The notes beneath the pieces were generated by a model. That model saw nothing but the letters and a program-made list of their open reading frames with translations, searched no databases and was not told the origin of the DNA. DNA of 64,000 nt. It comes from Capsulimonadaceae bacterium (GTDB lineage: Bacteria > Armatimonadota > Armatimonadia > Armatimonadales > Capsulimonadaceae). This document shows, piece after piece, positions 1-64,000 of the stretch; positions within the stretch are counted from its first letter, which is position 1, and the number at the start of each line of letters is the position of its first letter. The stretch is from the NCBI GenBank assembly GCA_965215505.1, contig OZ244065.1, forward strand, positions 5,376,001-5,440,000, given 5' to 3'. The position numbers and the translations under genes are program-made.

Positions 1-1
1 C

Positions 2-343
2 ATCGCCGGGTCCGAGTCTCTGCTGATCGCGTTCGACGAGAACTTCGAGCCGAAGGTCGTGATGACCGAAGCGCCGCACGGCACGGCCCCGTCGCTCCAG
101 GGCAAGAACATCGCTAACCCACTCGCCATGATCCTGGCCGGTGCCTCCATCCTGACATATCTGCACACGCCCGCAGCCAACCGCGCCTCCCGCGCCATCT
201 ACGAGGCCGCCTTTGAAGCCCTGCACGACGGCACCCGGACGTCGGACCTCGGGGGCGGCGCGACCACCTCGGAGTTCGTGGATACGGTCATCCACCGCGT
301 CCAGAGCAAGGTCGAGGTGTGGGAGACGCTGGGGGAGCGGTAG
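2..343 (+). CDS. Isocitrate/isopropylmalate dehydrogenase family protein, C-terminal part (5' end outside window)
   Basis: EAPHGTAPSLQGKNIANPLAMILA and TSDLGG motifs typical of IDH/IPMDH; frame is open to the window edge. Confidence 0.9.
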   Translation: MAGSESLLIAFDENFEPKVVMTEAPHGTAPSLQGKNIANPLAMILAGASILTYLHTPAANRASRAIYEAAFEALHDGTRTSDLGGGATTSEFVDTVIHRVQSKVEVWETLGER

Positions 344-365
344 GTTCGCGTGAGGTACAAGCCCG

Positions 366-638
366 GTGGCATTAGTCTTTAGGTCCCATGCCCTCCAGCG
401 CATGTTTCAGCGTCGTGTAAGCGCGGAAGCAGTCCGCAAAGCATTGGCAACGGGAGAGGACATCGAGGACTATCCGTATGATCTGCCTTATCCGGGTCGT
501 CTTGTGCTGGGTGAGGTTGACGGGCGTCCCCTGCACGTCGTTGTCGCCGACAATGCACAGGGTTTGGAGACTATTGTAATCACAGTGTACGAACCCGACC
601 CCACTTTATGGACCAGCGACTTTAGGAGGCGACGATGA
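366..638 (+). CDS. DUF4258-family putative toxin (RelE/MqsR-like RNase fold)
   Basis: HALQRM..R, IEDYP, RPLHVV and IVITVYEPDP.LW..DF motifs; stop overlaps the next ATG (ATGA). Confidence 0.8.
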   Translation: MALVFRSHALQRMFQRRVSAEAVRKALATGEDIEDYPYDLPYPGRLVLGEVDGRPLHVVVADNAQGLETIVITVYEPDPTLWTSDFRRRR

Positions 639-862
639 AATGCGTCATCTGTAAACAGGCCGATGTACAACCAGGAACCGCAACCGTGACTCTGGAACGT
701 GACGGCATGACGCTTGTAGTGAAGCATGTTTCCGCCCGCGTCTGCCCTAACTGCGGCGAGGAATACATAAACGAGGACGCGGCGGCACGTCTCATGGAAA
801 CGGCAGAGCAGGCCGCGAACTCCGGCGTTCAGGTTGACGTCCGTGAGTATGCCGTCGCCTAA
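635..862 (+). CDS. YgiT-type zinc finger protein (MqsA-like antitoxin N-domain, no HTH)
   Basis: MKCVIC...VSARVCPNCGEEY, two CxxC pairs; coupled to the DUF4258 gene. Confidence 0.85.
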   Translation: MKCVICKQADVQPGTATVTLERDGMTLVVKHVSARVCPNCGEEYINEDAAARLMETAEQAANSGVQVDVREYAVA

Positions 863-875
863 GAAAAGCCCCCTT

Positions 876-1403
876 ATGCCCCTACTCTCAGACAACCCGT
901 TCACCAGCCTCAGCCTCATCGCGGCCCCCGCCGTGCTGACCAACGCCTCGTCCGTCCTGGCGCTTGGCACTTCCAACCGCTTTGCACGCGCCATTGACCG
1001 CGCCCGCGCCCTGTCCGCGCTGCTGGAAAAAGAGGAGGTGACGGACGACCCCATGACCATCATGCGCGTCCACCACCTCAACCGCACCGAGCGGCGCGCG
1101 CTCCTGCTGCTCCATGCCCTGCGCGCCTTCTACCTCGCCCTGGGGTCCTTCGCGGCCTCGGGCCTGCTCTCGCTGCTGGGCGCGAGTGTCACCTCCTCCA
1201 CACACCATATCGTCTTCCGCATCACGCTCGTGGTCGGCCTGGTGACGGGATTTTGCGGGGTGGGGGGCCTGGTCTTCGGCTGCACACTGCTGGTGGAGGA
1301 GACGCGGCTGGCCGTCAAGAACGTCTCCGAGGAGGCCGTTCTGGTGCGAGAGCGCTTCAAAGACTATCTCACGGTTTCCGAAAAGGCGGGCGAGCCGGGA
1401 TGA
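876..1403 (+). CDS. DUF2721-like membrane protein
   Basis: APAVLTNASSVLALGTSNRFARAIDRAR motif, several hydrophobic helices; start chosen at ATG 876. Confidence 0.7.
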   Translation: MPLLSDNPFTSLSLIAAPAVLTNASSVLALGTSNRFARAIDRARALSALLEKEEVTDDPMTIMRVHHLNRTERRALLLLHALRAFYLALGSFAASGLLSLLGASVTSSTHHIVFRITLVVGLVTGFCGVGGLVFGCTLLVEETRLAVKNVSEEAVLVRERFKDYLTVSEKAGEPG

Positions 1404-1416
1404 AGGCTGCCCGGCC

Positions 1417-2439
1417 TCATCCCTGCCCTAACTGCACCCGCGCCGGGGCAGCCTCCGCTTGAGGCTGGGGCCGCGTCGGCGTCCCGAGCATCCACGCATC
1501 CACTTCCTCCACCGCCGCCGTCATGGCCGCCGCTTCCGAGGCCACGCGCTGCATGTCTTCGGCCAGCCTTGTCAGGTCCGCGATGTCGTGCGCGCCCGTG
1601 TAGTAGGCCGCCAGACTCGCCCGCAGCGCCTCCGTCTCCGCCGCCATCTCCTGCCTCAAGACCGAGAACCGCCGCACCAGCACGTTCGCCCGCGTGGTCG
1701 CGTCCGCCCGGCGGTGCAGGGCCTCCACGCGGCGGATGAGCGAAGCCGCCACCACCCGGTCCGGCTCGGCCTGCGCTTGGAGCAGCGTCTCCGCCGCCGT
1801 CCGCCGCAGAACCTCCGTCATGATGTCCGGAGTCTCGCCGCCCAGTGCCAGGTGCCCCACGGCCCGCGTCGCCGGCAGCCTGTCGATGGCATCGCCCAGG
1901 GCGCGCAGCGCGCTTCGGAGGTCTGCGCCCGAGGCGGGGCCTTGCTCCTGCACACCGGCGACCTCCTGCCGAACCACATCCATGACGAGTGTGAGGTAAG
2001 AACGCTCCAGCTCGTCATGCGCCTGCGGCAGCAGGGCGGCGACCTCGCCTGATGTCACGGCCCGCTCGTACATCTGCCGGTGCTGTCGTGCCACCAGTCG
2101 GCGCGGCTGGGCGAGGGCGAAGAACCATGTCCAGCCGCCGGCAAAGGCAAGGTCTAGCAGAACGGCCGACGACCCGAAAGCAGACAAGGCGTATCCCAGG
2201 GCAGGCGGGATCGCCAAAAAGCCCAAAGCGGTGCAGGCGCGAGCCGGCCCGCGAACAGCCCGGAGAGTGACTTGGGCCTCCTCGGAGGTCATCTGCCCCT
2301 TCTGCTTGCCTAGCCACCGGCGGCCCCAAAACCCGACGCGCGGCGGCGCGTCTTCCACGGCTTGCATAGGCCGCCCGGCGCGGCGCGCGGCGAGAGTCCG
2401 GCAGCGCTTTTCGCCTAAATCTTCTGGGAGTAGGTTCAT
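1417..2439 (-). CDS. Hypothetical membrane-anchored protein with coiled-coil C-terminus
   Basis: Two hydrophobic segments then Ala/Glu/Arg-rich helices; start set at ATG 2439 to avoid overlapping the SDR gene. Confidence 0.6.
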   Translation of the reverse strand: MNLLPEDLGEKRCRTLAARRAGRPMQAVEDAPPRVGFWGRRWLGKQKGQMTSEEAQVTLRAVRGPARACTALGFLAIPPALGYALSAFGSSAVLLDLAFAGGWTWFFALAQPRRLVARQHRQMYERAVTSGEVAALLPQAHDELERSYLTLVMDVVRQEVAGVQEQGPASGADLRSALRALGDAIDRLPATRAVGHLALGGETPDIMTEVLRRTAAETLLQAQAEPDRVVAASLIRRVEALHRRADATTRANVLVRRFSVLRQEMAAETEALRASLAAYYTGAHDIADLTRLAEDMQRVASEAAAMTAAVEEVDAWMLGTPTRPQPQAEAAPARVQLGQG

Positions 2440-2560
2440 GGGGCGACATTCGTTGCCGAAAGTGAAATCTCCTGCCACCAGCCGGAATAATTTCGCTCCC
2501 GCGCGGGTAGAAGCAGTCGGAACATCCGCCGCCCAGAGCGCGGCAGCAAGGGGCAGTATC

Positions 2561-3343
2561 ATGGGAATGCTTGACGGGAAGGTCGCCTTCATCACCGGGG
2601 GCGCGAGCGGCATCGGCAAGGGGACCGCGCTGCGGTTCGCGCGCGAGGGGGCAAAAATCGCCATCGCGGACATGCAGCCGGAAGAAGGCGAGAAGGCGCG
2701 GGCGGAGATCGAGGCGGCGGGCGGCGAGGCGCTGTTTTTCCCGCTCGACGTGTCCGAACCGGAGGCCGTGAAGTCGGCCATTGACGCCACGGTGGAGAAG
2801 TTCGGGCGGCTGGACAGCGTGTTCGCCAATGCGGGCATCAACGGCGTCTGGGCACCGCTGGAGGAGCTGACGCCGGAGGAGTGGGACAAGACGATTGCCA
2901 TCAACCTCAAGGGGACCTTCCTGACGGTCCACTATGCCGTGCCGCACCTGAAAAAGGGTGGGGGCGGCTCGATCATCATCACCAGCAGCGTCAACGGCAA
3001 TCGCACCTTTTCAAACCCCGGCGCGTCCGCCTACAGTACCAGCAAGGCCGGCCAAGTCGCCTTCATGAAGATGGCCGCCCTGGAACTCGGACGCCACCAC
3101 ATCCGCGTCAATGCGGTCTGCCCCGGCGCGATCCACACGAACATTGACGAGCGGACGGAGCAGCGCGGCACGGAGGGCATCGGCATCAAGGTGGAGATGC
3201 CGGAAGGCAGCCCCGCCCTGAACGAAGGCCAGGGTGAGCCGATAGACGTCGCCGATACCTGTCTGTTCCTCGCTTCCGATCTCTCGCGCCACGTCTCCGG
3301 CGTTGACATCTATGTGGACGGCGGCGCGTCCCTGCTGCGCTGA
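2561..3343 (+). CDS. Short-chain dehydrogenase/reductase (SDR)
   Basis: TGGASGIG, ANAG and YSTSK motifs. Confidence 0.92.
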   Translation: MGMLDGKVAFITGGASGIGKGTALRFAREGAKIAIADMQPEEGEKARAEIEAAGGEALFFPLDVSEPEAVKSAIDATVEKFGRLDSVFANAGINGVWAPLEELTPEEWDKTIAINLKGTFLTVHYAVPHLKKGGGGSIIITSSVNGNRTFSNPGASAYSTSKAGQVAFMKMAALELGRHHIRVNAVCPGAIHTNIDERTEQRGTEGIGIKVEMPEGSPALNEGQGEPIDVADTCLFLASDLSRHVSGVDIYVDGGASLLR

Positions 3344-3410
3344 AGGGCCGCGTTTCCCCCGCGCCTCGGGTATACTCTGCCCGTCTGCTCGGCGAAGGGG
3401 GAACACGGCC

Positions 3411-3728
3411 ATGCGGAGGCAAATCGAGGAGTTCTGTCACGACTGTGGGGCCGCCGTCGGCCAGCCGCATCAGGATGGCTGCGATGTGGAGAGGTGCAGC
3501 GTCTGCCACGGGCAGCGGATGTGCTGCGACTGCGCCGGCCACGACCCGCAGGCCTCCTACTGGACCGGCGAATGGCCCGGCGCAGCCCTCTGTCGCGAGC
3601 GCGGCTGGTGGTGCGTCCGGGCCAAGGTCGGCTGGCGGCCCTGTGAACAGGACACGCCGGGCGCGATGGAGGACTTCAACCGCCTGGCCTATTTCCAAAG
3701 CACCGGCCATGACGACCTGTACCGCTGA
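3411..3728 (+). CDS. Small Cys-rich putative Zn-binding protein
   Basis: CHDC..H..GCDVERCSVC...CCDC pattern; purine-rich RBS upstream. Confidence 0.7.
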   Translation: MRRQIEEFCHDCGAAVGQPHQDGCDVERCSVCHGQRMCCDCAGHDPQASYWTGEWPGAALCRERGWWCVRAKVGWRPCEQDTPGAMEDFNRLAYFQSTGHDDLYR

Positions 3729-3738
3729 GGAGAATCCC

Positions 3739-4473
3739 ATGCCCGTGACGATCACCGACGAACAGAGGCGTCAATATCAGGAAGACGGCTACTTCCTGCT
3801 GGAAAATGTCTTCGCCCCCGCCGAGATGGGGCGCGTCGCCGCCCTGATCGAGGGCTTCCAGCGCCGCCACGAGGAGGCCCTGGCCGCCGAGGGCGGCACC
3901 GTAGGCATCTCGCATATCGGCGAGATCACCTTCACCGACCACCTCGCCGAGAACGACTCCGAGATCGCCGCCTTTGTCACGCGGCCCGAGTTCGTCGCCA
4001 TCGCGACCCAACTTGTCGGCCCGGACGTGGACCTGTACTGGAACCAGTCCGTTTTCAAGCAGCCGGAAGGGAAACGCGAGTTCCCCTGGCACCAGGATGA
4101 CGGCTACACGCCCGTCACTCCTTCGCCCTACCTAACCCTCTGGCTGGCCCTGAACGACGCCACGCCCGAAAACGGCTGCATCTCCGTCCTGCCCGGCTCC
4201 CAGAAAGCGGGCCTGGCCCCGCACCATCCCAGCCCCATCGGCCTGGTCTGCCACGAGGCTGACGACCCCGACCAGGGCGTCCTCGTCCCGGTCAGGGCCG
4301 GCTCGCTCGCCGTCTTCCAGTCGCTGACGATGCACAAGAGCGGCGCGAACACTTCTTCCGGGACGCGTAAAGCCTACGTCATCCAATACTCGGCGGCCGG
4401 CTTACGTCACGCTGAAACCGGCGAACTGATCCCAAACCAGATCGCCGTGGCGCGGGACGGGGCGGCGGCGTAG
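3739..4473 (+). CDS. Phytanoyl-CoA dioxygenase (PhyH) family Fe(II)/2OG dioxygenase
   Basis: PWHQD (HxD), ENGCI..PGS, distal His (MHKSG) and Arg. Confidence 0.88.
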   Translation: MPVTITDEQRRQYQEDGYFLLENVFAPAEMGRVAALIEGFQRRHEEALAAEGGTVGISHIGEITFTDHLAENDSEIAAFVTRPEFVAIATQLVGPDVDLYWNQSVFKQPEGKREFPWHQDDGYTPVTPSPYLTLWLALNDATPENGCISVLPGSQKAGLAPHHPSPIGLVCHEADDPDQGVLVPVRAGSLAVFQSLTMHKSGANTSSGTRKAYVIQYSAAGLRHAETGELIPNQIAVARDGAAA

Positions 4474-4502
4474 GAACCCACCCATTAGGGTACAACCACT
4501 CA

Positions 4503-5768
4503 ATGCTTATCACCCGCGACACGCCGCCGCGCGACGCCATCCGCACCGGGTTCTTTTTTGCCATGGGCGTCGTCCTGCTGGCCCTCCTCGCCGTCGCGAC
4601 GCGCCGCTTCGCCGAGGCGACCCTGGCTGTCATCACGCCCTTCGCTTTGGGCCTGACACTAGCCCTGCTGCTGGACCCCCTCGCCGCCCGGCTGATGAAG
4701 CGCGGCCTGAAGCGCACCCCTGCGGCGGGGATCGTCTTCGGCGTCTTCGTGCTGCTGATCGTCGGCATCGGCTGGCTGACCATCCCCGCCCTGATCGCCC
4801 AGGCGGGGGACCTTGCCCAGAACGGGCCGAAATACATTGACGGCCTCAAGGACCACTACACCACCTTCTCCAAACTGCACCCAAAGATCGGCCCCGTCAA
4901 ACTACCGGGCAGCCTCGACAATCTCACCCAGCAGTTGTCGGGCCGCGCCTCAACCCTCCTGCAAGGGGCGGGCGACAAGATCGTCACGTTCCTGCTCGGG
5001 TCGGCGACGGTCGCCATCCAGCTCGTCCTGAGCCTGATCATCGCCTTCTACTTCCTGGCCGATCTGGATCGCCTGCGCGCGCGCCTGTTCTATTTGGCTC
5101 CGGCCAAGTGGCGCGGGATGATGGGGCATGTGGGCGGCGACGTGGGCGGCGTCTTCTCCGACTATCTGCGCGGGCTGCTCATCGTCTGCGCCCTGTACGG
5201 CGTCTTCACCATCGGCCTACTGTATGGGTTGAGCCTCTTCCACCACTCGATGGCCCAATATGCCCTGTTGGTCGGGGCCGCCGCAGGCGTCCTCTATGCC
5301 GTGCCCTACCTGGGGGCGTTCTCGACGGCCCTCATCACCTTCCTCGTCTCCTTCGCCGCCGCCACAGCCGACCACGCCAGCGGCCTGGGATTTGGCGGGA
5401 TCGCGCTTGCCGCCACCCTGGTCTTGAACCAGGTCTTCGACAACGTCGTCACCCCGCGTGTGGTCGGCGGCGGCGTGGGCTTGCACCCCATCCTCGCCCT
5501 GTTCTCCCTGGTCATCGGCGGCGAGCTGTTCGGCATCTGGGGGATGCTTCTCTCCGTGCCCATCGCCGGCAGCATCCAGGCGATCCTGTTCCGGCTCTAT
5601 CCCAAGCTGACGAAGCCCACCCCGTCGCCGTTCCTGCGGGCGCAGGGCGTCGCTCCCGACGAGGGCGAGTCCGCGAAGGTGATGGAGGGGGACCGGTCGG
5701 TGACGCGCCATGAGCAGGAAAAAGAAGGGAAGGAGCGGGAGCAAGAAGCGGCGGGCGCCAATCCATAA
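4503..5768 (+). CDS. AI-2E family transporter
   Basis: Multi-TM; VPYLG, NVVTPRVVG..VGLHP and FGIWGMLLSVP motifs. Confidence 0.9.
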   Translation: MLITRDTPPRDAIRTGFFFAMGVVLLALLAVATRRFAEATLAVITPFALGLTLALLLDPLAARLMKRGLKRTPAAGIVFGVFVLLIVGIGWLTIPALIAQAGDLAQNGPKYIDGLKDHYTTFSKLHPKIGPVKLPGSLDNLTQQLSGRASTLLQGAGDKIVTFLLGSATVAIQLVLSLIIAFYFLADLDRLRARLFYLAPAKWRGMMGHVGGDVGGVFSDYLRGLLIVCALYGVFTIGLLYGLSLFHHSMAQYALLVGAAAGVLYAVPYLGAFSTALITFLVSFAAATADHASGLGFGGIALAATLVLNQVFDNVVTPRVVGGGVGLHPILALFSLVIGGELFGIWGMLLSVPIAGSIQAILFRLYPKLTKPTPSPFLRAQGVAPDEGESAKVMEGDRSVTRHEQEKEGKEREQEAAGANP

Positions 5769-5799
5769 GGATCGGTGCCCGCCAAGGCGGTCAGGCGCG

Positions 5800-6549
5800 T
5801 CAGGCTGCGGCGGTGGCCTTTCTGCGGCCCCTGGAAAGTGCCAGGCCGGCCAGGCCGAGTGCGCCGATCGCCAGCGCCAGCGACTGCGACGGCTCCGGGA
5901 CCGTACTCGGGGCCAGGGTCACTTTCCCGAAGAGGTCGGCGCTTCCCGAGGCCCCTTCAAAGACATGTAATTCGGTGTTGTTGTTGGCGAGGAACCCGTT
6001 GCTGGCGTTCACGTTCCCGAATCCGGTCAGGGCCAGCGTGTAGACCTTGCCGCCCAGGGTGAACGCCTGGTTGGGGAAGCTCGTCGCCAGCGTAATGTAG
6101 TCGGCGTTCTGCGCCTGTGTCCCCGTGTTCGGCGTTGCAGTGATGGGGACCTCGAATGTGAACGACTGCGTCCCGATCCCGGCCGGGGCGGTGAACACCA
6201 GCGTCGGCATGAGAGCGATCCCATCAATGTTGGTCCCGGTCGCGCTGCTGCCGTTGAAGTAGGACAGGCGGCCGACCACGAACGGGGTGTCGGTGAGGGT
6301 GTTGAACGAGCCGGTGCTAAAGCCCAGCTCGTTTTTCGCAGTCCCTGTCCCGGTATTATCCCCCCACTTGATGTCGTTCGTGCCGACGCCAGTGAGGAAG
6401 GGTGCAGAGCCTGCTTCCTGGACGGGGTTGATGAAGACGGCACTGCTCGTGCCTGTGACGGGGTCCGGTCCTGCCTGACTTGGCACCGCGCCGGCGAGAC
6501 CGCCGACGAGAAGTACCAGCGTGAGGCTGGCGGAGGAAGAGATGTGCAT
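5800..6549 (-). CDS. PEP-CTERM surface protein (choice-of-anchor K-like domain)
   Basis: Signal peptide; WG..., TPN...AD, YTL.LTGF; C-terminal VPEPS + TM helix + RGRRK. Confidence 0.82.
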   Translation of the reverse strand: MHISSSASLTLVLLVGGLAGAVPSQAGPDPVTGTSSAVFINPVQEAGSAPFLTGVGTNDIKWGDNTGTGTAKNELGFSTGSFNTLTDTPFVVGRLSYFNGSSATGTNIDGIALMPTLVFTAPAGIGTQSFTFEVPITATPNTGTQAQNADYITLATSFPNQAFTLGGKVYTLALTGFGNVNASNGFLANNNTELHVFEGASGSADLFGKVTLAPSTVPEPSQSLALAIGALGLAGLALSRGRRKATAAA

Positions 6550-6630
6550 GACGTGTACCTTTCTGCTTGAAAACGACGCGAGGTAAAACACGACACAGGG
6601 CAAGCAGCCGAGCGGCGCCTCCTTCTTCCA

Positions 6631-6647
6631 TGCACGACTCATGCCAA
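6631..6647 (-). promoter_or_regulatory. Putative sigma54 (-24/-12) promoter of the PEP-CTERM gene
   Basis: Minus strand reads TTGGCATGAGTCGTGCA, GG-N10-GC spacing, about 80 bp upstream of the start. Confidence 0.5.
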
Positions 6648-6695
6648 GCCCGGCATTCTTTACTGACACAAATACCTGTTCTTGGCACCTGTTTT

Positions 6696-7130
6696 TTAGA
6701 GCGCGTCGTTCTGGAAGAACTCGATGACCTCGCCGTCCGGCCCTTTGACGAAGGCTAGGCGCACCGGCACCGGGTATTCGCCTGCGATGGTTACGTCCTT
6801 CGGCTCGATCTGCGAGATTGCCCCCGCCGCCATGGCGCGGGCATAAGCACCGTCAACGTCCGCTGTCCGCAGGGCGAAATGCAGCAGCGCACCCTCGGGG
6901 GCTTCTTCGCCCGCCGCCCGCTTGCCCCCGGCGAAGACCTCCAAATAGTTGCCGTCGCCGGTGTCCAGCATCGCCGCCCGGCTGTCGCCTTCGCCCCAGC
7001 CGAAGGTGCGGACGAAGCCCAGGCCCTCCTGATAGAAGCGCAGGGTCGCCTCGAAATCGGACGCCCGCAGGGCGATGTGGTGGAAGCCGGGCGCGTTCTT
7101 AGGCTTTCCGGGGATATGATTATCTGACAT
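6696..7130 (-). CDS. VOC/glyoxalase family protein
   Basis: FHHIAL, LEVF, LLHFAL and GPDGEVIEFFQ metal-ligand pattern. Confidence 0.88.
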   Translation of the reverse strand: MSDNHIPGKPKNAPGFHHIALRASDFEATLRFYQEGLGFVRTFGWGEGDSRAAMLDTGDGNYLEVFAGGKRAAGEEAPEGALLHFALRTADVDGAYARAMAAGAISQIEPKDVTIAGEYPVPVRLAFVKGPDGEVIEFFQNDAL

Positions 7131-7200
7131 GTCTAGTCTCCTCCAGTCGTGGTTTGGCCGATTGTACCCGAGGCAGCGCTGTTCCTGTCTTCTCCCACCG

Positions 7201-7941
7201 GTGCGCGGCTCCTTGCGATACAAAGCCACTCGTGTTAACTCCAGCGCTTTTACGCTCCTCGAACTCCTCGTCATCCTAGGCGTCATCGCCGCCCTTGCCG
7301 CAGTCCTGCTGCCGGTCTTCTTTGCTTCGCGGGAGCGGGCGCGGCGGACGTCTTGCCTCTCGAACCTCCGTCAACTCGATACCGCGCTGTTCATGTACAC
7401 CCAGGATAATGACGGGTTCTTTCCAGTGGCCCCGGCGGATGGGGACGGGGACGGCCCCAACTGGATGGAGGCGGTCCATCCGCTTGTCAGCAGCCACGAC
7501 ATTTTCCGCTGCACTGACTGTCCTATTCCTGACCCCGTCGGCGGGCCGGATCTGACCGATGCTGGGTACGCCCTGAACTACGAGCTTTATGATGCCCGCC
7601 GATCCCCGGATGCTGGGCCGGGCACTCCGGCCTCCGACTTGATGGTATCCTTTCCAGCGGCGACGGTTTCCCTGTGTGAAGTCGGCTATCGCACGGGGCC
7701 GAGGAAAGACGACACGAGTTACAGCACGGCGACTAACGCGCCGGATACTGCCGACGACCTAAACTCCGGTGTGACCACTTTCGGCCCGCCAGGGGCGTTG
7801 CGTCATAATGGTGGAAGCAACTACGGCTTTGTGGATGGGCACGTCCGGTGGTATCGTCCCGACCAGGTAGCTGCTGCTAAAGTAACCATGAATGGGGTAC
7901 TCGTGGGAAACAACGGCTCCGCGCCGACGTTCGCCCGGTGA
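7201..7941 (+). CDS. Prepilin-type N-terminal cleavage / H-X9-DG (DUF1559-like) protein
   Basis: AFTLLELLVILGVIA, ARRTSCLSNLRQ and RHNGGSNYGFVDGHV; start uncertain (GTG 7201 vs ATG 7129). Confidence 0.82.
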   Translation: MRGSLRYKATRVNSSAFTLLELLVILGVIAALAAVLLPVFFASRERARRTSCLSNLRQLDTALFMYTQDNDGFFPVAPADGDGDGPNWMEAVHPLVSSHDIFRCTDCPIPDPVGGPDLTDAGYALNYELYDARRSPDAGPGTPASDLMVSFPAATVSLCEVGYRTGPRKDDTSYSTATNAPDTADDLNSGVTTFGPPGALRHNGGSNYGFVDGHVRWYRPDQVAAAKVTMNGVLVGNNGSAPTFAR

Positions 7942-7969
7942 TGGAGCGTCCGCGCGACGGAAACTGCTC

Positions 7970-7999
7970 TTGACATCCCCCGCCGCCCGCGTGTATAAT
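7970..7999 (+). promoter_or_regulatory. Sigma70 promoter of the T-box leader
   Basis: Perfect TTGACA (7970-7975), 18-bp spacer, TATAAT (7994-7999). Confidence 0.85.
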
Positions 8000-8173
8000 C
8001 AAGCCGAAGTATTCCAACAATCTTATTGAGACACAACGGCGATGACGGAGACGAGTACGCCGCGAACACTCTAGCAGAGCGATCTGCGCCAGAGAGCCGG
8101 GGGAGCTGAGAACCGGCAGGGGAAGCGCGGCGGAAAATGACTCCCGAGCCGGGTGGGGGAAAGGCGCGCTGGA

Positions 8174-8199
8174 AGGGCGAACATAAGGTTCGCCCCTAC
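8174..8199 (-). repeat. GTAG-type REP hairpin inside the T-box stem II
   Basis: AGGGCGAACATAAGGTTCGCCCCTAC, 1 mismatch from the copy at 51823-51848. Confidence 0.85.
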
Positions 8200-8340
8200 T
8201 GAGTGCCGAGTAGTTCGCTCCGGGGGGCTCCCGTGACAGGGCCAGGGTCGAAAGGGCGCGCTCATCCGCGCGCCACTTGCACCCGCCAAGGCGGACGCCG
8301 TGAGGCGTCCGTGAAACAAGGTGGTACCACGGGGGCATGA

Positions 8341-8376
8341 GCCTTTCGTCCTTGTGTGGGGGCGGACGGCTTTTTT
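8341..8376 (+). terminator. T-box intrinsic terminator
   Basis: GCC.TTCGTCCTT / GGGGCGGA.GGC stem followed by TTTTTT; shares sequence with the antiterminator 3' strand. Confidence 0.82.
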
Positions 8377-8408
8377 AGTGCCTTTTTGAATATCCGTGGG
8401 AGGGAACC

Positions 8409-9686
8409 ATGCCGAAAGTGTTAGGGCTGCGCTGCCGCGAGTGCGGCGAGCAGTACGACAAAGCGCCGATTCACGTCTGCGAGCTGTGCTTCGGGCCGCT
8501 CGAAGTGCAGTACGACTACGACTTCGGGCCGAAGATCACGCGCGAGCTGATTCAGAGCGGCCCGCTCTCCATGTGGCGCTACGCCGACCTGCTGCCGCTC
8601 GACGGCGAGCCGTGCGTCGGCAAGCAGGTCGGGTTCACGCCGCTCGTCCGGGCCGAGAACCTGGGCCGCGCCCTGGGGCTGAAAGAGGTATACGTCAAGA
8701 ACGACGCCGTCAGCCACCCGACGCTGTCGTTCAAAGACCGCGTGGTCGCCGTCGCCCTGTCCAAAGCCCGCGAGTTCGGCTTTCAGACCGTCGGCTGCGC
8801 CTCCACCGGCAACCTTGCCAACTCCGTCGCCGCCCACGCCGCCGAGGGCGGGTTTGAGGCCTACATCTTCATCCCGCACGACCTGGAGCAAGGCAAGGTC
8901 GTCGGGACCCTGATCTACGGCGCGAACGTCCTGTCCGTGCAGGGCAACTACGACGAAGTGAACCGCCTGTGTTCCGAAGTCGCCGGCAAGTACGGCTGGG
9001 GCCTCGCCAACGTCAACCTGCGCCCCTTCTACGGGGACGGCTCCAAAACATTCGGCTATGAGATCGCCGAGCAATTAGGCTGGAAGGCCCCGCAGCACAT
9101 CGTCTGCCCTTCGGCGGGCGGGTCGCTCGTGACCAAGATTTACAAGGCCCTGAACGAGTTCGCCAAGCTCGGCCTGATTGACGGCGTGCCCACCAAGATG
9201 TATGTCGCCCAGGCGACCGGCTGCAACCCGATCGCGACGATGGTGAAAGAACGGTCCGAGATCATGAAGCCGGTCCGGCCCAACACCATCGCCAAGAGCA
9301 TCGCCATCGGCAACCCCGCCGACGGCTACTATGCCGCCGAGGCCTGCCGCAAGTCGGGCGGCTGGGCGGAAGATGTGAGCGATGAAGAGGTCGTGGAGGG
9401 CATCAAGCTCCTGGCCGAGACCGAGGGTATCTTCACCGAAACGGCGGGTGGCGTGACCGTCGCGACCACGCGCAAGCTGATCCGGCAGGGCGTCATCCCC
9501 AGGGACGAGAGCGTGGTCATCTGCATCACCGGCAACGGCCTGAAGACGATGGACGCCGTGCTGGGCAAGATCGGCAAGACGATTCCCATCCAGCCCTCGC
9601 TGGCTTCTCTGGAAGAAGCACTGGCAAGCCGCGCCCATGCGCTTCCTACGAAAACCATTCAGACGTCGGAACTGGTGACTGCATAA
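8409..9686 (+). CDS. Threonine-synthase-family PLP enzyme, probably an O-phosphohomoserine-dependent homocysteine synthase acting with a sulfur carrier
   Basis: N-terminal Zn ribbon CREC/CELC, SFKDR (PLP Lys), ASTGN, TGNGLK; function inferred from the Met T-box and ThiS/MoaD + NIL neighbours. Confidence 0.85.
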   Translation: MPKVLGLRCRECGEQYDKAPIHVCELCFGPLEVQYDYDFGPKITRELIQSGPLSMWRYADLLPLDGEPCVGKQVGFTPLVRAENLGRALGLKEVYVKNDAVSHPTLSFKDRVVAVALSKAREFGFQTVGCASTGNLANSVAAHAAEGGFEAYIFIPHDLEQGKVVGTLIYGANVLSVQGNYDEVNRLCSEVAGKYGWGLANVNLRPFYGDGSKTFGYEIAEQLGWKAPQHIVCPSAGGSLVTKIYKALNEFAKLGLIDGVPTKMYVAQATGCNPIATMVKERSEIMKPVRPNTIAKSIAIGNPADGYYAAEACRKSGGWAEDVSDEEVVEGIKLLAETEGIFTETAGGVTVATTRKLIRQGVIPRDESVVICITGNGLKTMDAVLGKIGKTIPIQPSLASLEEALASRAHALPTKTIQTSELVTA

Positions 9687-9809
9687 GAACCCACCCCGCC
9701 GCTAGGGGCGGCGACCCTCCCCAAAGGGGAGGGCGAAGAGTTTGTGCCTCTGTCTCTTGCCCCTTCCGTTTCGGGAGGGGGAGCCGAACTTGTGAGGCGG
9801 GGTGGGTTC
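9687..9809. repeat. 123-bp palindromic intergenic element (REP/MITE-like)
   Basis: 14-bp perfect terminal inverted repeat GAACCCACCCCGCC (9687-9700) / GGCGGGGTGGGTTC (9796-9809); internal hairpins CCCTCCC..GGGAGGG and CCCCTTCC..GGAGGGG. Confidence 0.72.
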
Positions 9810-9835
9810 CGAAGACCCGCTAGAAACGACCAACC

Positions 9836-10606
9836 ATGAGAGCCTATCGCGAAAACCTTGCGCCCGACGAGCAGGCGCAGTTCGACCGGATGCGCGCCGA
9901 GGACGCCGAAGCGCCCCGTCAGTTCGTCAATTTTGCCTTCTACAAATTGGACCCGCTGTTCCGGCGCGAGCTGTCCGAGGCCGAGCGGGCCGACGCCGCC
10001 TGCGAGCTGGCTGAGGTCATCGAGGGCGCGCAGTCGAAGTTCCTGCTTTACCCCTACAGTACGCTCGGCATCCGGCCCGAGTGCGACTTCATGCTGTGGC
10101 GCATCTCGTACCGGATCGAGGACTTCGAGGAGATGACGACGGCCCTGCTGCGGACGCGCATGGGCCAGTACCTGTCCACGCCCTATTCGTACCTGGCGAT
10201 GACCAAGACCTCGATCTATGTGGACGAGCACGACTTCGAGGACCGCGAGGCGGGCCGCAAGCAGATCGTCATCGGCGGCGGCAAGTACCTGTTCGTCTAC
10301 CCGTTCATCAAGACCCGCGCCTGGTATCGGCTGACCGCCGACGAGCGGCGGCGGGCCATGCGCGAGCACATCACGGTCGGCCACGAGTACCCCAGCATCA
10401 AGCTGAACACGACCTACTCCTTCGGCCTGGACGACCAGGAGTTCGTCGTCGCCTTTGAAAGCGACTACCCGCAGGACTTCCTGGACCTCGTCCACAAGCT
10501 GCGCGAGAGCGAGGCCAGCGCCTACACCGAGCGGGACGTTCCCGTCTTCACCTGCTTGCAGCAGGACATGCAGACCATTCTGAAGCACGTCGGCGGCGTC
10601 AAATGA
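9836..10606 (+). CDS. Chlorite dismutase / coproheme decarboxylase (ChdC/HemQ) family heme protein
   Basis: YPFIK...WY.L...ER...M.EH...G and YSFGLDDQEFVVAFE motifs. Confidence 0.85.
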   Translation: MRAYRENLAPDEQAQFDRMRAEDAEAPRQFVNFAFYKLDPLFRRELSEAERADAACELAEVIEGAQSKFLLYPYSTLGIRPECDFMLWRISYRIEDFEEMTTALLRTRMGQYLSTPYSYLAMTKTSIYVDEHDFEDREAGRKQIVIGGGKYLFVYPFIKTRAWYRLTADERRRAMREHITVGHEYPSIKLNTTYSFGLDDQEFVVAFESDYPQDFLDLVHKLRESEASAYTERDVPVFTCLQQDMQTILKHVGGVK

Positions 10607-10631
10607 CCGACCGGCAGGAAGAGGAGACACA

Positions 10632-10910
10632 ATGGCAGTCAGCGTACTGATCCCGACGCCGTCCCGCAAATTCACGGCCGGCGAGGACACCGTCAGCGTC
10701 CAGGCGGCCACCGTCCGCGAGATGGTGGACGCGCTCGACTCGGCGCACCCCGGCCTGGGCAAGAGCCTCCGCAAACCCGACGGGTCCCTGAACCTGTTCA
10801 TCAACATCTACGTCAACGACGAGGACATCCGCTTCCTCCAGGGGCCGGACACGTCCCTGAAAGACGGCGACCAGGTCTCCATCGTGCCGGCCATCGCCGG
10901 GGGAAACTAA
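10632..10910 (+). CDS. ThiS/MoaD-family ubiquitin-like sulfur carrier (C-terminal GG-Asn)
   Basis: NIYVNDEDIRFL...LKDGDQVSIVPAIAGGN. Confidence 0.92.
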   Translation: MAVSVLIPTPSRKFTAGEDTVSVQAATVREMVDALDSAHPGLGKSLRKPDGSLNLFINIYVNDEDIRFLQGPDTSLKDGDQVSIVPAIAGGN

Positions 10911-10916
10911 ACACTT

Positions 10917-11156
10917 ATGGCCGTCGAACGCTTCAACCTGACCTTCAACAAGCTGATGCAGAGCCAGCCCATCGTCTACAACCTGGGCAAGAAGTACCGG
11001 CTGGTGACCGTGATCGAGAAGGCCAACGTCTCCGAGGAGGCCGGCTGGATGCAGGTCGCCTTCAACGGCGACGGCGACGAGATCCAGCGCGCCATTGCCG
11101 ACCTGAACACGCTGGGCGTCACCGTCACCCCCACCGAGATCGCCACCCTGAGCTGA
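10917..11156 (+). CDS. Stand-alone NIL-domain protein
   Basis: LTF.....QPIVY.L...Y.LVTVIEKANV....GWM.V...G....I..AI..L...GV.V fits the NIL (MetN C-terminal-like) pattern. Confidence 0.75.
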   Translation: MAVERFNLTFNKLMQSQPIVYNLGKKYRLVTVIEKANVSEEAGWMQVAFNGDGDEIQRAIADLNTLGVTVTPTEIATLS

Positions 11157-11184
11157 CCCCCACACCCGCACTGCATTTAAGACC

Positions 11185-11220
11185 ACGGTCCCGAGGCACC
11201 CGCCTCGGGGCTGTTCTTGT
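11185..11220 (+). terminator. Probable terminator of the T-box operon
   Basis: ACGGTCCCGAGGC-ACCC-GCCTCGGGGCTGT hairpin followed by a T-rich tail. Confidence 0.6.
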
Positions 11221-11259
11221 CTGTGTGTCCCCCCCCCTTTCGTCTACGCCAGCAAATAT

Positions 11260-11441
11260 TTAACACGGTATTAATACCGTGTTAATAACGTCTTAATGCT
11301 GCCTCCCCATAATCATGCCTACAGGCGAATAGAAACGCTGGCCGGTACGGCTTGGCAATCACTACGTCGTCCTATCGGCAAAAACATTTAACACAGGCTT
11401 AACGCAGCCTTAATACCGGCTTTATGTGGAGCCTCCATAAT
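11260..11441 (+). promoter_or_regulatory. Two tandem promoters, each with four 11-bp-periodic TTAA boxes (Pho-box-like) and a CATAAT -10
   Basis: TTAA at 11260/11271/11282/11293, CATAAT at 11308; TTAA/TTTA at 11388/11399/11410/11421, CATAAT at 11436. Confidence 0.78.
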
Positions 11442-11750
11442 CATTATGTCCAAACGCAGGCAGGGTTCAACAACGGGCAGCCGTCCTCAAGCGAGGACAC
11501 GCCGAACCATCCTGAACCCTGCACCTGCCCTACAATTTGACGTGTGCCGACGGCGGCGGCTTGTTCAGCGCCTTCGACCTACCCCACGCGGCCCAAAATC
11601 TTCTCTTTCTGCCTGCTGCCGCAGCACCGCCGCAGAAATCATTGCTGATACCCTTGATGAGCTAATGGACGGGGGCACTGTACCTCCAGTCACGCGCCGA
11701 TGCTGTACCGGCTGCAATCGCGCAGCCGTTCTGATCGTAGGAGGCTTGTC

Positions 11751-13256
11751 TTGAAAACACTGAAGTATCTCGGAGTCGCAACCCTGCTCGCCGCTTCCCT
11801 GGGCACCGGTGCCCATGCCGCCGATGTCGTTACCTTCGCCGCCGCCGGCTCGTCCGCCCAGTTCAGCACCTTCACCACGGCGTTCCTGGCCCAGGGCTAC
11901 AGCAGCCACTACTCCCTTGGCAGCAGCACCAACTTCCAGATCGTTGATGCCAATGCCCCCAACGAGAGCGCCCAAGTCGCCATCTACTGGAAGGGCAGCG
12001 CCGGCAACTACCAGATCGCCGTCTTCTATCAGGTGGACTCGACGGTCGGCGTCCGCGCCTTCTTCAACAACGACACCCTGCTCGCCACTGCCACCCCCCC
12101 GGCCCCGACCAACTTGGGTGCTCCCAACAGCGGTGACGTCACCCCGCCCGCCGAGGTCCTCGCCACCGTCAACGGCGCGGCCGTCAACGTCGGCGCGACC
12201 GATATCACTCCCGAGGACGCCCGCGTCGCCACCGAGCGCAGCATCGCCCTCGGCTACAACAATACCGGCAACCCGATCAAGGGTGCCACCAACGGGGCGG
12301 TCGCGACCCCGGTGCGCTTCAGCCTCACCGCGAAGGCCTTCGCCCTGGCACCGCTGGGTGCCACCCCAATTGTGGTATTCGTCAATGCCGGGCCGAACTT
12401 CGGCCCAAGCTCGCTGACGGGTGCCAACCTGAACATCGACAGCTTCACACTGGCTGGGTTCCTGAGTGGTCAGTTCACCCGCACCTCCGATCTGCTGTTC
12501 GCTCAGGGTGCTGCCGCAGCCCCCGTCCATACCTACATCCGTGAGCCGCTGTCGGGCACATACAACACCATCGAATACACCAACCCCGAAAGCCTGGCCA
12601 AACTGACCTTTACTTCTGGTCGCCAGAGTGCATCTACCTTGGCGAGCGGTGGCCAGGAGTTGAACGTGTCTGCCACGGCCAATAACCCGCTCAACGAGCC
12701 GGTCTCCGGCTCCTCCGGCCCTGCCGGCTCGGGCCGCATCCGTGCCATCGGCACGGGCCAGCTCGTCGGCGGCGTCAGCGGCGACGCGACGGACTCTCTG
12801 GGCTATGCCTTCTACAGCGTCGGCAACTTCACGGGCCGCACCAGCCTCCGCTATCTGACCGTGGACGGCGCGGACCCGATCCAGGACAACTATACCGGCG
12901 GCTCGCTGACCGGTGCGACCGTCACCTTCCGCAACATCATCAACGGCGGCTACCCGCTCTGGTCCATCCTGCGCGTCGTCACCCCGCAGAACCCCTCGGC
13001 GGCCATCTCCGCCATCGTCGCCTCGGCACAGGGCGCGAACCAGGGAACGGACTTCGTCATCTCCCAATCCCTGCGCGTCTTCCGCTCTTACCACCAGACG
13101 CCCTACACCGTGGGCGCTGTTGGTAACGGCAACAACGTCGCTTCGGGCGGCAACGCAGTGAACGGCGGCGATGTCGGTGGCGCAGTATTCACGATCAATA
13201 ACGATCAGGACTACTACAACGATACGGGCGGTGAACTGACCGGCCGACGTCAGTAA
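11751..13256 (+). CDS. Secreted PstS/PBP-like (phosphate-binding-fold) protein
   Basis: AGGAGG RBS + TTG start; signal peptide; AGSSAQF, DSTVG, REPLSGT, SLGYAF, LTVDG.DP and NGGYPLWS motifs resemble the PstS/PBP fold. Confidence 0.68.
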   Translation: MKTLKYLGVATLLAASLGTGAHAADVVTFAAAGSSAQFSTFTTAFLAQGYSSHYSLGSSTNFQIVDANAPNESAQVAIYWKGSAGNYQIAVFYQVDSTVGVRAFFNNDTLLATATPPAPTNLGAPNSGDVTPPAEVLATVNGAAVNVGATDITPEDARVATERSIALGYNNTGNPIKGATNGAVATPVRFSLTAKAFALAPLGATPIVVFVNAGPNFGPSSLTGANLNIDSFTLAGFLSGQFTRTSDLLFAQGAAAAPVHTYIREPLSGTYNTIEYTNPESLAKLTFTSGRQSASTLASGGQELNVSATANNPLNEPVSGSSGPAGSGRIRAIGTGQLVGGVSGDATDSLGYAFYSVGNFTGRTSLRYLTVDGADPIQDNYTGGSLTGATVTFRNIINGGYPLWSILRVVTPQNPSAAISAIVASAQGANQGTDFVISQSLRVFRSYHQTPYTVGAVGNGNNVASGGNAVNGGDVGGAVFTINNDQDYYNDTGGELTGRRQ

Positions 13257-13265
13257 GCTGGCTGA

Positions 13266-13299
13266 GAGCGCGGACGGGTTAGCTAATCCGTCCGCGCTC
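13266..13299 (+). terminator. Strong intergenic stem-loop after the PstS-like gene
   Basis: GAGCGCGGACGGGTT-AGCT-AATCCGTCCGCGCTC; no U tract, so it may be a stability hairpin. Confidence 0.5.
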
Positions 13300-13369
13300 C
13301 CTAGACCGCGCCGTGCCACATACGGCGATTAACGAACTCCCTCATCACGAAAAGGATCACAAGCGACCA

Positions 13370-14221
13370 ATGAATATCATCAAAACAGCCGCAGCGCTCG
13401 GGGCGGCGGGCCTATCTTTGCTGGCCCTAACCAATGGGGCCAGCGCCCAGACCACTGTGGGCGACCCTAACCTCACCACCGCCTTCAGCACCTTAGCCAG
13501 TGGGAAGAACCCGAACTTCACCAATGCTGCCGTTGCTGTTGGCTTCGACCCGAGCAACACTCCCGGAAACCTCTTCAACTCTGCAACTGCGGCAACAGCG
13601 CAGTCCGTGTACGAGTCCTTCAACTTCGATAGCAGTGCGGCTGGTGCTTTCACAACGCTCGCTTCCGGCACACAAGCCCAGATCCAAATCTTCGCTTCCG
13701 ACCAGAATGTGACCCCTGGGGCGACAACTTTCAACATCTATGCCTCGCTGTACGCCTTCAACCCGAACGCGGCTGCTGGCACCGTGCCGGTGATGGGATC
13801 GAACCTGTTCGGTGCCGAGCAGAAGATCACGGTCGCCGCTCTCAACGGCGGCTATTTCAGCGGCGACTTCAACTTGACCGGAGCGATCACTGCCGGCCAG
13901 CGGTATGTGCTGGGCATCACGACCCTTACCGGCGACACACAGGATTACGGGCAGATCGCTACCAGCTCCTTTGCAAACTCTGGCCTCGCGACGGCTGATC
14001 AGAGTTCCGATGCAGTCAAGTACCTGACGGCTGCCAACGATCAGGGCAACCCGACCGGGCAGACCTTTACGAACCCTGGCCTCAACAACGCCATCGCGTT
14101 CCGGCTGGGGGCTGCCGCGGCTCCCGTCCCCGAGGCCTCCTCGGTCGTCTCGCTGGGCCTGATGCTTGGAATGGGCGCGGCCTTCATCGCCTTCAAGCGC
14201 CGCCGCTCGGTCGCCAAGTAA
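13370..14221 (+). CDS. PEP-CTERM surface protein
   Basis: Signal peptide; Ala/Thr/Asn-rich; C-terminal APVPEASS + TM + KRRR. Confidence 0.88.
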   Translation: MNIIKTAAALGAAGLSLLALTNGASAQTTVGDPNLTTAFSTLASGKNPNFTNAAVAVGFDPSNTPGNLFNSATAATAQSVYESFNFDSSAAGAFTTLASGTQAQIQIFASDQNVTPGATTFNIYASLYAFNPNAAAGTVPVMGSNLFGAEQKITVAALNGGYFSGDFNLTGAITAGQRYVLGITTLTGDTQDYGQIATSSFANSGLATADQSSDAVKYLTAANDQGNPTGQTFTNPGLNNAIAFRLGAAAAPVPEASSVVSLGLMLGMGAAFIAFKRRRSVAK

Positions 14222-14362
14222 GCGAACCCGCACACGAACCCTCGCTTCTGACGGGGCAGGCGACTACAGACTATCGTAGCCGCCTGCTCCTATATGTGCG
14301 GTAGCCGACTGACAGTGCGCCTACCTAAAGCTGGAAACCTGTCAGCCAAAAGGAGACTTGCC

Positions 14363-15244
14363 ATGCCCCTGAACCATAGCCGACAAAAGCGCGGTTTTAC
14401 CCTGATCGAGCTGCTCGTCGTCATCGCTATCATCGCGATTCTCGCCGCCATCCTGTTCCCCGTCTTCCAAAAAGTCCGCGAGAACGCCCGCCGCACCCAG
14501 GGCCTGTCCAACGCGAAGCAGCTCGGCCTGGGTATCATCCAGTACGTTCAAGACACCGACGAGAAGCTGCCCCTGGCCGGACACACGGAGAGCGAAAGCA
14601 ACCCAAACTGCGAACTGGCGGAATGGCAGAACGCCATCTATCCATTCGTTAAAAGCGACGCCGTCTATAAGGACCCCGATGACACGGTGCCCGCAGGGGG
14701 TGCCAACCAGTCACAGACTGACATCGGGCAAGGACTCGGGAAGATCAGCGCTTCCAGCTTCATCATGGGCTACTATGAGACGAACGCCCCCAGCGTTGGC
14801 GGCATCCGCTCATCTCATGGCTTGAATGACTTCACCGCGCCGGCACAGTTCATCCTGTTGCGGGAGGGTGCGCGGGGCGTCTTCGGCGGCGCGTCGCGCG
14901 GGACCAATGTCCCTGACCACAATGGCAACCTGAGCACGAGCTGGCTGGCCACATATGCCGAATCAGTGCCGAACGACGCGGAGGTCCTGACCAATCCTTG
15001 CAACATCGGCGTTTACAGTGCGGCTGGGGTTCCGTTTCACAAGGATGGGGAGATCATGCTTTTCCTGGACGGCCATGTGAAGTTCTACCCGATGAACCCT
15101 CAAGGTCCCGTCGGCTACTTGAACGGCAACCTGCCCGCCTGCAAGTACACGCTGCCCAACGCAGACGATCCTTCATGCAGCCTGACTACGCCGCCCGCGG
15201 ATGGTTCTGTCAGCGTCTGGCAGGACGTAGACTGTGGACGGTAA
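14363..15244 (+). CDS. Prepilin-type N-terminal cleavage / H-X9-DG (DUF1559-like) protein
   Basis: [33 protein letters not shown] and [24 protein letters not shown]. Confidence 0.9.
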
Positions 15245-15302
15245 GATAGATTGGGCAGTAAGCGAAGCCGCCTACTGCCCTGTTGCTTTTCGAGCAAGAG
15301 AA

Positions 15303-16331
15303 ATGCAAGCACAAGATTCATCCAATAATAAGCTGAGACGGGTGGGGTCCCGCTCTCGTATCGCTCTGCTCGCCGGGCTGCTCACGATCCTGTTTGTCGC
15401 CGGGACGCCCCGCGATGCCGAGGCGGCCCCGGCAGGCGAGCCGATGCCCACCGGCAACCTCACCCTGCATAGCCGCCATCCGGATGAGAGCTGGGCGACT
15501 CCGACGCTGGCCGGAACGCGGCTAAAGCCGCAGCCGCCGCTCGTCGCGGAAAAGGACGACCGGCCCACGTTCACGCGGGAGATGGTCTCGGTCGGCTGGC
15601 GGCCTTTTGACTCGTTCCAGGTATATGTCATCAAGCCCAAGGGCGTCGTCAGGCCCCCGGTGGCGCTGTACCTATACGACTACAAAAACAACACCCATCG
15701 GTTCCTGCAAGACGACTATTGCGAGCGCCTGACGCGCTCCGGCTGCGCCGCCGTGGGCTTTGAGTCCGCGCTGTCCGCCGACCGCTTCCAGATGCGTCCC
15801 ATGAAACAGTGGTTCGTCAGCGAGCTGCCTGAGTCTCTGGCGGACTCGGCCCATGATGTGCAGATGATTCTGAATTATCTGGGGACGCGGGGCGACCTGG
15901 ACATGGGCCGGGTCGGTATGTTCGGCCAGGGGTCGGGGGCCAGCATCGCCATCCTCGCGGCCGGTGCCGACCCGCGCATCAAGGCGCTGGACCTCCTGAA
16001 TCCCTGGGGGGACTGGCCGGTCTGGCTCCGCAAGAGCGTCGTGATTGCCGACGCTGATCGTCCGACTCTGACTCAGGCGGGGTTCACCAAGTCGGTCGCC
16101 CCGCTGGACCCGGTGGCTTGGCTGCCGCGGCTGGCGGGCCGCAAGGTCCGTCTGATCCAGGTCAAGGACGATCCCTCGACTCCCCCCGCGTGTCAGGCCG
16201 CGCTCGCCAAGGCCGCCCCGACAGGGACCCAGGTCGTCCGATACGAGGACAACATGGCCCTCTTCGGTGCGCTGGGGCAGGGCCGGCTGTTTTCCTGGCT
16301 CGGCATCCACCTCAAAGCCGCCGGGCCATGA
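15303..16331 (+). CDS. Secreted alpha/beta-hydrolase-fold protein
   Basis: Signal peptide; DMGRVGMFGQGSG (GxSxG position altered) and DPRIKALDL. Confidence 0.6.
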   Translation: MQAQDSSNNKLRRVGSRSRIALLAGLLTILFVAGTPRDAEAAPAGEPMPTGNLTLHSRHPDESWATPTLAGTRLKPQPPLVAEKDDRPTFTREMVSVGWRPFDSFQVYVIKPKGVVRPPVALYLYDYKNNTHRFLQDDYCERLTRSGCAAVGFESALSADRFQMRPMKQWFVSELPESLADSAHDVQMILNYLGTRGDLDMGRVGMFGQGSGASIAILAAGADPRIKALDLLNPWGDWPVWLRKSVVIADADRPTLTQAGFTKSVAPLDPVAWLPRLAGRKVRLIQVKDDPSTPPACQAALAKAAPTGTQVVRYEDNMALFGALGQGRLFSWLGIHLKAAGP

Positions 16332-16384
16332 GCGCGGCGTCTTGAGTCTTCCTCGTCGGCTGCTTGGAAAGCAGTCCTCTCTCC

Positions 16385-16750
16385 ATGGCTGCAAAACGCA
16401 TGAAGATGAAGATGAAGAAATACCGAGGCTGGCCCGCCTTCCCTGCTTTCCTGAGCGACTACACCCAGGCCGCACTCTCCGACACGCTCGTGACCCCGCC
16501 CGTCGCCGCCGCGATCCTCGGCTACAGCAAGGTCAGCATCCGCCGCATCCTGGAACACGAGGATATCCTCGCCTGGGCCTGGTATGAGGCGGACCAATTC
16601 CACCCCTCCGAGGTCTTCGTCTCGGTCCGCAGCCTAGTCCAGTATGGGCTGAGGAAAGGCCGGCTGGGCGACTATGAGGACGAGACGCCGCTGCGCGCCG
16701 TCCTCGACAGGGAGACCTATGAGCGTCTGCGTCAGGAGGTGCGCGGCTAG
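16385..16750 (+). CDS. Small hypothetical protein with excisionase/MerR-like HTH
   Basis: LVTPPVAAAILGYSKVSIRRIL resembles an HTH_17-type motif. Confidence 0.5.
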   Translation: MAAKRMKMKMKKYRGWPAFPAFLSDYTQAALSDTLVTPPVAAAILGYSKVSIRRILEHEDILAWAWYEADQFHPSEVFVSVRSLVQYGLRKGRLGDYEDETPLRAVLDRETYERLRQEVRG

Positions 16751-16789
16751 GTCCCGCGCCCCAGGCTCCGCACCCTGCACCTTCCCAGG

Positions 16790-18541
16790 CTACGGCAGCG
16801 GCGTCACCGTCCGCTGCCAGGAGATGACGTCGTAGTGGTTGCCGGTCGTGGGGAAGAACGGCGGCGGGTGGTCCGCCAGGCGGTTGTCGTAGTGATACTG
16901 CTCGTTGTAGCCGTCGGCGATGGAGCCGTCGCCGTTGGCGACCGCGAAGTAGCCGGCGTCTCGTGTGATGACCCCGCCGATGGACGTCATGTTGCCTTTC
17001 GGGCCGCCCGTGGCGTAGCTGGGGTAGTCGAAGGTCGTGGTGGCAAAGATGCTGCCGTCGAACTCGATGTTGGAAGGGGCGTTCGGCCCGACCTGGACGT
17101 GATGCCCCAGGATGCCCAGGGTGCCCGCCTTCTGGTTGAAATTGGTATCTTGAGACTGCTGTACGTTGAGGTTCCGGGCCGTGTTGTACTTGACGGAGTC
17201 GGTAAGGGTGACGTCCTTGCTGTTGGAGAGGTCGGTGGCGATCGTCATCTGCGAGCGGCGCAGGATGTTGCCGCTGCCGTCGGTGACGTTGTCGGCCAGT
17301 GTGCCGCTGAGTGACGTGATGTTGCCGTCCGAGTAGACCATGCCGTTCGGAACCCCGGTTAGGGTCTGCGTGGTCGTGATGGGATGCCCCTGGCCGTCTA
17401 CCCCAGGCGTGCTGATCGTGGTCTGGTTCGTGTTCAGGTTGATGGTGACGGTCTGCGTGACGGTCCCCTGGGTCACCAGGATCTGCTGGTTACCGCCGCC
17501 GTCCAGTTGCAGCGTCATGCTGCTGTCGCCGTGAATAGAGATGCCGCCGGTGATCCTCCCGTTGTTCTGGTTGAAGCCCGACGTCGTGTTGATGCTGACG
17601 CCCGCCGTCGTGGGCGCGTTCGGGTCCGACGAGGAGGCATTATTGGGGACTATGTCGCCCAAGGCGGCATACTGCTGCTGGTAGCTCGTGGTCGGCAGCG
17701 GGATGGCCGGCGAATTGGGGATTTTGTTGCCGTTACTGTCCAGGATGTAGTTGCCGCTGGCGTCCTTCTGGAAGCCCGTCGTCATGGTGGCCGCACCGCC
17801 CGCCGCGACGCTGCTATAGTCCGAAGCGCTCGAAGGTGCGCCGACGACCCCGATGGTGTTTTTCCACCAGGTCACGTCGTCGGAGACCGAGAACGCATCC
17901 GAGCCGGTGTAGGTAAAGATGGGGGCGTCCGTCGGGTTGCGCCACAGGAACGTACTCTGGCCCGTATTGCCGTTGACTCCGTCGTTGAAGTGGACCGGCC
18001 CCTCGAAGTGGTTGTTGTAGTCCCAGAAGCCGCCGCCGTCATTGACCGCGAAGTAGGCGTACTTGCCGAAGCTGGTCTGCTGGACATACGTCCGCAGCGT
18101 CTGCGTCGCGCCGCTGGGCATGGTGGCGGTGGCCTCGATCAGATAGTGCTTCTGCACCGACTGCGTGTTGGTGTTGTCCGCATCTATGGTGACTTTGAGC
18201 GTCGCCCCGGCCTCAGAGGGCAGGTCGAACGGGTCGGCGATCGTCCCCGTCGTCCCGAAGAAGGTGCCCCCACTGAAGCTGAGGGCGGAGGGGTCCGGCG
18301 GCGCAGGCTGCTGGGCCAGCCACGCCCGGCCCAGGTCCAGGCCCGAGTCGGCCATGTTGAACGCCTCGGTCATGTCCGTGCGTTTCTGCGCCGACGCGAT
18401 GGTGGTGCCGACCAGGCTCATCAGGCCCGCCGCCGTGATGGTGAGCGCGAAGAGCAGTATCACCGTCGTGATCAGGGCGATGCCGCGCCGGGCGCGCGCC
18501 CGGCGGGCATACCGGTCCGTACAGGTTGGAATAGGGCGCAT
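16790..18541 (-). CDS. PilX-like minor pilin with large C-terminal domain (DUF4900-like)
   Basis: RRGIALITTV leader, AFNMADSG, FEGPVHFN and YHYDNRL...PPPFFPTT. Confidence 0.78.
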   Translation of the reverse strand: MRPIPTCTDRYARRARARRGIALITTVILLFALTITAAGLMSLVGTTIASAQKRTDMTEAFNMADSGLDLGRAWLAQQPAPPDPSALSFSGGTFFGTTGTIADPFDLPSEAGATLKVTIDADNTNTQSVQKHYLIEATATMPSGATQTLRTYVQQTSFGKYAYFAVNDGGGFWDYNNHFEGPVHFNDGVNGNTGQSTFLWRNPTDAPIFTYTGSDAFSVSDDVTWWKNTIGVVGAPSSASDYSSVAAGGAATMTTGFQKDASGNYILDSNGNKIPNSPAIPLPTTSYQQQYAALGDIVPNNASSSDPNAPTTAGVSINTTSGFNQNNGRITGGISIHGDSSMTLQLDGGGNQQILVTQGTVTQTVTINLNTNQTTISTPGVDGQGHPITTTQTLTGVPNGMVYSDGNITSLSGTLADNVTDGSGNILRRSQMTIATDLSNSKDVTLTDSVKYNTARNLNVQQSQDTNFNQKAGTLGILGHHVQVGPNAPSNIEFDGSIFATTTFDYPSYATGGPKGNMTSIGGVITRDAGYFAVANGDGSIADGYNEQYHYDNRLADHPPPFFPTTGNHYDVISWQRTVTPLP

Positions 18542-18545
18542 GGTG

Positions 18546-19370
18546 TTAGCCTCCAAAATAGAACCGCTTGCCATTCGCCCCGCCTGCGGCGGCCGGCGTC
18601 GGGCTATGGTCCCGCAAATAGACGCAGTCACCGGTCAGGGCGGTCGCGCCCCCGGTGGCCGAGTCGGACGAGGTCGTGCCGTGGACCGGGTCGTACTGGC
18701 CGCTGATGATCTTGATCTCCGCCTCGTTCGCGATCGGCGTGACTCCGTCCGCCTGCATCGGGACGATGAACTGCACCGCATCCGCCGTCGGCGCGATCGT
18801 CTTGATGACCGGGCCGGGCGTGATGGCCGCGCCGTTCTCCGTCCCCGTCACCCACAGGCAGTTGCCCGCCGTCGGATCGGGCGTGCCGTTCGCCCCGTTC
18901 GACTGATTCCAGTCGGCGCGGTAGAAGCTGACCGTCGCCGTACTCGGACTGCCGATCTTGTAGGGCACGTTGGCCCCGGTCAGAGGGCCTTTGCTGACGT
19001 TCGCGCCGGTCGTGTAATAGATGCTCCCGTTGGTGGAGAGCGGGGAGATGTACGGCGTGGGGCTGGTGATCGTGATGCCGGTGACGACCGTGTGGCCGTT
19101 CTTGTCCACGGCGTCATGCGTGGCGTCGTCGAGCAGCGTGAAGTGATCGGCCTCGCGCATGTCCGCCGTGATTCGCTGCACCGCGTTGGAGGCGTCGGCG
19201 GACGAGAGGGACGCGCCGACCACACTTCCGGTCAGGCGGAGCATCAGGATGAACACGCCGACCGCGCCGCCCAGCAGCAGGGTCAGAATGCCCAGGCTTA
19301 ACATCAGTTCGGGCAGGGTGTTGCCGCGCCGCGCGCGGCGTCTTCGGGTTCGGTCGTGCATGGGCGGCAT
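18546..19370 (-). CDS. PilW-like minor pilin
   Basis: RRGNTLPELM + hydrophobic helix, ITADMREA. Confidence 0.75.
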   Translation of the reverse strand: MPPMHDRTRRRRARRGNTLPELMLSLGILTLLLGGAVGVFILMLRLTGSVVGASLSSADASNAVQRITADMREADHFTLLDDATHDAVDKNGHTVVTGITITSPTPYISPLSTNGSIYYTTGANVSKGPLTGANVPYKIGSPSTATVSFYRADWNQSNGANGTPDPTAGNCLWVTGTENGAAITPGPVIKTIAPTADAVQFIVPMQADGVTPIANEAEIKIISGQYDPVHGTTSSDSATGGATALTGDCVYLRDHSPTPAAAGGANGKRFYFGG

Positions 19371-19423
19371 CCTTTTCCGGGAGGCGAAGTAAAGGCCGGG
19401 AGTGAGAATTCAGAGGCTAAAGG

Positions 19424-20011
19424 TCATACGGGGGCCATCGCCGTGTGCGTCGTGAGCGTCCCGTTCCCCTGGTTCGGCCCGGCCCAGGTGATCGTGACGG
19501 TGACGCTTTTCAGCAGTGTGGCGGGCACGGAGACGTTCGTGCCGTTGTTGGGGGTCGTCAGGTCGTGATAATCCCCGACCGAAAGGACGCCCGTACTGCC
19601 CGCCGGGAAGAAGCCGGGGTAGGCGATGCCGCCCTTGGTGTTGTCCACCAGGTTGTCGGTCAGGGTGAACGGGTAGGAGACCGTGCCGGCGGGCAGGCCC
19701 GCCGGATTGGGGACGACGATGGCCGTCCCGTTGTTGGTATCAATCACGCCCTGTCCCGCCAGCGTCGCCGCGTCCAGCTTGGCCGCCCCGAGGTTCCGGA
19801 GCTGGTCTATCTTGTGCTGCGCCAGGAAAGACGCTTCGGCATAACTGCCGCCGACATGGCTGGCGCGGTTGGCCACCGGGAAGACCGCGCCGAGCAGAAC
19901 GAGGATCATTCCGAAGACGAACATCGCGATCGCAAGCTCCACCAGCGTGAAGCCCGCGCGGCGGGGTGAGGAGCGGCGGAAGGGACGGCGCATGGCGTAC
20001 TGGGTGGGCAT
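19424..20011 (-). CDS. PilV-like minor pilin
   Basis: AGFTLVELAIAM, LAQHKIDQLR and KSVTVTITW. Confidence 0.8.
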   Translation of the reverse strand: MPTQYAMRRPFRRSSPRRAGFTLVELAIAMFVFGMILVLLGAVFPVANRASHVGGSYAEASFLAQHKIDQLRNLGAAKLDAATLAGQGVIDTNNGTAIVVPNPAGLPAGTVSYPFTLTDNLVDNTKGGIAYPGFFPAGSTGVLSVGDYHDLTTPNNGTNVSVPATLLKSVTVTITWAGPNQGNGTLTTHTAMAPV

Positions 20012-20021
20012 GATAGTGTCA

Positions 20022-20047
20022 TTGTCGGCGGGGGCGGGCGGCTTTTA
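20022..20047 (-). promoter_or_regulatory. Sigma28 (FliA/WhiG)-like promoter of the minor pilins
   Basis: Minus strand TAAA-N14-GCCGACAA. Confidence 0.5.
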
Positions 20048-20069
20048 TAGGGCCTGGTTCCCCGCAGGG

Positions 20070-20540
20070 CTAATACCCGTGGAACCACTTGCCCCCGGTT
20101 TGGTAGTCCGCCCCCCCCGGAGGGCCGGTGGCGACGCTGCACGTCGGGGCGGCGGTGACGCCTCCCAGTGTGTAGACGCCGCCGGAGGGGCAGACCGGGG
20201 CGGACCGGATGTAGTTCTGGCTGCCGCCCGCCTGGGTCAGTTGGTACATCCCGTCCGGCCCGGCGACCGTCGGCGTGACCCCGTCCACGCTGAACGCCGC
20301 CGCCGAGGAGGCGGCCAGCTTGTTGTCCATGGCGCACTGGGTCTTGGCACTGTTGATCTGGTATAGGTTGGCGACACAGGCTCTGGCGCGGGACGACTCG
20401 CGGGCGCTGACTAAGTACGGGACCGAGATCGCCAGCAGAATGCCGATGAGCAGGACGACCACCATGATCTCGACCAGTGTGAAGCCGTGCCGCCGCTCCT
20501 GACGGGGCTTTGTTTGAACAGACCTTGTCTGGTGTGTCAT
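20070..20540 (-). CDS. Type IV pilin-like protein (paralog 2)
   Basis: HGFTLVEIMVVV; PVCPSGG.Y...PTCSV; closely parallels 22708-23139. Confidence 0.88.
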   Translation of the reverse strand: MTHQTRSVQTKPRQERRHGFTLVEIMVVVLLIGILLAISVPYLVSARESSRARACVANLYQINSAKTQCAMDNKLAASSAAAFSVDGVTPTVAGPDGMYQLTQAGGSQNYIRSAPVCPSGGVYTLGGVTAAPTCSVATGPPGGADYQTGGKWFHGY

Positions 20541-22552
20541 CGGAAATCCTTTTCTGCCGCCGGCGCACCGGGGACGCCCGACCCGTTGCGCGCGGATAAA
20601 GCGTGCGCCCCCCGGTGTCCGGCCTGCGCGCAGCGCTGGAGGCCCTGCGTCGCCGCATCGCAGGTGAATAGCGATAACACGTCAGTGTAGGACGCCGCCG
20701 CGACATCATAATCGCCGCCGTCATATGCCAGGTTTGCCCGCACCAGGGCACCGTTGCCGTAGTTGAGCGCCAGCAGCGCCAGATACCGGTCGCGCTGCAA
20801 ATCGCCGCCGAAGACGCCGCGCAGCGAGTAGGAGCGCCAGAGCCGCTCCGTCTCGGCGCGCAGGGTCGGCGCGGCAGGCTTGTGACCCTGCGGGAAGACC
20901 CGCGTGACCAGGCCGACGGTGGCCGTCGCGTAGTGACGGTCCAGATAGACGTCCATCCGTATCCGGTCGCCGCCATCGTCGTGGAACAACGGCGAGTTAT
21001 ACAGGATGGGCGTGCCGGCGGGGGACAGGACGCAGACGGGGACCCGGCGGGCGACGGCGTCCCGGATCACGCGGCGCAGTGGATCTTCCGCCAGCGCCTG
21101 CATCGCCTCGATGCCCTGGGGGGGATACAGCCTGGTCATGGGCGGATAGCGCCGCTTCAGGTCGTGGAGATACCAGGCGTTCGCGAAGGCCTGGTAGCGC
21201 GGGTCATAGATGACGCTCAACATGCCGCGCCGGATCAGGGTGACATCGGGGCGCCGCCCTTCCACCAGTTGAAGATAGATCACCCCGAAGGCGGCCGTGT
21301 CGTCGCCGCTCTCGATCAGCAGGCCGTGCGGTGGGACGGAGGCCAGCAGGTTGCGGGCGTAGTCATAGCAGGTCCAGTTTCCGCGGAGGCTGACGGCACC
21401 GTGCGCCGCGGCCTGAATGGGGACGAGTGCCAGAGTACACAGCGCCCCGAACGCCGCATAGGCGGGGCGCTTGGCGGGTTCCACGCGCGGCTCCAACACT
21501 TGCCACAGCCCGAGCAGGCAGCGCGCGGCGCAGAGGCTCATCGCGACATAACACGGGATGAAGTAGATGTAGGCGTTGTAGATGCTGTAGTTGATGGCGA
21601 AGACCACGTCGGCGAAGACGATCCAGGTCAGCAGCAGTGCAAGGGGGCGCTCGGCACGCCCTCTCCAAAGCAGCCCCAGCCCCAATACACATAGGGCGAC
21701 CAGCGGCCAAGGGAATTGCAGCGGCATGTTCTCGACCCACGACAGGAAATGCTGCTTGATCCAGGATGGCGGATCATGGAACATCCCCGCCGAGAAAATG
21801 CGGCCCGACACATGGTAGTAAAAGGCGAAAGGCGTCTCGGTGTCGCCCCAATTGTAGGCCGGGTGCGTCCGGGCGCGCAGCGGCAGGTACAAATAGGTCA
21901 GCAGCGGTAAGGCGCCCAGCCCCAGCGTCTTCGCCCATTCTTTGCGGACCTCCGGGCCTTTCCACCGCCTCAGCGCCGGCGCGGACCACAGCACGAAGGC
22001 GATGAAGCCCGGCAGGAAGAGTGTGTTGGTCTGGTGCGAGGTCAGCGTGAACCCGTAGGCCACCGCCAGCAGCCGTAGGTCGGCGGGGCGGCAGCCCCGC
22101 GCCCGCCAGCGCGTCGCGAGGAACAGGAGGAGGCAGGTGAAAAACGCCGCCAGCGTATAGGTCTCGGTGATCAGACACTGCTGCCAGAAAGTGGAACTGA
22201 AAGCCAGCAGCCCGCCCGCCGTCAAGGCGAGGGGCCGGGGCAGCCCGGTCGCGCGGGCACACCCGTAGAGACAGGCGACTGCGAGCGATCCAAGGACGGC
22301 GCTCAGGACGTTCAAGCGCCAGACGAGGCTGCCCACCGGCAGCAGCAGCGTCCACGCCTTGCCCAGCAGGCAGTAAAGCGGGTAGCCGGTCGGGTGGGGG
22401 ACCCCCAGTGTCACGGCCACCGTAGCCAGCTCGCCGCAGTCGCCCCAGTACAGGGTCGGGCAGAGAGTCCACAGGTAAACGCTAAACACGGCGGCGGCCA
22501 GGGCGAGCGCCAGCAGGGTGTCCATGTGTCGTCGGAGCAAAGGATGGTTCAT
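20537..22552 (-). CDS. DUF2723 (TMEM260-like) GT-C membrane glycosyltransferase
   Basis: YWGDCGEL, LGVPHPTGYPLY.LLG, ETYTL, YLYLPLRA..HP..NWG and EGRRPDV; many TM helices. Confidence 0.85.
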   Translation of the reverse strand: MNHPLLRRHMDTLLALALAAAVFSVYLWTLCPTLYWGDCGELATVAVTLGVPHPTGYPLYCLLGKAWTLLLPVGSLVWRLNVLSAVLGSLAVACLYGCARATGLPRPLALTAGGLLAFSSTFWQQCLITETYTLAAFFTCLLLFLATRWRARGCRPADLRLLAVAYGFTLTSHQTNTLFLPGFIAFVLWSAPALRRWKGPEVRKEWAKTLGLGALPLLTYLYLPLRARTHPAYNWGDTETPFAFYYHVSGRIFSAGMFHDPPSWIKQHFLSWVENMPLQFPWPLVALCVLGLGLLWRGRAERPLALLLTWIVFADVVFAINYSIYNAYIYFIPCYVAMSLCAARCLLGLWQVLEPRVEPAKRPAYAAFGALCTLALVPIQAAAHGAVSLRGNWTCYDYARNLLASVPPHGLLIESGDDTAAFGVIYLQLVEGRRPDVTLIRRGMLSVIYDPRYQAFANAWYLHDLKRRYPPMTRLYPPQGIEAMQALAEDPLRRVIRDAVARRVPVCVLSPAGTPILYNSPLFHDDGGDRIRMDVYLDRHYATATVGLVTRVFPQGHKPAAPTLRAETERLWRSYSLRGVFGGDLQRDRYLALLALNYGNGALVRANLAYDGGDYDVAAASYTDVLSLFTCDAATQGLQRCAQAGHRGAHALSARNGSGVPGAPAAEKDFR

Positions 22553-22594
22553 ACGGCCTCGCGCTTGCACGGCAATAATGCCGGGATGCCGTTA

Positions 22595-22621
22595 TTATCG
22601 GCAAAAGGCGGCGAGACTTGA
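22595..22621 (-). promoter_or_regulatory. Sigma28-like promoter of the glycosyltransferase / pilin 2
   Basis: Minus strand TCAA-N15-GCCGATAA (perfect -10). Confidence 0.65.
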
Positions 22622-22634
22622 GGGCGGGCGCGGC

Positions 22635-22664
22635 AAAAAGCGGGGGCGCGTCTGCGCCCCCGCT
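22635..22664 (-). terminator. Intrinsic terminator after the major pilin
   Basis: GCGGGGGCGC/GCGCCCCCGC stem with a T5 tail on the minus strand. Confidence 0.75.
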
Positions 22665-22707
22665 GGAAGGATAGTTCGGACTCAGGCCGTCCTGAGAGGT
22701 CTCCTGC

Positions 22708-23139
22708 CTAGTTCGTCAGGCCGTGGAACCACTTGGCACCCGACTCATAGCCGCTGCCCGCAGTGCCGGTGACCGAGCAGGTCGGGAGCGCGGAGACGAG
22801 GCCGGGGGTGTAGGTGCCGGCGGACGGGCAGACCGGGGTCGCGCGGACATAGCCGCCCGCCCCGACCAGCTGGAAGAGAGTTGCGGTGCTGGCGGTCGTG
22901 CCGTCAATGCTGAAGGTGGCGGTGGATGTGCCGGAGAGCTTGTTGTCCATGGCCGACTGCTGCTTCGCACTGTCGATCTGCTTGAGGTTGCCGACGCAGG
23001 ATTTGGCGCGGGCCGATTCACGGGCGGCGACGAAGTTAGGGATCGCGATCGCCAGCAGGATGCCGATGATCAGGACGACGATCATGATTTCGACCAGCGT
23101 AAAGCCGGCCTTCTGATTCTTCGGGCGGAAAAACTTCAT
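22708..23139 (-). CDS. Major type IV pilin-like protein
   Basis: AGFTLVEIMIVVLIIGILLAIAIPNF; AAAGGAG RBS; own terminator; Ser/Thr-rich. Confidence 0.9.
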   Translation of the reverse strand: MKFFRPKNQKAGFTLVEIMIVVLIIGILLAIAIPNFVAARESARAKSCVGNLKQIDSAKQQSAMDNKLSGTSTATFSIDGTTASTATLFQLVGAGGYVRATPVCPSAGTYTPGLVSALPTCSVTGTAGSGYESGAKWFHGLTN

Positions 23140-23246
23140 ACGAAACTCCTTTTTCGGAAACGAGCGATGTTGATTCGGACTGTTGATTTGGAGTGCGGCC
23201 CCGCGCCTGCTTGGTGTTGCGGGTGCCTCCTCGGGTGACAGTTCTA

Positions 23247-23274
23247 GTATCGGGGCGTCCGGTGCGCCTCTTTA
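23247..23274 (-). promoter_or_regulatory. Sigma28-like promoter of the major pilin
   Basis: Minus strand TAAA-N16-CCCGATAC. Confidence 0.5.
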
Positions 23275-23306
23275 GGGCGCGGCGGACTAAAGTTATACGG
23301 GGATAT

Positions 23307-24116
23307 TCATTTGGGCGCGTCCAGGCGCTTGACGCCCTCCATCGCGGCCAGGGCGATGATGCGCGGCTTGATGAGGGATGCCCACACTTTGTAGCCGTCG
23401 GCGTTGAAATGCAGCCCGTCCGCCCGCAGCAGTTTGGGCTGCGGCTGGTCGTCGGCGGTCAGGAGCTGCGCGTGCGGGTTAATGAAGTTCAGCTTCTCGG
23501 CTTTAGAGGTGGTCTCGACGCTGAACTTCTCGATGAGGTAGTTTGTTTCCAGGTTCCGGGGTTCCTGTTTCCAGCGTGCGACCGTGGGGTTGATCGCGAG
23601 GTAGACGAGGCGCGTGTCCGGCAGCGCGGCGTGGATCTTAGCCACGAAGTCTTTGTAATCCTGGAGGACCTGCTGCGGGTTCTTGTTGCCGTAGGCCAGA
23701 TCGTTGGTGCCCGCGCAGAGGACGATGATCTTCGGCTTGTAGGGGAAGGCAATGCGGGCGACATATTGCGTGCTGTCCTGAATGAGCGAGCCGCCGAAGC
23801 CACGGTTGATCACCGGGATCTCCGGGAAGTCCTGCGCCAGAGTGGACCAGAGTTTGATGCTCGAACTGCCCATGAACAGCACCGCCCCGGCGGGCGGCAT
23901 CTGCTTCCGGTCCGCTTCCCAAAACTCGTTGATCTCCCGAGCCGCGTTCCCATTCGCAGGCACGGGGGCGGATGGCAGGGCATACGTCGTTTGCGCCGCC
24001 GACTGCGCCAAAACCGGGGGGCTGGCGGGGCCGAGCGTTAATCCGCCGACCAGCAGGGCGTTCGCCGCCAGGGCGAGGGTAAGCAGCGGATGAGAGGTTG
24101 TGTTGAGTTTTTTCAT
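23307..24116 (-). CDS. SGNH/GDSL hydrolase
   Basis: GSSS, NRGFGG, AGTND and DGLH blocks; signal peptide. Confidence 0.9.
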   Translation of the reverse strand: MKKLNTTSHPLLTLALAANALLVGGLTLGPASPPVLAQSAAQTTYALPSAPVPANGNAAREINEFWEADRKQMPPAGAVLFMGSSSIKLWSTLAQDFPEIPVINRGFGGSLIQDSTQYVARIAFPYKPKIIVLCAGTNDLAYGNKNPQQVLQDYKDFVAKIHAALPDTRLVYLAINPTVARWKQEPRNLETNYLIEKFSVETTSKAEKLNFINPHAQLLTADDQPQPKLLRADGLHFNADGYKVWASLIKPRIIALAAMEGVKRLDAPK

Positions 24117-24149
24117 GGGTTTCCATCAGACCTTTTGAGACCCCGGATT

Positions 24150-24962
24150 TCAATCCGGGGAGCGAGGCTTGCCTTTGTCGACACGTCTGTCGCCCGCGCC
24201 CAGCCGGACGACGGCGGCGGCAGCGTCCTTGCCGACGAGGGCGTAGCCGGCGTCCGTCAGATGCGTGAAGTCGCGGCTGTTGAAATAGGCCGGGTTGTAT
24301 TCCGCCCCCGGCGCCCCCAGCCGGGGGTCGGCCTGCACGTCCACGATCCCGTCGGCGAATGCGCGCCAGTTCCGGCGGATGAGGGCGGCGTACTGCACCA
24401 TCTGGGCGTCAAAGTCGGCGGGGTAAACGCGGGGGTAGGCGGCGACCGGCGGCGTGACGACGAGGATGCGCCACGGGTGCGCGGCCTTCCGCGCCCGGCA
24501 GTAGGCCGTCAGTCTGCCGAAGGCCGTTCCGGCGCTCTCACGCGCGCCGCCCAGATCGTTGGTGCCGCCGAAGATGATCAGCACGTTCTCGGCCAGGTGC
24601 GGGTCGAACAAGGGGTCAATCTTTGTCGGGGCCTCGCCGGTCAGCGGCCCGAAGTTCCAGCCGCCTGTCCCCAGACTCCTGACGCGCCAGGCCGGGCCGA
24701 GCGTCCGAGCGAGTACGGCAGGGTAGGTCGTGTCCGTCGCCGTTCCGTGATTTGGGGAGACGTCGGCACTCGGGAGAGGACTAGACGCCTGCTCCCGGAG
24801 TACGCCCGGCGTTCCCAAGCCCGAGGAGGCGTTGGCACCCCAGGTCAGGCTGTCGCCGTGGCAGACGACTTGCCCTTTGACCGGCGGCGTTTGTGCCTGG
24901 GCTGCTCCGAGCGCCCCGACGAAAAGTGACAATGCTGTGATTAGGAGCCGTTTCATGGTCAT
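24150..24962 (-). CDS. SGNH/GDSL hydrolase
   Basis: GDSLT, GGTND and DFTH blocks; signal peptide; start 24962 or 24956. Confidence 0.88.
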   Translation of the reverse strand: MTMKRLLITALSLFVGALGAAQAQTPPVKGQVVCHGDSLTWGANASSGLGTPGVLREQASSPLPSADVSPNHGTATDTTYPAVLARTLGPAWRVRSLGTGGWNFGPLTGEAPTKIDPLFDPHLAENVLIIFGGTNDLGGARESAGTAFGRLTAYCRARKAAHPWRILVVTPPVAAYPRVYPADFDAQMVQYAALIRRNWRAFADGIVDVQADPRLGAPGAEYNPAYFNSRDFTHLTDAGYALVGKDAAAAVVRLGAGDRRVDKGKPRSPD

Positions 24963-25138
24963 AGTGTGATCCTGCGTCGTGTTTCTTGCAAACCGACAGA
25001 GGGCATTATAGCAAGCATCGCGGGAAAGCGCAAGGGACGGCCAACAGATTTTCCGGCGCGGCACGGGGAATGTGGGTATAAGGCTCACAGGCAATAGAAC
25101 GGAAGACTGCCGGGGCGGGCAGAGAAACGGCGCGGTTC

Positions 25139-25987
25139 ATGCAGGAGTATCAGTTCGGCGTCAGCGAGTTCACGACGATGCCATGGACGTTCGAGCAGGA
25201 TGTGGAGGCTTACGCCCGGCTCGGCGTCCAGGCCATCGAGGTCTGCGAGGCCAAATTAGACGAGTCGCGGTGGCAGGAGCAGATCGCGCAGCCCGCCGCG
25301 CGGGGGCTGGCGGTCACGTCCATTCAGCCCGCCGTTCGCACCCTGTTCCCGAGCAAGGGCCAGCCCGCCCCCCTGGACATCGGGGAGCGACTGGCGCGGT
25401 TCCGCCAGACGGTCACGCGGCTGGCCCCGTCCGTGCCGCAGGCCGTTTTCGTCACCAATACCGGCATCCCGCCGGGTGGGAACATACAGCAGGTGTGGGA
25501 TACGGCCATCCCCGCCTACCGCGCCTTGGCCGCCTTCGCCGCCGACCACGGGGCGCGGGTCGCGCTGGAGCCGCTGAACGCCTCCATCGTCAACATCGAG
25601 ACGGCGGTCTGGACTCTCGACCAGGCCATGCAGATCGTCAAGTCAGTGGACCATGACAGCTTCGGCATCTGCCTGGACTGCTGGAACGTCTGGCAGAACG
25701 CGGGCATCCTGGACGGCATCCGGGCGGCGGGCGACCGCATCTTCGTCGTCCAGATCAGCGACTGGCGAACGCCGCGCTCGTTTGAAGACCGTCTGATCCC
25801 AGGCCAGGGAGAGATCCCGCTGCCCGCCTTCCTGCGCGCCGTCCGAGAATCCGGGTTTACCGGGGCCTACTCGGTGGAAATCTTCTCGCAAGGGGTCCCC
25901 GACGCGCTCTGGGAGGCCGATTTGGAGCAGGTCCTCCGGGACAGCCGGACCGGCCTGGACGCGGCCTGGCACAGATCGTTCGCATGA
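25139..25987 (+). CDS. Sugar phosphate isomerase/epimerase (xylose-isomerase-like TIM barrel)
   Basis: LEPL, LD.W, QISD, R.IPGQG and SVEIFS. Confidence 0.85.
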   Translation: MQEYQFGVSEFTTMPWTFEQDVEAYARLGVQAIEVCEAKLDESRWQEQIAQPAARGLAVTSIQPAVRTLFPSKGQPAPLDIGERLARFRQTVTRLAPSVPQAVFVTNTGIPPGGNIQQVWDTAIPAYRALAAFAADHGARVALEPLNASIVNIETAVWTLDQAMQIVKSVDHDSFGICLDCWNVWQNAGILDGIRAAGDRIFVVQISDWRTPRSFEDRLIPGQGEIPLPAFLRAVRESGFTGAYSVEIFSQGVPDALWEADLEQVLRDSRTGLDAAWHRSFA

Positions 25988-26021
25988 CCTTTACACCCCC
26001 TTCGACTCACAAGGAGCTTTC

Positions 26022-26789
26022 ATGAAACTCGACAACAAAGTGGCCATCATCACCGGCGCGGCGACCGGCATCGGGCAGGCCATCGCCATCACCATGGCCC
26101 GCGAGGGCGCGTCCGTCGTCGTGGACTACGTCGGCAAGCCCGGCACGGCCGATGACACCGTCCACCAGATCGAGAGTGCCGGCGGCAAGGTGCTGGCGGT
26201 GCTGGCCGACGTGTCTCAGCCCGACCAGGTGGCGAACCTCATCGGGTCGGCCGTCAGCACCTTCGGCAAGCTGGACATTTTCGTCAACAACGCCGGCATC
26301 GAGTACAAGCACCCCATCACCGAGTTCCCCCTGGACCAGTGGAACAAGATCATCGCCGTCAACCTTACTGGCCCCTTCCTCTGCATGCAGGCCGCCGCCA
26401 AGCAGATGATGACGCAGGGCGGAGCGGGACGGATCATCAACATCTCCAGCATCCATCAGGACCTGCCGATGCCGACGAACGCCCCCTACTGCGCCTCCAA
26501 GGGCGGCCTGCGGATGCTGATGCGGACGGTCGCCGTCGAACTCGGCCCGCACGGCATCACGGTCAACAACATCGGGCCGGGCGCGGTCTACACGCCGATC
26601 GACGCCGATGTCCAGGCGAACCCGGAGATGGAGAAGGCTCTGATGGCCGAAATCCCCCTGGGCCGCTGGGGGCAGCCGGTCGAGATCGCGAACCTCGCCG
26701 TGTTCCTGGCCTCGGACGACGCCGCCTATATCACGGGCAGTACCTACTACATAGACGGCGGCATGCTGCGGCAGTCGGGTAGCCTGTAG
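26022..26789 (+). CDS. Glucose 1-dehydrogenase-like SDR
   Basis: TGAATGIG, NNAG, SSIH, YCASKGG and NNIGPGA..TPI. Confidence 0.88.
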   Translation: MKLDNKVAIITGAATGIGQAIAITMAREGASVVVDYVGKPGTADDTVHQIESAGGKVLAVLADVSQPDQVANLIGSAVSTFGKLDIFVNNAGIEYKHPITEFPLDQWNKIIAVNLTGPFLCMQAAAKQMMTQGGAGRIINISSIHQDLPMPTNAPYCASKGGLRMLMRTVAVELGPHGITVNNIGPGAVYTPIDADVQANPEMEKALMAEIPLGRWGQPVEIANLAVFLASDDAAYITGSTYYIDGGMLRQSGSL

Positions 26790-26817
26790 GGGCAAGCATC
26801 AGAAAGGCAGCGTCGCC

Positions 26818-29262
26818 ATGAACATCACCCGCGAGGTCGGCCCCAGCCAGCGGGGCGGGACCTACGAAGTCCCGGATACCGAGCTTGCCATCGGCAGCAC
26901 ATTAGGCGGGCCGAAGGCCGTCTGCATCATCAAGGCAACCGGGGCCATCCAGACCGTCTACTCCATAGACATCGGCCAGTCCCTCTTCGGGACCGTCCTG
27001 CTGCGCCACTATGACGGCGACACGGGCATGCACCTCGCCCAAGACCAGGCCGGGAAGTTCGTCATCCACCCCGAACACCAGGAACACTTCTTCCGGCTCC
27101 CGCGCGGCATCAGCATCCACGAGACCGTCTTCGTCCTGAACGGCCAACCCAAAGACGACGGCAGCGTGGACTCGCCCGCCGTGTTCCTGGCCGTCGAGAT
27201 GCTGAACGAGGGAGCAGAGGCGGCACGGATCGTCACCCTCGCCTGCGCCGACCTGCGCGGCGGCACGGGGCATGATGTGTTCGCCGAATATGACGGCACC
27301 CTGAACGCGCTGGTCGCATGGAACGCCTCCTCACCCGATTGGGTGCGGGTCGTCGGCTGCTCGGACGCGCCGGATAGCTACGAGACGACGCTCGACTACG
27401 GCAAGGTGGTTTCCAATTCCGACCCTGGCGCGCTGTCCGACAAGACCGACGCGCCGACCGACCCGCTGGGCCTCTTCCGGCACACGCGCGAGATCGGGCC
27501 GGGCCTGACCGCCCGCTTCTACTACCGACTGTCGTTCGGGGTAGGGCGGGATGAGGCCCTCGCGAACTACCGCGCCTGTCCGGACGCCGACGAATCGCTG
27601 GCTCTGACGAAGGCACACTATGACGAAGCCTTGTGCCGGTCCGTCCTGCTGACGCCGAACCCGCAGGTCAACCGGGGCGTCCTGTGGGCCAAGGCCAACA
27701 TGATGCGGACGCTGGCAAAAGCGCAGAAGGGCTGGGCCTTCGTCAACGACCCCACCCGCAGCAACAACAGCGTCGGGCGGGACACGGCCTGGTTCGCCTT
27801 CGGCGGCGACTACCTCAACCCCGCCTTCGTCCGCGAGTCGCTGCTGGCCTATGTCCACAACCAGGAGGACAGCGGCAAGGTCGTTGAGTATTACGACATC
27901 CGCACCGGCAAGACCGCCGACTACGACCTGAACGTCAACGACAACACGCCGCTGCTGGTCCTGGCCTTGTGGCACCACTACAACACGACTGGCGATGAAG
28001 GTTTCCTGAAGGAGATCTACCCCGCCGCCGCCAAGGCCGTGCGCTACCTGCTTTCCCAGCGCAATGACAAGGGCCTGGTCTGGTGTACGGCGACCGGGAC
28101 GTCCGACTGGGGCATCATCGGGTGGCGCAACGTCATCACGAACTACCGCATTTCGGGCGCGAGTACCGAGGTCAACTCGGAGTGCCATGCCGCCCTGCTG
28201 ACCGCCTCGCACATGGCGCGCGTCCTGGACAAACACGACGAGAGCGCGGAGTTCGCCGGAGAAGCCGAGGCGCTGAAAACCGCTATCAACACGCACTTGA
28301 AGAACCCCGGCAACGGTCTGTACTACTTGAACATTGACGTAGATGGGTTCCCGCGCTCCAACGTCACCTCCGACCTCGTGTTCCCGGTCATGTTCGGCGT
28401 CGCCGACGAGCAGACGTCCGCCCAGATCATCGGCCGGCTGTCCGACGCCGACTTCTGGACCGAGGCCGGCATCCGCACCACCCCGCGCGATGCCGCCGAT
28501 TACGACCCCGATGGCAGCAACAACGGACCCTACGGGCTTTTGGGCGGCGTCTGGCTCGGCTGCTCCTTCTGGTTCGCCTTCGCCGCCGCCCGCTACAACC
28601 CCGAGTTCATGGACCGGGCTTTGTCCGACTCGTTCCAGAACTTCTCCACCGACCCGCGCCGCAACAACACCGTGCCCGGCCAGTTCTCCGAATGGCTTCA
28701 CGGCGAAACCCTGACCAACTCGGGCATGATGCTCTCCCCCTGGGACCCCCCGCGCTACCTGTGGGCCGCCGTCGAGGGCGTCGGCGGCGTGGACCCCTCC
28801 GGCAACGGCGTGACGCTCAAGCCGCGGCTCTCCAACGACTGGAAGTGGCTGGGCCTCCAAAACCTGCCTTACCGGGGCAAGCGTCTGACCTACTTCGCCG
28901 TCCGCACGCCCAATCTGACGCTCTACGCCAACTTCCACCCGCAGCAGCTAGAGCCGTGTCAGGCTTATGACGACGATATCAGCGACCAGGTCAAAGCCGG
29001 CCTCGACTCGGTCGTCTCCCTGGGCCTGCGCTCCGGCGACCGCCTGGCCCTGTTCGCCGGCAATACGAGCGAGCAGACCGTCAACACCTCCCTGCGCGTC
29101 GGCGTCCCCCTGTCCGGCGCGTACCGGGCGCGCGTCTACGAGAGCCTGCTGGGCGAGTGGGCCGACCACGGCCTGATCCCCGCCGACCAGCTCACGCGCG
29201 GCCATATTTTGAAGATCGAGCGCAAAGGCTTCACCGTGCTGGAACTGACGCAGGAGGTGTAG
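26818..29262 (+). CDS. (alpha/alpha)6-barrel glycoside hydrolase (amylo-alpha-1,6-glucosidase / debranching-like)
   Basis: GRDTAW, NDNTPL, GIRT, GGVW and GQFSEW motifs. Confidence 0.72.
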   Translation: MNITREVGPSQRGGTYEVPDTELAIGSTLGGPKAVCIIKATGAIQTVYSIDIGQSLFGTVLLRHYDGDTGMHLAQDQAGKFVIHPEHQEHFFRLPRGISIHETVFVLNGQPKDDGSVDSPAVFLAVEMLNEGAEAARIVTLACADLRGGTGHDVFAEYDGTLNALVAWNASSPDWVRVVGCSDAPDSYETTLDYGKVVSNSDPGALSDKTDAPTDPLGLFRHTREIGPGLTARFYYRLSFGVGRDEALANYRACPDADESLALTKAHYDEALCRSVLLTPNPQVNRGVLWAKANMMRTLAKAQKGWAFVNDPTRSNNSVGRDTAWFAFGGDYLNPAFVRESLLAYVHNQEDSGKVVEYYDIRTGKTADYDLNVNDNTPLLVLALWHHYNTTGDEGFLKEIYPAAAKAVRYLLSQRNDKGLVWCTATGTSDWGIIGWRNVITNYRISGASTEVNSECHAALLTASHMARVLDKHDESAEFAGEAEALKTAINTHLKNPGNGLYYLNIDVDGFPRSNVTSDLVFPVMFGVADEQTSAQIIGRLSDADFWTEAGIRTTPRDAADYDPDGSNNGPYGLLGGVWLGCSFWFAFAAARYNPEFMDRALSDSFQNFSTDPRRNNTVPGQFSEWLHGETLTNSGMMLSPWDPPRYLWAAVEGVGGVDPSGNGVTLKPRLSNDWKWLGLQNLPYRGKRLTYFAVRTPNLTLYANFHPQQLEPCQAYDDDISDQVKAGLDSVVSLGLRSGDRLALFAGNTSEQTVNTSLRVGVPLSGAYRARVYESLLGEWADHGLIPADQLTRGHILKIERKGFTVLELTQEV

Positions 29263-29280
29263 GGGCGCGGCAAGATAAGG

Positions 29281-29341
29281 AGGGCGCGGCAAGCAGCGCC
29301 CCTACATCCTGCCCCGTAGGGGCGAACCTTGTGTTCGCCCT
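29281..29341. repeat. Inverted pair of GTAG-type REPs
   Basis: AGGGCGCGGCAAGCAGCGCCCCTAC (29281-29305) and GTAGGGGCGAACCTTGTGTTCGCCCT (29316-29341); partial copy at 29259. Confidence 0.8.
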
Positions 29342-29406
29342 TCTTTCTCCGTGTTCGCCCTCTCCCTCATGTCTGCCCCTCTGCCCTCGTTCATCCAGCT
29401 TTCCAT

Positions 29407-29442
29407 GCCATGCCGGCAGGAATAGCCATGCCGGCAGGAATA
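29407..29442. repeat. Perfect 18-bp tandem duplication upstream of GH3
   Basis: GCCATGCCGGCAGGAATA x2. Confidence 0.85.
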
Positions 29443-29510
29443 GTCCCGTTGCGCGTGTAACTACCACCCATCTTTCTCCCGTACTGGAAGTCAATGAGGA
29501 TCACCCAATC

Positions 29511-31643
29511 TTGAAAAACCCAGCCCTCCTCGGCGCGCTCCTGGCCGCCGCCGTTTGCACGACCACAGGCCCCGGCGCGCGCGCGGAAACCCCGGTCAAG
29601 GCACCCGCCTCGCACGCCCCCTACGCCGCCCCGGTCGCCCCGATGGAGGCGCGCATCAGCGCCCTTCTCGGGAAGATGACGCAGGACGAGAAACTCAGCC
29701 TGCTGGCCTTCACCGGCCCCGCCGACGCGATGCACCTCAACACGCCGCCGGTGACGCGGCTGGGCATCCCCGCGCTGCGGACCTGTGACGCGCCCGAGGG
29801 CGTGCGCGAGGGGGTTTCCACGAGCTTCCCGATGGGGATCGTCATGGCCTCGACCTGGAACCCCGCCCTGATCGGGCAGGTCGGCGAAGCCATTGGGCAG
29901 GAGGCGAAGGCGAAGAACCGGCAGGTGATCTACGGGCCGTGCGTCAACATCCACCGGACGCCGCAGAGTGGGCGTGACTACGAGAACTACAGCGAGGACC
30001 CGTTCCTGACCGCGCGCCTGGCCGTCGGCTACATCGAGGGGATGCAGAGCCAGGGGGTGGCGGCCTGCGTCAAGCACTTCGCCTGCAACAACCAGGAGAC
30101 GCACCGGCACGACATTGACGTCTTGGTGGACGAGCGCGCCCTGCACGAGATCTACCTACCCGCGTTTGAAGCCTCCATCAACGAGGCGCACGTCTGGACC
30201 CTGATGCCCGCCTTCAACCACGTCAACGGACTGTGGATGGCCGAGAACAAGCCGCTGCTGACGGACCTGGTGAAGAACAAATGGGACTGGGACGGCCTGG
30301 TCATCTCGGACTGGGGCGCGGTCCACGAGACGACCCCCGCCGCGAACGCCGGGACCGACATCGAGATGCCCAAGCCGGAGCTTTTCACGCCCGAGGCGCT
30401 GGCCTACTCTTTGAAGAAAGGGGAGATCACGCAGGCCATCATTGACGACAAGGTACGCCGCATCCTGCGGACACTGGCCCGGACCGGCGCGCTGGACCCG
30501 TCGAAGCCCGTGGACGCCAAAGTGGTTGATAGCCCGTGGCACCGACTACTAGCCAAGAAGGTCGCCCAGCAAGGCATCACGCTGCTGAAGAACGAGGGCG
30601 GCCTGCTGCCGCTGGACCGGACCAAGGTCAAATCCATCGCCGTCATCGGCCCGAACGGGGCCGACACGCAGCTCGGGGGCCGGTGGAGCGCCGACGTGGT
30701 GCCGTCCTATACCGTCACCGTGCTGGACGGCATCAAGAAGGAACTGCCCGCCGGGGCCGCCGTCACCTCCGCCCAGGGCTGCCCGCGCACCAGCCCCGGC
30801 TCGGCTGACGCCCTGCGCGACGCGGTCGCGCTGGCCGCAAAGTCCGACGTCGCCGTCGTCGTGGTCGGCATGGACAAGGATTACGAGGGGGAGGAGCTGG
30901 ACCCGCCGAGCCTGTACCTGCCGGGCGACCAGGATAAGCTGATCCAGGCGGTCAGCGCCGTCAACAAGAACACCATCGTTGTCTTGAACAACGGCAGCCC
31001 GATCCTGATGGACAAATGGATCGGGAAGGTGCCCGGCCTGGTCGAGGCGTGGTATGCGGGCCAGGAAACCGGGACGGCGGTGGCGGAGATCCTGTTCGGC
31101 GACGTCAACCCGTCCGGCAAGCTGCCGGACACCCTGGCCTCGCGGCGCGAGGACTATTCGGACTGGGGCAACTACCCCGGAAACGGCACCACCGTGAACT
31201 ACGCCGAGGGCCTCTACGTCGGCTACCGGCACTTCGACCGGGACAAGATCGCCCCCCTGTTCCCATTCGGCTTCGGCCTGTCCTACACCACCTTCGGCTA
31301 CAGCGGCCTGGCCGTACCGAAGACCGTGGCACACGGGCGGACGGCGACGGTGCGCGTGACGGTGCAGAACACTGGCAAGCGCGCGGGCGACGAAGTCGCG
31401 CAGCTCTACATCCGCCCCCTCGCCTCCGCCGTCGCCCGGCCCGTCCGGGAGCTGAAAGGCTTCGCCCGCGTCACGCTCCAGCCCGGCGAAAAGGCCGTCC
31501 TCTCGTTCCCGCTGGACACCCGCGCATTCTCTTACTGGGATACGACCGCGCACGCCTGGCGTGCGGACCCCGGCACTTACGCGGTCGAGGTCGGTTCCTC
31601 ATCCCGCGACCTGCGGGCACAGGGGGTCGTGAAACTACAGTAG
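29511..31643 (+). CDS. GH3 beta-glucosidase with Fn3-like domain
   Basis: GAGGA RBS + TTG; EDP, KHFACN, ISDW, YAEG.YVGYR and RELKGF. Confidence 0.92.
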   Translation: MKNPALLGALLAAAVCTTTGPGARAETPVKAPASHAPYAAPVAPMEARISALLGKMTQDEKLSLLAFTGPADAMHLNTPPVTRLGIPALRTCDAPEGVREGVSTSFPMGIVMASTWNPALIGQVGEAIGQEAKAKNRQVIYGPCVNIHRTPQSGRDYENYSEDPFLTARLAVGYIEGMQSQGVAACVKHFACNNQETHRHDIDVLVDERALHEIYLPAFEASINEAHVWTLMPAFNHVNGLWMAENKPLLTDLVKNKWDWDGLVISDWGAVHETTPAANAGTDIEMPKPELFTPEALAYSLKKGEITQAIIDDKVRRILRTLARTGALDPSKPVDAKVVDSPWHRLLAKKVAQQGITLLKNEGGLLPLDRTKVKSIAVIGPNGADTQLGGRWSADVVPSYTVTVLDGIKKELPAGAAVTSAQGCPRTSPGSADALRDAVALAAKSDVAVVVVGMDKDYEGEELDPPSLYLPGDQDKLIQAVSAVNKNTIVVLNNGSPILMDKWIGKVPGLVEAWYAGQETGTAVAEILFGDVNPSGKLPDTLASRREDYSDWGNYPGNGTTVNYAEGLYVGYRHFDRDKIAPLFPFGFGLSYTTFGYSGLAVPKTVAHGRTATVRVTVQNTGKRAGDEVAQLYIRPLASAVARPVRELKGFARVTLQPGEKAVLSFPLDTRAFSYWDTTAHAWRADPGTYAVEVGSSSRDLRAQGVVKLQ

Positions 31644-31654
31644 CGCCGGATGCT

Positions 31655-31690
31655 GAGGTTTCAGCGCGTGAGGAGGTTTCAGCGCGCGAG
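31655..31690. repeat. 18-bp tandem duplication (1 mismatch) overlapping the GH51 stop codon
   Basis: GAGGTTTCAGCGCGTGAG / GAGGTTTCAGCGCGCGAG. Confidence 0.7.
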
Positions 31691-34159
31691 GCGGAGGATG
31701 GTATACGAGTTCGCCGGGAAGGCGTAAGCGAACTTCGTGCCCGCCGTCCTGATCACTGCCTCGCGCGTGCGGGTCGTCTCCAGGCCGTCGGGCGGGTTGA
31801 CGGCCTGCGGGTCCCCTGCTAAAGTCCACGCCTGCGCCGACGCCCGGCACCCCGCAAACCCTGCCAGGGAGAGGACCGTCCGGCGAGGCGCGGCACCGGG
31901 ATTGACGACACTGAGGGTTAGTGTCTTCCCGTCCCGGCTGCGTGTCGCGGTCACGTCCAGATCGCCCCCGCCCTCAACGCTGCTCTGCACAAGCAGGGGC
32001 AGGCTGTTCCGGGACGCCATCTGCTGTGCGTAGTAAGGCGGCATGGCCCAGACATGGTCCGGTGTAAAGAATATCTGCCCCTGGTCCCATCCGTTGTCAT
32101 TCTGCCGCCACGGCTGCAAGCAGTTCGCCGGGCAGTCTGCCAAGACGAAGTCCCCATGCCTTCGCACCGCGTTCAGTACGGAAGCATGGCCGAGGGCGCG
32201 CTGCATGTCGTGCAGGCTGCCGTTCTCCTCGAAGATGACGGCGTGCATGGCTGTCCCAAGAACCCACTCCTCGAACCTGCGCTGCATCCGTGTCAACTGC
32301 TCGTCAACACCCGCCCCGGAGCGCACATCGTCCGCCCCGACATGGAGGTCCCAGCAGGCACATTCGCCGTTGATCGCCTTGAACACCTTTTCCACACTGG
32401 GCGAGTCCGGACGCCACCAGGCCGCGCAGACCAGATTGAGGCGGGAGTCCCGCCCGTGCATCGCTCTGGCGAGCTGCATGAACCGGTCGCTGTAGTGAGC
32501 GTAAGCCGCCGGGTCGTCTCCTCCGAGGACTTCCTCGTTGCCGATCTCGATATAGCGTACATGGTAAGGACGCGGGTGTCCGCCGTCGGCGCGCTTCTTC
32601 CCCCATACGGTTGTGGCGGGGCCATTCACATAATCTACGAGGTCCGCCGCGTCCTGCGGCGTTTCTTCCGCGTTGATGGCGAACGCCGACTCGATGCGGC
32701 CCGCCTCGCAGAAGTTCAGGAAGTCCACGATGCCGAAGCCGTTGGTCGAATACGGATACCAATGTCCCGCATAAGGCGGACGCCGGTCTGGTCCGCCGAC
32801 CATGTTCTTCCAGCGGTAGCCGGGTGCGTTGACCATCGTGCCGCCGTAGCGCAGGAACGTCACACCTCCCCGGACTAAAGCATCGGCAATATCTGCGCGG
32901 ATCGGCAGGCCGTGAAATCGCTCTGCCCCGACCCCCATCAGCACCGCCTGGTCGGCCCAAAGAGTTCCGGGGCGGTCGATCCAGACAGCAAAGCGTGCGC
33001 TCCTATCCGAAGCGTCCGATGTCAAGGTGAACGGATACTTCGCCCAATCACCTGTGATGTGGCGGAAGGCACGCGCCGCATAAGTCCTCTTCCCATCCGC
33101 GCTCTGCAAAGCGACGGTGACGGGGCCTTGCAGACCCCGGGCGCGGAAGTAAATTCGTCCCGCGAAGGTCTGCCCCTGTTTGACGGCGATCCCCCAGCGA
33201 TTCAAGCCCCGGTTGGCGATTCCCGCCCGGCCCGTTCCAGGCCCATGCTGTATGCGTTGGCAGTACGCCCCGTTAAACGGGCGGCTGTCGTCATGCAGGA
33301 AGTTTGCCGCCGCACCCCCCGTCTGGATGGCGTCCCACCGGCCGCTGACGGAATAACCCGGCAGCGCCTGGAACGGACTTTGGATCACGGCCCGCCCGGT
33401 CTGGATGCGTATGTTCTGATAGCCGGCCTCCGCATTCCAGGTACGCAGGGCCATCCTGCCGGTGAGGATGGGAGCGTCCGTGTCAGTGAAGTCAATGGAA
33501 GGGAGGGTGCTGCCCCCCTCAAAGATGCGTACCCTCGGGCCTTCCAGGACGACCCGCAGGTGATGCCATCGGCCCGCCTCGATGCGCGCCGCCACCGACT
33601 CCAGCGGCCGCCAGTCCTGCCGGTGCTTGCCCAGGATGAGCTGCTGGCTGCTCGCGCTCAGGCTGACCTCGTACCCGGTGAAACTGTCCGCGCCGACGGC
33701 GGGGTGCTGGACGCGCACGAGCAGCCCGGCATTCCCTCCTCCCGTCCCTGGCATCTCGATGTCGGCCTCGACGGTCCCGTCCGCAAAGTCCGGCCCGTCC
33801 CACACCAGCTTCCCACCCGGATCGGCGGCGACCCGGCAGGCCCGCCCGTCCGCCCGCCACGCGCCGCCGTATGCCGTCCAGCCCGCGAAATTCGTTGCCG
33901 CCGGTGGCTCCTCAAAACCCTCCCCGAACAGCTTCTGGTCGTACAGGCCGCCATAGATCTCGTGATTGACGTCCTCGATGCATGAACCGTATAGCCAGGG
34001 GGTGACGTGGTTGATGACGTGCCCGGCGTCTACCATGATGTGGGTTTCCTGGCATCGAGCGGGGGCAGGGACAGCAAGCGCGGCAAACGCCAGGGCCGCG
34101 AGGCAAAAAACTTTAACTGCCCACTCCCCTGCCGCCTCCTGACACGCGCTCCCCCTCAT
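31679..34159 (-). CDS. GH51 alpha-L-arabinofuranosidase-like protein with inserted DUF1080-like beta-sandwich
   Basis: EDVNHEIYGG, LRYGG, EIGNEE and IFEEN; ATGA overlap with the upstream gene. Confidence 0.82.
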   Translation of the reverse strand: MRGSACQEAAGEWAVKVFCLAALAFAALAVPAPARCQETHIMVDAGHVINHVTPWLYGSCIEDVNHEIYGGLYDQKLFGEGFEEPPAATNFAGWTAYGGAWRADGRACRVAADPGGKLVWDGPDFADGTVEADIEMPGTGGGNAGLLVRVQHPAVGADSFTGYEVSLSASSQQLILGKHRQDWRPLESVAARIEAGRWHHLRVVLEGPRVRIFEGGSTLPSIDFTDTDAPILTGRMALRTWNAEAGYQNIRIQTGRAVIQSPFQALPGYSVSGRWDAIQTGGAAANFLHDDSRPFNGAYCQRIQHGPGTGRAGIANRGLNRWGIAVKQGQTFAGRIYFRARGLQGPVTVALQSADGKRTYAARAFRHITGDWAKYPFTLTSDASDRSARFAVWIDRPGTLWADQAVLMGVGAERFHGLPIRADIADALVRGGVTFLRYGGTMVNAPGYRWKNMVGGPDRRPPYAGHWYPYSTNGFGIVDFLNFCEAGRIESAFAINAEETPQDAADLVDYVNGPATTVWGKKRADGGHPRPYHVRYIEIGNEEVLGGDDPAAYAHYSDRFMQLARAMHGRDSRLNLVCAAWWRPDSPSVEKVFKAINGECACWDLHVGADDVRSGAGVDEQLTRMQRRFEEWVLGTAMHAVIFEENGSLHDMQRALGHASVLNAVRRHGDFVLADCPANCLQPWRQNDNGWDQGQIFFTPDHVWAMPPYYAQQMASRNSLPLLVQSSVEGGGDLDVTATRSRDGKTLTLSVVNPGAAPRRTVLSLAGFAGCRASAQAWTLAGDPQAVNPPDGLETTRTREAVIRTAGTKFAYAFPANSYTILRLAR

Positions 34160-35736
34160 GGTTCCGCTCCCTGCTGGAGATCATTCGGCTGCGCCCATGG
34201 GGCGGTCCGCAGAACGGCCCGCATGGCGTCCGGCGTCATGCCCAGCTTATCCGCATTGGTCACCACGTCGCCGAGGTCTACGCCGTACCAGTTACGCTTG
34301 TGCGGGTCGGCCAGCCCGGCGACGTTCAGGCAGGCGATCTCGTCCGCGACCTGGGCACTGAAGCCGGGCCCCGCCGCTCCCCGCCGGACCCGCGCTGCCG
34401 CACACCGCAGGTTAGGCCCAAATTCAGCGTGGCCGGAGGCCAGGAAGCGGGTAACGAGGTGGGGTCGTTCCAACCGCCGGGCCATCTCGCTGTAGCTGGC
34501 CGCCGCGAAGTAGAACTGCGACAGGGCGGCGAAGATGGGGAAACGCGGCATGGCCGCGTAGCAGGCCCCGATGAAGTCCGCCGTCGCGTCCGCCTCTTGC
34601 AGTGTCAGTGCGCCGTACTCCGCAAGCCTCGTCCCTAGCGTCTCCGTGTCCCAAGTTTCCTCGAAAATGCGCCCCAGGCGCTCGACGCCAAGCAGGGTGA
34701 GTGGAATGCCGGTGCTGAACAGCGGGTCCACGAAGGCCGCCGCCGAGGGCAGCAGCGCCCAACCCGACCCGGCGGCGGTGGGCGCGCGGTATGCGATTCG
34801 GGGCGTGTGGGTGAAGGGCCGCATCGGCACGGCCTCGGCGAACTGCGCGCCAACGGACGGGAATCGTGCCAGGAATCGACACCAGGCTGGCTCGCCTTCC
34901 GCTAGGTTTAGCTCTGCCGCCAGCGCACCCGTGACGGCGATGCCCGCACTCGTGACACCCGTGTCAAAGCGCAGTATCCACATCCATCCGCCCTCAAAGA
35001 CATGATGCACGGCGGCATCGTCGGCGGGGTAGGGGGGCGTGTCTGGATGCGAGAACTCCGGCATCGTGTCGCACCGCCGGACGCCGGCGAAGTGGGAGTA
35101 GAGGCTCTGCGTGGCCGGGTATTCGGCGAAGCCGGCTTCGGGCAGGCCGAGCGCCCTGCTCAGAAACCCGCGTGGCCCCGTCGCATCTATGACCAGCCGC
35201 GTCCGCACGGCGAACGCCTCCCCGGCTCGCTCCCCGGCCACCGTCGCCGTGCCGTCGCCGTGCCACACGGGCGCTGTCAGCGTCACCCCGTCCCAATACT
35301 CCGCCCCGACGCCGACCGCCTCACCCACCAGGAACTCATCCACATCGGCCCGCAGCCAGTGCGTGTCCGCCGCCTCATCGTGCGGGCTGGCCGCGACCAT
35401 GAGCTGGTCGCTCCGGTCCGGCGTAGCCCGAAATGCCTGCCCCTGCTCGTGGTGGAAATAAGTAAAACCGCGCTTCAGCCCACAGCCGACATGTGGGTAG
35501 GCGCGCTGCCACGGCCCATACGCGGACAGCGGCAGCAGGCGGGGGAGGTCATAGCGCGTGGCGAGCTGTTCCAGAAGCAGGTTCGCGAGCGGGGAAGTAG
35601 ACTCGCCGATGGCGAAGCGCGGGTGTTTGCCCTTTTCGAGCAGTAGCACGGACAGGCCGATGCGGCGGGCGACCATCGCCAATAGCGAGCCGCCGTAGCC
35701 GGAGCCGATGATCGTCAGGTCATAGTCGGTGTTCAT
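34156..35736 (-). CDS. FAD-dependent halogenase-family oxidoreductase
   Basis: GSGYGG, HPRFAIGES, GLKRG, GWMWIL and FVDPLFSTG. Confidence 0.85.
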   Translation of the reverse strand: MNTDYDLTIIGSGYGGSLLAMVARRIGLSVLLLEKGKHPRFAIGESTSPLANLLLEQLATRYDLPRLLPLSAYGPWQRAYPHVGCGLKRGFTYFHHEQGQAFRATPDRSDQLMVAASPHDEAADTHWLRADVDEFLVGEAVGVGAEYWDGVTLTAPVWHGDGTATVAGERAGEAFAVRTRLVIDATGPRGFLSRALGLPEAGFAEYPATQSLYSHFAGVRRCDTMPEFSHPDTPPYPADDAAVHHVFEGGWMWILRFDTGVTSAGIAVTGALAAELNLAEGEPAWCRFLARFPSVGAQFAEAVPMRPFTHTPRIAYRAPTAAGSGWALLPSAAAFVDPLFSTGIPLTLLGVERLGRIFEETWDTETLGTRLAEYGALTLQEADATADFIGACYAAMPRFPIFAALSQFYFAAASYSEMARRLERPHLVTRFLASGHAEFGPNLRCAAARVRRGAAGPGFSAQVADEIACLNVAGLADPHKRNWYGVDLGDVVTNADKLGMTPDAMRAVLRTAPWAQPNDLQQGAEP

Positions 35737-35749
35737 GGCGCGCGCCGTT

Positions 35750-36790
35750 CTAATTAAGCCTTCGTACAGAAGGGCGGGGGCCCTCCCCTACGCCGCCCGT
35801 GTAGGGGCGCGATTCATCGCGCCCTCTTGTCTCATCTTCCGCCTGTTCACACTCCGCGCATACCACCAGCGGTGGCACCTGCTGCGTCCGGTTCATCCCG
35901 GCCAGCCGCGCCGCGCGGGCTGGGGAGCAGGCGCAGGTGTAAAACTTCTCGATGTCCCACAGGTCGGCGAAGACGCAGCCCCGTTTTAGCCCAAGGCCGT
36001 ATTCCTGCACCGCTTCCAGCGAGGGCAGGGTCGGCGGGGAGTAGTCGCCCGAGGCGGCCAGCGCCTCCATCGCGCCGTTCCCGGCCCGTGTCGGGATGAC
36101 GCAGCAGACGGACGCGCCGCCTTCAAAGGCAGCGTCGAGGGAGCGTTTGGCCCAAATGATGCCCTCGGCTTCGGTCAGGAACGGGGGGCGCAGGAGCAGG
36201 AAGACGCGCAGGGCGATGTCATTATCGGCAAGGAAGGCCGCCGCGCGCTCAAAGTCCGCGACGGTGAACCGCTTGTTCAGCCGGGCCAGGACGTCCGGGT
36301 GAACCGTTTCCAGGCCGACGGCGACTTCCAGACGCGCGGCCAGCAGATCACGGAAGCGCAGGCAGTGGTCGCCCAGCAGGGCGGGATGGCACTCGACGAC
36401 CACGCGCTCGAAGCCGCGCACGGCCTCGGCGATCTCGGCGTAGTCTTCGGGCGGGACGGCCTGCGGGTCGAAGAAGCTGCCCGCGTTGTAGAGCTTGACC
36501 TGCCGCGCAGGCGGCAGCCGGTCGAGCGCATAACGGATTTGCGCGGCGATGGCCCCGCTCGGGACGCGGGTGTCCAGCGTGTTCTGCCATAGATCGCACA
36601 TCAGGCACCGGTACGGGCACTCGCGGTTCGTCAGGAAGACCGTCGCCGTCGGGATGGTTCCCCCCAAAGGCCCCGCCTCCTCCTCCCACAAGAAGGCGTA
36701 GGAACGCATCGGGTCGAGCGCGTTCTTCGGGCCGCGCCTCCCAACAATCCAGCGGGTGCGCTCGCTCGGGGAGGCAGGATAGGCGGTCAT
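35750..36790 (-). CDS. Radical SAM protein (Elp3/RaSEA-like branch)
   Basis: CPYRCLMC (CxxxCxxC), KLYNAGSFFD, EVAVGLET and LL.PPFL.E.E; ATGA coupling at 36787-36790. Confidence 0.88.
   Translation of the reverse strand: MTAYPASPSERTRWIVGRRGPKNALDPMRSYAFLWEEEAGPLGGTIPTATVFLTNRECPYRCLMCDLWQNTLDTRVPSGAIAAQIRYALDRLPPARQVKLYNAGSFFDPQAVPPEDYAEIAEAVRGFERVVVECHPALLGDHCLRFRDLLAARLEVAVGLETVHPDVLARLNKRFTVADFERAAAFLADNDIALRVFLLLRPPFLTEAEGIIWAKRSLDAAFEGGASVCCVIPTRAGNGAMEALAASGDYSPPTLPSLEAVQEYGLGLKRGCVFADLWDIEKFYTCACSPARAARLAGMNRTQQVPPLVVCAECEQAEDETRGRDESRPYTGGVGEGPRPSVRRLN
35771..35825. repeat. Inverted pair of GTAG-type REPs inside the 3' end of the radical SAM ORF
   Basis: AGGGCGGGGGCCCTCCCCTAC (35771-35791) and GTAGGGGCGCGATTCATCGCGCCCT (35801-35825). 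Confidence 0.72.
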
Positions 36791-38199
36791 CGGGCGACGG
36801 GGAACGGGCGCGACAGGTCGTTGCCGGAGAAGCGCTCGCCGGCCGGGTCCCATGCTTCGCGCAGGCGGTCCTGCCACTGGCGCAGGAAGACCGACCGGCA
36901 CCACGCCTTGCTGACGCGCCACTTGCGGTAGGTGTCGCCGCCTGCCCCGTTTACGTCCCCGCCGACGCCGTCCTGGAACCGGCGCTTGGGCGGGGTGGGC
37001 ATTGTGATCCCGGTCACGGCTAAGACGCCTGCACGGACGATGTCGGCCTTCAAAGTGTACAGCCGCTCGACGCTGCCGTCTAATATCTCCTCGAAGGGAA
37101 TAGCGAGCGAGGCGGCCAGGGCCGCCCGGTCGGTGTAGGGGGAGAAAGCATCAAAGCCGAAGTGCTGCCCCGGCGCGTAGGTGCGGACGTAGGAGCGCGA
37201 CAGGCCGCCCGAGTAGGTCAGGCTGTGCTTGATGGCGTCCACGCCCCAGCCCTCCTGGTACAGCAAGGGGTTCCGCAGGACGCTGGACAGGGTCAGATCG
37301 GAGTCCTCCAGCGGGTAGTCCTTCAGGTTTTCGTCGCCGCCGTCGCCGTCGAGCAGGTACTTCATCGCCGGGTAGCGGTCGCGGATGCCGCGCAGGAGGC
37401 ACAGGGCGACGGCGGCGCACTCGACATCTAAGGGATGGTAGTCCTCGATGACTTGGATGGCTTCTTCCATGTCAACTGACTCGGCACTTGCCTTGACGAC
37501 TTCCCACTGGCCCGCCAGCCCCAGTTCACGCACGATGCCTTCGGCCTGGGCGGCGTCCTGGCCGCCGCCGAGGTCCAGGGTGAAGCCGCGGACCATGTCC
37601 GGGTCACGGCCCATCAGCGTCAGGGCGTGGCGGGCCAGCAGGAAGACCGAAGTGCTGTCCACGCCGCCCGAAAAGGCCAGCCCGATCGGCTCGCCCTCGG
37701 GGATCGTGCCGAGCCAGCGCGTCAAGGCTTCCAGGGCCGCCGCGACGTAGGCCGCGCCCAGGGCTTCCACGTCGGCGGGACCCGTGCCGATGGCGGGGTG
37801 GAAGAACCGGTGGTAGCGCGGGGCCGGGTCGGGGCAGCCGATCTGGTCTATCTCGATCAGGTAGTGGGCGGGCACCATGCGCGTGTAGAGCGGGTCGAAC
37901 TGCCACCCGATCTTCTCCGAGCGGCACCACTCGAACAGCGAGTCGATGCGGTCCGAGGCGATCAGGAACGGCCCGTGGAACATCTTGGCGACGAAGTAGC
38001 GCAGGGGGGCGCCGACCGTGCGCGCCATCCGCACCGTCTGCCCGTCGCGGGCCGTGGCCGCGAAATGTCCCTGCGCCCGGCCCAAAGTCTCTACATCGCC
38101 CGCCCGCACCGCCTCAGTCAACTGCGTCGGCGTCAAGGCCGGCATCGCGGACTGCTGTGGGCCGACCAGGTCCACCAAACGCTCCACACCTAATAACAT
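36787..38199 (-). CDS. Asparagine-synthase-related ATP pyrophosphatase
   Basis: AFSGGVDS PP-loop, DGDGGDE and PKRRFQ; N-terminus lacks the catalytic Cys1 of glutaminase domains. Confidence 0.82.
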   Translation of the reverse strand: MLLGVERLVDLVGPQQSAMPALTPTQLTEAVRAGDVETLGRAQGHFAATARDGQTVRMARTVGAPLRYFVAKMFHGPFLIASDRIDSLFEWCRSEKIGWQFDPLYTRMVPAHYLIEIDQIGCPDPAPRYHRFFHPAIGTGPADVEALGAAYVAAALEALTRWLGTIPEGEPIGLAFSGGVDSTSVFLLARHALTLMGRDPDMVRGFTLDLGGGQDAAQAEGIVRELGLAGQWEVVKASAESVDMEEAIQVIEDYHPLDVECAAVALCLLRGIRDRYPAMKYLLDGDGGDENLKDYPLEDSDLTLSSVLRNPLLYQEGWGVDAIKHSLTYSGGLSRSYVRTYAPGQHFGFDAFSPYTDRAALAASLAIPFEEILDGSVERLYTLKADIVRAGVLAVTGITMPTPPKRRFQDGVGGDVNGAGGDTYRKWRVSKAWCRSVFLRQWQDRLREAWDPAGERFSGNDLSRPFPVAR

Positions 38200-38282
38200 T
38201 GGAAGGTCTCCATCCTAACGGGACGATAATGATAGGCTTGATTATACCTGCACGGACCGGCTATTTGACCGACGATGCGGGC

Positions 38283-38603
38283 CTAGACGGTCAGCCCGGC
38301 CAGCGGGTTCCCACCAGCGGTGGGCGGGGCAACCGCTGTGACGCTGTCGGAGTCCTGGCTGATGCGCCCAATCGCCGCCACCGTCTTGTTCAGTGACGCG
38401 CCCGCAATGGGCGGGGCCGCGCCCGGCGGCAGCGGCATCTTTTCCGCCGCCACTGTCAGCGCGACCTCCCCCTCGGGTGGCCTGACGGCGGCCAGCGCGG
38501 CGGCGAGTGTGAGCGGCTTGACGGGTGCAGCCTCCTGGGCCGGGGCCGCCAGTGGGAGGAAGGCCAGGACCGGCAGCAAGGGGGCGAAGCGGGCAAGGGC
38601 CAT
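38283..38603 (-). CDS. Short secreted hypothetical protein, possibly a truncated remnant
   Basis: Signal peptide then about 80 Ala/Pro-rich residues and an abrupt end. Confidence 0.4.
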   Translation of the reverse strand: MALARFAPLLPVLAFLPLAAPAQEAAPVKPLTLAAALAAVRPPEGEVALTVAAEKMPLPPGAAPPIAGASLNKTVAAIGRISQDSDSVTAVAPPTAGGNPLAGLTV

Positions 38604-38613
38604 GGAAGACCTC

Positions 38614-40554
38614 CTAAGAAGCGGGCGGCGCTTGGAACCGGCGCACATGATAGGTGGGCAGGCTGCCGAAGTCGCGGGCCAGGTCGAGCGTGCCGATGTA
38701 CTCGCAGGCGAAGGCGGGCCGCCACTCCCGCCCCGCCTGTCGGGCCTCATGGGCGGCGGCCTGCTGCTCCGCCGTCAGCAGGGCGGCGAACTGCTCCGAG
38801 GCGTAGATGTTGCCCGGAACCGTGACCGGCTCGATGCGGGCCGCCCGGTTGACGTGCGAGCCGTAGTAGTTGAGCGCGCCGGTGATCGGGTCTATCCCCT
38901 CGAAGACCGGCCCGGCGTGCAGGCCGATGCGGATGCTCATCTCGCGCGGCAGGCCGTACTCGGCCCAGTCGGTGTCGCAGACGACCTCCTGGAGCGCCAG
39001 GGCGTATTCGGCCAGCCGGGTGGCGTCGTCCATCAGGACGAAGATGGCGTCCCCCCAGGTGTTGACGAACCCGTCCGTCGGCGGCAGGCTCCCCGCCACG
39101 CGCTCCAGGAAGCTGAACATGAAGGCCGGCATCCGGTCCTCCTGGAGCTGGCTGTAGCCGACCACGTCGGCGAAAAGCAGCGTCTTGACCTGACGGCGGA
39201 TCGCGGCTTCGGTGCGCGGGGCGTGTGGCTGCGGAAGGTGCGGGGCGGGCGTGACGCCGGGCTGAGACGGGGGGCCGAGCGGGATGACGCGGCGGCGGGC
39301 TGGGTCGGGCCAGCCCGCCACCAGGTCGGCCGTCCCGCCTGCCAATGCGCTCTCCCGGCCGTCCCAGACCGCCAGCAGGACGGGGGCGGCCCCCAGCGGC
39401 TGGGCGGCCAGCGTCGCGTACCCGAGCAGCATCCGGCCCATCCAGGCGAAGAGGCTGTCATCGCCCTGCACCGACTCTTCACTGAGGTACTTGACCGAGG
39501 CGGCCCGCCCCAGCGCCGCCTCGAAACGGGCGACCCACTGCGGGCCGGCATAGCGGACGCTGGCGTCGAGGAAATCAGCCGGGGAATAGGGCAGCACGAG
39601 ATGGACCTCGGCACCGCGCGCCTGCATCGCCTCGATGAACAGCAGGTCCGACCCGCAGGCCGCCGAGCAGTAGCCGATCCGGGCGTCCGTCTCCTCCAGG
39701 TGCCGGACGATCTCGGCCCGCACGGCCTCTTCCTGGGACTCGGGGAATCGCGGGACGGCTCGGCCCGGTCGGTCCAGCATGTGGCCGACGAACACCAGTA
39801 CGGCGGGAGGCGTCATCATCTGAAGGAGCGGGTCGGGGACGGGGAACCCGTGGGCGGCCAGGAGTTGGAGCTGCCGGCGGGAGGCGGCGACGGCCCCGTA
39901 GCGCCGCCCCGCCAGCGAGGCGGCGCGCGCGTAAGCCGCCTGCGCTTCCGCCCCCCGGCCGAGCAGCAGGAATGCCTCGCCGCGCGTCGCCCAATGCCAG
40001 TACCGGTCGGCTTCGGAACCGGGAGCGGCCTGCCCGGTGGCCTCCAGCACCGACCCGGCGAGCCGAGCCGCCTGCGCCCGGTCGCCGACGATCCAGGACA
40101 GCGTCGCGGCATTGATGCCGGTCCAGGAGCCGCCCGACGCCTCGAACCCGCGCCCGTAGGCGTCGCGGGCGCATCGGGCGTCCTCCACCCGCCCCGAACG
40201 ACGCCACACGTCCTTGTAGACGCGGGCGATCAGCCCCAGCGTCTCCTCGTCCGCCTCCGCCCCATGGCGCAGGGGCACGCTGTCCCTCCGCATCGGCGCG
40301 GGGTAGAGGTCTTCCAGAACGCCCTGGGCCTCCGCCAGTGCGCCCGCGCGCAGCAGGGCCAGGGCGGTCGCCTGACGCAGCCGCGCGCTGTCCGGGAACC
40401 GGCGCAGCGCCTTCTGCGCCAGGTCGTGCGCCCTAAACGTCTGGCCCTGGTCGAGCATCGTCCGGACCGCCGCCTCGGCCTCCGCCTGGGAAGAAGGAAA
40501 GTCGGGCGGCTGCGGCGAACGGGGATCTAGCGACTGGCTGGGAAGTAAAGGCAT
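38614..40554 (-). CDS. Class III nucleotide cyclase with N-terminal TPR/TRAF-binding-like region and central SLOG-like domain
   Basis: GINAATL, YWHWATRGEA; FVGHMLD..RFP, SAACGSDLLF, HLVLP, LLAVWDG...GGTAD; LFADVVGYS, TWGDA, IRIGLHAGPV and VNRAARIE. Confidence 0.85.
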   Translation of the reverse strand: MPLLPSQSLDPRSPQPPDFPSSQAEAEAAVRTMLDQGQTFRAHDLAQKALRRFPDSARLRQATALALLRAGALAEAQGVLEDLYPAPMRRDSVPLRHGAEADEETLGLIARVYKDVWRRSGRVEDARCARDAYGRGFEASGGSWTGINAATLSWIVGDRAQAARLAGSVLEATGQAAPGSEADRYWHWATRGEAFLLLGRGAEAQAAYARAASLAGRRYGAVAASRRQLQLLAAHGFPVPDPLLQMMTPPAVLVFVGHMLDRPGRAVPRFPESQEEAVRAEIVRHLEETDARIGYCSAACGSDLLFIEAMQARGAEVHLVLPYSPADFLDASVRYAGPQWVARFEAALGRAASVKYLSEESVQGDDSLFAWMGRMLLGYATLAAQPLGAAPVLLAVWDGRESALAGGTADLVAGWPDPARRRVIPLGPPSQPGVTPAPHLPQPHAPRTEAAIRRQVKTLLFADVVGYSQLQEDRMPAFMFSFLERVAGSLPPTDGFVNTWGDAIFVLMDDATRLAEYALALQEVVCDTDWAEYGLPREMSIRIGLHAGPVFEGIDPITGALNYYGSHVNRAARIEPVTVPGNIYASEQFAALLTAEQQAAAHEARQAGREWRPAFACEYIGTLDLARDFGSLPTYHVRRFQAPPAS

Positions 40555-40593
40555 TCGGTTCTCCGCGCCCGCGAGAATGAGTACAGCAATAGT

Positions 40594-40932
40594 ATGACTG
40601 CAAGACCGGAAAAACGCAAGGCCGCTTTCTCCAAGGCAGCACAGTATGTGCCGGCCCCGCGCGACACCTCCGCCGTCCACCTCACCGCCGAGATGAGCGC
40701 CCTGACGGAAGACCTGGCGAAGAACACGCACGAAGTCTGGGCGGCCCAGCGCATGGCCGAGGGCTGGCGCTACGGGCCGTGCCGGGATGAGGAGCGCATG
40801 GAACACCCCGGACTCGTCCCCTACGAGGACCTGCCCGACTCGGAGAAGGAGTACGACCGCAGCACCGCCCTGGAGACCCTGCGGCTGATCCTCGCCCTGG
40901 GCTACAGCATCTGCCGCGCCGACCCCCCGTGA
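40594..40932 (+). CDS. Stand-alone RyR (ryanodine receptor repeat) domain protein
   Basis: YVPAP.DTS, LAKNTHEVWA..R..EGW.YG..RD....HP.LVPY..LPDSEKEYDR. Confidence 0.9.
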   Translation: MTARPEKRKAAFSKAAQYVPAPRDTSAVHLTAEMSALTEDLAKNTHEVWAAQRMAEGWRYGPCRDEERMEHPGLVPYEDLPDSEKEYDRSTALETLRLILALGYSICRADPP

Positions 40933-41021
40933 TACCCCCAGGATGAACGCCTGGGCGTGAAACATGTCACACCCGGTGCGATGTTTCTGCTGTATAATGT
41001 ACCGGAAGAGAAACACATCCC

Positions 41022-41900
41022 ATGAACATCCTCGCCAAGTTCAACCTGATGATGGTGACCGTCTTCACGCTCGGGCTGATCGCCGTGTGCCTAGTGACGA
41101 ACTCGCTGCTCGAAGGCAACGCCCAGCAGCAGGTCGTGGACAACGCGCGCATCATGATGGAGACCGCCCTCGCGATGCGCCAGTACACCAGCAAGCAGAT
41201 CAAGCCGCTGCTCGACGGCCAGAACGTACACGGGTTCCTGCCGCAGACCGTGCCCGCCTATGCGGCCACGCAGGGATTTAATGCATTACGCGAGAAGTAC
41301 CCCCAGTACACCTACAAAGAGGCGACGCTCGACCCAACCAACGTCCTGCAAGACAAGGCGACGGACTGGGAGGCGGACGTCGTCAGCCAGTTCAAAAACC
41401 AGGGGGAGACCAAGGAGATCATCGGCATCCGGCAGAGCGCGACCGGTCCGTCGCTCTACCTGAGCCACCCCATTCGGATCACCGACGCCGCCTGCCTGAC
41501 CTGCCACAGCACGCCGGCCGTCGCCCCCGCCTCCATGATCCAGAAGTACGGGCCGGACCACGGGTTCAACTGGCACCAGGGCGACGTGGTCGGGGCGCAG
41601 ATCGTCTCGGTCCCGATGTCGCTGCCCGAGGCCATGGCCCGGCGAGCCTTTCTGGCCGTACTCGGGTCGCTCGTCGCCGCCTTCGCCGTCACCCTGCTCC
41701 TGCTCAACGTCATGCTGACCCTGCTCGTCATCCGCCCGGTCACACGACTCGCGCGGGTCGCCGACCAGATCAGCCAGGGGAGCCGCGAGGTGGAGGACCT
41801 CCCGGTCCGGGGGCATGACGAGATCGCCGGGCTGGCCGTGTCCTTCAACCGGATGCAGCGCTCACTCAAGAAGGCCATGACGATGCTGGATGAGGTGTAG
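41022..41900 (+). CDS. DUF3365 heme-c sensor + HAMP membrane protein without output domain
   Basis: TM, VPAYAA, YKEATLDPTN, CLTCH, GAQIVSVP, TM, HAMP (DEIAGLAVSFNRM) then stop. Confidence 0.85.
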   Translation: MNILAKFNLMMVTVFTLGLIAVCLVTNSLLEGNAQQQVVDNARIMMETALAMRQYTSKQIKPLLDGQNVHGFLPQTVPAYAATQGFNALREKYPQYTYKEATLDPTNVLQDKATDWEADVVSQFKNQGETKEIIGIRQSATGPSLYLSHPIRITDAACLTCHSTPAVAPASMIQKYGPDHGFNWHQGDVVGAQIVSVPMSLPEAMARRAFLAVLGSLVAAFAVTLLLLNVMLTLLVIRPVTRLARVADQISQGSREVEDLPVRGHDEIAGLAVSFNRMQRSLKKAMTMLDEV

Positions 41901-41908
41901 GGGGGAAG

Positions 41909-42832
41909 ATGACGCACCACGACGTTTTCATCAGCTACTCGACGCTCGACAAGCCGATCTCCGATGCCGTCTGCGCGGCCCTGGAAGGTCAAGGCATCCG
42001 GTGCTGGGTGGCCCCGCGCGACATCACGCCCGGCCAGGACTGGAGCGACGCCATCATTGACGCCATCGCGGACTGCCGCGTCTGCCTCCTGATCCTGTCC
42101 ACAGCCTCCAATCAGTCGGACCAGGTCAAGCGGGAGGTGCAGAACGCGGTGAGCGAGGCGAAGCCCATCCTACCGTTCCGCATCGAGGATGTCGCCCTGT
42201 CCAAGCACATGCGCTACTTCATCGGCACGCCGCACTGGCTGGACGCCCTGACGCCGCCGATGGAGCGCCACCTCCAGAGGATGGTGGAGACGGTGTCCGG
42301 ATTGATCGCCGCGCTCGACGACAAGGCGGGCGAGGCCGAACCGCCCCCCGCCCTGCCGCGCGCCTGTTTCCTCTGGGATGATGCGCGCCTCGCCCGCATC
42401 GAGGCCGAATTGCGCCAGTTCGTGGGGCCGCTGGGCCGCACCCTGGTCGCGGAAGCGGCGGTCGCTGCGAACGGCTACGAAGACCTGGGCCGCCGCCTGG
42501 CGGAACACATCCTGTCCGAACGGGAGCGCGCGACCTTCCTTGCCCGGTGTCAGGCCCTGACGCCCGCCGCCCCACCGCCCGCGTCTCGCCCGGCCCCGGA
42601 CGCTGAGGTCATCAGCCCCGAGGCCGTCGCCGCCGCCGAGAAGGCGCTGGCACATTACGTCGGCCCGCTGGCCCGAACGCTGGCGAAACGGGCGGCGCGC
42701 ACGGCGGCGGGGCCGGCCGAGTTCTACCGCCTGCTGGCGGATGAACTCCCCGCGCCCGCCGAGAAGGCCGCGTTTCTGGCTCAGTTCCAGGGCGGCAGGG
42801 GCGGCGGGGCGGCGGGCCGGGCGAACAGGTAG
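41909..42832 (+). CDS. TIR-domain protein with two C-terminal helical repeats
   Basis: DVFISYS, GIRCW.APRDI.PG..W and S.QVKREV (putative catalytic Glu); repeats LRQFVGPLGRTLV / LAHYVGPLARTLA. Confidence 0.88.
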   Translation: MTHHDVFISYSTLDKPISDAVCAALEGQGIRCWVAPRDITPGQDWSDAIIDAIADCRVCLLILSTASNQSDQVKREVQNAVSEAKPILPFRIEDVALSKHMRYFIGTPHWLDALTPPMERHLQRMVETVSGLIAALDDKAGEAEPPPALPRACFLWDDARLARIEAELRQFVGPLGRTLVAEAAVAANGYEDLGRRLAEHILSERERATFLARCQALTPAAPPPASRPAPDAEVISPEAVAAAEKALAHYVGPLARTLAKRAARTAAGPAEFYRLLADELPAPAEKAAFLAQFQGGRGGGAAGRANR

Positions 42833-44010
42833 CCCTGCACGAAGTCCGCGCCGTTCGCCTTCGCCCATTCCCATTCTTCGCGGCGCTCGATGCCTTCCGC
42901 GACCGTTTTCAGCCCAAGCCCCTGCGCGGTTTCGAGCAGCTTCCGGGCGACCAGCGCCTTGTCCTTCTCACGGTCCACGCAGTCGAGTAGGGCGCGATCT
43001 ATCTTGACATAATCCGGGCGTAGTTCCAACAAAGCAGACAGCGAGGAGTAGCCTGCCCCCACGTCGTCGAGCGCGACACCGAAGCCGTTGTCGCGGTAGT
43101 ACCCCACAATCCTCTGCATCAGTGCCATTTCGGGTAGGTGTTCGCTCTCGATGATCTCGAACACGATGCGCCCACGCTCCAGCCCCAGCTCGTCCACCAT
43201 GCGGACCGTGCTGTTGAGACACGAGTGGGGCGAGTAGATCGCATTGGGCGTGAAATTAATGAATGTCTTAGCGGGGAGCCTGTGCTTCGCCGCCGAAACG
43301 ACGGCCGACCGGCGGGCGGCGAGGTCGAGCTGGAAGAGCAGGCCCGCCCCGTCCGCCAGGTCGAGCATCAGGCCGGGCGAAACCGCACTCCCCTCGACCT
43401 CGGCCCGCATCAGGCACTCATGCCCGTGCAGGATGGAAGGGTCCGTACAGTCCAGGATCGGCTGGAAGACCGAATACAGCCGCCCGCCGCGCAGGATGTC
43501 CAGCAGCCATTCGCTGCGTGCCTTGGCGGCGAAGTCGGGCAGCGAGTCGATCTCAAAGCGGTCGCCCCACTGTGGCAGCAGGCCGTCGGGCTGGAAGTGG
43601 GCGCGCGCGTCGCGCTGCTCGGTGGAAGAGAGCCTGGCTATGATCGGGGCCAGCAGCGGCGCGAGGCTTCCGCCCCCGACGCGGACGCGGATCGTCCCCT
43701 CCTGCTCCTGGTGGTCCCAGCGCGACTGGGTCAGAAACTCCAATATCTTGCCGAGCGAGTAGGTGTGAGGCAGACGTATTTCCAGGGTCCCCGGCCCCCG
43801 CAAGGGCGTGGGCAGCACCTCGCACCTTTGGCAGCCCGGCGCCCCTTCGGGGACGTCTTCCTCATTGGGCAGCGTCATCCCATGATAAACGCCCTCGAGT
43901 GCGTCCGCCTTCAACAGCTCCTCGGCGGGAGTGGTCGGTATGGCCGTCGGCACAGGGCCGTGCGTGTAAATGATCTTGTCCGCGTTCTTCCGATCGGGCA
44001 TCTCGCCCAT
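42781..44010 (-). CDS. EAL-domain c-di-GMP phosphodiesterase
   Basis: FQPI, ECLMR, FIN, FEIIE, LDDVGAGYSSL, KIDR, AEGIE and QGYL; N-terminal CQRC. Confidence 0.9.
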   Translation of the reverse strand: MGEMPDRKNADKIIYTHGPVPTAIPTTPAEELLKADALEGVYHGMTLPNEEDVPEGAPGCQRCEVLPTPLRGPGTLEIRLPHTYSLGKILEFLTQSRWDHQEQEGTIRVRVGGGSLAPLLAPIIARLSSTEQRDARAHFQPDGLLPQWGDRFEIDSLPDFAAKARSEWLLDILRGGRLYSVFQPILDCTDPSILHGHECLMRAEVEGSAVSPGLMLDLADGAGLLFQLDLAARRSAVVSAAKHRLPAKTFINFTPNAIYSPHSCLNSTVRMVDELGLERGRIVFEIIESEHLPEMALMQRIVGYYRDNGFGVALDDVGAGYSSLSALLELRPDYVKIDRALLDCVDREKDKALVARKLLETAQGLGLKTVAEGIERREEWEWAKANGADFVQGYLFARPAAPPPLPPWN

Positions 44011-44153
44011 AATTTCGCACCCTTTTCCCTTCCTACGTCGGCCCTTCTACCCGTGAGAGCGCTTACGGTAAACATCCCGCCGGAGGTGCGGTGGGTTGAG
44101 TTTATGCCGGTTTTCTGATATACTGAGGTTCTGGACTGAGAGGAATATGATCT

Positions 44154-45203
44154 ATGCCCATCAACTTTGACCTGCTGAAGCGGTTATGTGAGACGCCCGG
44201 CGTCCCCAGCCGCGAAGACCGGGTGCGCGACCTGGTGATCGAGGAGCTGCGGCCCCTGACCGACGAGATCAGCGTGGACACCATGGGCAGCGTCATCGCC
44301 GTCAAGAAGGGGGCGGGCGGGCCGCGCGTGATGCTGGCCGCCCACACCGACGAGATCGGGTTCCTGGTCAAGTTCGTGGAGGAAAAGGGCTTCCTGCGCG
44401 TGCAGCCGGTCGGCGGCTGGGACCCGCGCACGATGGTCGCCCAGCGCGTCCACGTCCACGGCTTCGGCGGCCAGACGCTGTTGGGGACCCTGATGCCCGC
44501 CGCCAAGCCCATCCACCTGCTGACGGCCGACGAGCTGAACAAGCCGCCCAAGATCGAGGAGTTCTTTGTGGACCTGGGCCTGCCAGGCGCGCAGGTCAAG
44601 GAACTCGTGGAGGTTGGCGACATGGTGACGATGGCCCGCACGACCGAGCGGGTGGGGGACATGGTAGTCAGTAAGTCTCTGGACGACCGCCTGAGCGTCT
44701 TTATCATGATCGAGGCGCTGCGGGCGGTCGGCCCGCACTCCGCCGAGATCATCGCGGTCGCCACGACCCAGGAAGAAGTCGGCCTGCGCGGGGCGACGAC
44801 GGCCGCCTACGCCTTGCAGCCCGACATCGGGATCGCCCTCGATGTCACCCTCGCCAATGATTTCCCCGGCGTGATGGACTACGACCAGGTGACCAGGCTG
44901 GGTAAGGGCTGCGCGCTCAAGATCATGGATTCGTCCATGCTCAGTCACCCCAAGCTAGTCCGCCACTTCCGCGACCTTGCCGAGAAGAACGACATCCCCT
45001 ACCAACTGGAGATCCTGGCGCGCGGCGGCACCGACGGCGGGGCGATGCAGCGGTCGCGGGCGGGTATCCCCACCTTCACCCTGTCCACGCCGACCCGCTA
45101 CATCCACACCGTCAATGAGATGGCCCACACCGCCGACATCGAGGGGGCGATCGCCCTGCTCGCTCGCTACCTGGAAGACGCGCACACGCGGGACTATCGC
45201 TGA
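44154..45203 (+). CDS. M42 family aminopeptidase
   Basis: AAHTDEIG, LDDR, QEEVGLRGA, GGTD and RYIH. Confidence 0.92.
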   Translation: MPINFDLLKRLCETPGVPSREDRVRDLVIEELRPLTDEISVDTMGSVIAVKKGAGGPRVMLAAHTDEIGFLVKFVEEKGFLRVQPVGGWDPRTMVAQRVHVHGFGGQTLLGTLMPAAKPIHLLTADELNKPPKIEEFFVDLGLPGAQVKELVEVGDMVTMARTTERVGDMVVSKSLDDRLSVFIMIEALRAVGPHSAEIIAVATTQEEVGLRGATTAAYALQPDIGIALDVTLANDFPGVMDYDQVTRLGKGCALKIMDSSMLSHPKLVRHFRDLAEKNDIPYQLEILARGGTDGGAMQRSRAGIPTFTLSTPTRYIHTVNEMAHTADIEGAIALLARYLEDAHTRDYR

Positions 45204-45206
45204 CCC

Positions 45207-46172
45207 ATGCCGCTCGCCCACACCAACCCGGTCTGGCCCGGCTACCTCGCCGACCCTTTCGTCCTGAGATACTCGGGCGAGTACTACGCTTACGGCACCG
45301 GCAGCGACGGCGGGGATCTCCTTCAGCCGGACGGCAACGTCTTCCCCGTCCTGCATTCCACTGATCTCGTGCGGTGGGAGCAGGTCGGGGGCGCGCTCCA
45401 TCCGCTGCCGGGTGCCGAGGCGTACTGGGCGCCCGAGGTCGCCGCGCGGGATGGGCGCTTCTACCTCTACTATTCGGCGGCGGGCGGAGACACGGACGAC
45501 ACCCACCGCCTGCGCGTCGCCGTGGCGGACCACCCCGCCGGCCCGTTCACCGACTCGGGTCGCCTGCTCCTGCCCGATGAGGGTTTCACGATAGATGCCC
45601 ACCCGTTCCAGGACCCCCAGGACGGACGCTGGTATATCTTCTTCGCCAAGGACTTCTTCGACGCCCGCGTCGGCACCGCCCTCGCCGCCGTGCCGCTGGC
45701 CGACGACATGCTCTCGGCATCGGGGCCGGTGACGACCATCCTGCGCCCCTCCGCCGACTGGCAGATCCACGCCCGCGACCGCGAGATTTACGGCCGGACG
45801 TGGGACGCCTGGCACACCGTCGAGGGCGCGTTCGTCGTCTTCTATGAGGGCCTCTACTATTTGTTCTACAGCGGAGGCGCGTGGCACACCTCCGAGTACG
45901 GCGTCGGCTACGCCGTCGCTGACTCCGTCCTGGGGCCGTACCGCGAGCCGGAAGCCGGGCCGGTCGTCCTGCGCGGCGTGCCGGATCATGTGCTGGGGCC
46001 GGGCCACAATTCGGTCGTCCTCGGCCCCGACGACCGGACGCCGTTCCTCGCCTATCATGCCTGGGACTTGGACCAAACGGCCCGCCGCCTGTGCCTGGAC
46101 CCGCTGGTCTGGACGGCGGACGGCCCGCGCTGCGCGGGGCCGACTTGGACTGAGCAGGTGATCAACCTTTGA
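45207..46172 (+). CDS. GH43 glycoside hydrolase
   Basis: ADPF, WAPE, IDAH, VEG and GPGHNS. Confidence 0.9.
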   Translation: MPLAHTNPVWPGYLADPFVLRYSGEYYAYGTGSDGGDLLQPDGNVFPVLHSTDLVRWEQVGGALHPLPGAEAYWAPEVAARDGRFYLYYSAAGGDTDDTHRLRVAVADHPAGPFTDSGRLLLPDEGFTIDAHPFQDPQDGRWYIFFAKDFFDARVGTALAAVPLADDMLSASGPVTTILRPSADWQIHARDREIYGRTWDAWHTVEGAFVVFYEGLYYLFYSGGAWHTSEYGVGYAVADSVLGPYREPEAGPVVLRGVPDHVLGPGHNSVVLGPDDRTPFLAYHAWDLDQTARRLCLDPLVWTADGPRCAGPTWTEQVINL

Positions 46173-47377
46173 GTGAAAAAGACAACGTCAGCCCTGCCGC
46201 CGTGCTGGATGCGCTCTGGGCGGTCCTGAAGGATAATTACCCCGCCTTCGAGTTCGTCGTCGGGGCCACTGGGGATGCCTGGCGTGACGAGTTCCACGCC
46301 CGCCTCGCCGATGTGTCTTGCCTGCCGGACGCTTACCCGATCTTGGAGGAACTGGTCAACCGCTTCCACGACTACCACACGCAGCTTCACTGGCCGGACA
46401 AGCCTTTGTGCTACACGCCGATGGGTATTCGGCTGGGCTGGGTCGAAGGGGCAGTCGCCGTCACCCACGCCCTGACCCCCGCCGCGCTCCTGACGCCGGG
46501 TGACGTGCTGCTGACGGTTGACGGGGAAGACGCTGACCACCTCTATCGGCAGCGTCTCGCCGTCGCGCGGGGCGCGACACGGTACGCCCGCCAGTCCTGG
46601 GCCTGCGACAGCCTCCTGGAAGGCGATGCTGGAACGACGGTCAATGTCCGCGTCCGGCGCGGCGGCGAGACGCTGGAACTGGAATGCGCCCGCGCCATGC
46701 CGTCGCCGCGCGAGTCGCTCGCCTTTCTCATGCCCTCTGGCCTGCCCATCGAGGCGCGGCATGAGGCCGCTGATGTCGGCTGCATCCGCGTCCCGAGCTG
46801 GTCGGTTTCGGACGAGGCCGACCTGCTGGCCCGCTTCGATGCGGCCCTGGAAGAGTTCCGCGACCTGCCCTTCCTACTCATTGACGTGCGGGACAACCGG
46901 GGCGGCTCGGATGCCCTGGCCGACCAGGCGACGGGCCGGTTTCTCCGCGCCCCCATCGTCAGCAGCATCAGCTTCCACCGTGAGGCGGGCACGAACCGCT
47001 ACGAGAAGACGGTCGAGGTCGCCCACGCGCGCGGCCCGTGGCGCTATCCAGGCCGGGTCGCCGTGCTGACCAATGAAGATTGTGCAAGCGCCTGTGAACA
47101 CTTCGTCAGCGGGATGCGTGCCTCGGGCGCGGCCCTTCTAGTCGGGCGGCCCACGACGGGCGCGTGCGGATGGAGCAAGCGGGTTCCGCTGCCGGGCGGG
47201 GCGGCCCTCCGCTGCTCTTTGACCATCCCATTTCATGGCGCAGAGCCGTCGCCGCTGCACGGCATCGAGCCGGACCTGCTGGTCCTGCCGACCCTCGCCG
47301 CCCTCCGCGCCGGGCGCGATGTGGTGATCGAGCAGGCCGTCGCCGCCCTGCGCTCAGGAAGATCGGAGACAGAATGA
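46169..47377 (+). CDS. S41 family peptidase with PDZ-like domain
   Basis: D.HT, IDVRDNRGG, SACE, G..TTG and GIEPD. Confidence 0.85.
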   Translation: MSEKDNVSPAAVLDALWAVLKDNYPAFEFVVGATGDAWRDEFHARLADVSCLPDAYPILEELVNRFHDYHTQLHWPDKPLCYTPMGIRLGWVEGAVAVTHALTPAALLTPGDVLLTVDGEDADHLYRQRLAVARGATRYARQSWACDSLLEGDAGTTVNVRVRRGGETLELECARAMPSPRESLAFLMPSGLPIEARHEAADVGCIRVPSWSVSDEADLLARFDAALEEFRDLPFLLIDVRDNRGGSDALADQATGRFLRAPIVSSISFHREAGTNRYEKTVEVAHARGPWRYPGRVAVLTNEDCASACEHFVSGMRASGAALLVGRPTTGACGWSKRVPLPGGAALRCSLTIPFHGAEPSPLHGIEPDLLVLPTLAALRAGRDVVIEQAVAALRSGRSETE

Positions 47378-49077
47378 TGAACGAGTTTTCGCGCCGCGAG
47401 ATGCTGCGCCTGATCGGAGCGATGATGGCCCTTTCACCCGAGTTGCGCCTGGAAGCCGCCCCCACTACTGAGCCTTTCCCCGTCACCATCGGCATAGACG
47501 CGGGCAGGCCGCAAGGGCAGCTTAAGCCGATCTGGCGGTTCTTCGGCGGCGACGAGCCGAACTACTCTTATGCCAAGAACGGCGAGACGCTGCTGGCGCA
47601 TCTTGGTCAGATGGACCCGCACCACGTCTACTTCCGGACCCACAACCTTCTGACGACCGGTGACGGTACGCCCGCCCTGAAGTGGGGGTCTACCAACGCC
47701 TATACCGAGGACGCGCAGGGCAACCCCGTCTACGACTGGACGATCACGGACCGCATCTTTGAGGCAGGCCTGGCGCGCGGTGTCAAGCCCTACGTCCAGC
47801 TCGGGTTCATGCCCGAAGCCATGTCCACCAAGCCCCTCCCATACCAGCACCACTGGACGCCGCACGCGCGCTATGAGGAAATCTACACCGGCTGGGCCTA
47901 TCCGCCAAAGGACTACGCCAAGTGGGGCGAGCTGGCCTACCAGTGGACCAAGCACTGCGTTGGGAAGTGGGGGCGGGCCGAAGTCGAGACGTGGTACTGG
48001 GAAGTCTGGAACGAGCCGAACATCGGCTACTGGCAGGGGACGGCCGAAGACTACTTCAAGCTCTACGACTACGCCGTGGCCGGCGTCCGCCGCGCCCTGC
48101 CGACTGCCCGCGTCGGTGGGCCGGAGGTGGCGGGCGGGCCGGGCGGGGACTTCCTGCGCCGGTTCCTGGAACACTGCGCGCGCGGCGTCAACGCGGTTAC
48201 CGGGCAGACCGGCTCGCCGCTGGACTTCCTCTCGTTCCACGCCAAAGGGGCACCCAAGTTCGTGGACGATCACGTCCGCATGGGCATTTCTAATCAGCTC
48301 AACGACATTGACGCGGCCTGCGCGGTCATCGCGCGCTTCCCCGAGTTCAAAGACAAGCCCATCGTTATCGGCGAGTCCGACCCAGACGGCTGCGCCGCCT
48401 GCCAGGGGCCTCAACTCGGCTACCGCAATGGCACCCTGTACGCCTCCTACACGGCGGCGACGTTTGCCCGGAAGCAGGAGATCGCCGACAAGCACGGCGT
48501 CAATCTGGAGGGCGCGGTGACCTGGGCCTTCGAATTCGAAGACCAGCCCCTCTTCGCCGGGTTCCGCCAGCTCGCGAGCGGCGGCCTGGACCTGCCGGTC
48601 CTGAGCGTCTTCCGCATGCTCAACAAGATGCACGGGCGGCGATTGCAGGTCTCAAGCACGTCCGATGCGGGCACCGACGCCATTCGAAAGAGCGGCGTCC
48701 GCGCCGCGCCGGACGTGTCCGCCCTGGCCGCGCTGGACGCCAAGACAGTAACCGCGCTGGTCTGGCACTACCACGACGACGACATCCCCGGCCCGGACGC
48801 CGCCGTCGCCTTGACCCTCAGCGGTCTGCCCCACACCGGGCCGGCGACGCTGACGCAGTTCCGCATTGACGACGCCCACTCCAACGCTTTCACGGCCTGG
48901 AAGGCGATGGGATCGCCTGCGACGCCGACGCCGGATCAATACAAGGCGCTGGAAAAGGCCGGCCTGCTCGCGCGTTTCGCGGCACCGGAGAAGGTGCATG
49001 TGGCGGGCGGGGTGCTGGCAACGCAGTTGACACTGTCTCGGCAGTCGGTCGCGCTCCTCGTCCTGGAATGGGCGTAA
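47374..49077 (+). CDS. GH39 beta-xylosidase with Tat-like leader
   Basis: SRREML; FRTHNL, WEVWNEP, LSFHAKG and IGESDP. Confidence 0.88.
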   Translation: MMNEFSRREMLRLIGAMMALSPELRLEAAPTTEPFPVTIGIDAGRPQGQLKPIWRFFGGDEPNYSYAKNGETLLAHLGQMDPHHVYFRTHNLLTTGDGTPALKWGSTNAYTEDAQGNPVYDWTITDRIFEAGLARGVKPYVQLGFMPEAMSTKPLPYQHHWTPHARYEEIYTGWAYPPKDYAKWGELAYQWTKHCVGKWGRAEVETWYWEVWNEPNIGYWQGTAEDYFKLYDYAVAGVRRALPTARVGGPEVAGGPGGDFLRRFLEHCARGVNAVTGQTGSPLDFLSFHAKGAPKFVDDHVRMGISNQLNDIDAACAVIARFPEFKDKPIVIGESDPDGCAACQGPQLGYRNGTLYASYTAATFARKQEIADKHGVNLEGAVTWAFEFEDQPLFAGFRQLASGGLDLPVLSVFRMLNKMHGRRLQVSSTSDAGTDAIRKSGVRAAPDVSALAALDAKTVTALVWHYHDDDIPGPDAAVALTLSGLPHTGPATLTQFRIDDAHSNAFTAWKAMGSPATPTPDQYKALEKAGLLARFAAPEKVHVAGGVLATQLTLSRQSVALLVLEWA

Positions 49078-49240
49078 AGTCATGCGTCCCGTCTGTGCGG
49101 GCGCGTCCCGCCTGGCCCTTCACGCGCGTCTCTCCCAACCACTTCGGGCAGCCCGTCGCGCCGCCCTGCGTCTTCGTGCAGGACGCCCCGCTGGGCGTTG
49201 AGGTCGTGGCACCGTTTTCAATAAGCAAGGGGGCAGAGTA

Positions 49241-49897
49241 TTGGACGAAAATGGGAGTGGGGCGGCGGACGAAGTCTCCACGGGATGGACCGCGACTGAC
49301 GGCCTCGTGACCGGCATGCTGTCGTCGGATGCCTCCACGCGCGAGGGGGAGTGGGCGGAAGCCCTTACCGGGGAGAAACTGGAGAGGAAGTTCCAGGCCG
49401 CCTGGCAGTTGTTTCAGAGCGTCGAGGCGCAGGTGCAGGTGGCAGACCGTAAGGTGCAGGCGATCTTCGCGGCGAACACGCTGCTGGTCGCTGCCGTTTC
49501 CTTCCAGAATCAGGGCATCATGCCGGCCCATGCCCACAACCTCAGCCTGTCGGCGGCGGTGGGTCTGGCCGCGCGCCTCCTCCTGCTGGCCTGCATCTGC
49601 GCCTCCTACCTTTCCGCCATTGTGGCCCTCTTCCCCCGCCTGCGCCCCGTAAAGACACGAACGCACTCGCTGCTCTTCTTCGGGGACATCGCCGCCCTGC
49701 CGGGGGCGGAGTTTGCGGAAACCTTCCTGGCGATGACGACGGCGGACAAGGTCCGGCAGGTCCTGCGTCAGACCCACGACGTCTCCCGCGTGGTCGCGGA
49801 GAAGTACAAGTGGACGCGCCGCTCCGGGACCGCCCTCGTCTTGTCTCTCCTGCTGTGGATCGTCGTCCAGGCCGTCACCATCCTCGCCGGGGCTTGA
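49241..49897 (+). CDS. Pycsar-effector-family (DUF5706-like) membrane protein
   Basis: ADRK, three TM segments, FPRL, SLLFFGDIA and SRVVAEKY pattern; start uncertain. Confidence 0.72.
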   Translation: MDENGSGAADEVSTGWTATDGLVTGMLSSDASTREGEWAEALTGEKLERKFQAAWQLFQSVEAQVQVADRKVQAIFAANTLLVAAVSFQNQGIMPAHAHNLSLSAAVGLAARLLLLACICASYLSAIVALFPRLRPVKTRTHSLLFFGDIAALPGAEFAETFLAMTTADKVRQVLRQTHDVSRVVAEKYKWTRRSGTALVLSLLLWIVVQAVTILAGA

Positions 49898-49939
49898 CGG
49901 GCGGGTGCCCGACGTGAGTGGAGGGACGGCGGCTTTGCC

Positions 49940-50770
49940 CTATTCTTTCCCGCCGCTGAACTTGGCCCCCTCGACGATGTAGCGCTGCATGACCAGGAAG
50001 ACCAGGACGAGCGGCAGGACGCCGACGGCGGCGGCGGCGAAGAGCTGGGCGAGGTTCAAAGTCTGCGAGCTGAGGAAGGTGGACAGCACGATCTGGACGG
50101 TCCACGCCGACGGGTCCTGGCCGATGACCAGGGGCCACAGGAACGAGTTCCAGCTCCCGATGAAGGTCAGGACGCCCAGGGCCACCAAGATAGAGGTGGA
50201 GTTCGGCAGCAGCAGACGCCAGTAGACGCCGAAGTAGCCCAGGCCGTCCAAGCGGCCCGCCTCCTCGATCTCGGTGGGGAAGCGCAAATAGAACTGTCGG
50301 AACAGGAAGATGGAGAAGGCGGAGAACAGGCCCGGCGCGATGATGCCCCAGCGCGTGTTCACGCCGCCCAGGTAGGCGGTGACGGCGAAGGTCGGCACGA
50401 ACGTCACGGCGCTCGGGATCATCAGCGTCGCCAGGATGGCGGAGAAGACGACGCCGCGCCCGCGTGCGGGGATGCGCGCCAAGGCGTACCCGGCCATGGA
50501 GGAGAAGAGCATCTGCAAGACAAGCGTGACGACCGCGATGACGGCCGAGTTCACCAGCCCGGTCAGCATCGGGGCCGTCGGGTCCACAAATAGTTTGGCG
50601 AAGTTGCCCCACTGCGGCGCGGCGGGCAGCCAGGCCCAGTGCGGCGAGGTGATCTGGTCGTCGGTCATCAGCGCGTTGCGGACGATCAGATAGAACGGGA
50701 CCAGGAACACCACGGCCAACAAGAACAAGAGGACATAGCGTGGGGCTTCGGCCAGGGAACGGGGCTTCAT
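49940..50770 (-). CDS. Carbohydrate ABC transporter permease
   Basis: EIEEAGRLDG (EAA motif), WNSFLWPL. Confidence 0.92.
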   Translation of the reverse strand: MKPRSLAEAPRYVLLFLLAVVFLVPFYLIVRNALMTDDQITSPHWAWLPAAPQWGNFAKLFVDPTAPMLTGLVNSAVIAVVTLVLQMLFSSMAGYALARIPARGRGVVFSAILATLMIPSAVTFVPTFAVTAYLGGVNTRWGIIAPGLFSAFSIFLFRQFYLRFPTEIEEAGRLDGLGYFGVYWRLLLPNSTSILVALGVLTFIGSWNSFLWPLVIGQDPSAWTVQIVLSTFLSSQTLNLAQLFAAAAVGVLPLVLVFLVMQRYIVEGAKFSGGKE

Positions 50771-50780
50771 AGGGTGCCTC

Positions 50781-51767
50781 TCACTTGTTCGACTCGCCGA
50801 ACCCGAACACGCGCCCCTGCACTAATGTGATGGCGACGATCAGCGCGGTCAGGATGAAGCCGCCCGCCGCGCCGCGCCCGAAATCCTGGCTGCTCAGGGC
50901 CAGCGTGTACAGGTAGACGAGCGGCGGGCGGGCCAATGAGGCGTTGCCGACGGACGACCCCGAGCCGCCCAGGATGTTGTAGAACTCGTCGAACGCCTGG
51001 AAGGCCGCGATGAGGTTCAGCAGCAGGACCGAAACCGATGTGGCGCGCAGTTGGGGCAGGGTGATGTGGCGCAGGACCGGCCAGCCCGAACTCGCGCCGT
51101 CCACGGCGGCGGCCTCGTAGAGCGACTTCGGGATCTCCTGCAAGCCCGCCAGGAAGATGATCATGAAGAACCCCACCTGGAGCCACAGTCGCACCGTCAC
51201 CAGCACGAGCCAGTACCACGGCGGGTGGGCCGTCCCGATCCAGGCGATGGCAGGGACTCCGAACAGGCCGAGCAGGTGGTTGGCGAAGCCGAACGGCAGG
51301 CCGTTGAAGAGGCTGATGCGCCAGATGAGCGACGCGACGACGTAGGAGACGGCGGAGGGGATGAAGAAAACGGTCCGGAAGAACGACTTGCCCCAGCCGA
51401 CGCGATGGACCAGCAGGGCCAACCCTAGGGAGATGGCGAACGTCAGCGGCACGATGAACAGGGCGAACAGGACGGCCGTCACCAGTGACTTGAGGAATGC
51501 CTCATCGGTCAAGAGGTCGGTGTAGTTCCGCAGGCCGATGAAGTGCTGCGGGTGGATCGTGTTCTGGGCGCGCGACAGGCTCAGGAGGAAGCCCCAAACG
51601 ATCGGCACGACCGTGAACATGAGCAGGCCGATCAGGGCGGGGGCCATGAATCCCCAGAAGGCCAGCGTCGCCGACCGGTCGCCCGTCGGCCTGCGCCTCG
51701 GCGCGGGCGGTCGCCGGAGGGCCGTCACCGCCGCCGATGGCTGTCTTGGGTCTTCGTTGAGGGTCAT
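50781..51767 (-). CDS. Carbohydrate ABC transporter permease
   Basis: LYEAAAVDGA, HITLP. Confidence 0.92.
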   Translation of the reverse strand: MTLNEDPRQPSAAVTALRRPPAPRRRPTGDRSATLAFWGFMAPALIGLLMFTVVPIVWGFLLSLSRAQNTIHPQHFIGLRNYTDLLTDEAFLKSLVTAVLFALFIVPLTFAISLGLALLVHRVGWGKSFFRTVFFIPSAVSYVVASLIWRISLFNGLPFGFANHLLGLFGVPAIAWIGTAHPPWYWLVLVTVRLWLQVGFFMIIFLAGLQEIPKSLYEAAAVDGASSGWPVLRHITLPQLRATSVSVLLLNLIAAFQAFDEFYNILGGSGSSVGNASLARPPLVYLYTLALSSQDFGRGAAGGFILTALIVAITLVQGRVFGFGESNK

Positions 51768-51822
51768 GTTGAGTCATCCGCAGGCTCGCTGCGTCAGAAA
51801 GAAGGGGCAGACACGTCTAAGA

Positions 51823-51894
51823 AGGGCGAACACAAGGTTCGCCCCTACGGGGATGAAGATGCCATATCGTAGGGCCAAACCTTGTGTTCGCCCT
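51823..51894. repeat. Inverted pair of GTAG-type REPs between the SBP and permease genes
   Basis: AGGGCGAACACAAGGTTCGCCCCTAC (51823-51848) and GTAGGGCCAAACCTTGTGTTCGCCCT (51869-51894), followed by CGCCCTTTTGCC x2. Confidence 0.85.
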
Positions 51895-51944
51895 TTTGCC
51901 CGCCCTTTTGCCCGTACATTCGCCCGCATCCACTAATCGCTCCC

Positions 51945-53213
51945 TCATTCCAAAGCCCGCCGCAGTTCCCGCTCGCACTTCTCGGCGGCGGCCTGGACCT
52001 CGGCGGCGGCGGGGCGGCCTTGCTTCAGGATGTTCGTCATGGCGTCGGTCAGGGCCGTGCCCATGGCGGCGTTCCAGGTGGTCGGCAGGATCTGGCCGTA
52101 GGCGGCGAGGTCGGCGACCGCCAGGGCCGGGACCGGGGCGTGGAGCGCGGTCGCCGTCCGGGCGACGCTCTCCCGCGGCGGGACGTGGAAGCCGTAGGAC
52201 AGGCACCAGTCCTGCTGGAGACGCTTGTTCTCGACCCAAAGCCACCGGACGTAGTTCTTGGCCTCCGCCACCTGCGGCCCCTGCGCGTTGACCATCGCCG
52301 ACCAGCCGCCCAGGAAGGTCGCGGGCCGACCGGCAGCATCGAGCGCGGGCCAGGCCATGCCGCCCACGTCGTCGCCCAATGCCTTCTTGATGGCCGGGTA
52401 CGACCACAGGCCCCCCCACTGCATGGCGGCCAATCCCTGCGTCAAGGCGGACGGGTCCCACCAGTCCGTCGGTGCCCCGATCAGCAACGACCCAGACTCG
52501 TTCAGCTCGCGCACCTTCTCGTAGGCGAGGGCCGTGCGCGGGGTGTTGAAGACGATCATATTATCTACAAGGAAGTCGCAGCCCGCCGACCAGGGGGCGA
52601 TGCTGATGAGCGCATACACGCCGCCGTCGTTGCCGACGAACAGGCCCTTGCGGCTGCCTGTGGAGAGCTTCTTTGATGCCCGGATCAGCTCGTCCATCGT
52701 CTGCGGTGGCCCCAGCCCGGCGGCCCGCAGGAGGCTGGGGCGGTAGTAGAGGATGCCCGCGTCGTCGAGCATCTTGACGCCGTAGACTTTGCCGCCGACG
52801 CTGTTCATCGCCAGGTCACGCGCGGGGAAGTCGCGGCGCACGCCCGGCGGGAACAGGTCGTCCAGCGCGGCCACCTGGCCCGCCTCCACCATCGCCACCG
52901 TCAGCGAGCTGCTCTCAAAGATGTCTGGCCCGCCCCGAGTCAGCAGCGCGGTCGAGAGCTTCGTGCCGTAGTCGCCCGGCACCCAGACGACCTGGATGCC
53001 GATGTCCGGGTGCAGCCTCATGTACTCGTCGGCATACCGCTGGACCGCCTGCTGCGTCCCCTCCTCGCCGTACTGGTGGTACCACTGGGTCAGCGTGACG
53101 CGCTTGCCGGGCATCGCCGGCCGGCCGCACCCGGCCAGCAGCGCGGCGGCACCGGCACCCGCTGCCGTCAGGAACTCGCGGCGGCTGCCTTGCCATAGCG
53201 GAAACGCGTTCAT
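51945..53213 (-). CDS. Sugar ABC substrate-binding lipoprotein (Tat)
   Basis: SRREFL twin-arginine, LAGC lipobox, GPDIF. Confidence 0.9.
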   Translation of the reverse strand: MNAFPLWQGSRREFLTAAGAGAAALLAGCGRPAMPGKRVTLTQWYHQYGEEGTQQAVQRYADEYMRLHPDIGIQVVWVPGDYGTKLSTALLTRGGPDIFESSSLTVAMVEAGQVAALDDLFPPGVRRDFPARDLAMNSVGGKVYGVKMLDDAGILYYRPSLLRAAGLGPPQTMDELIRASKKLSTGSRKGLFVGNDGGVYALISIAPWSAGCDFLVDNMIVFNTPRTALAYEKVRELNESGSLLIGAPTDWWDPSALTQGLAAMQWGGLWSYPAIKKALGDDVGGMAWPALDAAGRPATFLGGWSAMVNAQGPQVAEAKNYVRWLWVENKRLQQDWCLSYGFHVPPRESVARTATALHAPVPALAVADLAAYGQILPTTWNAAMGTALTDAMTNILKQGRPAAAEVQAAAEKCERELRRALE

Positions 53214-53298
53214 GCTCCTTTAGTTCGAGAGGCGCACTGATATTTCCTCCCACCCAGGGAGGAAACTATTCTAAGGACGTTGAATGTAAGACAAGCGT

Positions 53299-54615
53299 AT
53301 GCCACCCATGAAACATTCCCCTATCATTACCACTTTATCGTTACTGGCCGCCCTCTGGCTAGCGTTTGTCTGCGCTGGCTGCTCCCATCCACCCACCGAG
53401 CGCGGCGTGGACAAGGACGCGCAGGGCCGCATCGTCCTGAACTACTGGAACGGGTTCACCGGGCCGGACGGCAAGACGATGACGGCGATGGTCGAAAAGT
53501 TCCAGCAGGAGAACCCGGACATCCAGGTCAAGATGCAGCTCATCCCGTGGGGGACGTACTACAACAAGCTGACCCTGGCCCTGGCCTACGGCGGGGCACC
53601 CGACGTGTTCATCTGTCAGGCGCATCGGATGCCCGAGTTCGCCTCGTTCGACACGCTGCTCCCACTCAAGAGCCTGTACGACTCGTCCCAGCCGCCACTG
53701 ACCGCGTCGCAGTTCGCCAAGGCGCCCTGGCAGTCCTCGTTCTACAAGGGGGTCCAATACGGGCTGCCGCTGGACGTCTGGCCGATGGGGATGTACTACA
53801 ACGTCAAGCTGTTCAAAGCGGCGGGCATCGTGGATGCCCAGGGGAACGCCCTGCCGCCGCGCACCTGGGAGGAGTTCCTGAAGGACGCCAAGAAGCTGAC
53901 CAAGGACACGACGGGCCGGGGCCGGCCCGACCAATGGGGCTTCGTCGTCACCAACCAGGAGACGATCTTCCTGGCGATGACCGACCAGTTCGGCGGCGAC
54001 ATCCTCACGCCCGACGGTCGCCGCGGCAACCTGTCCTCGCCCGCCTGCATCGCCGCCATAAGCCGGATGCACGACCTGATCTACAAATACCATGTCGCCC
54101 CGCGCCCCGAGGGCATCGACTCCTGGCTCGCGCTCCAGCAGGGGAAGGTGGCGATGGGGCTGGAAGGGATCTACATGCTGTCCTCGCTCCAGGAGCAGAA
54201 GACTCAGGACTTTGCGGGTGCGCCGATCCCGCAGTTCGGGCCCGACACGGCCACCTGGGGCGGCTCGCACCTGCTCTGCCAGCCGCGCGGGCTGTCCGAG
54301 GAGCGGTCCAAGGCGGCCTGGCGGCTGATGCGCTATTTGTCCGACCACAGCCTGACCTGGGCGGCGGGCGGGCAGGTGCCCGCCCGCGAGGACATAGAGA
54401 AGTCGGCGCAGTTCCAGGCGCTGCCGGTGCAGGCGCAGTTCGCGCGGCAGCTCCCTTATGTGCATTACGCGCCCCTCGTGCCCTCCGACAACTCGCTGTT
54501 CCAGTTCGTGGACCCGGCCGTGGAGGCCGTGCTGCTGAACCTGCAAACCCCGGAAGCCGCCATGCGTGACGCCGACCGGCGCATCAATCAAACGCTGGAA
54601 AGGGAGCGTCAATGA
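53299..54615 (+). CDS. Sugar ABC substrate-binding lipoprotein
   Basis: CAGC lipobox, WNGFTGPDG, APDV and YGLP. Confidence 0.9.
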   Translation: MPPMKHSPIITTLSLLAALWLAFVCAGCSHPPTERGVDKDAQGRIVLNYWNGFTGPDGKTMTAMVEKFQQENPDIQVKMQLIPWGTYYNKLTLALAYGGAPDVFICQAHRMPEFASFDTLLPLKSLYDSSQPPLTASQFAKAPWQSSFYKGVQYGLPLDVWPMGMYYNVKLFKAAGIVDAQGNALPPRTWEEFLKDAKKLTKDTTGRGRPDQWGFVVTNQETIFLAMTDQFGGDILTPDGRRGNLSSPACIAAISRMHDLIYKYHVAPRPEGIDSWLALQQGKVAMGLEGIYMLSSLQEQKTQDFAGAPIPQFGPDTATWGGSHLLCQPRGLSEERSKAAWRLMRYLSDHSLTWAAGGQVPAREDIEKSAQFQALPVQAQFARQLPYVHYAPLVPSDNSLFQFVDPAVEAVLLNLQTPEAAMRDADRRINQTLERERQ

Positions 54616-55598
54616 GCATCCCCATCGCCTCTCCCATCACCGTCCCCGTCACGCCCCACGCGCGGGCGGGCACGAGGACACGGCCCCAGCGCGCAGATAC
54701 GGCCGTCGGCCTGCTGTTCGCCCTGCCGCACCTGGTCCTGTTCACCGTGTTCCTGCTGGCCCCGACCGTGTACGGCTTCTGGATCTCGCTGCACCACTGG
54801 CACATCCTGGCGAAGACGCACCCCTTCATCGGCCTGGGCAACTACGGGCAGGTCTTCTCCGACGACATCTTCTGGATGGCCCTACGGAACACCGTGTATT
54901 TCGTGGTCCTGGTCGTCCCCGCCGGCAACCTGGTGTCCCTGCTGCTCGCGCTGGGGCTGGTCTCTTTGCGGCGGTTCCAGACGTTTTACAAGATCGTTTT
55001 CTACCTGCCGGTCATCATCTCCATCGCCGTCGTCGCGACGCTCTGGCAGTGGCTCTACAACACGGACATCGGCCTGCTGAACCTCTACCTGGAGAGCGTC
55101 GTGGGCGGCCTACGGCACCTGGGCCTGCCCCTGCCGCCGTTCGCCCCGATCCCCTGGCTGTCTAGCCCCGCCAACGTCATGCCCTCGGTCGCCCTGCTGT
55201 CGGTCTGGTGGGGCGCGGGCGGCAACATGATCCTGTACCTGGCCGGCCTGAACAACATCCCGGACGACTACCAGGAGGCGGCGCAGATAGACGGGGCGGG
55301 CGCGTGGCAGCGTTTCAAAGCCATCACCTGGCCGCTGCTGAAGCCGACCACTCTTTTTTGCCTGGTCTTCTCCGTCCTCGGCGCGTTCCAGGTCTTCGGC
55401 CAGACCTATGTGCTGTACGGCGGCGGGTCGGGGCCGGGCCGGGCGGGGCTGACATTAGCCCTGTACATGTTCCAGCAGGGGTTCGGCGAGTACCAGATCG
55501 GCTACGGCACTGCGGTCGCGTATGTGCTGTTCGCCATCGTCCTGCTGCTGACCCTGGTTCAGTTCCGCGTCCTGGCCCTGGGCGGCCAGAAAAACTAA
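54612..55598 (+). CDS. Carbohydrate ABC transporter permease
   Basis: YQEAAQIDGA, ITWPLLKP. Confidence 0.92.
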   Translation: MSIPIASPITVPVTPHARAGTRTRPQRADTAVGLLFALPHLVLFTVFLLAPTVYGFWISLHHWHILAKTHPFIGLGNYGQVFSDDIFWMALRNTVYFVVLVVPAGNLVSLLLALGLVSLRRFQTFYKIVFYLPVIISIAVVATLWQWLYNTDIGLLNLYLESVVGGLRHLGLPLPPFAPIPWLSSPANVMPSVALLSVWWGAGGNMILYLAGLNNIPDDYQEAAQIDGAGAWQRFKAITWPLLKPTTLFCLVFSVLGAFQVFGQTYVLYGGGSGPGRAGLTLALYMFQQGFGEYQIGYGTAVAYVLFAIVLLLTLVQFRVLALGGQKN

Positions 55599-55608
55599 GG
55601 GGAAACTC

Positions 55609-56451
55609 ATGGATACGATACGACGCGGGCAGTGGGGCCTGCACGCCCTCATGCTCATCGCCGCTTTCCTGTTCGCCGCGCCGCTGCTGTGGATGCTTTC
55701 GACGGCCTTGAAGTCGCCCGAAGACATCATCAACGGCCTGGGAACGGCGCGGTGGCTGCCGCACCCCGCGACCCTGGAGAACTTCAGTAATGTGCTGGCG
55801 AAGACCGAGGAGTTCCCCATCTGGCGCTGGACCGGCAACAGCCTGCTGATCTCGCTGGCCGTGACCCTTCTTGTGCTTGTCGTGGACTCGCTGGCGGCGT
55901 ATTCCTACGCCCGCCTGCGCTGGCCGGGCCGCGACCGCCTGTTCGGCGTCCTGGTGGCGACCATGCTGGTGCCGGGCCAGGTGCTTCTCATCCCCATGTA
56001 CCTGATCATCCGGGGGCTGGGGTGGTTCGACACCTATTGGGCCTTGATCGTCCCCGCCGGGGCTAGCGCGTTCGGCGTCTTCCTGCTGCGGCAGTTCTTC
56101 CTGACGATCCCCAGTGAGCTGGAGGATGCCGCCCGCATGGACGGCTGCGGGCCGCTCGGCATCTTCTGGAATGTCATTTTGCCGCTGTCCAAGCCCGCCC
56201 TCGCGACCCTGGGCATCTTCACGTTCATGGGGACCTGGAACGCCTTCGAAGGGCCGCTCATCTTCACCGACAGCAACGAGATGCGGACCCTGCCCATCGG
56301 CATCACCATCTTCCAGGGGCACTACAGCGCCGAGTACGGCCCGATGATGGCCGCCGCCGCCCTCGCCGCCATTCCGGTGACATTGGCCTTCCTGCTGCTG
56401 CAAAAGCAGATCATCAAGGGCATCTCGCTGACGGGTCTGGCCGGGCGGTAG
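55609..56451 (+). CDS. Carbohydrate ABC transporter permease
   Basis: ELEDAARMDG, ILPLSKPALA. Confidence 0.92.
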   Translation: MDTIRRGQWGLHALMLIAAFLFAAPLLWMLSTALKSPEDIINGLGTARWLPHPATLENFSNVLAKTEEFPIWRWTGNSLLISLAVTLLVLVVDSLAAYSYARLRWPGRDRLFGVLVATMLVPGQVLLIPMYLIIRGLGWFDTYWALIVPAGASAFGVFLLRQFFLTIPSELEDAARMDGCGPLGIFWNVILPLSKPALATLGIFTFMGTWNAFEGPLIFTDSNEMRTLPIGITIFQGHYSAEYGPMMAAAALAAIPVTLAFLLLQKQIIKGISLTGLAGR

Positions 56452-56484
56452 AACACAGACTGCTTCCCTAAAGGGCAGACAGGC

Positions 56485-56877
56485 ATGGCACAAACGCGGA
56501 TCAACACGCAGGACTCTCGATTAACGCTGACCGTCATGCGCGCACCGTCACTGCTCGGCAAGGCCTTGGACCTCTTCTCCCATGATGAACAGGCAGGCAG
56601 CGTCTTTGTCTTCGACCGCAGCGACGACTCGCTCCGGCGTAACGGCAAGGCGCTCTGCGCGCTCAGTCAATTCCAGTCGGCGCGCATTGACAAATGGCTG
56701 GGCATGGAACCGGGCGGCGACCCGTCCGGCAGCCGCTACGGCCTCTCCCTGCTGCTGGTGGATGGCCGAAAGATCACACTCGCCGAGGCGTTTCAGGGGG
56801 AGAGTCTGGAGGAGATGAACCGGGTGGCCGATGCCGTTTCGCGGTATACCAACGTCCGCGTTCATCGGGAGGAATGA
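56485..56877 (+). CDS. Hypothetical protein
   Basis: 130-aa ORF filling the gap, coupled (ATGA) to the next gene. Confidence 0.6.
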   Translation: MAQTRINTQDSRLTLTVMRAPSLLGKALDLFSHDEQAGSVFVFDRSDDSLRRNGKALCALSQFQSARIDKWLGMEPGGDPSGSRYGLSLLLVDGRKITLAEAFQGESLEEMNRVADAVSRYTNVRVHREE

Positions 56878-57320
56878 AAATCCTGTCATGCACATTGGTG
56901 TTGATAGGCCTGTGCTTCATCCTCGGCCCTAGCTTCGGGCAGGACGGAGCGCATCACAGGTCTGCGCGTCCTGCCGCCCACGCGCGGCTTGCCGGGACCT
57001 ACACGCGCGTCAAGCGCTATGGGGATGAGAGCCGGAGCGCGATCCTCGCCATAAAGCAGAGCAACCCCGGCACTGTCAGGTTCGATCTGACGGCGCTCTG
57101 GTGGCCGGTAGGACGGAGCGATTCGCCGCATAACGGGGAGATCAAGGCGACGGTTCCGCTGCATGATCATATCGCGGTCTACAAGAATGGTGACTACCGC
57201 CTGACGTTAAAGTTTCGAGCGCGCACCGTTGTGGTGACGGAGAGCGGCAGCAACCCCGATTTCGGCGTGGGTGTCAGCGCGGCAGGAACCTACCGGCGCA
57301 CGAAAAGGGTATCTCGCTGA
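56874..57320 (+). CDS. Secreted hypothetical beta-rich protein
   Basis: GGAGG RBS, signal peptide MKILSCTLVLIG, C-terminal FG.GVSA.G.Y. Confidence 0.62.
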   Translation: MKILSCTLVLIGLCFILGPSFGQDGAHHRSARPAAHARLAGTYTRVKRYGDESRSAILAIKQSNPGTVRFDLTALWWPVGRSDSPHNGEIKATVPLHDHIAVYKNGDYRLTLKFRARTVVVTESGSNPDFGVGVSAAGTYRRTKRVSR

Positions 57321-57370
57321 AGGACCTGGTTGGACGATAGGAGAGGGCGCGGTCAGGAGCAGGGATGAGG

Positions 57371-57444
57371 AGGGTCGGGACAAGCCCTACCCCTACCCCT
57401 ACGGTTGCGGGGCGTCCGGGTAGGGGCGGGGTTTACCCCGCCCT
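57371..57444. repeat. Inverted pair of GTAG-type REPs between convergent genes
   Basis: AGGGTCGGGACAAGCCCTACCCCTAC(CCCTAC) and GTAGGGGCGGGGTTTACCCCGCCCT (57420-57444). Confidence 0.75.
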
Positions 57445-57453
57445 TTCCGCCGT

Positions 57454-58179
57454 TTACCACGGAACAATGCCATCCTCGTCGAAGTAGCCGCCTGTCGGAC
57501 CATCGGCGGGCAGCGTGGCGAGGCGCACGGCGGCGGTCGCGCCCTGTTCGACCGTGCGCGGGCCGCTGTTCTGGTTCAGGTCTGTGGCCGTGTAGCCGGG
57601 GTCGGCGGCGTTCACCTTGATGGGCGTGTCCTGTAGCTCCGCAGCAAAGATCACGGTCATCATGTTCAGGGCGGCCTTGGAGGAGTTATAAGCCAGCGGC
57701 TTGACGCCTGCATATTGCCCGTTGGGATCGCTGTTCTGGGTGAGCGATCCCAGCCCGCTGGAGTGGTTGACGATGCGGCCCGCCTCGGACTTCTTCAGCA
57801 GCGGCAGGAACGCCTTGGTCACGGCGAAGACGCCGAAGACGTTGGTTTCGTAGGTGCGGCGCAGGGTGTCCATATCAAGGGCGCTCGCCGGGCCGCCGTC
57901 TAGGGCGATGCCGGCGTTGTTGACCAGCACGTCCAGCCTGCCGTGGTTGGCCTCGATCTGATGCGCGGCGGCCTCAATGCTGGCCGCGTCAGTCACGTCA
58001 AGGCGGACCGCGTGCGCGTCCGCCCCGCCCGCCGTAAGCTCGGCCGCCGCCTCTTCGCCGCGCCCCAGGTCACGCGCCCCAATCAAGACGGTCATGCCTT
58101 GCGCCCCGAGCTGCCGGGCGATCTCCTTGCCGATGCCTTTGTTCGCGCCTGTGATGAGGGCGATCTTCTTTTCTGCCAT
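57454..58179 (-). CDS. SDR oxidoreductase (carbonyl-reductase-like)
   Basis: TGANKGIG, NNAG, YNSSK and DPGYTATD. Confidence 0.92.
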   Translation of the reverse strand: MAEKKIALITGANKGIGKEIARQLGAQGMTVLIGARDLGRGEEAAAELTAGGADAHAVRLDVTDAASIEAAAHQIEANHGRLDVLVNNAGIALDGGPASALDMDTLRRTYETNVFGVFAVTKAFLPLLKKSEAGRIVNHSSGLGSLTQNSDPNGQYAGVKPLAYNSSKAALNMMTVIFAAELQDTPIKVNAADPGYTATDLNQNSGPRTVEQGATAAVRLATLPADGPTGGYFDEDGIVPW

Positions 58180-58291
58180 TGTGTCGGTTCTCCTTCTTGT
58201 TCGGCCAATTCCACAAACAGTATGGCACGAGGCGGAGCAGGCCGTCAGTCAAGTTTTTGCCCCGGTCAATCAGATTCCTGCTCTCTTCCGC

Positions 58292-59125
58292 CTACAACGA
58301 CATCCGGCGGCGGAACGCGGTAGGGGAGAGGCCGGTCGCCCGCTTGAAGTGCCCCGCGAGGTGGCTCTGCTGGGCAAACCCAACCTGCCCGGCCACCTGT
58401 CCGACCGAAAGGCCGTTTCGGCGCAGCAGGCGTTTGGCGGCCTCGACGCGGCACCCGATGACGAACTGATGGGGCGTACCGCCCGTCGCCCGCTTCCAGA
58501 GCCGGGCGAAGTGGAACGGGCTGATGTTCACAACGCCCGCGATCTCGGCCAGGGTGAGAGGGGAGGTGAGGTTTTCGCGCACATACTCACCGACCCGCCG
58601 AATCTCGCCGTCTGACAGGCCGTGTCCCGGCAACGGAGTCTGAGGGGAGCGGCCGTATTGCCGCAGCAGGTGCGCGGCGAGCGCCGTCGAAAGGCTTTCC
58701 GCGAACAGCGAGCCGTTGCCGCCGCCCGTCTCCGCTTCTGCTCTGAGTGCCAGACCCAGGTGCAGGAGGCGTGGGTCCGCCGCCCCGAAACTGTTGACGA
58801 GTTCGGGCGTCTCCCCGCCGGCCTGCCCGGCGACCCGGCGGAGGAGGCCGGGCGGAATCAGGATCTTCAGGGCATCGGCGGGGGTCTCCCAGCGCCAGCG
58901 ACTCGGCTGACCCGCCGGCATGAACAGCACATCGCCGGGAGGCTGCTGCCGCAAGAGCGCCTTGCCGCCCCGCTCCTGCCAGAGCGCAGAGGGTGCCCCG
59001 AGATTAATGTAGACGAAGTGCTGCTCCAGAGGCGGGAAATCGCCCTCGGCGGGGTCTTTGTGTTCGGAGGTGAGTGTCAGGCCGTCTAGGACGATCTCCG
59101 ATAATATCTTCAAGCCTTGCACCAT
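58292..59125 (-). CDS. AraC family transcriptional regulator
   Basis: C-terminal double HTH (SPFHFARL..., VGFAQQSHL..HFKR.TG.SP); start at ATG 59125. Confidence 0.88.
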   Translation of the reverse strand: MVQGLKILSEIVLDGLTLTSEHKDPAEGDFPPLEQHFVYINLGAPSALWQERGGKALLRQQPPGDVLFMPAGQPSRWRWETPADALKILIPPGLLRRVAGQAGGETPELVNSFGAADPRLLHLGLALRAEAETGGGNGSLFAESLSTALAAHLLRQYGRSPQTPLPGHGLSDGEIRRVGEYVRENLTSPLTLAEIAGVVNISPFHFARLWKRATGGTPHQFVIGCRVEAAKRLLRRNGLSVGQVAGQVGFAQQSHLAGHFKRATGLSPTAFRRRMSL

Positions 59126-59152
59126 GCGTGGATTGTACCCCCGTCGCACGAG

Positions 59153-59184
59153 AAAAGCCCCGCCCTGAATTGGGCGGGGCTTTT
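59153..59184. terminator. Intrinsic terminator, copy 1
   Basis: AAAAGCCCCGCCC-TGAATT-GGGCGGGGCTTTT. Confidence 0.8.
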
Positions 59185-59198
59185 CACATTGTGACAGA

Positions 59199-59310
59199 CT
59201 ACAGCGTGAAGGTGCCGTAGAAGGCGCTGTTCTCGCCGCCGCGTGTCCAGGCGTCGCCGCCCGTCCGGGCAGTGGCGCTGGCGGCCTAGGTGTAGCCGAC
59301 TCGGCGGTCG
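59199..59310 (-). pseudogene. Duplicated 3' end of the DUF1326 gene with an internal stop
   Basis: 8 mismatches in 112 bp vs 61434-61545; CAG>TAG at 59286-59288. Confidence 0.9.
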
Positions 59311-59443
59311 TCAGCCTTTCCGTGAACAGCGACCTGTTCCTTCTGCCTGTTTCCGCCTCGGTTTTCAATGTCAGGCCCAGGTGCAGGAGGTGCGGGTCGC
59401 TCGGTCCGAAGATGTTGACCCGTTCGGGGGCGGCCGTGCCGCC
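59311..59443 (-). pseudogene. Internal fragment of a diverged copy of the adjacent araC gene
   Basis: PERVNIFGPSDPHLLHLGLTLKTEAETG..N.SLF vs PELVNSFGAADPRLLHLGLALRAEAETG..N.SLF (58690-58822). Confidence 0.85.
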
Positions 59444-59479
59444 TCAAAGTCCCTGCACATCAAGCCCGTTAAAATCCTC

Positions 59480-60070
59480 TTACCGGGAGCGCCGCGCCTC
59501 CGTCACGGTGAGCGCCGATGACAGCCTGCATAGCTCATCGAAGGCGTTATCCAGGTGCGCCCCCAGTGGACGCGATGGGTCGGCAAACCAGCACACGACC
59601 GCATAATGGAAAGCGGCCCATCCAGTTTGCGCTGCCAGGGTCGCTAACCGTTCGTCAACACCACGATGGCTCAGTGCCAGAACCAGGTCCCCAGTCAGAG
59701 CGGCTTCCTTCGCCAACTCGCGCTCTTGGAGTGCGGGGGTATCCGCAATCACTTGCTGCCGGGGGACCGAGAAGGGCCGATTGTCCTCCAACACCTGCTC
59801 GACAGAACAGAAAGCCCAGTACAAGACTTCCAGCGGCTGGAGTGTCTCCGGTGCTTCGGCGATCGCGCCGGTCAACGCCGCCCTCAGCGTGATCTGACCA
59901 TCGAACAGAACCTCGCGCTTGTCGGGGAAGTGTCGGAAAAAGGTCCGCTCCGTGACGCCCGCTCGGGCGGCGATCTCAGACGTGGTGGTCTGCTCATAAC
60001 CGCGTTCGCCGAACAACTCCAGGGCTGCCTGCTGAAGACGTCGGCGTGCTGGTTCTCCGTTTCGGGGCAT
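59480..60070 (-). CDS. TetR family transcriptional regulator
   Basis: ALELF.ERGY..TT..EIAARAGVTERTFFRHFPDKREVL. Confidence 0.93.
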   Translation of the reverse strand: MPRNGEPARRRLQQAALELFGERGYEQTTTSEIAARAGVTERTFFRHFPDKREVLFDGQITLRAALTGAIAEAPETLQPLEVLYWAFCSVEQVLEDNRPFSVPRQQVIADTPALQERELAKEAALTGDLVLALSHRGVDERLATLAAQTGWAAFHYAVVCWFADPSRPLGAHLDNAFDELCRLSSALTVTEARRSR

Positions 60071-60092
60071 GATCCTATTATATCCTCTAACT

Positions 60093-60162
60093 TGACATAT
60101 TTAATGTCACCAGGGTATTGACATTTACTGTCGCTATCAACTATAATGTCATAGACTGACAT
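60093..60162 (+). promoter_or_regulatory. Sigma70 promoter with TetR-type operator palindromes
   Basis: TTGACA (60118-60123), 18 bp, TATAAT (60142-60147); ATGTCA-N5-TGACAT at 60146-60162; further ATGTCA/TGACAT half-sites at 60093-60124. Confidence 0.8.
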
Positions 60163-60359
60163 AATAATGGTCGCCGGAGAGGCTGATAAGCCCTTTCTAC
60201 TGACCGTCGTCGTGAACAGAAACTACTGATGTTCATGTAAACCGCTAAACTTTTTGTGGCCTCGCTACAGAGTGAAATGGCCGCTAAGGACTTTAGTTCT
60301 TTATCCGAAGATCAGTAATAGAGCGCAAACTACGCCCTACGAGGAGAGGAAATTCAGCC

Positions 60360-61358
60360 ATGTCACAAGACCCAAGTACAAATATAGTAAAGAAGATGAA
60401 GGCGATGATGCTGCCTCAGTTTGGAGGAGGCGATCAGTTTCGCCTGGAAGAGATCGAGCGGCCATCACCGGGACGGGGGGAAGTCCTCGTTCGGATCGCA
60501 GGAACGAGTGTGAACCCTGCGGATGCCAAAGCCCGCGCCGGTGAACTGCCACAGATGTTCCCGGCGGAGCGCCTGCCGTTGCTGCTCGGTTTCGATGCAA
60601 GCGGTCGTATCGAAGAGGTGGGCGCGGGTGTCACGGACTGGCAGCCCGGAGATGCGGTCTATGGCTTTCCTGGAGCAGACCCAGGCACCTCCATGACGTT
60701 TAGCCGGGGCACCTTCGCGGAGTATGTCTGCCTTCGTACAGACGAAGTCGCCGCCGCTCCTAAGTCCATTCCGCTCGCCGATGCGGGGGCGATCCCGCTG
60801 GCAGCGATGACGGCCTGGCATGGTCTGATGACTCAGGGCGAAATGCAGCGCGGCCAACGTGTGTTGATCCAGGGGGGATCAGGAGGGGTCGGCCACTTCG
60901 CCGTCCAGTTCGCGCATCGGCTCGGCGCGACTGTGTACGCGACCGCATCCGGGGGGAACACAGAATTCCTCCGGGAATTAGGTGCAGACGTGGCGATTGA
61001 CTACGGCACGGATCAGCTTGAATGGCTTGAGGGCCAGATGGATCTGGTGTTCGATCTGGTAGGCGGCAAGACCGAGGAGCAATCGTGGGCTGCCTTGAAA
61101 CCGGATGGGATGCTCGTCCTGGCGGCGGGGCTGCCGAACCTCGCCTTCGCACGTTCACCCGGCCAGCGCGCCCGCTTCGCCATGGCACAGCCAACCCCCG
61201 ATGACTTGGGGCGCATCGCGAGAATGCTGGACGATCATCATCTGCGCCTCACCATCTCCGGGCGCTTCGTGTTAGAGCAGGTCGGTGAAGCGCATTCTCG
61301 ATTGGAGTGTGGCGGTTCCAGAGGCAAATTGCTCGTGACCGTTTCTCAGGATGCATGA
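60360..61358 (+). CDS. NADP-dependent oxidoreductase (MDR / quinone-oxidoreductase-like)
   Basis: VNPAD, G.D.SG, GGSGGVG.FAVQ and RGKLLV; alternative start at 60396. Confidence 0.9.
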   Translation: MSQDPSTNIVKKMKAMMLPQFGGGDQFRLEEIERPSPGRGEVLVRIAGTSVNPADAKARAGELPQMFPAERLPLLLGFDASGRIEEVGAGVTDWQPGDAVYGFPGADPGTSMTFSRGTFAEYVCLRTDEVAAAPKSIPLADAGAIPLAAMTAWHGLMTQGEMQRGQRVLIQGGSGGVGHFAVQFAHRLGATVYATASGGNTEFLRELGADVAIDYGTDQLEWLEGQMDLVFDLVGGKTEEQSWAALKPDGMLVLAAGLPNLAFARSPGQRARFAMAQPTPDDLGRIARMLDDHHLRLTISGRFVLEQVGEAHSRLECGGSRGKLLVTVSQDA

Positions 61359-61387
61359 GGAACGCCATGATGTTCCAGGCCGCTCAA

Positions 61388-61421
61388 AAAAGCCCTGCCC
61401 TTAGTAGGGCAGGGCTTCTTG
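61388..61421. terminator. Intrinsic (bidirectional) terminator, copy 2
   Basis: AAAAGCCCTGCCC-TTAGTA-GGGCAGGGCTT between convergent genes. Confidence 0.8.
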
Positions 61422-61433
61422 CATTGTGTCGGC

Positions 61434-62084
61434 CTACAGCGTGAAGGTGCCGTAGAAGGCGCTGTTCTCCCCGCCGCGCGTCCAGGCGTCGCCACCCGTC
61501 CGGGCGGTGACGCTGGCGGCCTGAGTGTAACCGACTCGGCGGTCGGTGACGGGGGCCAGGGGCGTGTACCAGACCAGGTTCGGCTGCTTGCAGCACTCGC
61601 GGTTGGGCAGGGCATCCACGGAGAGTGCGGCGATCTGCGGGGCGGAGACGCGGTAGCCGGTGGCAAGGTGCTTGAAGTTGATCGTCGCCGTGCCGCCCGA
61701 CGTGACCGTGCCGAGCGTGGCGGCATAGCGGGCGTTGAGGGCCTCAGCCAGAGCCTTCTGCTGGGCCGGGGTGGCATGGGAGTCAACATAGAGCAGGGTC
61801 GAGCGATGGGCGCTCGTCTCAGCCAGGTTGTTGTCCGCGCGGACGACGGCGACGGCGGAGACGCCGGCCATGGAAACGCCGTGCCAGTCGCCGCCCTTGA
61901 AGTGCCAGGCCAGGACTGCCTCGCGCCCGTCGCTAAGATACTCGCCGTTGTAGTGGCAGGCCCCGGCGAAGACGCTGGCCGTGCGCGCCTCGACGTAATC
62001 GCCGGTCGGGGCCGAAGCTGACGCGCCCAGCGCGGTGCCGAGAACGCCGGTTGAGAGAAGCGCGGTGAAGATGCTCTTGTTCAT
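61434..62084 (-). CDS. Secreted DUF1326-like putative metal-binding protein
   Basis: Signal peptide; GDYVEAR...GAC..NGE, LAW...G...GV and WY.PL. Confidence 0.7.
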   Translation of the reverse strand: MNKSIFTALLSTGVLGTALGASASAPTGDYVEARTASVFAGACHYNGEYLSDGREAVLAWHFKGGDWHGVSMAGVSAVAVVRADNNLAETSAHRSTLLYVDSHATPAQQKALAEALNARYAATLGTVTSGGTATINFKHLATGYRVSAPQIAALSVDALPNRECCKQPNLVWYTPLAPVTDRRVGYTQAASVTARTGGDAWTRGGENSAFYGTFTL

Positions 62085-62105
62085 CGGGAACCTCCTACGA
62101 GATGT

Positions 62106-62360
62106 CTACGAGAAGTGTGACTCGTAACACTTGCGGCCCGCGCCGCAGAGTTCGGGGCGGGCCTTGCCGCCGTCGGGGCCGACCACCTGTTGGGTGTGCC
62201 GACACCAAGTGTGGTTGTCCAGGCCGATCATATCGGACGCCTCCAGCGGGATGGAGTCGCGAAAGAAGTACTTCTTGCTCCGCAGATTGCGGCACATCGG
62301 GCTTTCCAGCACGTCCGTTTCCGCGATCACTGCCGTTTCTTCCGGGTTGGCTGTGTTCAT
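62106..62360 (-). CDS. Small Cys-rich protein
   Basis: C..LRSK, WC..T...GPDG, C...RKCY; GGAGG RBS, ATGA-coupled to the FAD subunit. Confidence 0.68.
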   Translation of the reverse strand: MNTANPEETAVIAETDVLESPMCRNLRSKKYFFRDSIPLEASDMIGLDNHTWCRHTQQVVGPDGGKARPELCGAGRKCYESHFS

Positions 62361-63394
62361 GCGACGCCTCCACTTCCGCCGTCAAACGCCTTGCGCGGGC
62401 CGGCGACCAGGGCGGCGGCGGCGCGGCGGACCATCGTCTGCGTCAAAGGCACTTTGTACCCGTTCTGCGCCAGCGGTTTGGCCCCCTCGGTGGCGGCGAG
62501 GGCGGCAACTCGGATCGTCGCGTCATTCAGCGGCTTACCAACCAAGGCGGCTTCGGCGGCCCGCGCGTGCCATGGGATCGGGGCGACCCCGCCCAGCACG
62601 ACACGCGCCGACTTCACGATGTTTCCGTCCGTCTCCAACGCCAGGGCGACCGAGGAGAGCGCCCAGTCGAGCGAGTTCTTCTCGCGGAATTTTAGGTAGG
62701 TACTCCGCGTCGCCATCGCCGAAGCCGGCACGAAAACCGATGTCACCAGCTCGCCTGGCTTCAGCACGTTCTCGTGCGTTACGTCCGCCTCGCTCGGCAG
62801 CGTGAAGAACTCGGCCAGCGGGAGCTGCCGCGACTTGCCGCCCGGCCCGGTGATGGTCAGCACGGCGTTCAGGCACAGGAGGGCAGGGGCCAGGTCGGAC
62901 GGATGAACGATGTAAGACGGCCCGCCGCCTAGGATGGCGTTGTACTTGTTTTCCGCGCTGTCGGGCGCGGCGTAGCACTTGGTCCCGCCTTTTTTCAGGC
63001 AGACGATGCGCTCGTTACGGTAGTACCAACACCGGGGCCGCTGGCAGAGGTTCCCGCCGACCGTCCCGACGTTGCGGATCTGGATCGTGGCGATGGACCC
63101 GGCGGCTTCCGCCAGGACGGGGTACGAGGCGAGGATGACCGGATGCTCTTCCACCTCGGTGATCGTGACCAGTGCCCCCAGATGAAGGCCCTTGCCGTCA
63201 ACAGTGATCTTGTCCAGATTCGGGATGCGCTTCAGGTCCACGACGGTGGCCGGGGTCAGGATGTAGTCCTTCATCGTGCCCAGGAGGTCCTGCCCGCCGC
63301 CCATCGGGCGGATGGAGTCGAGGCCGCCGCCTCCGGCGAGCAGCCGGGTCGCTTCCTGAACGGTGGCCGGGTGAATTAGGTCGAATGCTTTCAT
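62357..63394 (-). CDS. Xanthine-dehydrogenase-family FAD-binding subunit (PaoB/YagS-like, 4Fe-4S insert)
   Basis: GGGQDL, QIRNVGTVGGNLCQRPRCWYYR...C.KKGG..C, HPSD and LGGVAPIPW. Confidence 0.92.
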   Translation of the reverse strand: MKAFDLIHPATVQEATRLLAGGGGLDSIRPMGGGQDLLGTMKDYILTPATVVDLKRIPNLDKITVDGKGLHLGALVTITEVEEHPVILASYPVLAEAAGSIATIQIRNVGTVGGNLCQRPRCWYYRNERIVCLKKGGTKCYAAPDSAENKYNAILGGGPSYIVHPSDLAPALLCLNAVLTITGPGGKSRQLPLAEFFTLPSEADVTHENVLKPGELVTSVFVPASAMATRSTYLKFREKNSLDWALSSVALALETDGNIVKSARVVLGGVAPIPWHARAAEAALVGKPLNDATIRVAALAATEGAKPLAQNGYKVPLTQTMVRRAAAALVAGPRKAFDGGSGGVA

Positions 63395-64000
63395 GCGGCC
63401 CCCTTCTGTTGCAGTGCGATCAGGCCGTTCAGCACCTTGTCCGGGGTGATCGGCAGGGTGCGGATGCGGACGCCGCAGGCGTTGTAAATGGCGTTCGCCA
63501 GTGCGCCCGCCGTGGGGATCGTCCCCGGCTCGGCCATGCCGATGACGCCGCGCGGGTCGTCCTCGATGATGGAGGTGAACTCGGGCATTTCCAGTGCGCC
63601 GGGCAGCTTGTACTCTTCAAAGTTCGCGTTGAGCATCAGGCCGGTTTCGCGGTCCGTCACCTTGCCCTCGTACAGCCCGTAGCCCATGGCCTGGATCAAG
63701 CCGCCGTTGAGCTGGCTCTCAATGGCCAGGCGGTTCAGAGGCAGGCCGCAGTCCTGGACGCCGATGAGCCGCAACACCTGCACCTTGCCGGTTTCGGTAT
63801 CCACTTCCACCTCGGCCAGATGGACGCCGTGCGCGCCCTCGGAGGACAGGCCCGGCTTCCACTCGCCCTCGGCGGTGACTCCCTGCGTCCCTAGGGCGGC
63901 GCAGGCCTGTTTCCAGGAGACGGTCTTGCCGCCTGTCGCGATGATGTTCCCCTCATGTGCGGTCAGGTCTTCCGGCTTCGCGCCGAGGGCGGGCGCGATG
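63391..64000 (-). CDS. Xanthine-dehydrogenase-family molybdopterin-binding subunit, C-terminal part
   Basis: EVDTETGKV, QDCG..LN, Q.NGG..Q..G, G.AE and ANAIYNACGVRIR.LPITP; open to the window edge. Confidence 0.92.
   Translation of the reverse strand, partial: IAPALGAKPEDLTAHEGNIIATGGKTVSWKQACAALGTQGVTAEGEWKPGLSSEGAHGVHLAEVEVDTETGKVQVLRLIGVQDCGLPLNRLAIESQLNGGLIQAMGYGLYEGKVTDRETGLMLNANFEEYKLPGALEMPEFTSIIEDDPRGVIGMAEPGTIPTAGALANAIYNACGVRIRTLPITPDKVLNGLIALQQKGAA

Follow-up and report, generated by a model that had tools for sequence, protein, structure and literature searches.

A methionine-specific T-box leader upstream of a putative MetM/MetO-type homocysteine-synthesis operon in Armatimonadota

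Introduction

In the thiocarboxylate routes CysO/CysM/Mec of Mycobacterium tuberculosis and HcyS/HcyD/HcyF/MetY of Wolinella succinogenes, the thiocarboxylate of a ThiS-like carrier is the sulfur donor to a PLP enzyme, with an E1-type enzyme for activation and a JAMM protease for maturation or release. The genome described here has the same four kinds of component (carrier, PLP enzyme, JAMM protease, and E1-type enzyme), but its ThrC-like enzyme would use O-phosphohomoserine, unlike CysM (O-phosphoserine) and MetY (O-acetylhomoserine).

A closer relative is the MetM/MetO thiocarboxylate pathway of Streptomyces albulus (Hasebe et al. 2024, Appl Environ Microbiol 90:e0124724). The sequence-only reading of this DNA had pointed to that pathway, and it is indeed cited in PMC13759103 (Table 2), in Appendix 4 of its preprint, and in PMC12172450. 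As far as these secondary accounts go, our locus resembles the S. albulus system in several ways. A ThrC-homologous PLP enzyme, annotated as a threonine synthase, comes directly before a ThiS-type carrier that ends in Gly-Gly, and the RNA control is linked to methionine. The genome also encodes, away from the locus, an E1 of the MoeZ type and a JAMM protease of the Mec type, and O-phosphohomoserine is available. By the same accounts it differs in that a tRNA-Met T-box stands in place of a SAM riboswitch, two extra genes are present (NIL, widespread outside actinobacteria, and ChdC-like), and O-phosphohomoserine comes from HomK and not from a GHMP-type ThrB. The phylum is also different (Armatimonadota), and the enzyme is only about 49% identical to our actinobacterial proxy from Nonomuraea.

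In methanogens and Desulfovibrio, a COG1900 protein together with a NIL/ferredoxin protein forms another route, entered in the GapMind 2026 description as an L-aspartate semialdehyde S-transferase (PMC13759103). There too, going by that entry, a NIL domain accompanies a non-canonical homocysteine-forming enzyme, although the substrate and enzyme family differ and our NIL protein has neither a ferredoxin domain nor a COG1900 partner.

According to the figure given by Wels et al. 2008, more than 95% of T-boxes are from Firmicutes, and no paper in the literature that we searched linked T-boxes with Armatimonadota. The leader reported here shares with the methionine T-boxes of Firmicutes and with RF00230 a Stem I with GA/AGUA motifs, AG bulge, and distal loop, a GAA-N-AUG-purine specifier loop, a UGGN bulge in an antiterminator competing with a terminator, and an amino acid biosynthesis operon downstream. 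It departs from them in its host phylum, in the long G+C-rich insertions that pull its score under the gathering threshold, and in a variable base that mismatches the tRNA-Met discriminator in half of the related leaders.

Results and Discussion

The Leader Is a Complete Methionine-Specifying T-Box

The window is the whole 64-kb stretch of DNA that was analysed, and all positions refer to it unless given in Mb. The leader region contains the following features.

7970 to 7999, + strand: sigma-70-type promoter, TTGACA-18 nt-TATAAT, 12/12 consensus matches
8033 to 8356, + strand: T-box leader (RF00230, full model 1-219; 55.1 bits, E 2.4e-11 in an Infernal search of a 551-base stretch)
about 8039 to 8150, + strand: Stem I, followed on its 3' side by Stem II/III-like insertions and then the antiterminator
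8133 to 8140, + strand: specifier loop GAAAAUGA, codon AUG (Met) at 8137-8139, conserved purine at 8140
8322 to 8325, + strand: T-box bulge UGGU, pairing with the 3' ACCA of uncharged tRNA; its U would face A73
8339 to 8376, + strand: leader intrinsic terminator, hairpin plus six U (MFE hairpin 8339-8372, terminator-like site 8345-8366)

The promoter is the only + strand promoter-like site within 7900-11500, where two such sites were found and shuffled sequences gave 0.6 on average. The leader was found again when the whole genome was searched with RF00230 (E 6.4e-11). The curated gathering score of this family is 93 bits, and a gathering-level Rfam scan of the whole 64-kb window did not return the T-box leader because its 55.1 bits fall below it. 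Three long insertions in the alignment go with the shortfall and explain part of the loss; the two other T-boxes of the genome are also below gathering in the genome-wide search (77.7 and 49.1 bits).

As the sequence-only reading had claimed, the T-box is complete and specifies methionine. The Stem I GA/AGUA motif, the AG bulge, the distal loop, and a codon followed by a purine are all present, as is a UGGN bulge, within the T-box sequence GGUGGUACC at 8320-8328. This bulge lies in an antiterminator that excludes the downstream intrinsic terminator: the 3' strand of the one is the 5' strand of the other (Infernal pairing of 8345-8353), and a T-run of six at 8371-8376 follows the terminator hairpin. 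Infernal aligns the loop as G-AAA-AUG-A at 8133-8140, with A at 8140 and a high posterior probability throughout. This is the register first proposed, and no ACN codon occupies the specifier position in it.

The low score counts against a T-box-based interpretation, and the leader might be a decayed T-box or one answering to a different tRNA, in either case not a working methionine sensor. Its relatives make this extremely unlikely. A T-box motif lies upstream in 62 of 65 Armatimonadota-type loci (of the other three, one is without any upstream sequence and two do have it but lack the motif). The AUG specifier is kept in 60/60 related leaders with a readable Stem I, or 61/61 with the window included; the following base is a purine in 59 of the 60, while the neighbouring loop bases vary, leaving AUG as the sole conserved triplet of the loop. 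Readings of the specifier as GGC or UGG were rejected, since they fail in five loci (L055, L056, L065, L071, and L088). Across the 61 aligned leaders the core elements are invariant and the helices covary: in Stem I, 91.9% of cells are paired, 15 of 21 pairs have changed on both sides, and the covariation score was reached by 0/500 shuffles. In the helix flanking the specifier loop, pairing is 100% and all 4/4 pairs show compensatory changes. Promoter and terminator are intact, and the genomes of the related leaders retain two further T-boxes with orthodox targets.

The Discriminator Contact Varies within the Clade

The other observation in favour of a non-working sensor concerns the acceptor end of the tRNA. 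In this genome A73 is the discriminator of the elongator tRNA-Met and U73 that of all three tRNA-Thr, so that the UGGU bulge would face the A73 of tRNA-Met, here as in genome G004. The predicted match to an A discriminator base stood for this organism, but it did not hold across the clade: of 62 related methionine leaders, 32 have UGGU and 30 have UGGA. In the UGGA genomes G002, G003, and G005 the elongator tRNA-Met still has A73, which gives an A-A mismatch, and a CAU tRNA with U73 was looked for in these three genomes and not found. The acceptor-end pairing rule is thus broken in half of the clade, a point against the methionine T-box reading. No discriminator mismatch is seen in the Leu and Val leaders from these genomes, and in the methionine leaders UGGA may deliberately detune the contact with the tRNA acceptor.

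The Downstream Enzyme Belongs to a Carrier-Linked Clade Distinct from Threonine Synthase

The leader is followed by four genes, whose families as named in the sequence-only reading (ThrC, Cld/ChdC, ThiS/MoaD carrier, and NIL) were all borne out by profile matches.

8409 to 9686, + strand: putative MetM-like homocysteine synthase (ThrC-like PLP enzyme), 425 aa; PALP 223 bits, TIGR00260 289.8 bits
9836 to 10606, + strand: Cld-family, coproheme-decarboxylase-like protein, 256 aa; PF06778 193.7 bits
10632 to 10910, + strand: predicted MetO-like ThiS/MoaD-type sulfur carrier, 92 aa; PF02597 61 bits, ending ...AIAGG plus a capping N
10917 to 11156, + strand: stand-alone NIL-domain protein, 79 aa; PF09383 39.5 bits (gathering 24)
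11185 to 11214, + strand: operon-end terminator-like hairpin from the terminator scan, 13-bp stem, weak T tail

The first gene is annotated everywhere as a threonine synthase. Its product scores 289.8 bits with TIGR00260, above the thrC cut-off of 167.1, and among solved structures its best relatives are threonine synthases. It has an N-terminal four-cysteine segment (C9, C12, C24, and C27), and K109, in an SFKDR motif invariant in 36 sequences, is the catalytic PLP lysine of this ThrC-fold enzyme. It could accordingly be read as a second genuine threonine synthase, or as a synthase/deaminase like the ThrC of Microcystis, with carrier genes that are merely adjacent; threonine-related activities of a cyanobacterial MetM homolog, in the account given by PMC12172450, are in line with this.

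We consider it very unlikely on several grounds. A tree of 36 rows places 23 carrier-linked sequences, including this one, on one side of a branch with 100/100 support, and seven housekeeping ThrC form a 100/99 clade apart from them. The carrier-linked side takes in SAM-riboswitch-controlled loci and the metM-metO-like locus of Nonomuraea, in which a SAM riboswitch is followed by the 49%-identical gene and then by a 91-aa carrier ending ...AVAGG. This order matches the S. albulus metM layout of SAM riboswitch, enzyme, and carrier as PMC12172450 outlines it. The putative link to the characterised S. albulus MetM (UniProt A0A059WBP2) is made through the gene context and through this Nonomuraea proxy (about 49% identity), which stands in for that protein in the tree. 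Of 15 orthologous loci in other phyla, five have a SAM-I riboswitch upstream of the gene, scoring 77.7-84.6 bits where gathering is 44.4, and the present leader specifies Met and not Thr. A ThiS-like ORF adjoins the enzyme gene in 75 of 81 loci, and five of the six misses are contig ends.

The genome also has a separate thrC with a better score (311 bits), located near hom and HomK (498.7 bits, above the cut-off of 446.3), which answers the call for a second thrC, and in 8/8 other searched genomes with a MetM-like gene a separate thrC likewise scores more than 300 bits. The MetM-like enzyme is distinct from the organism's threonine synthase. In profile searches of this one-contig genome, estimated to be 96% complete, MetX and HTS/MetA were not found, nor were true Cys/Met-PLP enzymes of the metB/C/Y/Z type, the best Cys_Met_Meta_PP match being partial at 40.7 bits. 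The absence of metA, metX, metY, and metB, for which a check had been proposed, thus holds in this search, and without the MetM-like enzyme no homocysteine route was detected. MetH is present.

The Carrier and Its Presumed Partners

By its PF02597 match the carrier has the beta-grasp fold of the ThiS family, and it has the C-terminal Gly-Gly that would be adenylated and thiocarboxylated. The motif (A/S)(I/V)AGG occurs in 75/75 neighbouring carriers, of which 34 stop at the Gly-Gly and 28 continue for one more residue; such a cap after the Gly-Gly would imply processing. The genome has a single Prok-JAB (JAMM, Mec-type) gene, adjoining its one ThiF-family gene, a fused ThiS-ThiF-rhodanese (MoeZ-type E1). 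Together with the carrier these make up the predicted partner set of MetM, namely MetO, MoeZ, and Mec.

ThiS-type carriers serve several pathways, and in some other phyla CysK/M-like PALP genes and TusA are found in the cluster (L093 and L101). The operon might then make another sulfur compound, such as a carrier-dependent cysteine as in CysO/CysM or a thio-cofactor, with indirect control by methionine. This is improbable given the organization of the genome, which at about 4.79 Mb has a CysM/K-like PALP gene of its own next to those for the JAMM protease and the MoeZ-type enzyme. The operon's enzyme resembles ThrC and not CysM and falls with the metM-like locus of actinobacteria in the tree, the Met T-box and the SAM riboswitches both indicate the methionine branch, and the source of homocysteine is otherwise missing.

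The NIL and Cld-Family Proteins

The Atlas neighbours of the NIL protein are clusters of 78-79-aa NIL-only proteins. It accompanies the enzyme-carrier pair in 66 of 81 loci from at least seven phyla, and its gene lies behind the same SAM riboswitch as the pair in L102, is flanked by carrier-activation genes in L089 and L101, and is duplicated in tandem in Chthonomonadaceae. In a single case (L094) NIL is fused to the carrier after the Gly-Gly. We suggest tentatively, at somewhat less than even odds, that this small protein could be an unrecognised third MetM/MetO component, likeliest a methionine- or homocysteine-binding regulatory subunit or adaptor on the carrier or enzyme. The ACT-type small subunits on other amino acid enzymes are the model for this proposed role, in which NIL would sense methionine.

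The Cld-family gene is the only one in the genome. At this locus a ChdC-like gene occurs only in Capsulimonadaceae-type loci; it is a lineage-specific insert and not a pathway component. The best solved relatives of the protein are coproheme decarboxylases (92 bits), and at Y155 (in VYPF) and H178 it has the residues found at the aligned positions of the coproheme decarboxylase 9mhq, which we take to be the catalytic tyrosine and proximal histidine of ChdC. It does not reach ChdC equivalog level (124.5 against a cut-off of 235 for NF042928 HemQ_actino, and 77 against 253 for NF008913). A profile search of the genome gave no match to the PF00762 ferrochelatase, and the genome does not appear to supply coproheme via a coproporphyrin ferrochelatase. 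The only hint of a siroheme route is a weak fused AhbA/B-like protein, AhbD/NirJ2 not being found in the genome. A heme-type gene inside a methionine-controlled operon counts against the homocysteine reading.

Proposed Model

We consider it likely, with a probability of roughly 85%, that a Met-specific T-box attenuator controls a MetM/MetO-type (thiocarboxylate) homocysteine-synthesis operon. Computation directly gives the T-box leader and the register of its specifier, the genes of the operon, the clade in which the enzyme falls, and the inventory of the pathway; from these we infer the enzyme chemistry, the tRNA response, and any roles of the NIL and Cld-family proteins. Transcription would start from the promoter at 7970-7999. 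Uncharged elongator tRNA-Met (CAU, A73) would pair at two places, through its anticodon with the Stem I specifier AUG and through its free ACCA end with the UGGU bulge, and the antiterminator so stabilised would let RNA polymerase read into the operon. Charged tRNA-Met would be unable to stabilise the antiterminator, and the terminator at 8339-8376 would therefore form.

HomK, encoded at the hom-thrC locus, would make O-phosphohomoserine. The carrier would be made with one residue beyond its Gly-Gly, presumably trimmed by the single JAMM (Mec-type) protease, and presumably charged with sulfur by the single ThiS-ThiF-rhodanese (MoeZ-type) enzyme. With the C-terminal thiocarboxylate of the carrier as sulfur nucleophile, the ThrC-like PLP enzyme would convert O-phosphohomoserine to homocysteine, which MetH would methylate to methionine. 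The original claim that the enzyme makes homocysteine rather than threonine is supported by the methionine leader, the clade, the separate thrC, and the lack of another homocysteine route; each of the proposed checks that could be made by computation came out in favour of it.

The novelty first attached to the locus was overrated, because the pathway is already published and included in GapMind. What is new here is T-box control in Armatimonadota, together with a small NIL companion of the enzyme-carrier pair across phyla.

Leader and Operon Structure

The ThrC-like enzyme gene is the first of four genes behind a T-box leader, and both the completeness of the T-box and the gene order ThrC-like, Cld, ThiS, NIL, which the sequence-only reading had described, were confirmed. 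The features of the window are the following.

7970-7999, + strand: promoter TTGACA-18-TATAAT, 12/12 consensus matches
8033-8356: T-box leader, aligned to the Rfam T-box model over its full length (positions 1-219)
8133-8140: specifier loop G-AAA-AUG-A, AUG at 8137-8139 (Infernal, high posterior probability)
8320-8328: T-box sequence GGUGGUACC, with UGGU at 8322-8325
8409-9686: ThrC-like PLP enzyme, 425 aa
9836-10606: chlorite-dismutase-family (Cld) protein, 256 aa
10632-10910: ThiS-family protein (the carrier), 92 aa, C-terminus ...AIAGGN
10917-11156: NIL-domain protein, 79 aa
11185-11214: operon-end hairpin, 13 bp

No second promoter-like site was found on the + strand in 7900-11500, and in particular none between the enzyme gene and the Cld gene. 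Upstream of the promoter, a gene at 7129-7941 (+ strand) codes for a DUF1559 protein whose N-terminus carries a prepilin-type methylation motif. An Rfam scan of the whole window at gathering level gave no match; the leader, at 55.1 bits, is below the curated T-box gathering score of 93 and was detected by an E-value setting, with E 2.4e-11 when 551 bases were searched and E 6.4e-11 for the complete 6.18-Mb genome. Its alignment to the model contains three long G+C-rich insertions. The 3' strand of the antiterminator doubles as the 5' strand of a hairpin (8339-8372) preceding a run of six U, and the leader platform is that of classical transcription attenuation.

Only 6-7% of sampled words were present in public RNA-type runs. 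The contigs from these runs belong to relatives, mostly 85-95% alike, and between them span the four genes and their leader; one covers 8034-9056, through the terminator into the enzyme gene, and several bridge a replaced spacer between the enzyme and Cld genes. Such contigs are uninformative on transcript ends, strand and level, and the libraries may contain DNA, so that they give a weak hint of co-transcription in the relatives.

The Specifier Codon in Related Leaders

Eighty loci encoding relatives of the enzyme were fetched, 65 of them (L024-L088) of the Armatimonadota type; the closest relatives of the enzyme share 82-95% identity with it and belong to Armatimonadota, many of them to Capsulimonadaceae. 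The T-box motif GGUGG-N-A-Y-C was found upstream of the gene in 62 of the 65 loci; one of the other three, L075, has no upstream sequence. In L066 and L087 the upstream sequence is present and shows no T-box motif and no Rfam family at E 0.001. Two of the 62 (L062 and L063), whose contigs end before Stem I, were left out, leaving 60 readable leaders, and GAA-(N)-AUG stands at the expected place in all 60. A codon-agnostic pattern search found every loop at the specifier position compatible with AUG, so that the later AUG-based extraction did not bias the result. When the 60 leaders were aligned with that of the window, the AUG was invariant. It is preceded by A, by C or by no base, and followed by A or G in all leaders except L088 (U). 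A UGG or GGC reading of a shorter specifier loop was rejected, because five loci (L055, L056, L065, L071, and L088) alter those bases yet retain AUG.

The Infernal structure was projected onto the same alignment of 60 leaders plus the window and tested for covariation. Its 21 pairs are formed in 91.9% of cells, with changes on both sides in 15 pairs, and the covariation score of 0.385 (0.164 in shuffles) was reached by none of 500 shuffles. Sliding the 3' partner by 1-3 columns lowered the paired cells to 28-52%. The four-pair helix closing the specifier loop is 100% paired, and each of its pairs shows compensatory changes (GGAG/CUCC, GAAG/CUUC, AAGG/CCUU, and others), which fixes the register. 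The AUG at 8137-8139, proposed as specifier from the sequence alone, thus keeps its place: the Infernal alignment gives the same register, and the codon does not vary among related leaders.

The tRNA Partner and the Variable Base of the Bulge

The UGGN bulge of a T-box faces the tRNA 3' end, and its N would face discriminator base 73. The genome of the window encodes an elongator-type tRNA-Met with A73, three tRNA-Thr, each with U73, and an initiator-type tRNA with C73, so UGGU suits elongator tRNA-Met and not tRNA-Thr. The pairing of UGGU with an A discriminator, predicted from the sequence, therefore holds in this genome; it does not hold across the clade, where the variable base of the 62 related Met leaders gives UGGU in 32 and UGGA in 30 (L045-L047, L051, L052, L054-L056, L058-L065, L067-L072, L077-L081, L085, L086, and L088). 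We considered a covariation of the discriminator, with A73 accompanying UGGU and U73 accompanying UGGA. This failed, since the elongator tRNA-Met retains A73 in three UGGA genomes (G002, G003, and G005). No CAU tRNA with U73 was found by pattern search of the UGGA genomes G001, G002, G003, and G005, of which G001 did not yield its elongator tRNA-Met.

Each of six Armatimonadota genomes carries exactly three T-boxes; wherever the specifiers were readable, they stand for Leu (CUC), Val (GUC), and Met (AUG). UGGA occurs in the Met leader only, and the Leu and Val leaders retain UGGU, in G001, G002, and G005. The other T-boxes of the genome of the window (G000) lie at C1:1902198-1902490 (- strand) and C1:3286676-3286910 (+ strand), and those of relatives in L172-L186; here a Leu (CUC) T-box precedes an acetolactate-synthase-type gene and a Val (GUC) T-box precedes a class I aminoacyl-tRNA synthetase gene. 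Separately, the initiator-type tRNA of the clade (G000:C1:1145180-1145253 in L105; also L114, L127, and L141) carries C73 as discriminator, within the limits set by ARAGORN, where A73 would be expected, and its C1 faces U72.

The Enzyme Is Distinct from Housekeeping Threonine Synthase

Among the best 120 homologs listed, which are close relatives only, all named matches are annotated as threonine synthase. Solved threonine synthases align to the enzyme only from residue ~55 onward. In the additional N-terminal segment C9, C12, C24, and C27 are invariant in 36 sequences, as is the PLP motif SFKDR (K109). The second thrC that had been proposed as a check is present: it scores higher than the enzyme (311 bits) and lies ~1 kb from a homoserine dehydrogenase gene and ~2 kb from HomK. 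A separate thrC of >300 bits was likewise found in 8 of 8 other searched genomes that carry the carrier-linked gene.

A maximum-likelihood tree was built from 36 sequences after nine rows (eight duplicate fetches and one fragment) had been dropped. In it, a branch with 100/100 support set 23 carrier-linked sequences apart, and seven housekeeping ThrC formed a 100/99 clade. The carrier-linked clade is thus separate from true ThrC; its actinobacterial member is a Nonomuraea record, obtained by tblastn against plasmids, which served as a proxy for S. albulus MetM. A third ThrC-like paralog of this genome (G000:C1:6149553-6150539, - strand, in L003; 157.8 bits, under the thrC cut-off) clusters with a Rokubacteria paralog, outside the carrier-linked clade and outside ThrC.

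Inside the carrier-linked clade, five loci of the 15 that represent other phyla (L093, L095, L100, L102, and L103) have a SAM-I riboswitch ahead of the gene or its operon, with 77.7-84.6 bits against a gathering score of 44.4. In Nonomuraea a SAM riboswitch (68.7 bits) is followed by a 49%-identical enzyme and a 91-aa carrier ending in ...AVAGG, the same arrangement of riboswitch, enzyme and carrier that PMC12172450 describes for S. albulus metM. With the Met T-box here and SAM-I in other loci, one gene family is governed by two RNA sensors of unrelated type, both belonging to the methionine branch.

Fit of the Genome to the Thiocarboxylate Route

A thiocarboxylate route from O-phosphohomoserine to homocysteine (Hasebe et al. 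2024) is described in PMC13759103, its preprint, and PMC12172450, so that the MetM/MetO pathway named for Streptomyces in the sequence-only reading is real. It involves MetO as carrier, Mec as hydrolase, MoeZ as sulfur ligase, and MetM as synthase (PMC13759103 Table 2; preprint Appendix 4; PMC12172450), and Appendix 4 in the preprint of PMC13759103 (GapMind 2026) calls MetM "often misannotated" as threonine synthase.

The genome inventory rests on profile searches of one contig, estimated to be 96% complete. MetX and HTS/MetA gave no match in the genome, and the best match to Cys_Met_Meta_PP was partial (40.7 bits); the canonical homocysteine genes, whose absence had been put forward as a check, were thus not found by these searches. 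The best matches to GHMP-type ThrB and to the alternative ThrB reached 29 bits and 41.8 bits, and HomK (TIGR02535), near thrC, scored 498.7 bits, exceeding its cut-off of 446.3. MetH is present. The substrate O-phosphohomoserine is therefore available in a genome where canonical routes to homocysteine were not found.

The single ThiF-family gene encodes a fused ThiS-ThiF-rhodanese protein and adjoins the single Prok-JAB protease gene. Both belong to a ThiF/JAMM cluster on the minus strand (G000:C1:4786000-4797000, L106) that comprises a CysM/K-like PALP protein, a 127-aa ORF without family, the JAMM protease, the ThiS-ThiF-rhodanese protein, and a two-domain rhodanese; its E1 has 492 aa and its own ThiS domain at the N-terminus. 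With counterparts found for MetM, MetO, Mec, and MoeZ, all four published components are represented in the genome.

Directly upstream of metK lies a near-threshold SAM-I riboswitch (G000:C1:3579016-3579125, + strand, in L187; 43.9 against 44.4 bits). Together with the Met T-box this suggests split sensing in the genome, with metK responding to SAM and homocysteine synthesis to tRNA-Met.

The Carrier and the NIL Companion

Carrier and NIL proteins were counted over 81 loci, the 80 fetched ones plus Nonomuraea. Behind the enzyme, 75 of them carry a ThiS-like ORF; among the six without it, five contigs stop just past the enzyme and the sixth is L093. All 75 carriers contain (A/S)(I/V)AGG. They end exactly at GG in 34 cases and one residue later in 28, and the remainder, apart from the L094 fusion described below, run 2-13 residues beyond. 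The single capping residue is freely variable in the Capsulimonadaceae-type loci read (N, F, V, C, I, K, R, L, and A). This variability would fit trimming of the cap by the JAMM protease.

An iterated profile search of all ORFs found a NIL ORF in 66 of the 81 loci. It follows the carrier in Capsulimonadaceae-type loci, six bases past the carrier stop in the window, and the Chthonomonadaceae partner has ~175 aa and two NIL stretches (for example L055:7980-8504) as against 79 aa here. In Omnitrophota L089 and Nitrospirota L101 the NIL gene closes a cluster with a ThiF-type E1, and L101 also encodes a PALP-TusA protein. L102 has the NIL gene between the SAM riboswitch and the enzyme gene. In L094:3477-3992 one 171-aa ORF joins carrier (...IPAIAGG), short linker, and NIL, so that the Gly-Gly is internal and the carrier runs 80 residues past it into the NIL domain; a rhodanese-ThiF gene follows this fusion. 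No NIL was found in Nonomuraea within the fetched 9.2-kb stretch. In the Omnitrophota locus L091 a TPP riboswitch (8593-8708; 60.3 bits) lies just downstream of the cluster's NIL gene.

A search for longer proteins with this NIL type found none, which is weak evidence, and the Atlas gave generic NIL clusters only. An uncontrolled complex prediction of enzyme and carrier with NIL as partner gave no answer (score 0.00) and speaks neither for nor against binding. A literature search for NIL with a sulfur carrier or threonine synthase returned papers on the COG1900 plus NIL/ferredoxin route only. The association of NIL with the enzyme-carrier pair is solid, and its role is putative.

The Cld-Family Gene

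A Cld gene stands beside the enzyme gene in 27 of the 29 loci with enzyme identity of at least 82%, the other two stopping at a contig edge, and in none of the remaining 51 of the 80. The gene at 9836-10606 is the only Cld-family gene of the genome. The best solved relatives of its product are actinobacterial coproheme decarboxylases (92 bits), with which Y155 (in VYPF) and H178 align as identical residues; we take these to be the catalytic Tyr and the proximal His of those enzymes. The protein is below the NCBIfam ChdC cut-offs. Orthologs of 48-55% identity occur elsewhere in three Chthonomonadaceae genomes and one Methylomirabilis genome, where their neighbours are unrelated genes with no conserved pattern. 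This distribution suggests a housekeeping gene that was relocated into the operon in a single lineage. In the Methylomirabilis genome (G008:C35:1319-2284 and 5981-6667; L161 and L168) the 55%-identical Cld gene lies 3.7 kb from a divergent ThrC-like paralog, and a menaquinone (futalosine-type) gene follows it.

Profile searches of the genome of the window found no ferrochelatase (PF00762), no HemF, and no AhbD/NirJ2 type (best 51.5 against 500 bits). A fused AhbA/B-like protein (L190:8019-9179, - strand), weak and under the equivalog cut-offs, is the sole AhbA/B-type find. The idea that the ChdC-like enzyme spares SAM, as a stand-in for radical-SAM AhbD under methionine shortage, was dropped because no AhbD/NirJ2-type gene was found.

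Conclusions

The reading of the locus as a Met-controlled homocysteine operon of the MetM/MetO type is supported by the leader, the clade, and the gene inventory. Both halves of the system, the Met T-box and the MetM/MetO pathway, are of known kind. Beyond the searchable literature lie T-box control of this pathway in Armatimonadota, the conserved NIL companion with its carrier fusion, and the UGGA specific to Met leaders; the original MetM paper or the GapMind 2026 supplements may cover distribution or NIL. Our literature search gave no paper joining "T-box riboswitch" with Armatimonadetes or Armatimonadota, a phylum now added to those with a small conserved T-box set (Leu, Val, and Met).

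The tRNA-Met T-box and the SAM riboswitches both indicate that a widespread "threonine synthase" subfamily acts in methionine synthesis, correcting a systematic misannotation. The 2024 Streptomyces pathway is extended to Armatimonadota, Omnitrophota, Methylomirabilota, Nitrospirota, Planctomycetota, and others, and would account for homocysteine formation in these genomes without metA/X/B/Y/Z. The NIL companion and the UGGA leaders raise two testable questions, on regulation of the pathway and on T-box-tRNA recognition.

Follow-up and report, generated by a model that had tools for sequence, protein, structure and literature searches.

The window examined here, a 64,000-nucleotide stretch of a Capsulimonadaceae genome (G000; 96% complete, one contig), carries a Chlor_dismutase-family gene (Cld) within a predicted methionine operon, together with genes for a ThrC-like enzyme, a ThiS-like sulfur carrier, and a NIL-domain protein (Table 1). 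The earlier note had placed the Cld gene between the ThrC-like gene and the carrier, 25 bp before the latter, and this holds exactly, the Cld-carrier spacer occupying positions 10607-10631.

Table 1. Features of the operon and their positions in the window
Feature	Position	Strand	Details
Promoter-like site, sigma-70 type	7970-7999	+	TTGACA, 18 nt, TATAAT; 12/12 consensus positions; pattern match only
T-box leader	8033-8376	+	RF00230; AUG (Met) specifier 8137-8139; terminator hairpin and T-run 8345-8376
ThrC paralog, PALP/ThrC type	8409-9686	+	425 aa; N-terminal Cys-rich stretch; PALP E 5e-66; TIGR00260 289.8 bits
ThrC-Cld spacer	9687-9835	+	very stable long hairpin at about 9687-9810, then unpaired A-rich stretch with TAGAAAC motif
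Chlor_dismutase-family gene (Cld)	9836-10606	+	ATG start; 256 aa; best read as ChdC
ThiS/MoaD-fold sulfur-carrier protein	10632-10910	+	92 aa; MetO-like; PF02597 E 1.6e-16
Stand-alone NIL-domain protein	10917-11156	+	79 aa; PF09383 E 5e-10
Terminator-like hairpin at the unit's end	11185-11214	+	13 pairs, 9 G-C; T-rich tail; pattern match only

A predicted methionine T-box operon

The leader matched RF00230 over positions 8033-8356 with 55.1 bits (E 2e-11), under the Rfam gathering score of 93, and homologous leaders from the family scored 43-79 bits against the same model. It carries a GGUGGUACC box and a terminator-like hairpin (8345-8366) followed by TTTTTT. The specifier-loop AAATG was invariant and the AUG specifier present in all six family leaders checked, and a downstream box, GGTGGTACCACG, was identical in the four that reach that far. 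Only three T-box units were found in the genome, the methionine operon among them. Collectively, the T-box leader with its AUG specifier, GGUGGUACC box, and terminator hairpin bears out the earlier description of the operon as Met-regulated, insofar as regulation can be predicted from sequence.

Pattern scans, whose matches are not evidence of function, scored two promoter-like sites in the operon region, with 0.6 expected from shuffles, and no promoter-like or terminator-like site on the plus strand of the ThrC-Cld spacer. These signals suggest that the Cld gene is probably transcribed together with the other operon genes. Contigs of four of 13 listed runs were compared, three being metatranscriptomes and the fourth probably a DNA library. 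They contain only pieces from relatives, mostly 90-99% alike, which cover parts of the ThrC-like, Cld, and ThiS/NIL genes, and no listed one bridges the ThrC-Cld or the Cld-ThiS junction.

The ThrC paralog scores under the cut-offs of the remaining threonine-synthase models, and two further ThrC paralogs encoded elsewhere in the genome are 34-35% identical to it, consistent with it not being the housekeeping threonine synthase. The operon's carrier has one residue beyond its C-terminal AIAGG, and in every family homolog examined AIAGG is followed by zero to six variable residues. The NIL protein has 15 homologs with a mean column identity of 62%, and in one sister-family genome NIL is fused to a ThiS-like carrier. 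Prediction of a complex between the Cld and NIL proteins returned no answer with either of two alignments (A1 and A2; score 0.00 both times), which speaks neither for nor against an interaction.

Identity of the Cld protein

Coproheme decarboxylase (ChdC, formerly HemQ) is a heme-binding alpha+beta-barrel enzyme that converts Fe-coproporphyrin III to heme b, two propionates being oxidatively turned into vinyl groups. The Cld protein matched PF06778 (Chlor_dismutase) with an E value of 3.2e-57 and 193.7 bits (cut-off 25) over profile positions 1-187 of 189, confirming the chlorite-dismutase/ChdC family that had been assigned to it, and as the only PF06778 match in the genome it is encoded by a single-copy gene. 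Its closest solved relatives by sequence are the coproheme decarboxylases 9mhq (E 3e-25) and 6xub (E 2e-22), with chlorite dismutases ranking behind them (E about 1e-14). An AlphaFold2 model (pLDDT 80.4, pTM 0.79) had the ChdCs of Streptomyces coelicolor and Corynebacterium diphtheriae as its top Foldseek matches (E 1.6e-19); TMt was 0.79-0.83 to 9mhq, 6xuc, and 8qwc, and the predicted fold contains two ferredoxin-like alpha+beta domains.

Sequence comparison with the actinobacterial enzyme aligned Tyr155 (in a VYPF motif), Lys159, and His178, the putative proximal heme ligand, with ChdC residues. All three were invariant in 17 of 17 relatives and, in a larger set, in 52 of 52, in which Met-operon copies and heme-cluster copies carry the same Tyr/Lys/His set. 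Tyr155 and Lys159, four residues on, presumably correspond to the residues that act on the propionates in reference ChdC enzymes. Two features of the sequence count against the ChdC reading. First, the protein falls below the NCBIfam equivalog cut-offs for ChdC (HemQ_actino, 124.5 vs 235; PRK12276, 77 vs 253), models that are based on Actinobacteria and Firmicutes. Second, position 132, which aligns with the distal base His of actinobacterial ChdC, is variable, with His in 28 of the 52 relatives.

The Pfam family name and a TMt of 0.80 to the Nitrospira defluvii chlorite dismutase would suit detoxification of an oxidant by a working chlorite dismutase or by a general peroxidase, although we consider such a function very improbable. 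The distal Arg of chlorite dismutases, which we take to lie 13 residues after the proximal His, is replaced in the Cld protein by Asn191, 13 residues past His178, and Asn occupies this position in 51 of 52 relatives. As described in PMC7611857, the distal Arg is essential in functional chlorite dismutases, and the catalytic tyrosine of ChdCs, which is present in the Cld protein, is isoleucine at the same place in chlorite dismutases. ChdC is also ahead in the sequence comparison, with scores better by about ten orders of magnitude. By family, predicted fold, catalytic residues, and the heme context of its orthologs, the protein is best read as a putative ChdC.

Heme biosynthesis in the genome and among relatives

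The genome encodes ALAD and two heme-copper oxidases (two COX1 genes), indicating that heme is needed. The search for hemY and hemH elsewhere in the genome, as the earlier note had proposed, showed the coproporphyrin pathway to be lacking: ferrochelatase and HemE (URO-D) were not found, and no CgoX scored above the cut-off. The best radical-SAM matches were MoaA, a TrsS/Tes-like protein, and ArsS, with no AhbC/AhbD-type enzyme among the genome's proteins; a candidate for acetate removal, the AhbC step, was likewise absent from the genome, and none of the known routes to coproheme (HemE, CgoX or CgoN, and CpfC; or AhbA/B and AhbC) was identified in it. It does encode a fused siroheme-decarboxylase-like (AhbA/B-like) protein, which scored 66.7, under the NCBIfam cut-off of 125. 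Because no known coproheme-making enzyme was identified and the AhbA/B-like gene lies under its cut-off, supply of the substrate has to be inferred, and this counts against the ChdC reading.

A DUF455 (ferritin-like) gene that adjoins the AhbA/B-like gene was weighed as a possible oxygen-dependent substitute for AhbC and rejected, as only 6 of 201 genomes have a close homolog of it and the distribution of these homologs does not follow that of the AhbA/B-like gene. At 13 loci, the neighbours of the AhbA/B-like gene (dGTPase, M20 peptidase, PTPS) show nothing conserved past the family level.

Orthologs of the Cld protein appear in clear heme contexts. Sister-family orthologs in two genomes (G026 and G091) are 51-52% identical to it and fused to a Rieske domain; the former is clustered with genes for ferrochelatase, a CgoX-like amine oxidase, and HemL, and the latter with those for ferrochelatase and HemA. 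About 40 of 62 longer homologs are ChdC, Rieske, and siroheme-decarboxylase fusions, and others are fused to HemD or to a siroheme-synthase N-terminus, while a few look incidental; no fusion to ThiS, NIL, rhodanese, or PALP was seen among the 62. In Chloroflexota, siroheme-decarboxylase and ChdC are fused together with a Rieske domain. In a sample of 201 genomes from the phylum, close homologs of the fused siroheme-decarboxylase-like gene occur in 40 and ferrochelatase in 49, and no genome has both; the Cld family is present in all 40 of the former group and in 41 of the 49. AhbC and AhbD were searched for in the genome of the window only.

The absence of HemE, CgoX, ferrochelatase, AhbC, and AhbD from this genome, together with the presence of the siroheme-decarboxylase-like gene, suggests that ChdC most likely finishes a siroheme-fed route. 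On balance, we think that the Cld protein is probably ChdC, acting as the terminal heme synthase of such a route.

Conservation of gene order

The gene-neighbourhood survey that the earlier note had called for showed that other genomes share the linkage: in all 12 genomes of the window's family, spanning five genera, the genes follow the order ThrC-like, Cld, ThiS, NIL, and the order persists down to 63% protein identity. Part of the order, as Cld-NIL or Cld-ThiS-NIL adjacency, recurs in 3 of 7 sister-family genomes (G012, G139, and G040) at about 55% identity with changed surroundings, beside unrelated genes, e.g., VanW, CarB, and TMEM175. Conservation in 12 of 12 family genomes and adjacency in 3 of 7 sister genomes argue for a functional tie to the sulfur-carrier genes. 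Such a tie is not supplied by the ChdC explanation and is therefore counted against it, as is the odd position of a housekeeping heme enzyme behind a Met-sensing terminator.

One explanation of the tie would be a dedicated role in methionine or sulfur metabolism, with the Cld protein as a heme or coproheme protein that binds or oxidises sulfide, or passes electrons, in loading the ThiS-like carrier as a thiocarboxylate. NIL-ferredoxin proteins, which are thought to act in methanogen homocysteine synthesis, provide a model for the partnership with NIL. Besides the conserved order and the Cld-NIL pairing beside unrelated genes, this role is favoured by the Cld gene being part of the Met T-box unit, where the scans scored neither a promoter-like nor a terminator-like site ahead of it, by the missing route to coproheme, by NIL genes accompanying sulfur-carrier genes twice in this genome, and by a NIL neighbour in the Met-operon type where sister-family orthologs have a Rieske redox domain. 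However, the Tyr/Lys/His set does not differ from that of heme-context orthologs, no sulfur-related domain is attached to any of the 62 longer homologs, and heme is required by this organism, whose genome encodes no other terminal enzyme of heme synthesis. In addition, the E1-rhodanese, JAMM, and rhodanese genes of the known pathway lie elsewhere in the genome, and G012 (98% complete) and G139 (92% complete) keep Cld-NIL although the ThrC paralog, as query, found no close homolog in either. Among same-clade loci in other phyla, 76 of 80 (the best 80 of 600 matched stretches) lack ThrC, ThiS, and NIL genes within 6 kb. We thus regard a dedicated sulfur role as quite unlikely, and a subfamily with an undescribed part in sulfur supply, as the earlier note had suggested, is not favoured given the residues invariant in 52 of 52 relatives, the sister orthologs in heme clusters, and the tetrapyrrole and Rieske fusions.

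In Nitrospira and Acidobacteriota, the genes next to members of this clade were uninformative (RecA, LigT, CinA, OmpA, a dehydrogenase, and a glycosylase).

Alternatively, the placement may have no functional meaning: an ancestor would have received a ChdC gene once, in the gap separating the ThrC paralog from the carrier gene, and passed the order on, with expression from an unrecognised promoter of the gene's own or from a processed transcript. The ThrC-Cld spacer is consistent with this in several respects. Its hairpin has a minimum free energy of -85.8 kcal/mol (z -5.9 vs dinucleotide shuffles); Cld is the sole gene of the operon without a Shine-Dalgarno match upstream of its start, and it has a semi-conserved TAGAAAC motif of its own. 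Within the family the length of the spacer varies between 0 and 803 bp, and in one genome (G103) it accommodates an inserted ORF; 8 of 10 folded relatives' spacers contain very stable hairpins (z -2 to -13) of unrelated sequence. The possibility that the spacer is a dispersed repeat was rejected, its sole match in the genome being itself.

Phylogenetic data are also compatible with a single insertion. The quick tree, with 17 of 49 inner branches open and its backbone unresolved, leaves a single origin of the NIL linkage undecided. Monophyly of all NIL-linked copies, a group named after the tree had been seen, was not rejected by an AU test (p 0.5), so that a single event could explain every NIL-linked case. 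Against a meaningless placement stand the scan of the spacer, in which no sigma-70-like promoter was scored, the location of Cld in the middle of the operon rather than at its edge, and the persistence of the order across five genera and, in part, into the sister family. We consider it rather unlikely, if somewhat less so than a dedicated sulfur role. At 0.51, the stem leading to the Met-operon clade does not exceed those of other family-level clades in length (about 0.4-0.8), which was counted in favour of ChdC.

Discussion

The preferred explanation, that the Cld protein is ChdC, is the best one available in view of the family, fold, catalytic residues, single copy, need for heme, ortholog context, fusions, phyletic pattern, and tree, as well as the precedent of PitA. 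According to this model, the fused siroheme-decarboxylase-like enzyme and ChdC would together form a siroheme-fed, oxygen-tolerant heme route in which ChdC acts last, and the ChdC gene would have been captured within a methionine T-box operon in the window's bacterial family. The ThrC paralog, the ThiS-like carrier, and the NIL protein fit a thiocarboxylate route of the MetM/MetO type from O-phosphohomoserine to homocysteine, and its context marks the ThrC paralog as a candidate MetM-type homocysteine synthase with a thiocarboxylate donor.

We infer that coproheme in this organism is siroheme-fed. The precursor of heme thus seems to be siroheme, which assimilatory sulfite reductase uses as its cofactor, and this gives a concrete basis to the link between heme and sulfur assimilation raised in the earlier note. 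Of the outcomes set against that proposal, none was observed: the linkage is not unique, a separate promoter was undetected, and the coproporphyrin pathway is lacking. The most plausible benefit of the placement would be that the drain from siroheme to heme is coordinated with sulfur assimilation, another process that requires siroheme.

A bolder version of the siroheme-fed route is that this ChdC clade replaces both radical-SAM steps in an oxygen-tolerant manner, converting didecarboxysiroheme from the AhbA/B-like enzyme to heme b, with expression tied to methionine status. Such bifunctionality would explain both the 40 genomes that have the AhbA/B-like gene and ChdC without ferrochelatase and the Chloroflexota fusion of the two enzymes with a Rieske domain, and methionine-wired expression in the window's family would follow from siroheme being common to heme synthesis and sulfite reduction. 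The operon would then be a control point between heme and sulfur assimilation, although at present we consider this version quite unlikely.

Three heme routes are recognised. The data presented here point to a widespread bacterial variant, given the 40 of 201 phylum genomes and the Chloroflexota fusion proteins. The relevant sections of a 2026 review (PMC13564367) describe how AhbD has moved into bacteria of the coproporphyrin pathway, but not the converse situation, in which a bacterial ChdC is supplied from siroheme. Since the AhbC step has no candidate enzyme here, how aerobes run the siroheme route becomes directly testable. The long retention of a housekeeping cofactor enzyme in one of only three T-box units is also unusual as a regulatory arrangement. 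A functional tie would link heme synthesis to sulfur-amino-acid status; failing that, the locus would be a clean case of gene-order conservation misleading function prediction.

Comparison with known systems

Actinobacterial ChdC/HemQ (9mhq from S. coelicolor, 6xub from C. diphtheriae) and the Cld protein have in common the Pfam family, the two-domain alpha+beta barrel, and the aligned VYPF tyrosine, lysine four residues on, and proximal histidine. The Cld protein differs in being only about 25% identical and under the HemQ_actino cut-off, in an extra loop (128-142, low pLDDT) and a 25-residue N-terminal helix, and in its setting, a methionine operon rather than a hem cluster in a genome without the coproporphyrin partners HemE, CgoX, and CpfC.

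In Haloferax volcanii, as described in PMC5746218, the ChdC-domain protein PitA finishes heme aerobically beside a siroheme-dependent Ahb pathway; the likeness lies in a ChdC-type enzyme ending siroheme-fed heme synthesis, an arrangement that is proposed for the present genome. H. volcanii has AhbC and AhbD, neither of which was found in this genome, and PitA has an ABM-like domain, whereas the organism studied here is bacterial and its siroheme-decarboxylase-like gene encodes a single fused protein.

The MetM/MetO thiocarboxylate route of Streptomyces (Hasebe et al. 2024, as cited in appendix 4 of the GapMind 2026 preprint, 10.1101/2024.10.14.618325) resembles the operon in that a ThrC homolog adjoins a ThiS-fold carrier whose C-terminal GG is followed by extra residues. 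The description in that appendix mentions neither a NIL nor a Cld-family protein, and relative to this route Met T-box control is specific to the present operon. The JAMM hydrolase and E1-rhodanese parts of the route are found elsewhere in this genome, where one ThiF-family gene (a ThiS-ThiF-rhodanese fusion) adjoins one Prok-JAB gene (G000 4.790-4.792 Mb). In the CysO-CysM-Mec+ system of Mycobacterium tuberculosis, a PLP enzyme takes sulfide from the carrier thiocarboxylate, and the product is freed by a JAMM hydrolase. A cluster of this type, with a NIL gene as well, lies at G000 4.788-4.794 Mb and is closer to CysO-CysM-Mec+ than is the Met T-box operon.

Operon layout and conservation of the placement

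The earlier note placed the Cld gene (Chlor_dismutase family, PF06778) within a methionine-regulated sulfur carrier operon, and this was confirmed: the gene order, the 25-bp gap to the carrier gene, and a T-box leader with AUG at its specifier position were all seen (see table). The leader stays under the RF00230 gathering score of 93, as do all three T-box leaders in the whole genome (49 to 78 bits), the other two of which precede an acetolactate synthase-type gene and a class-I aminoacyl-tRNA synthetase gene. G+C content of the window is approximately 65%. DUF1559 proteins with an N-terminal methylation motif (prepilin-like) are encoded on both sides of the operon region.

Features of the operon and of related loci (unprefixed positions, window; G000:C1, contig of the window's own genome; L, extracted loci with their own coordinates)
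Feature	Position	Strand	Remark
DUF1559 genes	7129-7941; 14294-15244		
Sigma-70 promoter-like site	7970-7999	+	perfect consensus; pattern match only
T-box leader	8033-8356	+	RF00230, 55.1 bits, E 2e-11
T-box specifier	8137-8139		AUG
Terminator hairpin and T-run of T-box leader	8345-8376	+	
ThrC-family gene	8409-9686	+	425 aa
ThrC-Cld spacer	9687-9835	+	149 bp
Chlor_dismutase-family gene	9836-10606	+	256 aa
ThiS-family carrier	10632-10910	+	92 aa; start 25 bp past Cld gene
NIL-domain gene	10917-11156	+	79 aa; start 6 bp past carrier
Terminator-like hairpin	11185-11214	+	pattern match only
T-box leader	G000:C1:1902198-1902490	minus	
T-box leader	G000:C1:3286676-3286910	plus	
Second sulfur carrier cluster	G000:C1:4788387-4794205 (L151 3387-9205)	minus	outside window
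Fused AhbA/B-like gene	G000:C1:6042019-6043182 (L122 6019-7182)	minus	siroheme decarboxylase-like
Insert with ORF	L096 698-1500		803 bp
ThiS-NIL fusion	L127 7593-8159	plus	188 aa; G040
ChdC-Rieske fusion	L137 5368-6558	plus	adjoins ferrochelatase
ChdC-Rieske fusion	L138 6777-7883	minus	adjoins ferrochelatase

The placement of the Cld gene in the methionine operon is real and old. A Cld-family match occurs in 97 of the 201 sampled phylum genomes, and the order ThrC-like, Cld, ThiS, NIL was found in all 12 genomes of the window's family (five genera; Cld identity, 63 to 100%). All six family loci examined, representing all five genera, carry a T-box ahead of the ThrC-like gene, with an invariant AAATG in the specifier loop. 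Within the sister family (n = 7 genomes), Cld is followed by NIL in G012 and G139 and by a small open reading frame and a ThiS-NIL fusion in G040, and in G079 Cld stands alone; neighbors at the two loci scanned (G012 and G040) were otherwise unrelated (VanW, CarB, and TMEM175). A ThrC paralog homolog (69% identical) lies at a separate site in G040 and G079, and a search with the window's ThrC paralog found no close homolog in G012, G139, or G026. Among the matches listed, the nearest Cld loci (83 to 86% identical) are labeled Armatimonadales or Capsulimonadaceae, by which the genome would probably fall within Armatimonadota. Outside the phylum, ThrC, ThiS, and NIL were all absent within 6 kb at 76 of the best 80 of 600 matching loci, which were mostly from Nitrospirota, plus some from Acidobacteriota and one each from Latescibacterota and Poribacteria. 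A single clade of all NIL-linked copies was not rejected by the AU test (p 0.5), and thus one ancestral event could explain every NIL-linked case. A neutral inherited placement, which such an event would fit and the unbroken order within the family would not, is unlikely in our estimate.

Co-transcription was judged from sequence signals only. A pattern scan scored no promoter-like or plus-strand terminator-like site between the ThrC-like and Cld genes. The spacer is unusual: on folding it gives a single long hairpin (-85.8 kcal/mol, z -5.9), 3' of which lies an unpaired A-rich stretch with TAGAAAC; in most members of the genus, a similar motif precedes the Cld start by 8 to 15 nt. A Shine-Dalgarno match is lacking ahead of the Cld start but present for the ThrC-like and carrier genes. 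Spacers in relatives (including loci L093 to L101) range from 0 to 803 bp and are unrelated in sequence, and exceptionally stable hairpins were nonetheless predicted in 8 of the 10 that were folded (z -2 to -13). The junction may therefore serve for transcript processing or attenuation, or it may contain a promoter beyond the scan's recognition. An insert with an open reading frame stands between the ThrC-like and Cld genes of one other genome in the genus.

Partner genes and a proposed thiocarboxylate route

The thiocarboxylate homocysteine route, as outlined in a preprint, comprises MetM and MetO together with a hydrolase (Mec) and a ligase (MoeZ) (10.1101/2024.10.14.618325, GapMind 2026 preprint, appendix 4), and the same text states that MetM is frequently misannotated as threonine synthase (10.1101/2024.10.14.618325). 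The ThrC homolog and adjoining ThiS-fold carrier match this route from O-phosphohomoserine to homocysteine. Such a reading fits the carrier C terminus (AIAGG plus one residue in the window and plus 0 to 6 variable residues in relatives), two ThrC paralogs elsewhere in the genome (34 to 35% identity), the sole ThiF-family gene (a ThiS-ThiF-rhodanese fusion) adjoining the sole Prok-JAB gene at 4.790 to 4.792 Mb, and the NIL-carrier pairing. Two genes past Cld in G040, the ThiS-NIL fusion joins carrier and NIL domain in one protein.

The products of a second sulfur carrier cluster are a 313-aa PALP enzyme, a 127-aa protein of no assigned family, a JAMM hydrolase, the 492-aa ThiS-ThiF-rhodanese fusion, a 128-aa NIL protein, and a double rhodanese; a gene for an Rrf2 regulator lies alongside. 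This cluster resembles a cysteine system of the CysO/CysM/Mec type to which a NIL protein has been added; NIL and sulfur carrier genes are therefore paired twice in this genome.

Identity and heme context of the Cld protein

Apart from the Cld gene, the genome gave no PF06778 match. By sequence, its closest solved structures are coproheme decarboxylases (ChdC; 9mhq, E 3e-25, and 6xub, E 2e-22), with chlorite dismutases ranking behind (E ~1e-14); the AlphaFold2 model (pLDDT 80.4) resembles ChdC structures and Nitrospira chlorite dismutase alike (TMt ~0.8). In the HMMER alignment, Tyr155 (VYPF), Lys159, and His178 match the ChdC motif and proximal histidine, and they are invariant in all 52 clade members, which span Met operon copies, ferrochelatase-adjacent copies, and fusion proteins. 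Asn occupies, in 51 of these 52, the position that we take, by its spacing, to be that of the essential arginine of chlorite dismutases. Chlorite dismutase activity, to which the fold similarity would lend itself and the ranking and this Asn would not, is highly improbable. The protein scores under both NCBIfam ChdC equivalog cut-offs, and its clade lies outside the coverage of those models.

Orthologs in sister-family genomes G026 and G091 carry a C-terminal Rieske [2Fe-2S] domain, and their neighbors include ferrochelatase together with a CgoX-like amine oxidase and HemL (G026) or HemA (G091); by coordinates, ferrochelatase adjoins the Cld gene in G193 as well. About 40 of 62 longer homologs, several from Chloroflexota, are ~720-aa proteins in which ChdC, Rieske, and siroheme decarboxylase domains are joined, and others are fused with HemD, a siroheme synthase N terminus, or glutamine amidotransferase. 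The presence of a Rieske partner points to a supply of electrons to this ChdC clade. A true sulfur-related role for the Cld protein would suit its operon, but none of the 62 longer homologs was a ThiS, NIL, rhodanese, or PALP fusion, and we regard this role as quite doubtful. It and neutral placement are the main rivals to the heme synthase reading.

Heme route of the genome

In the window's own genome (one contig, 96% complete), ferrochelatase, URO-D, and an AhbC/AhbD/NirJ-type radical-SAM enzyme were not found (the top three radical-SAM matches were MoaA, TrsS/Tes-like, and ArsS), and CgoX gave no match above the cut-off. ALAD and two heme-copper oxidase genes are present, as is a fused AhbA/B-like protein of 387 aa (PF17805, 54.8 bits; AhbB model, 66.7 versus a cut-off of 125). 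Close homologs of this protein (62 to 87% identical) occur in 40 of the 201 phylum genomes and ferrochelatase in 49, with no genome in both groups; a Cld-family match occurs in 40/40 and 41/49, respectively. Sixteen more Cld-positive genomes have neither ferrochelatase nor a close AhbA/B-like homolog, and 12 of these give a weak AhbA/B-like match. Mainly because of this complementary pattern and the fusion proteins, there is reason to think that the clade acts after siroheme decarboxylation in genomes lacking ferrochelatase. No candidate for conversion of didecarboxysiroheme to coproheme was found among the neighbors of the AhbA/B-like gene, and with no AhbC or AhbD found in the genome, one step of the route is left without a candidate enzyme. 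On balance, the Cld gene product probably carries out the last step of heme synthesis in a route fed by siroheme, a reading we hold with some reserve.

A literature search of a limited collection showed, among the matches listed, no paper pairing chlorite dismutase with NIL, ThiS, thiocarboxylate, T-box, or methionine biosynthesis and, for ChdC together with siroheme decarboxylase, only a haloarchaeal case and reviews. In that case, Haloferax volcanii, the published account sets a precedent by describing a ChdC-type enzyme in aerobic use beside the Ahb pathway (PMC5746218).
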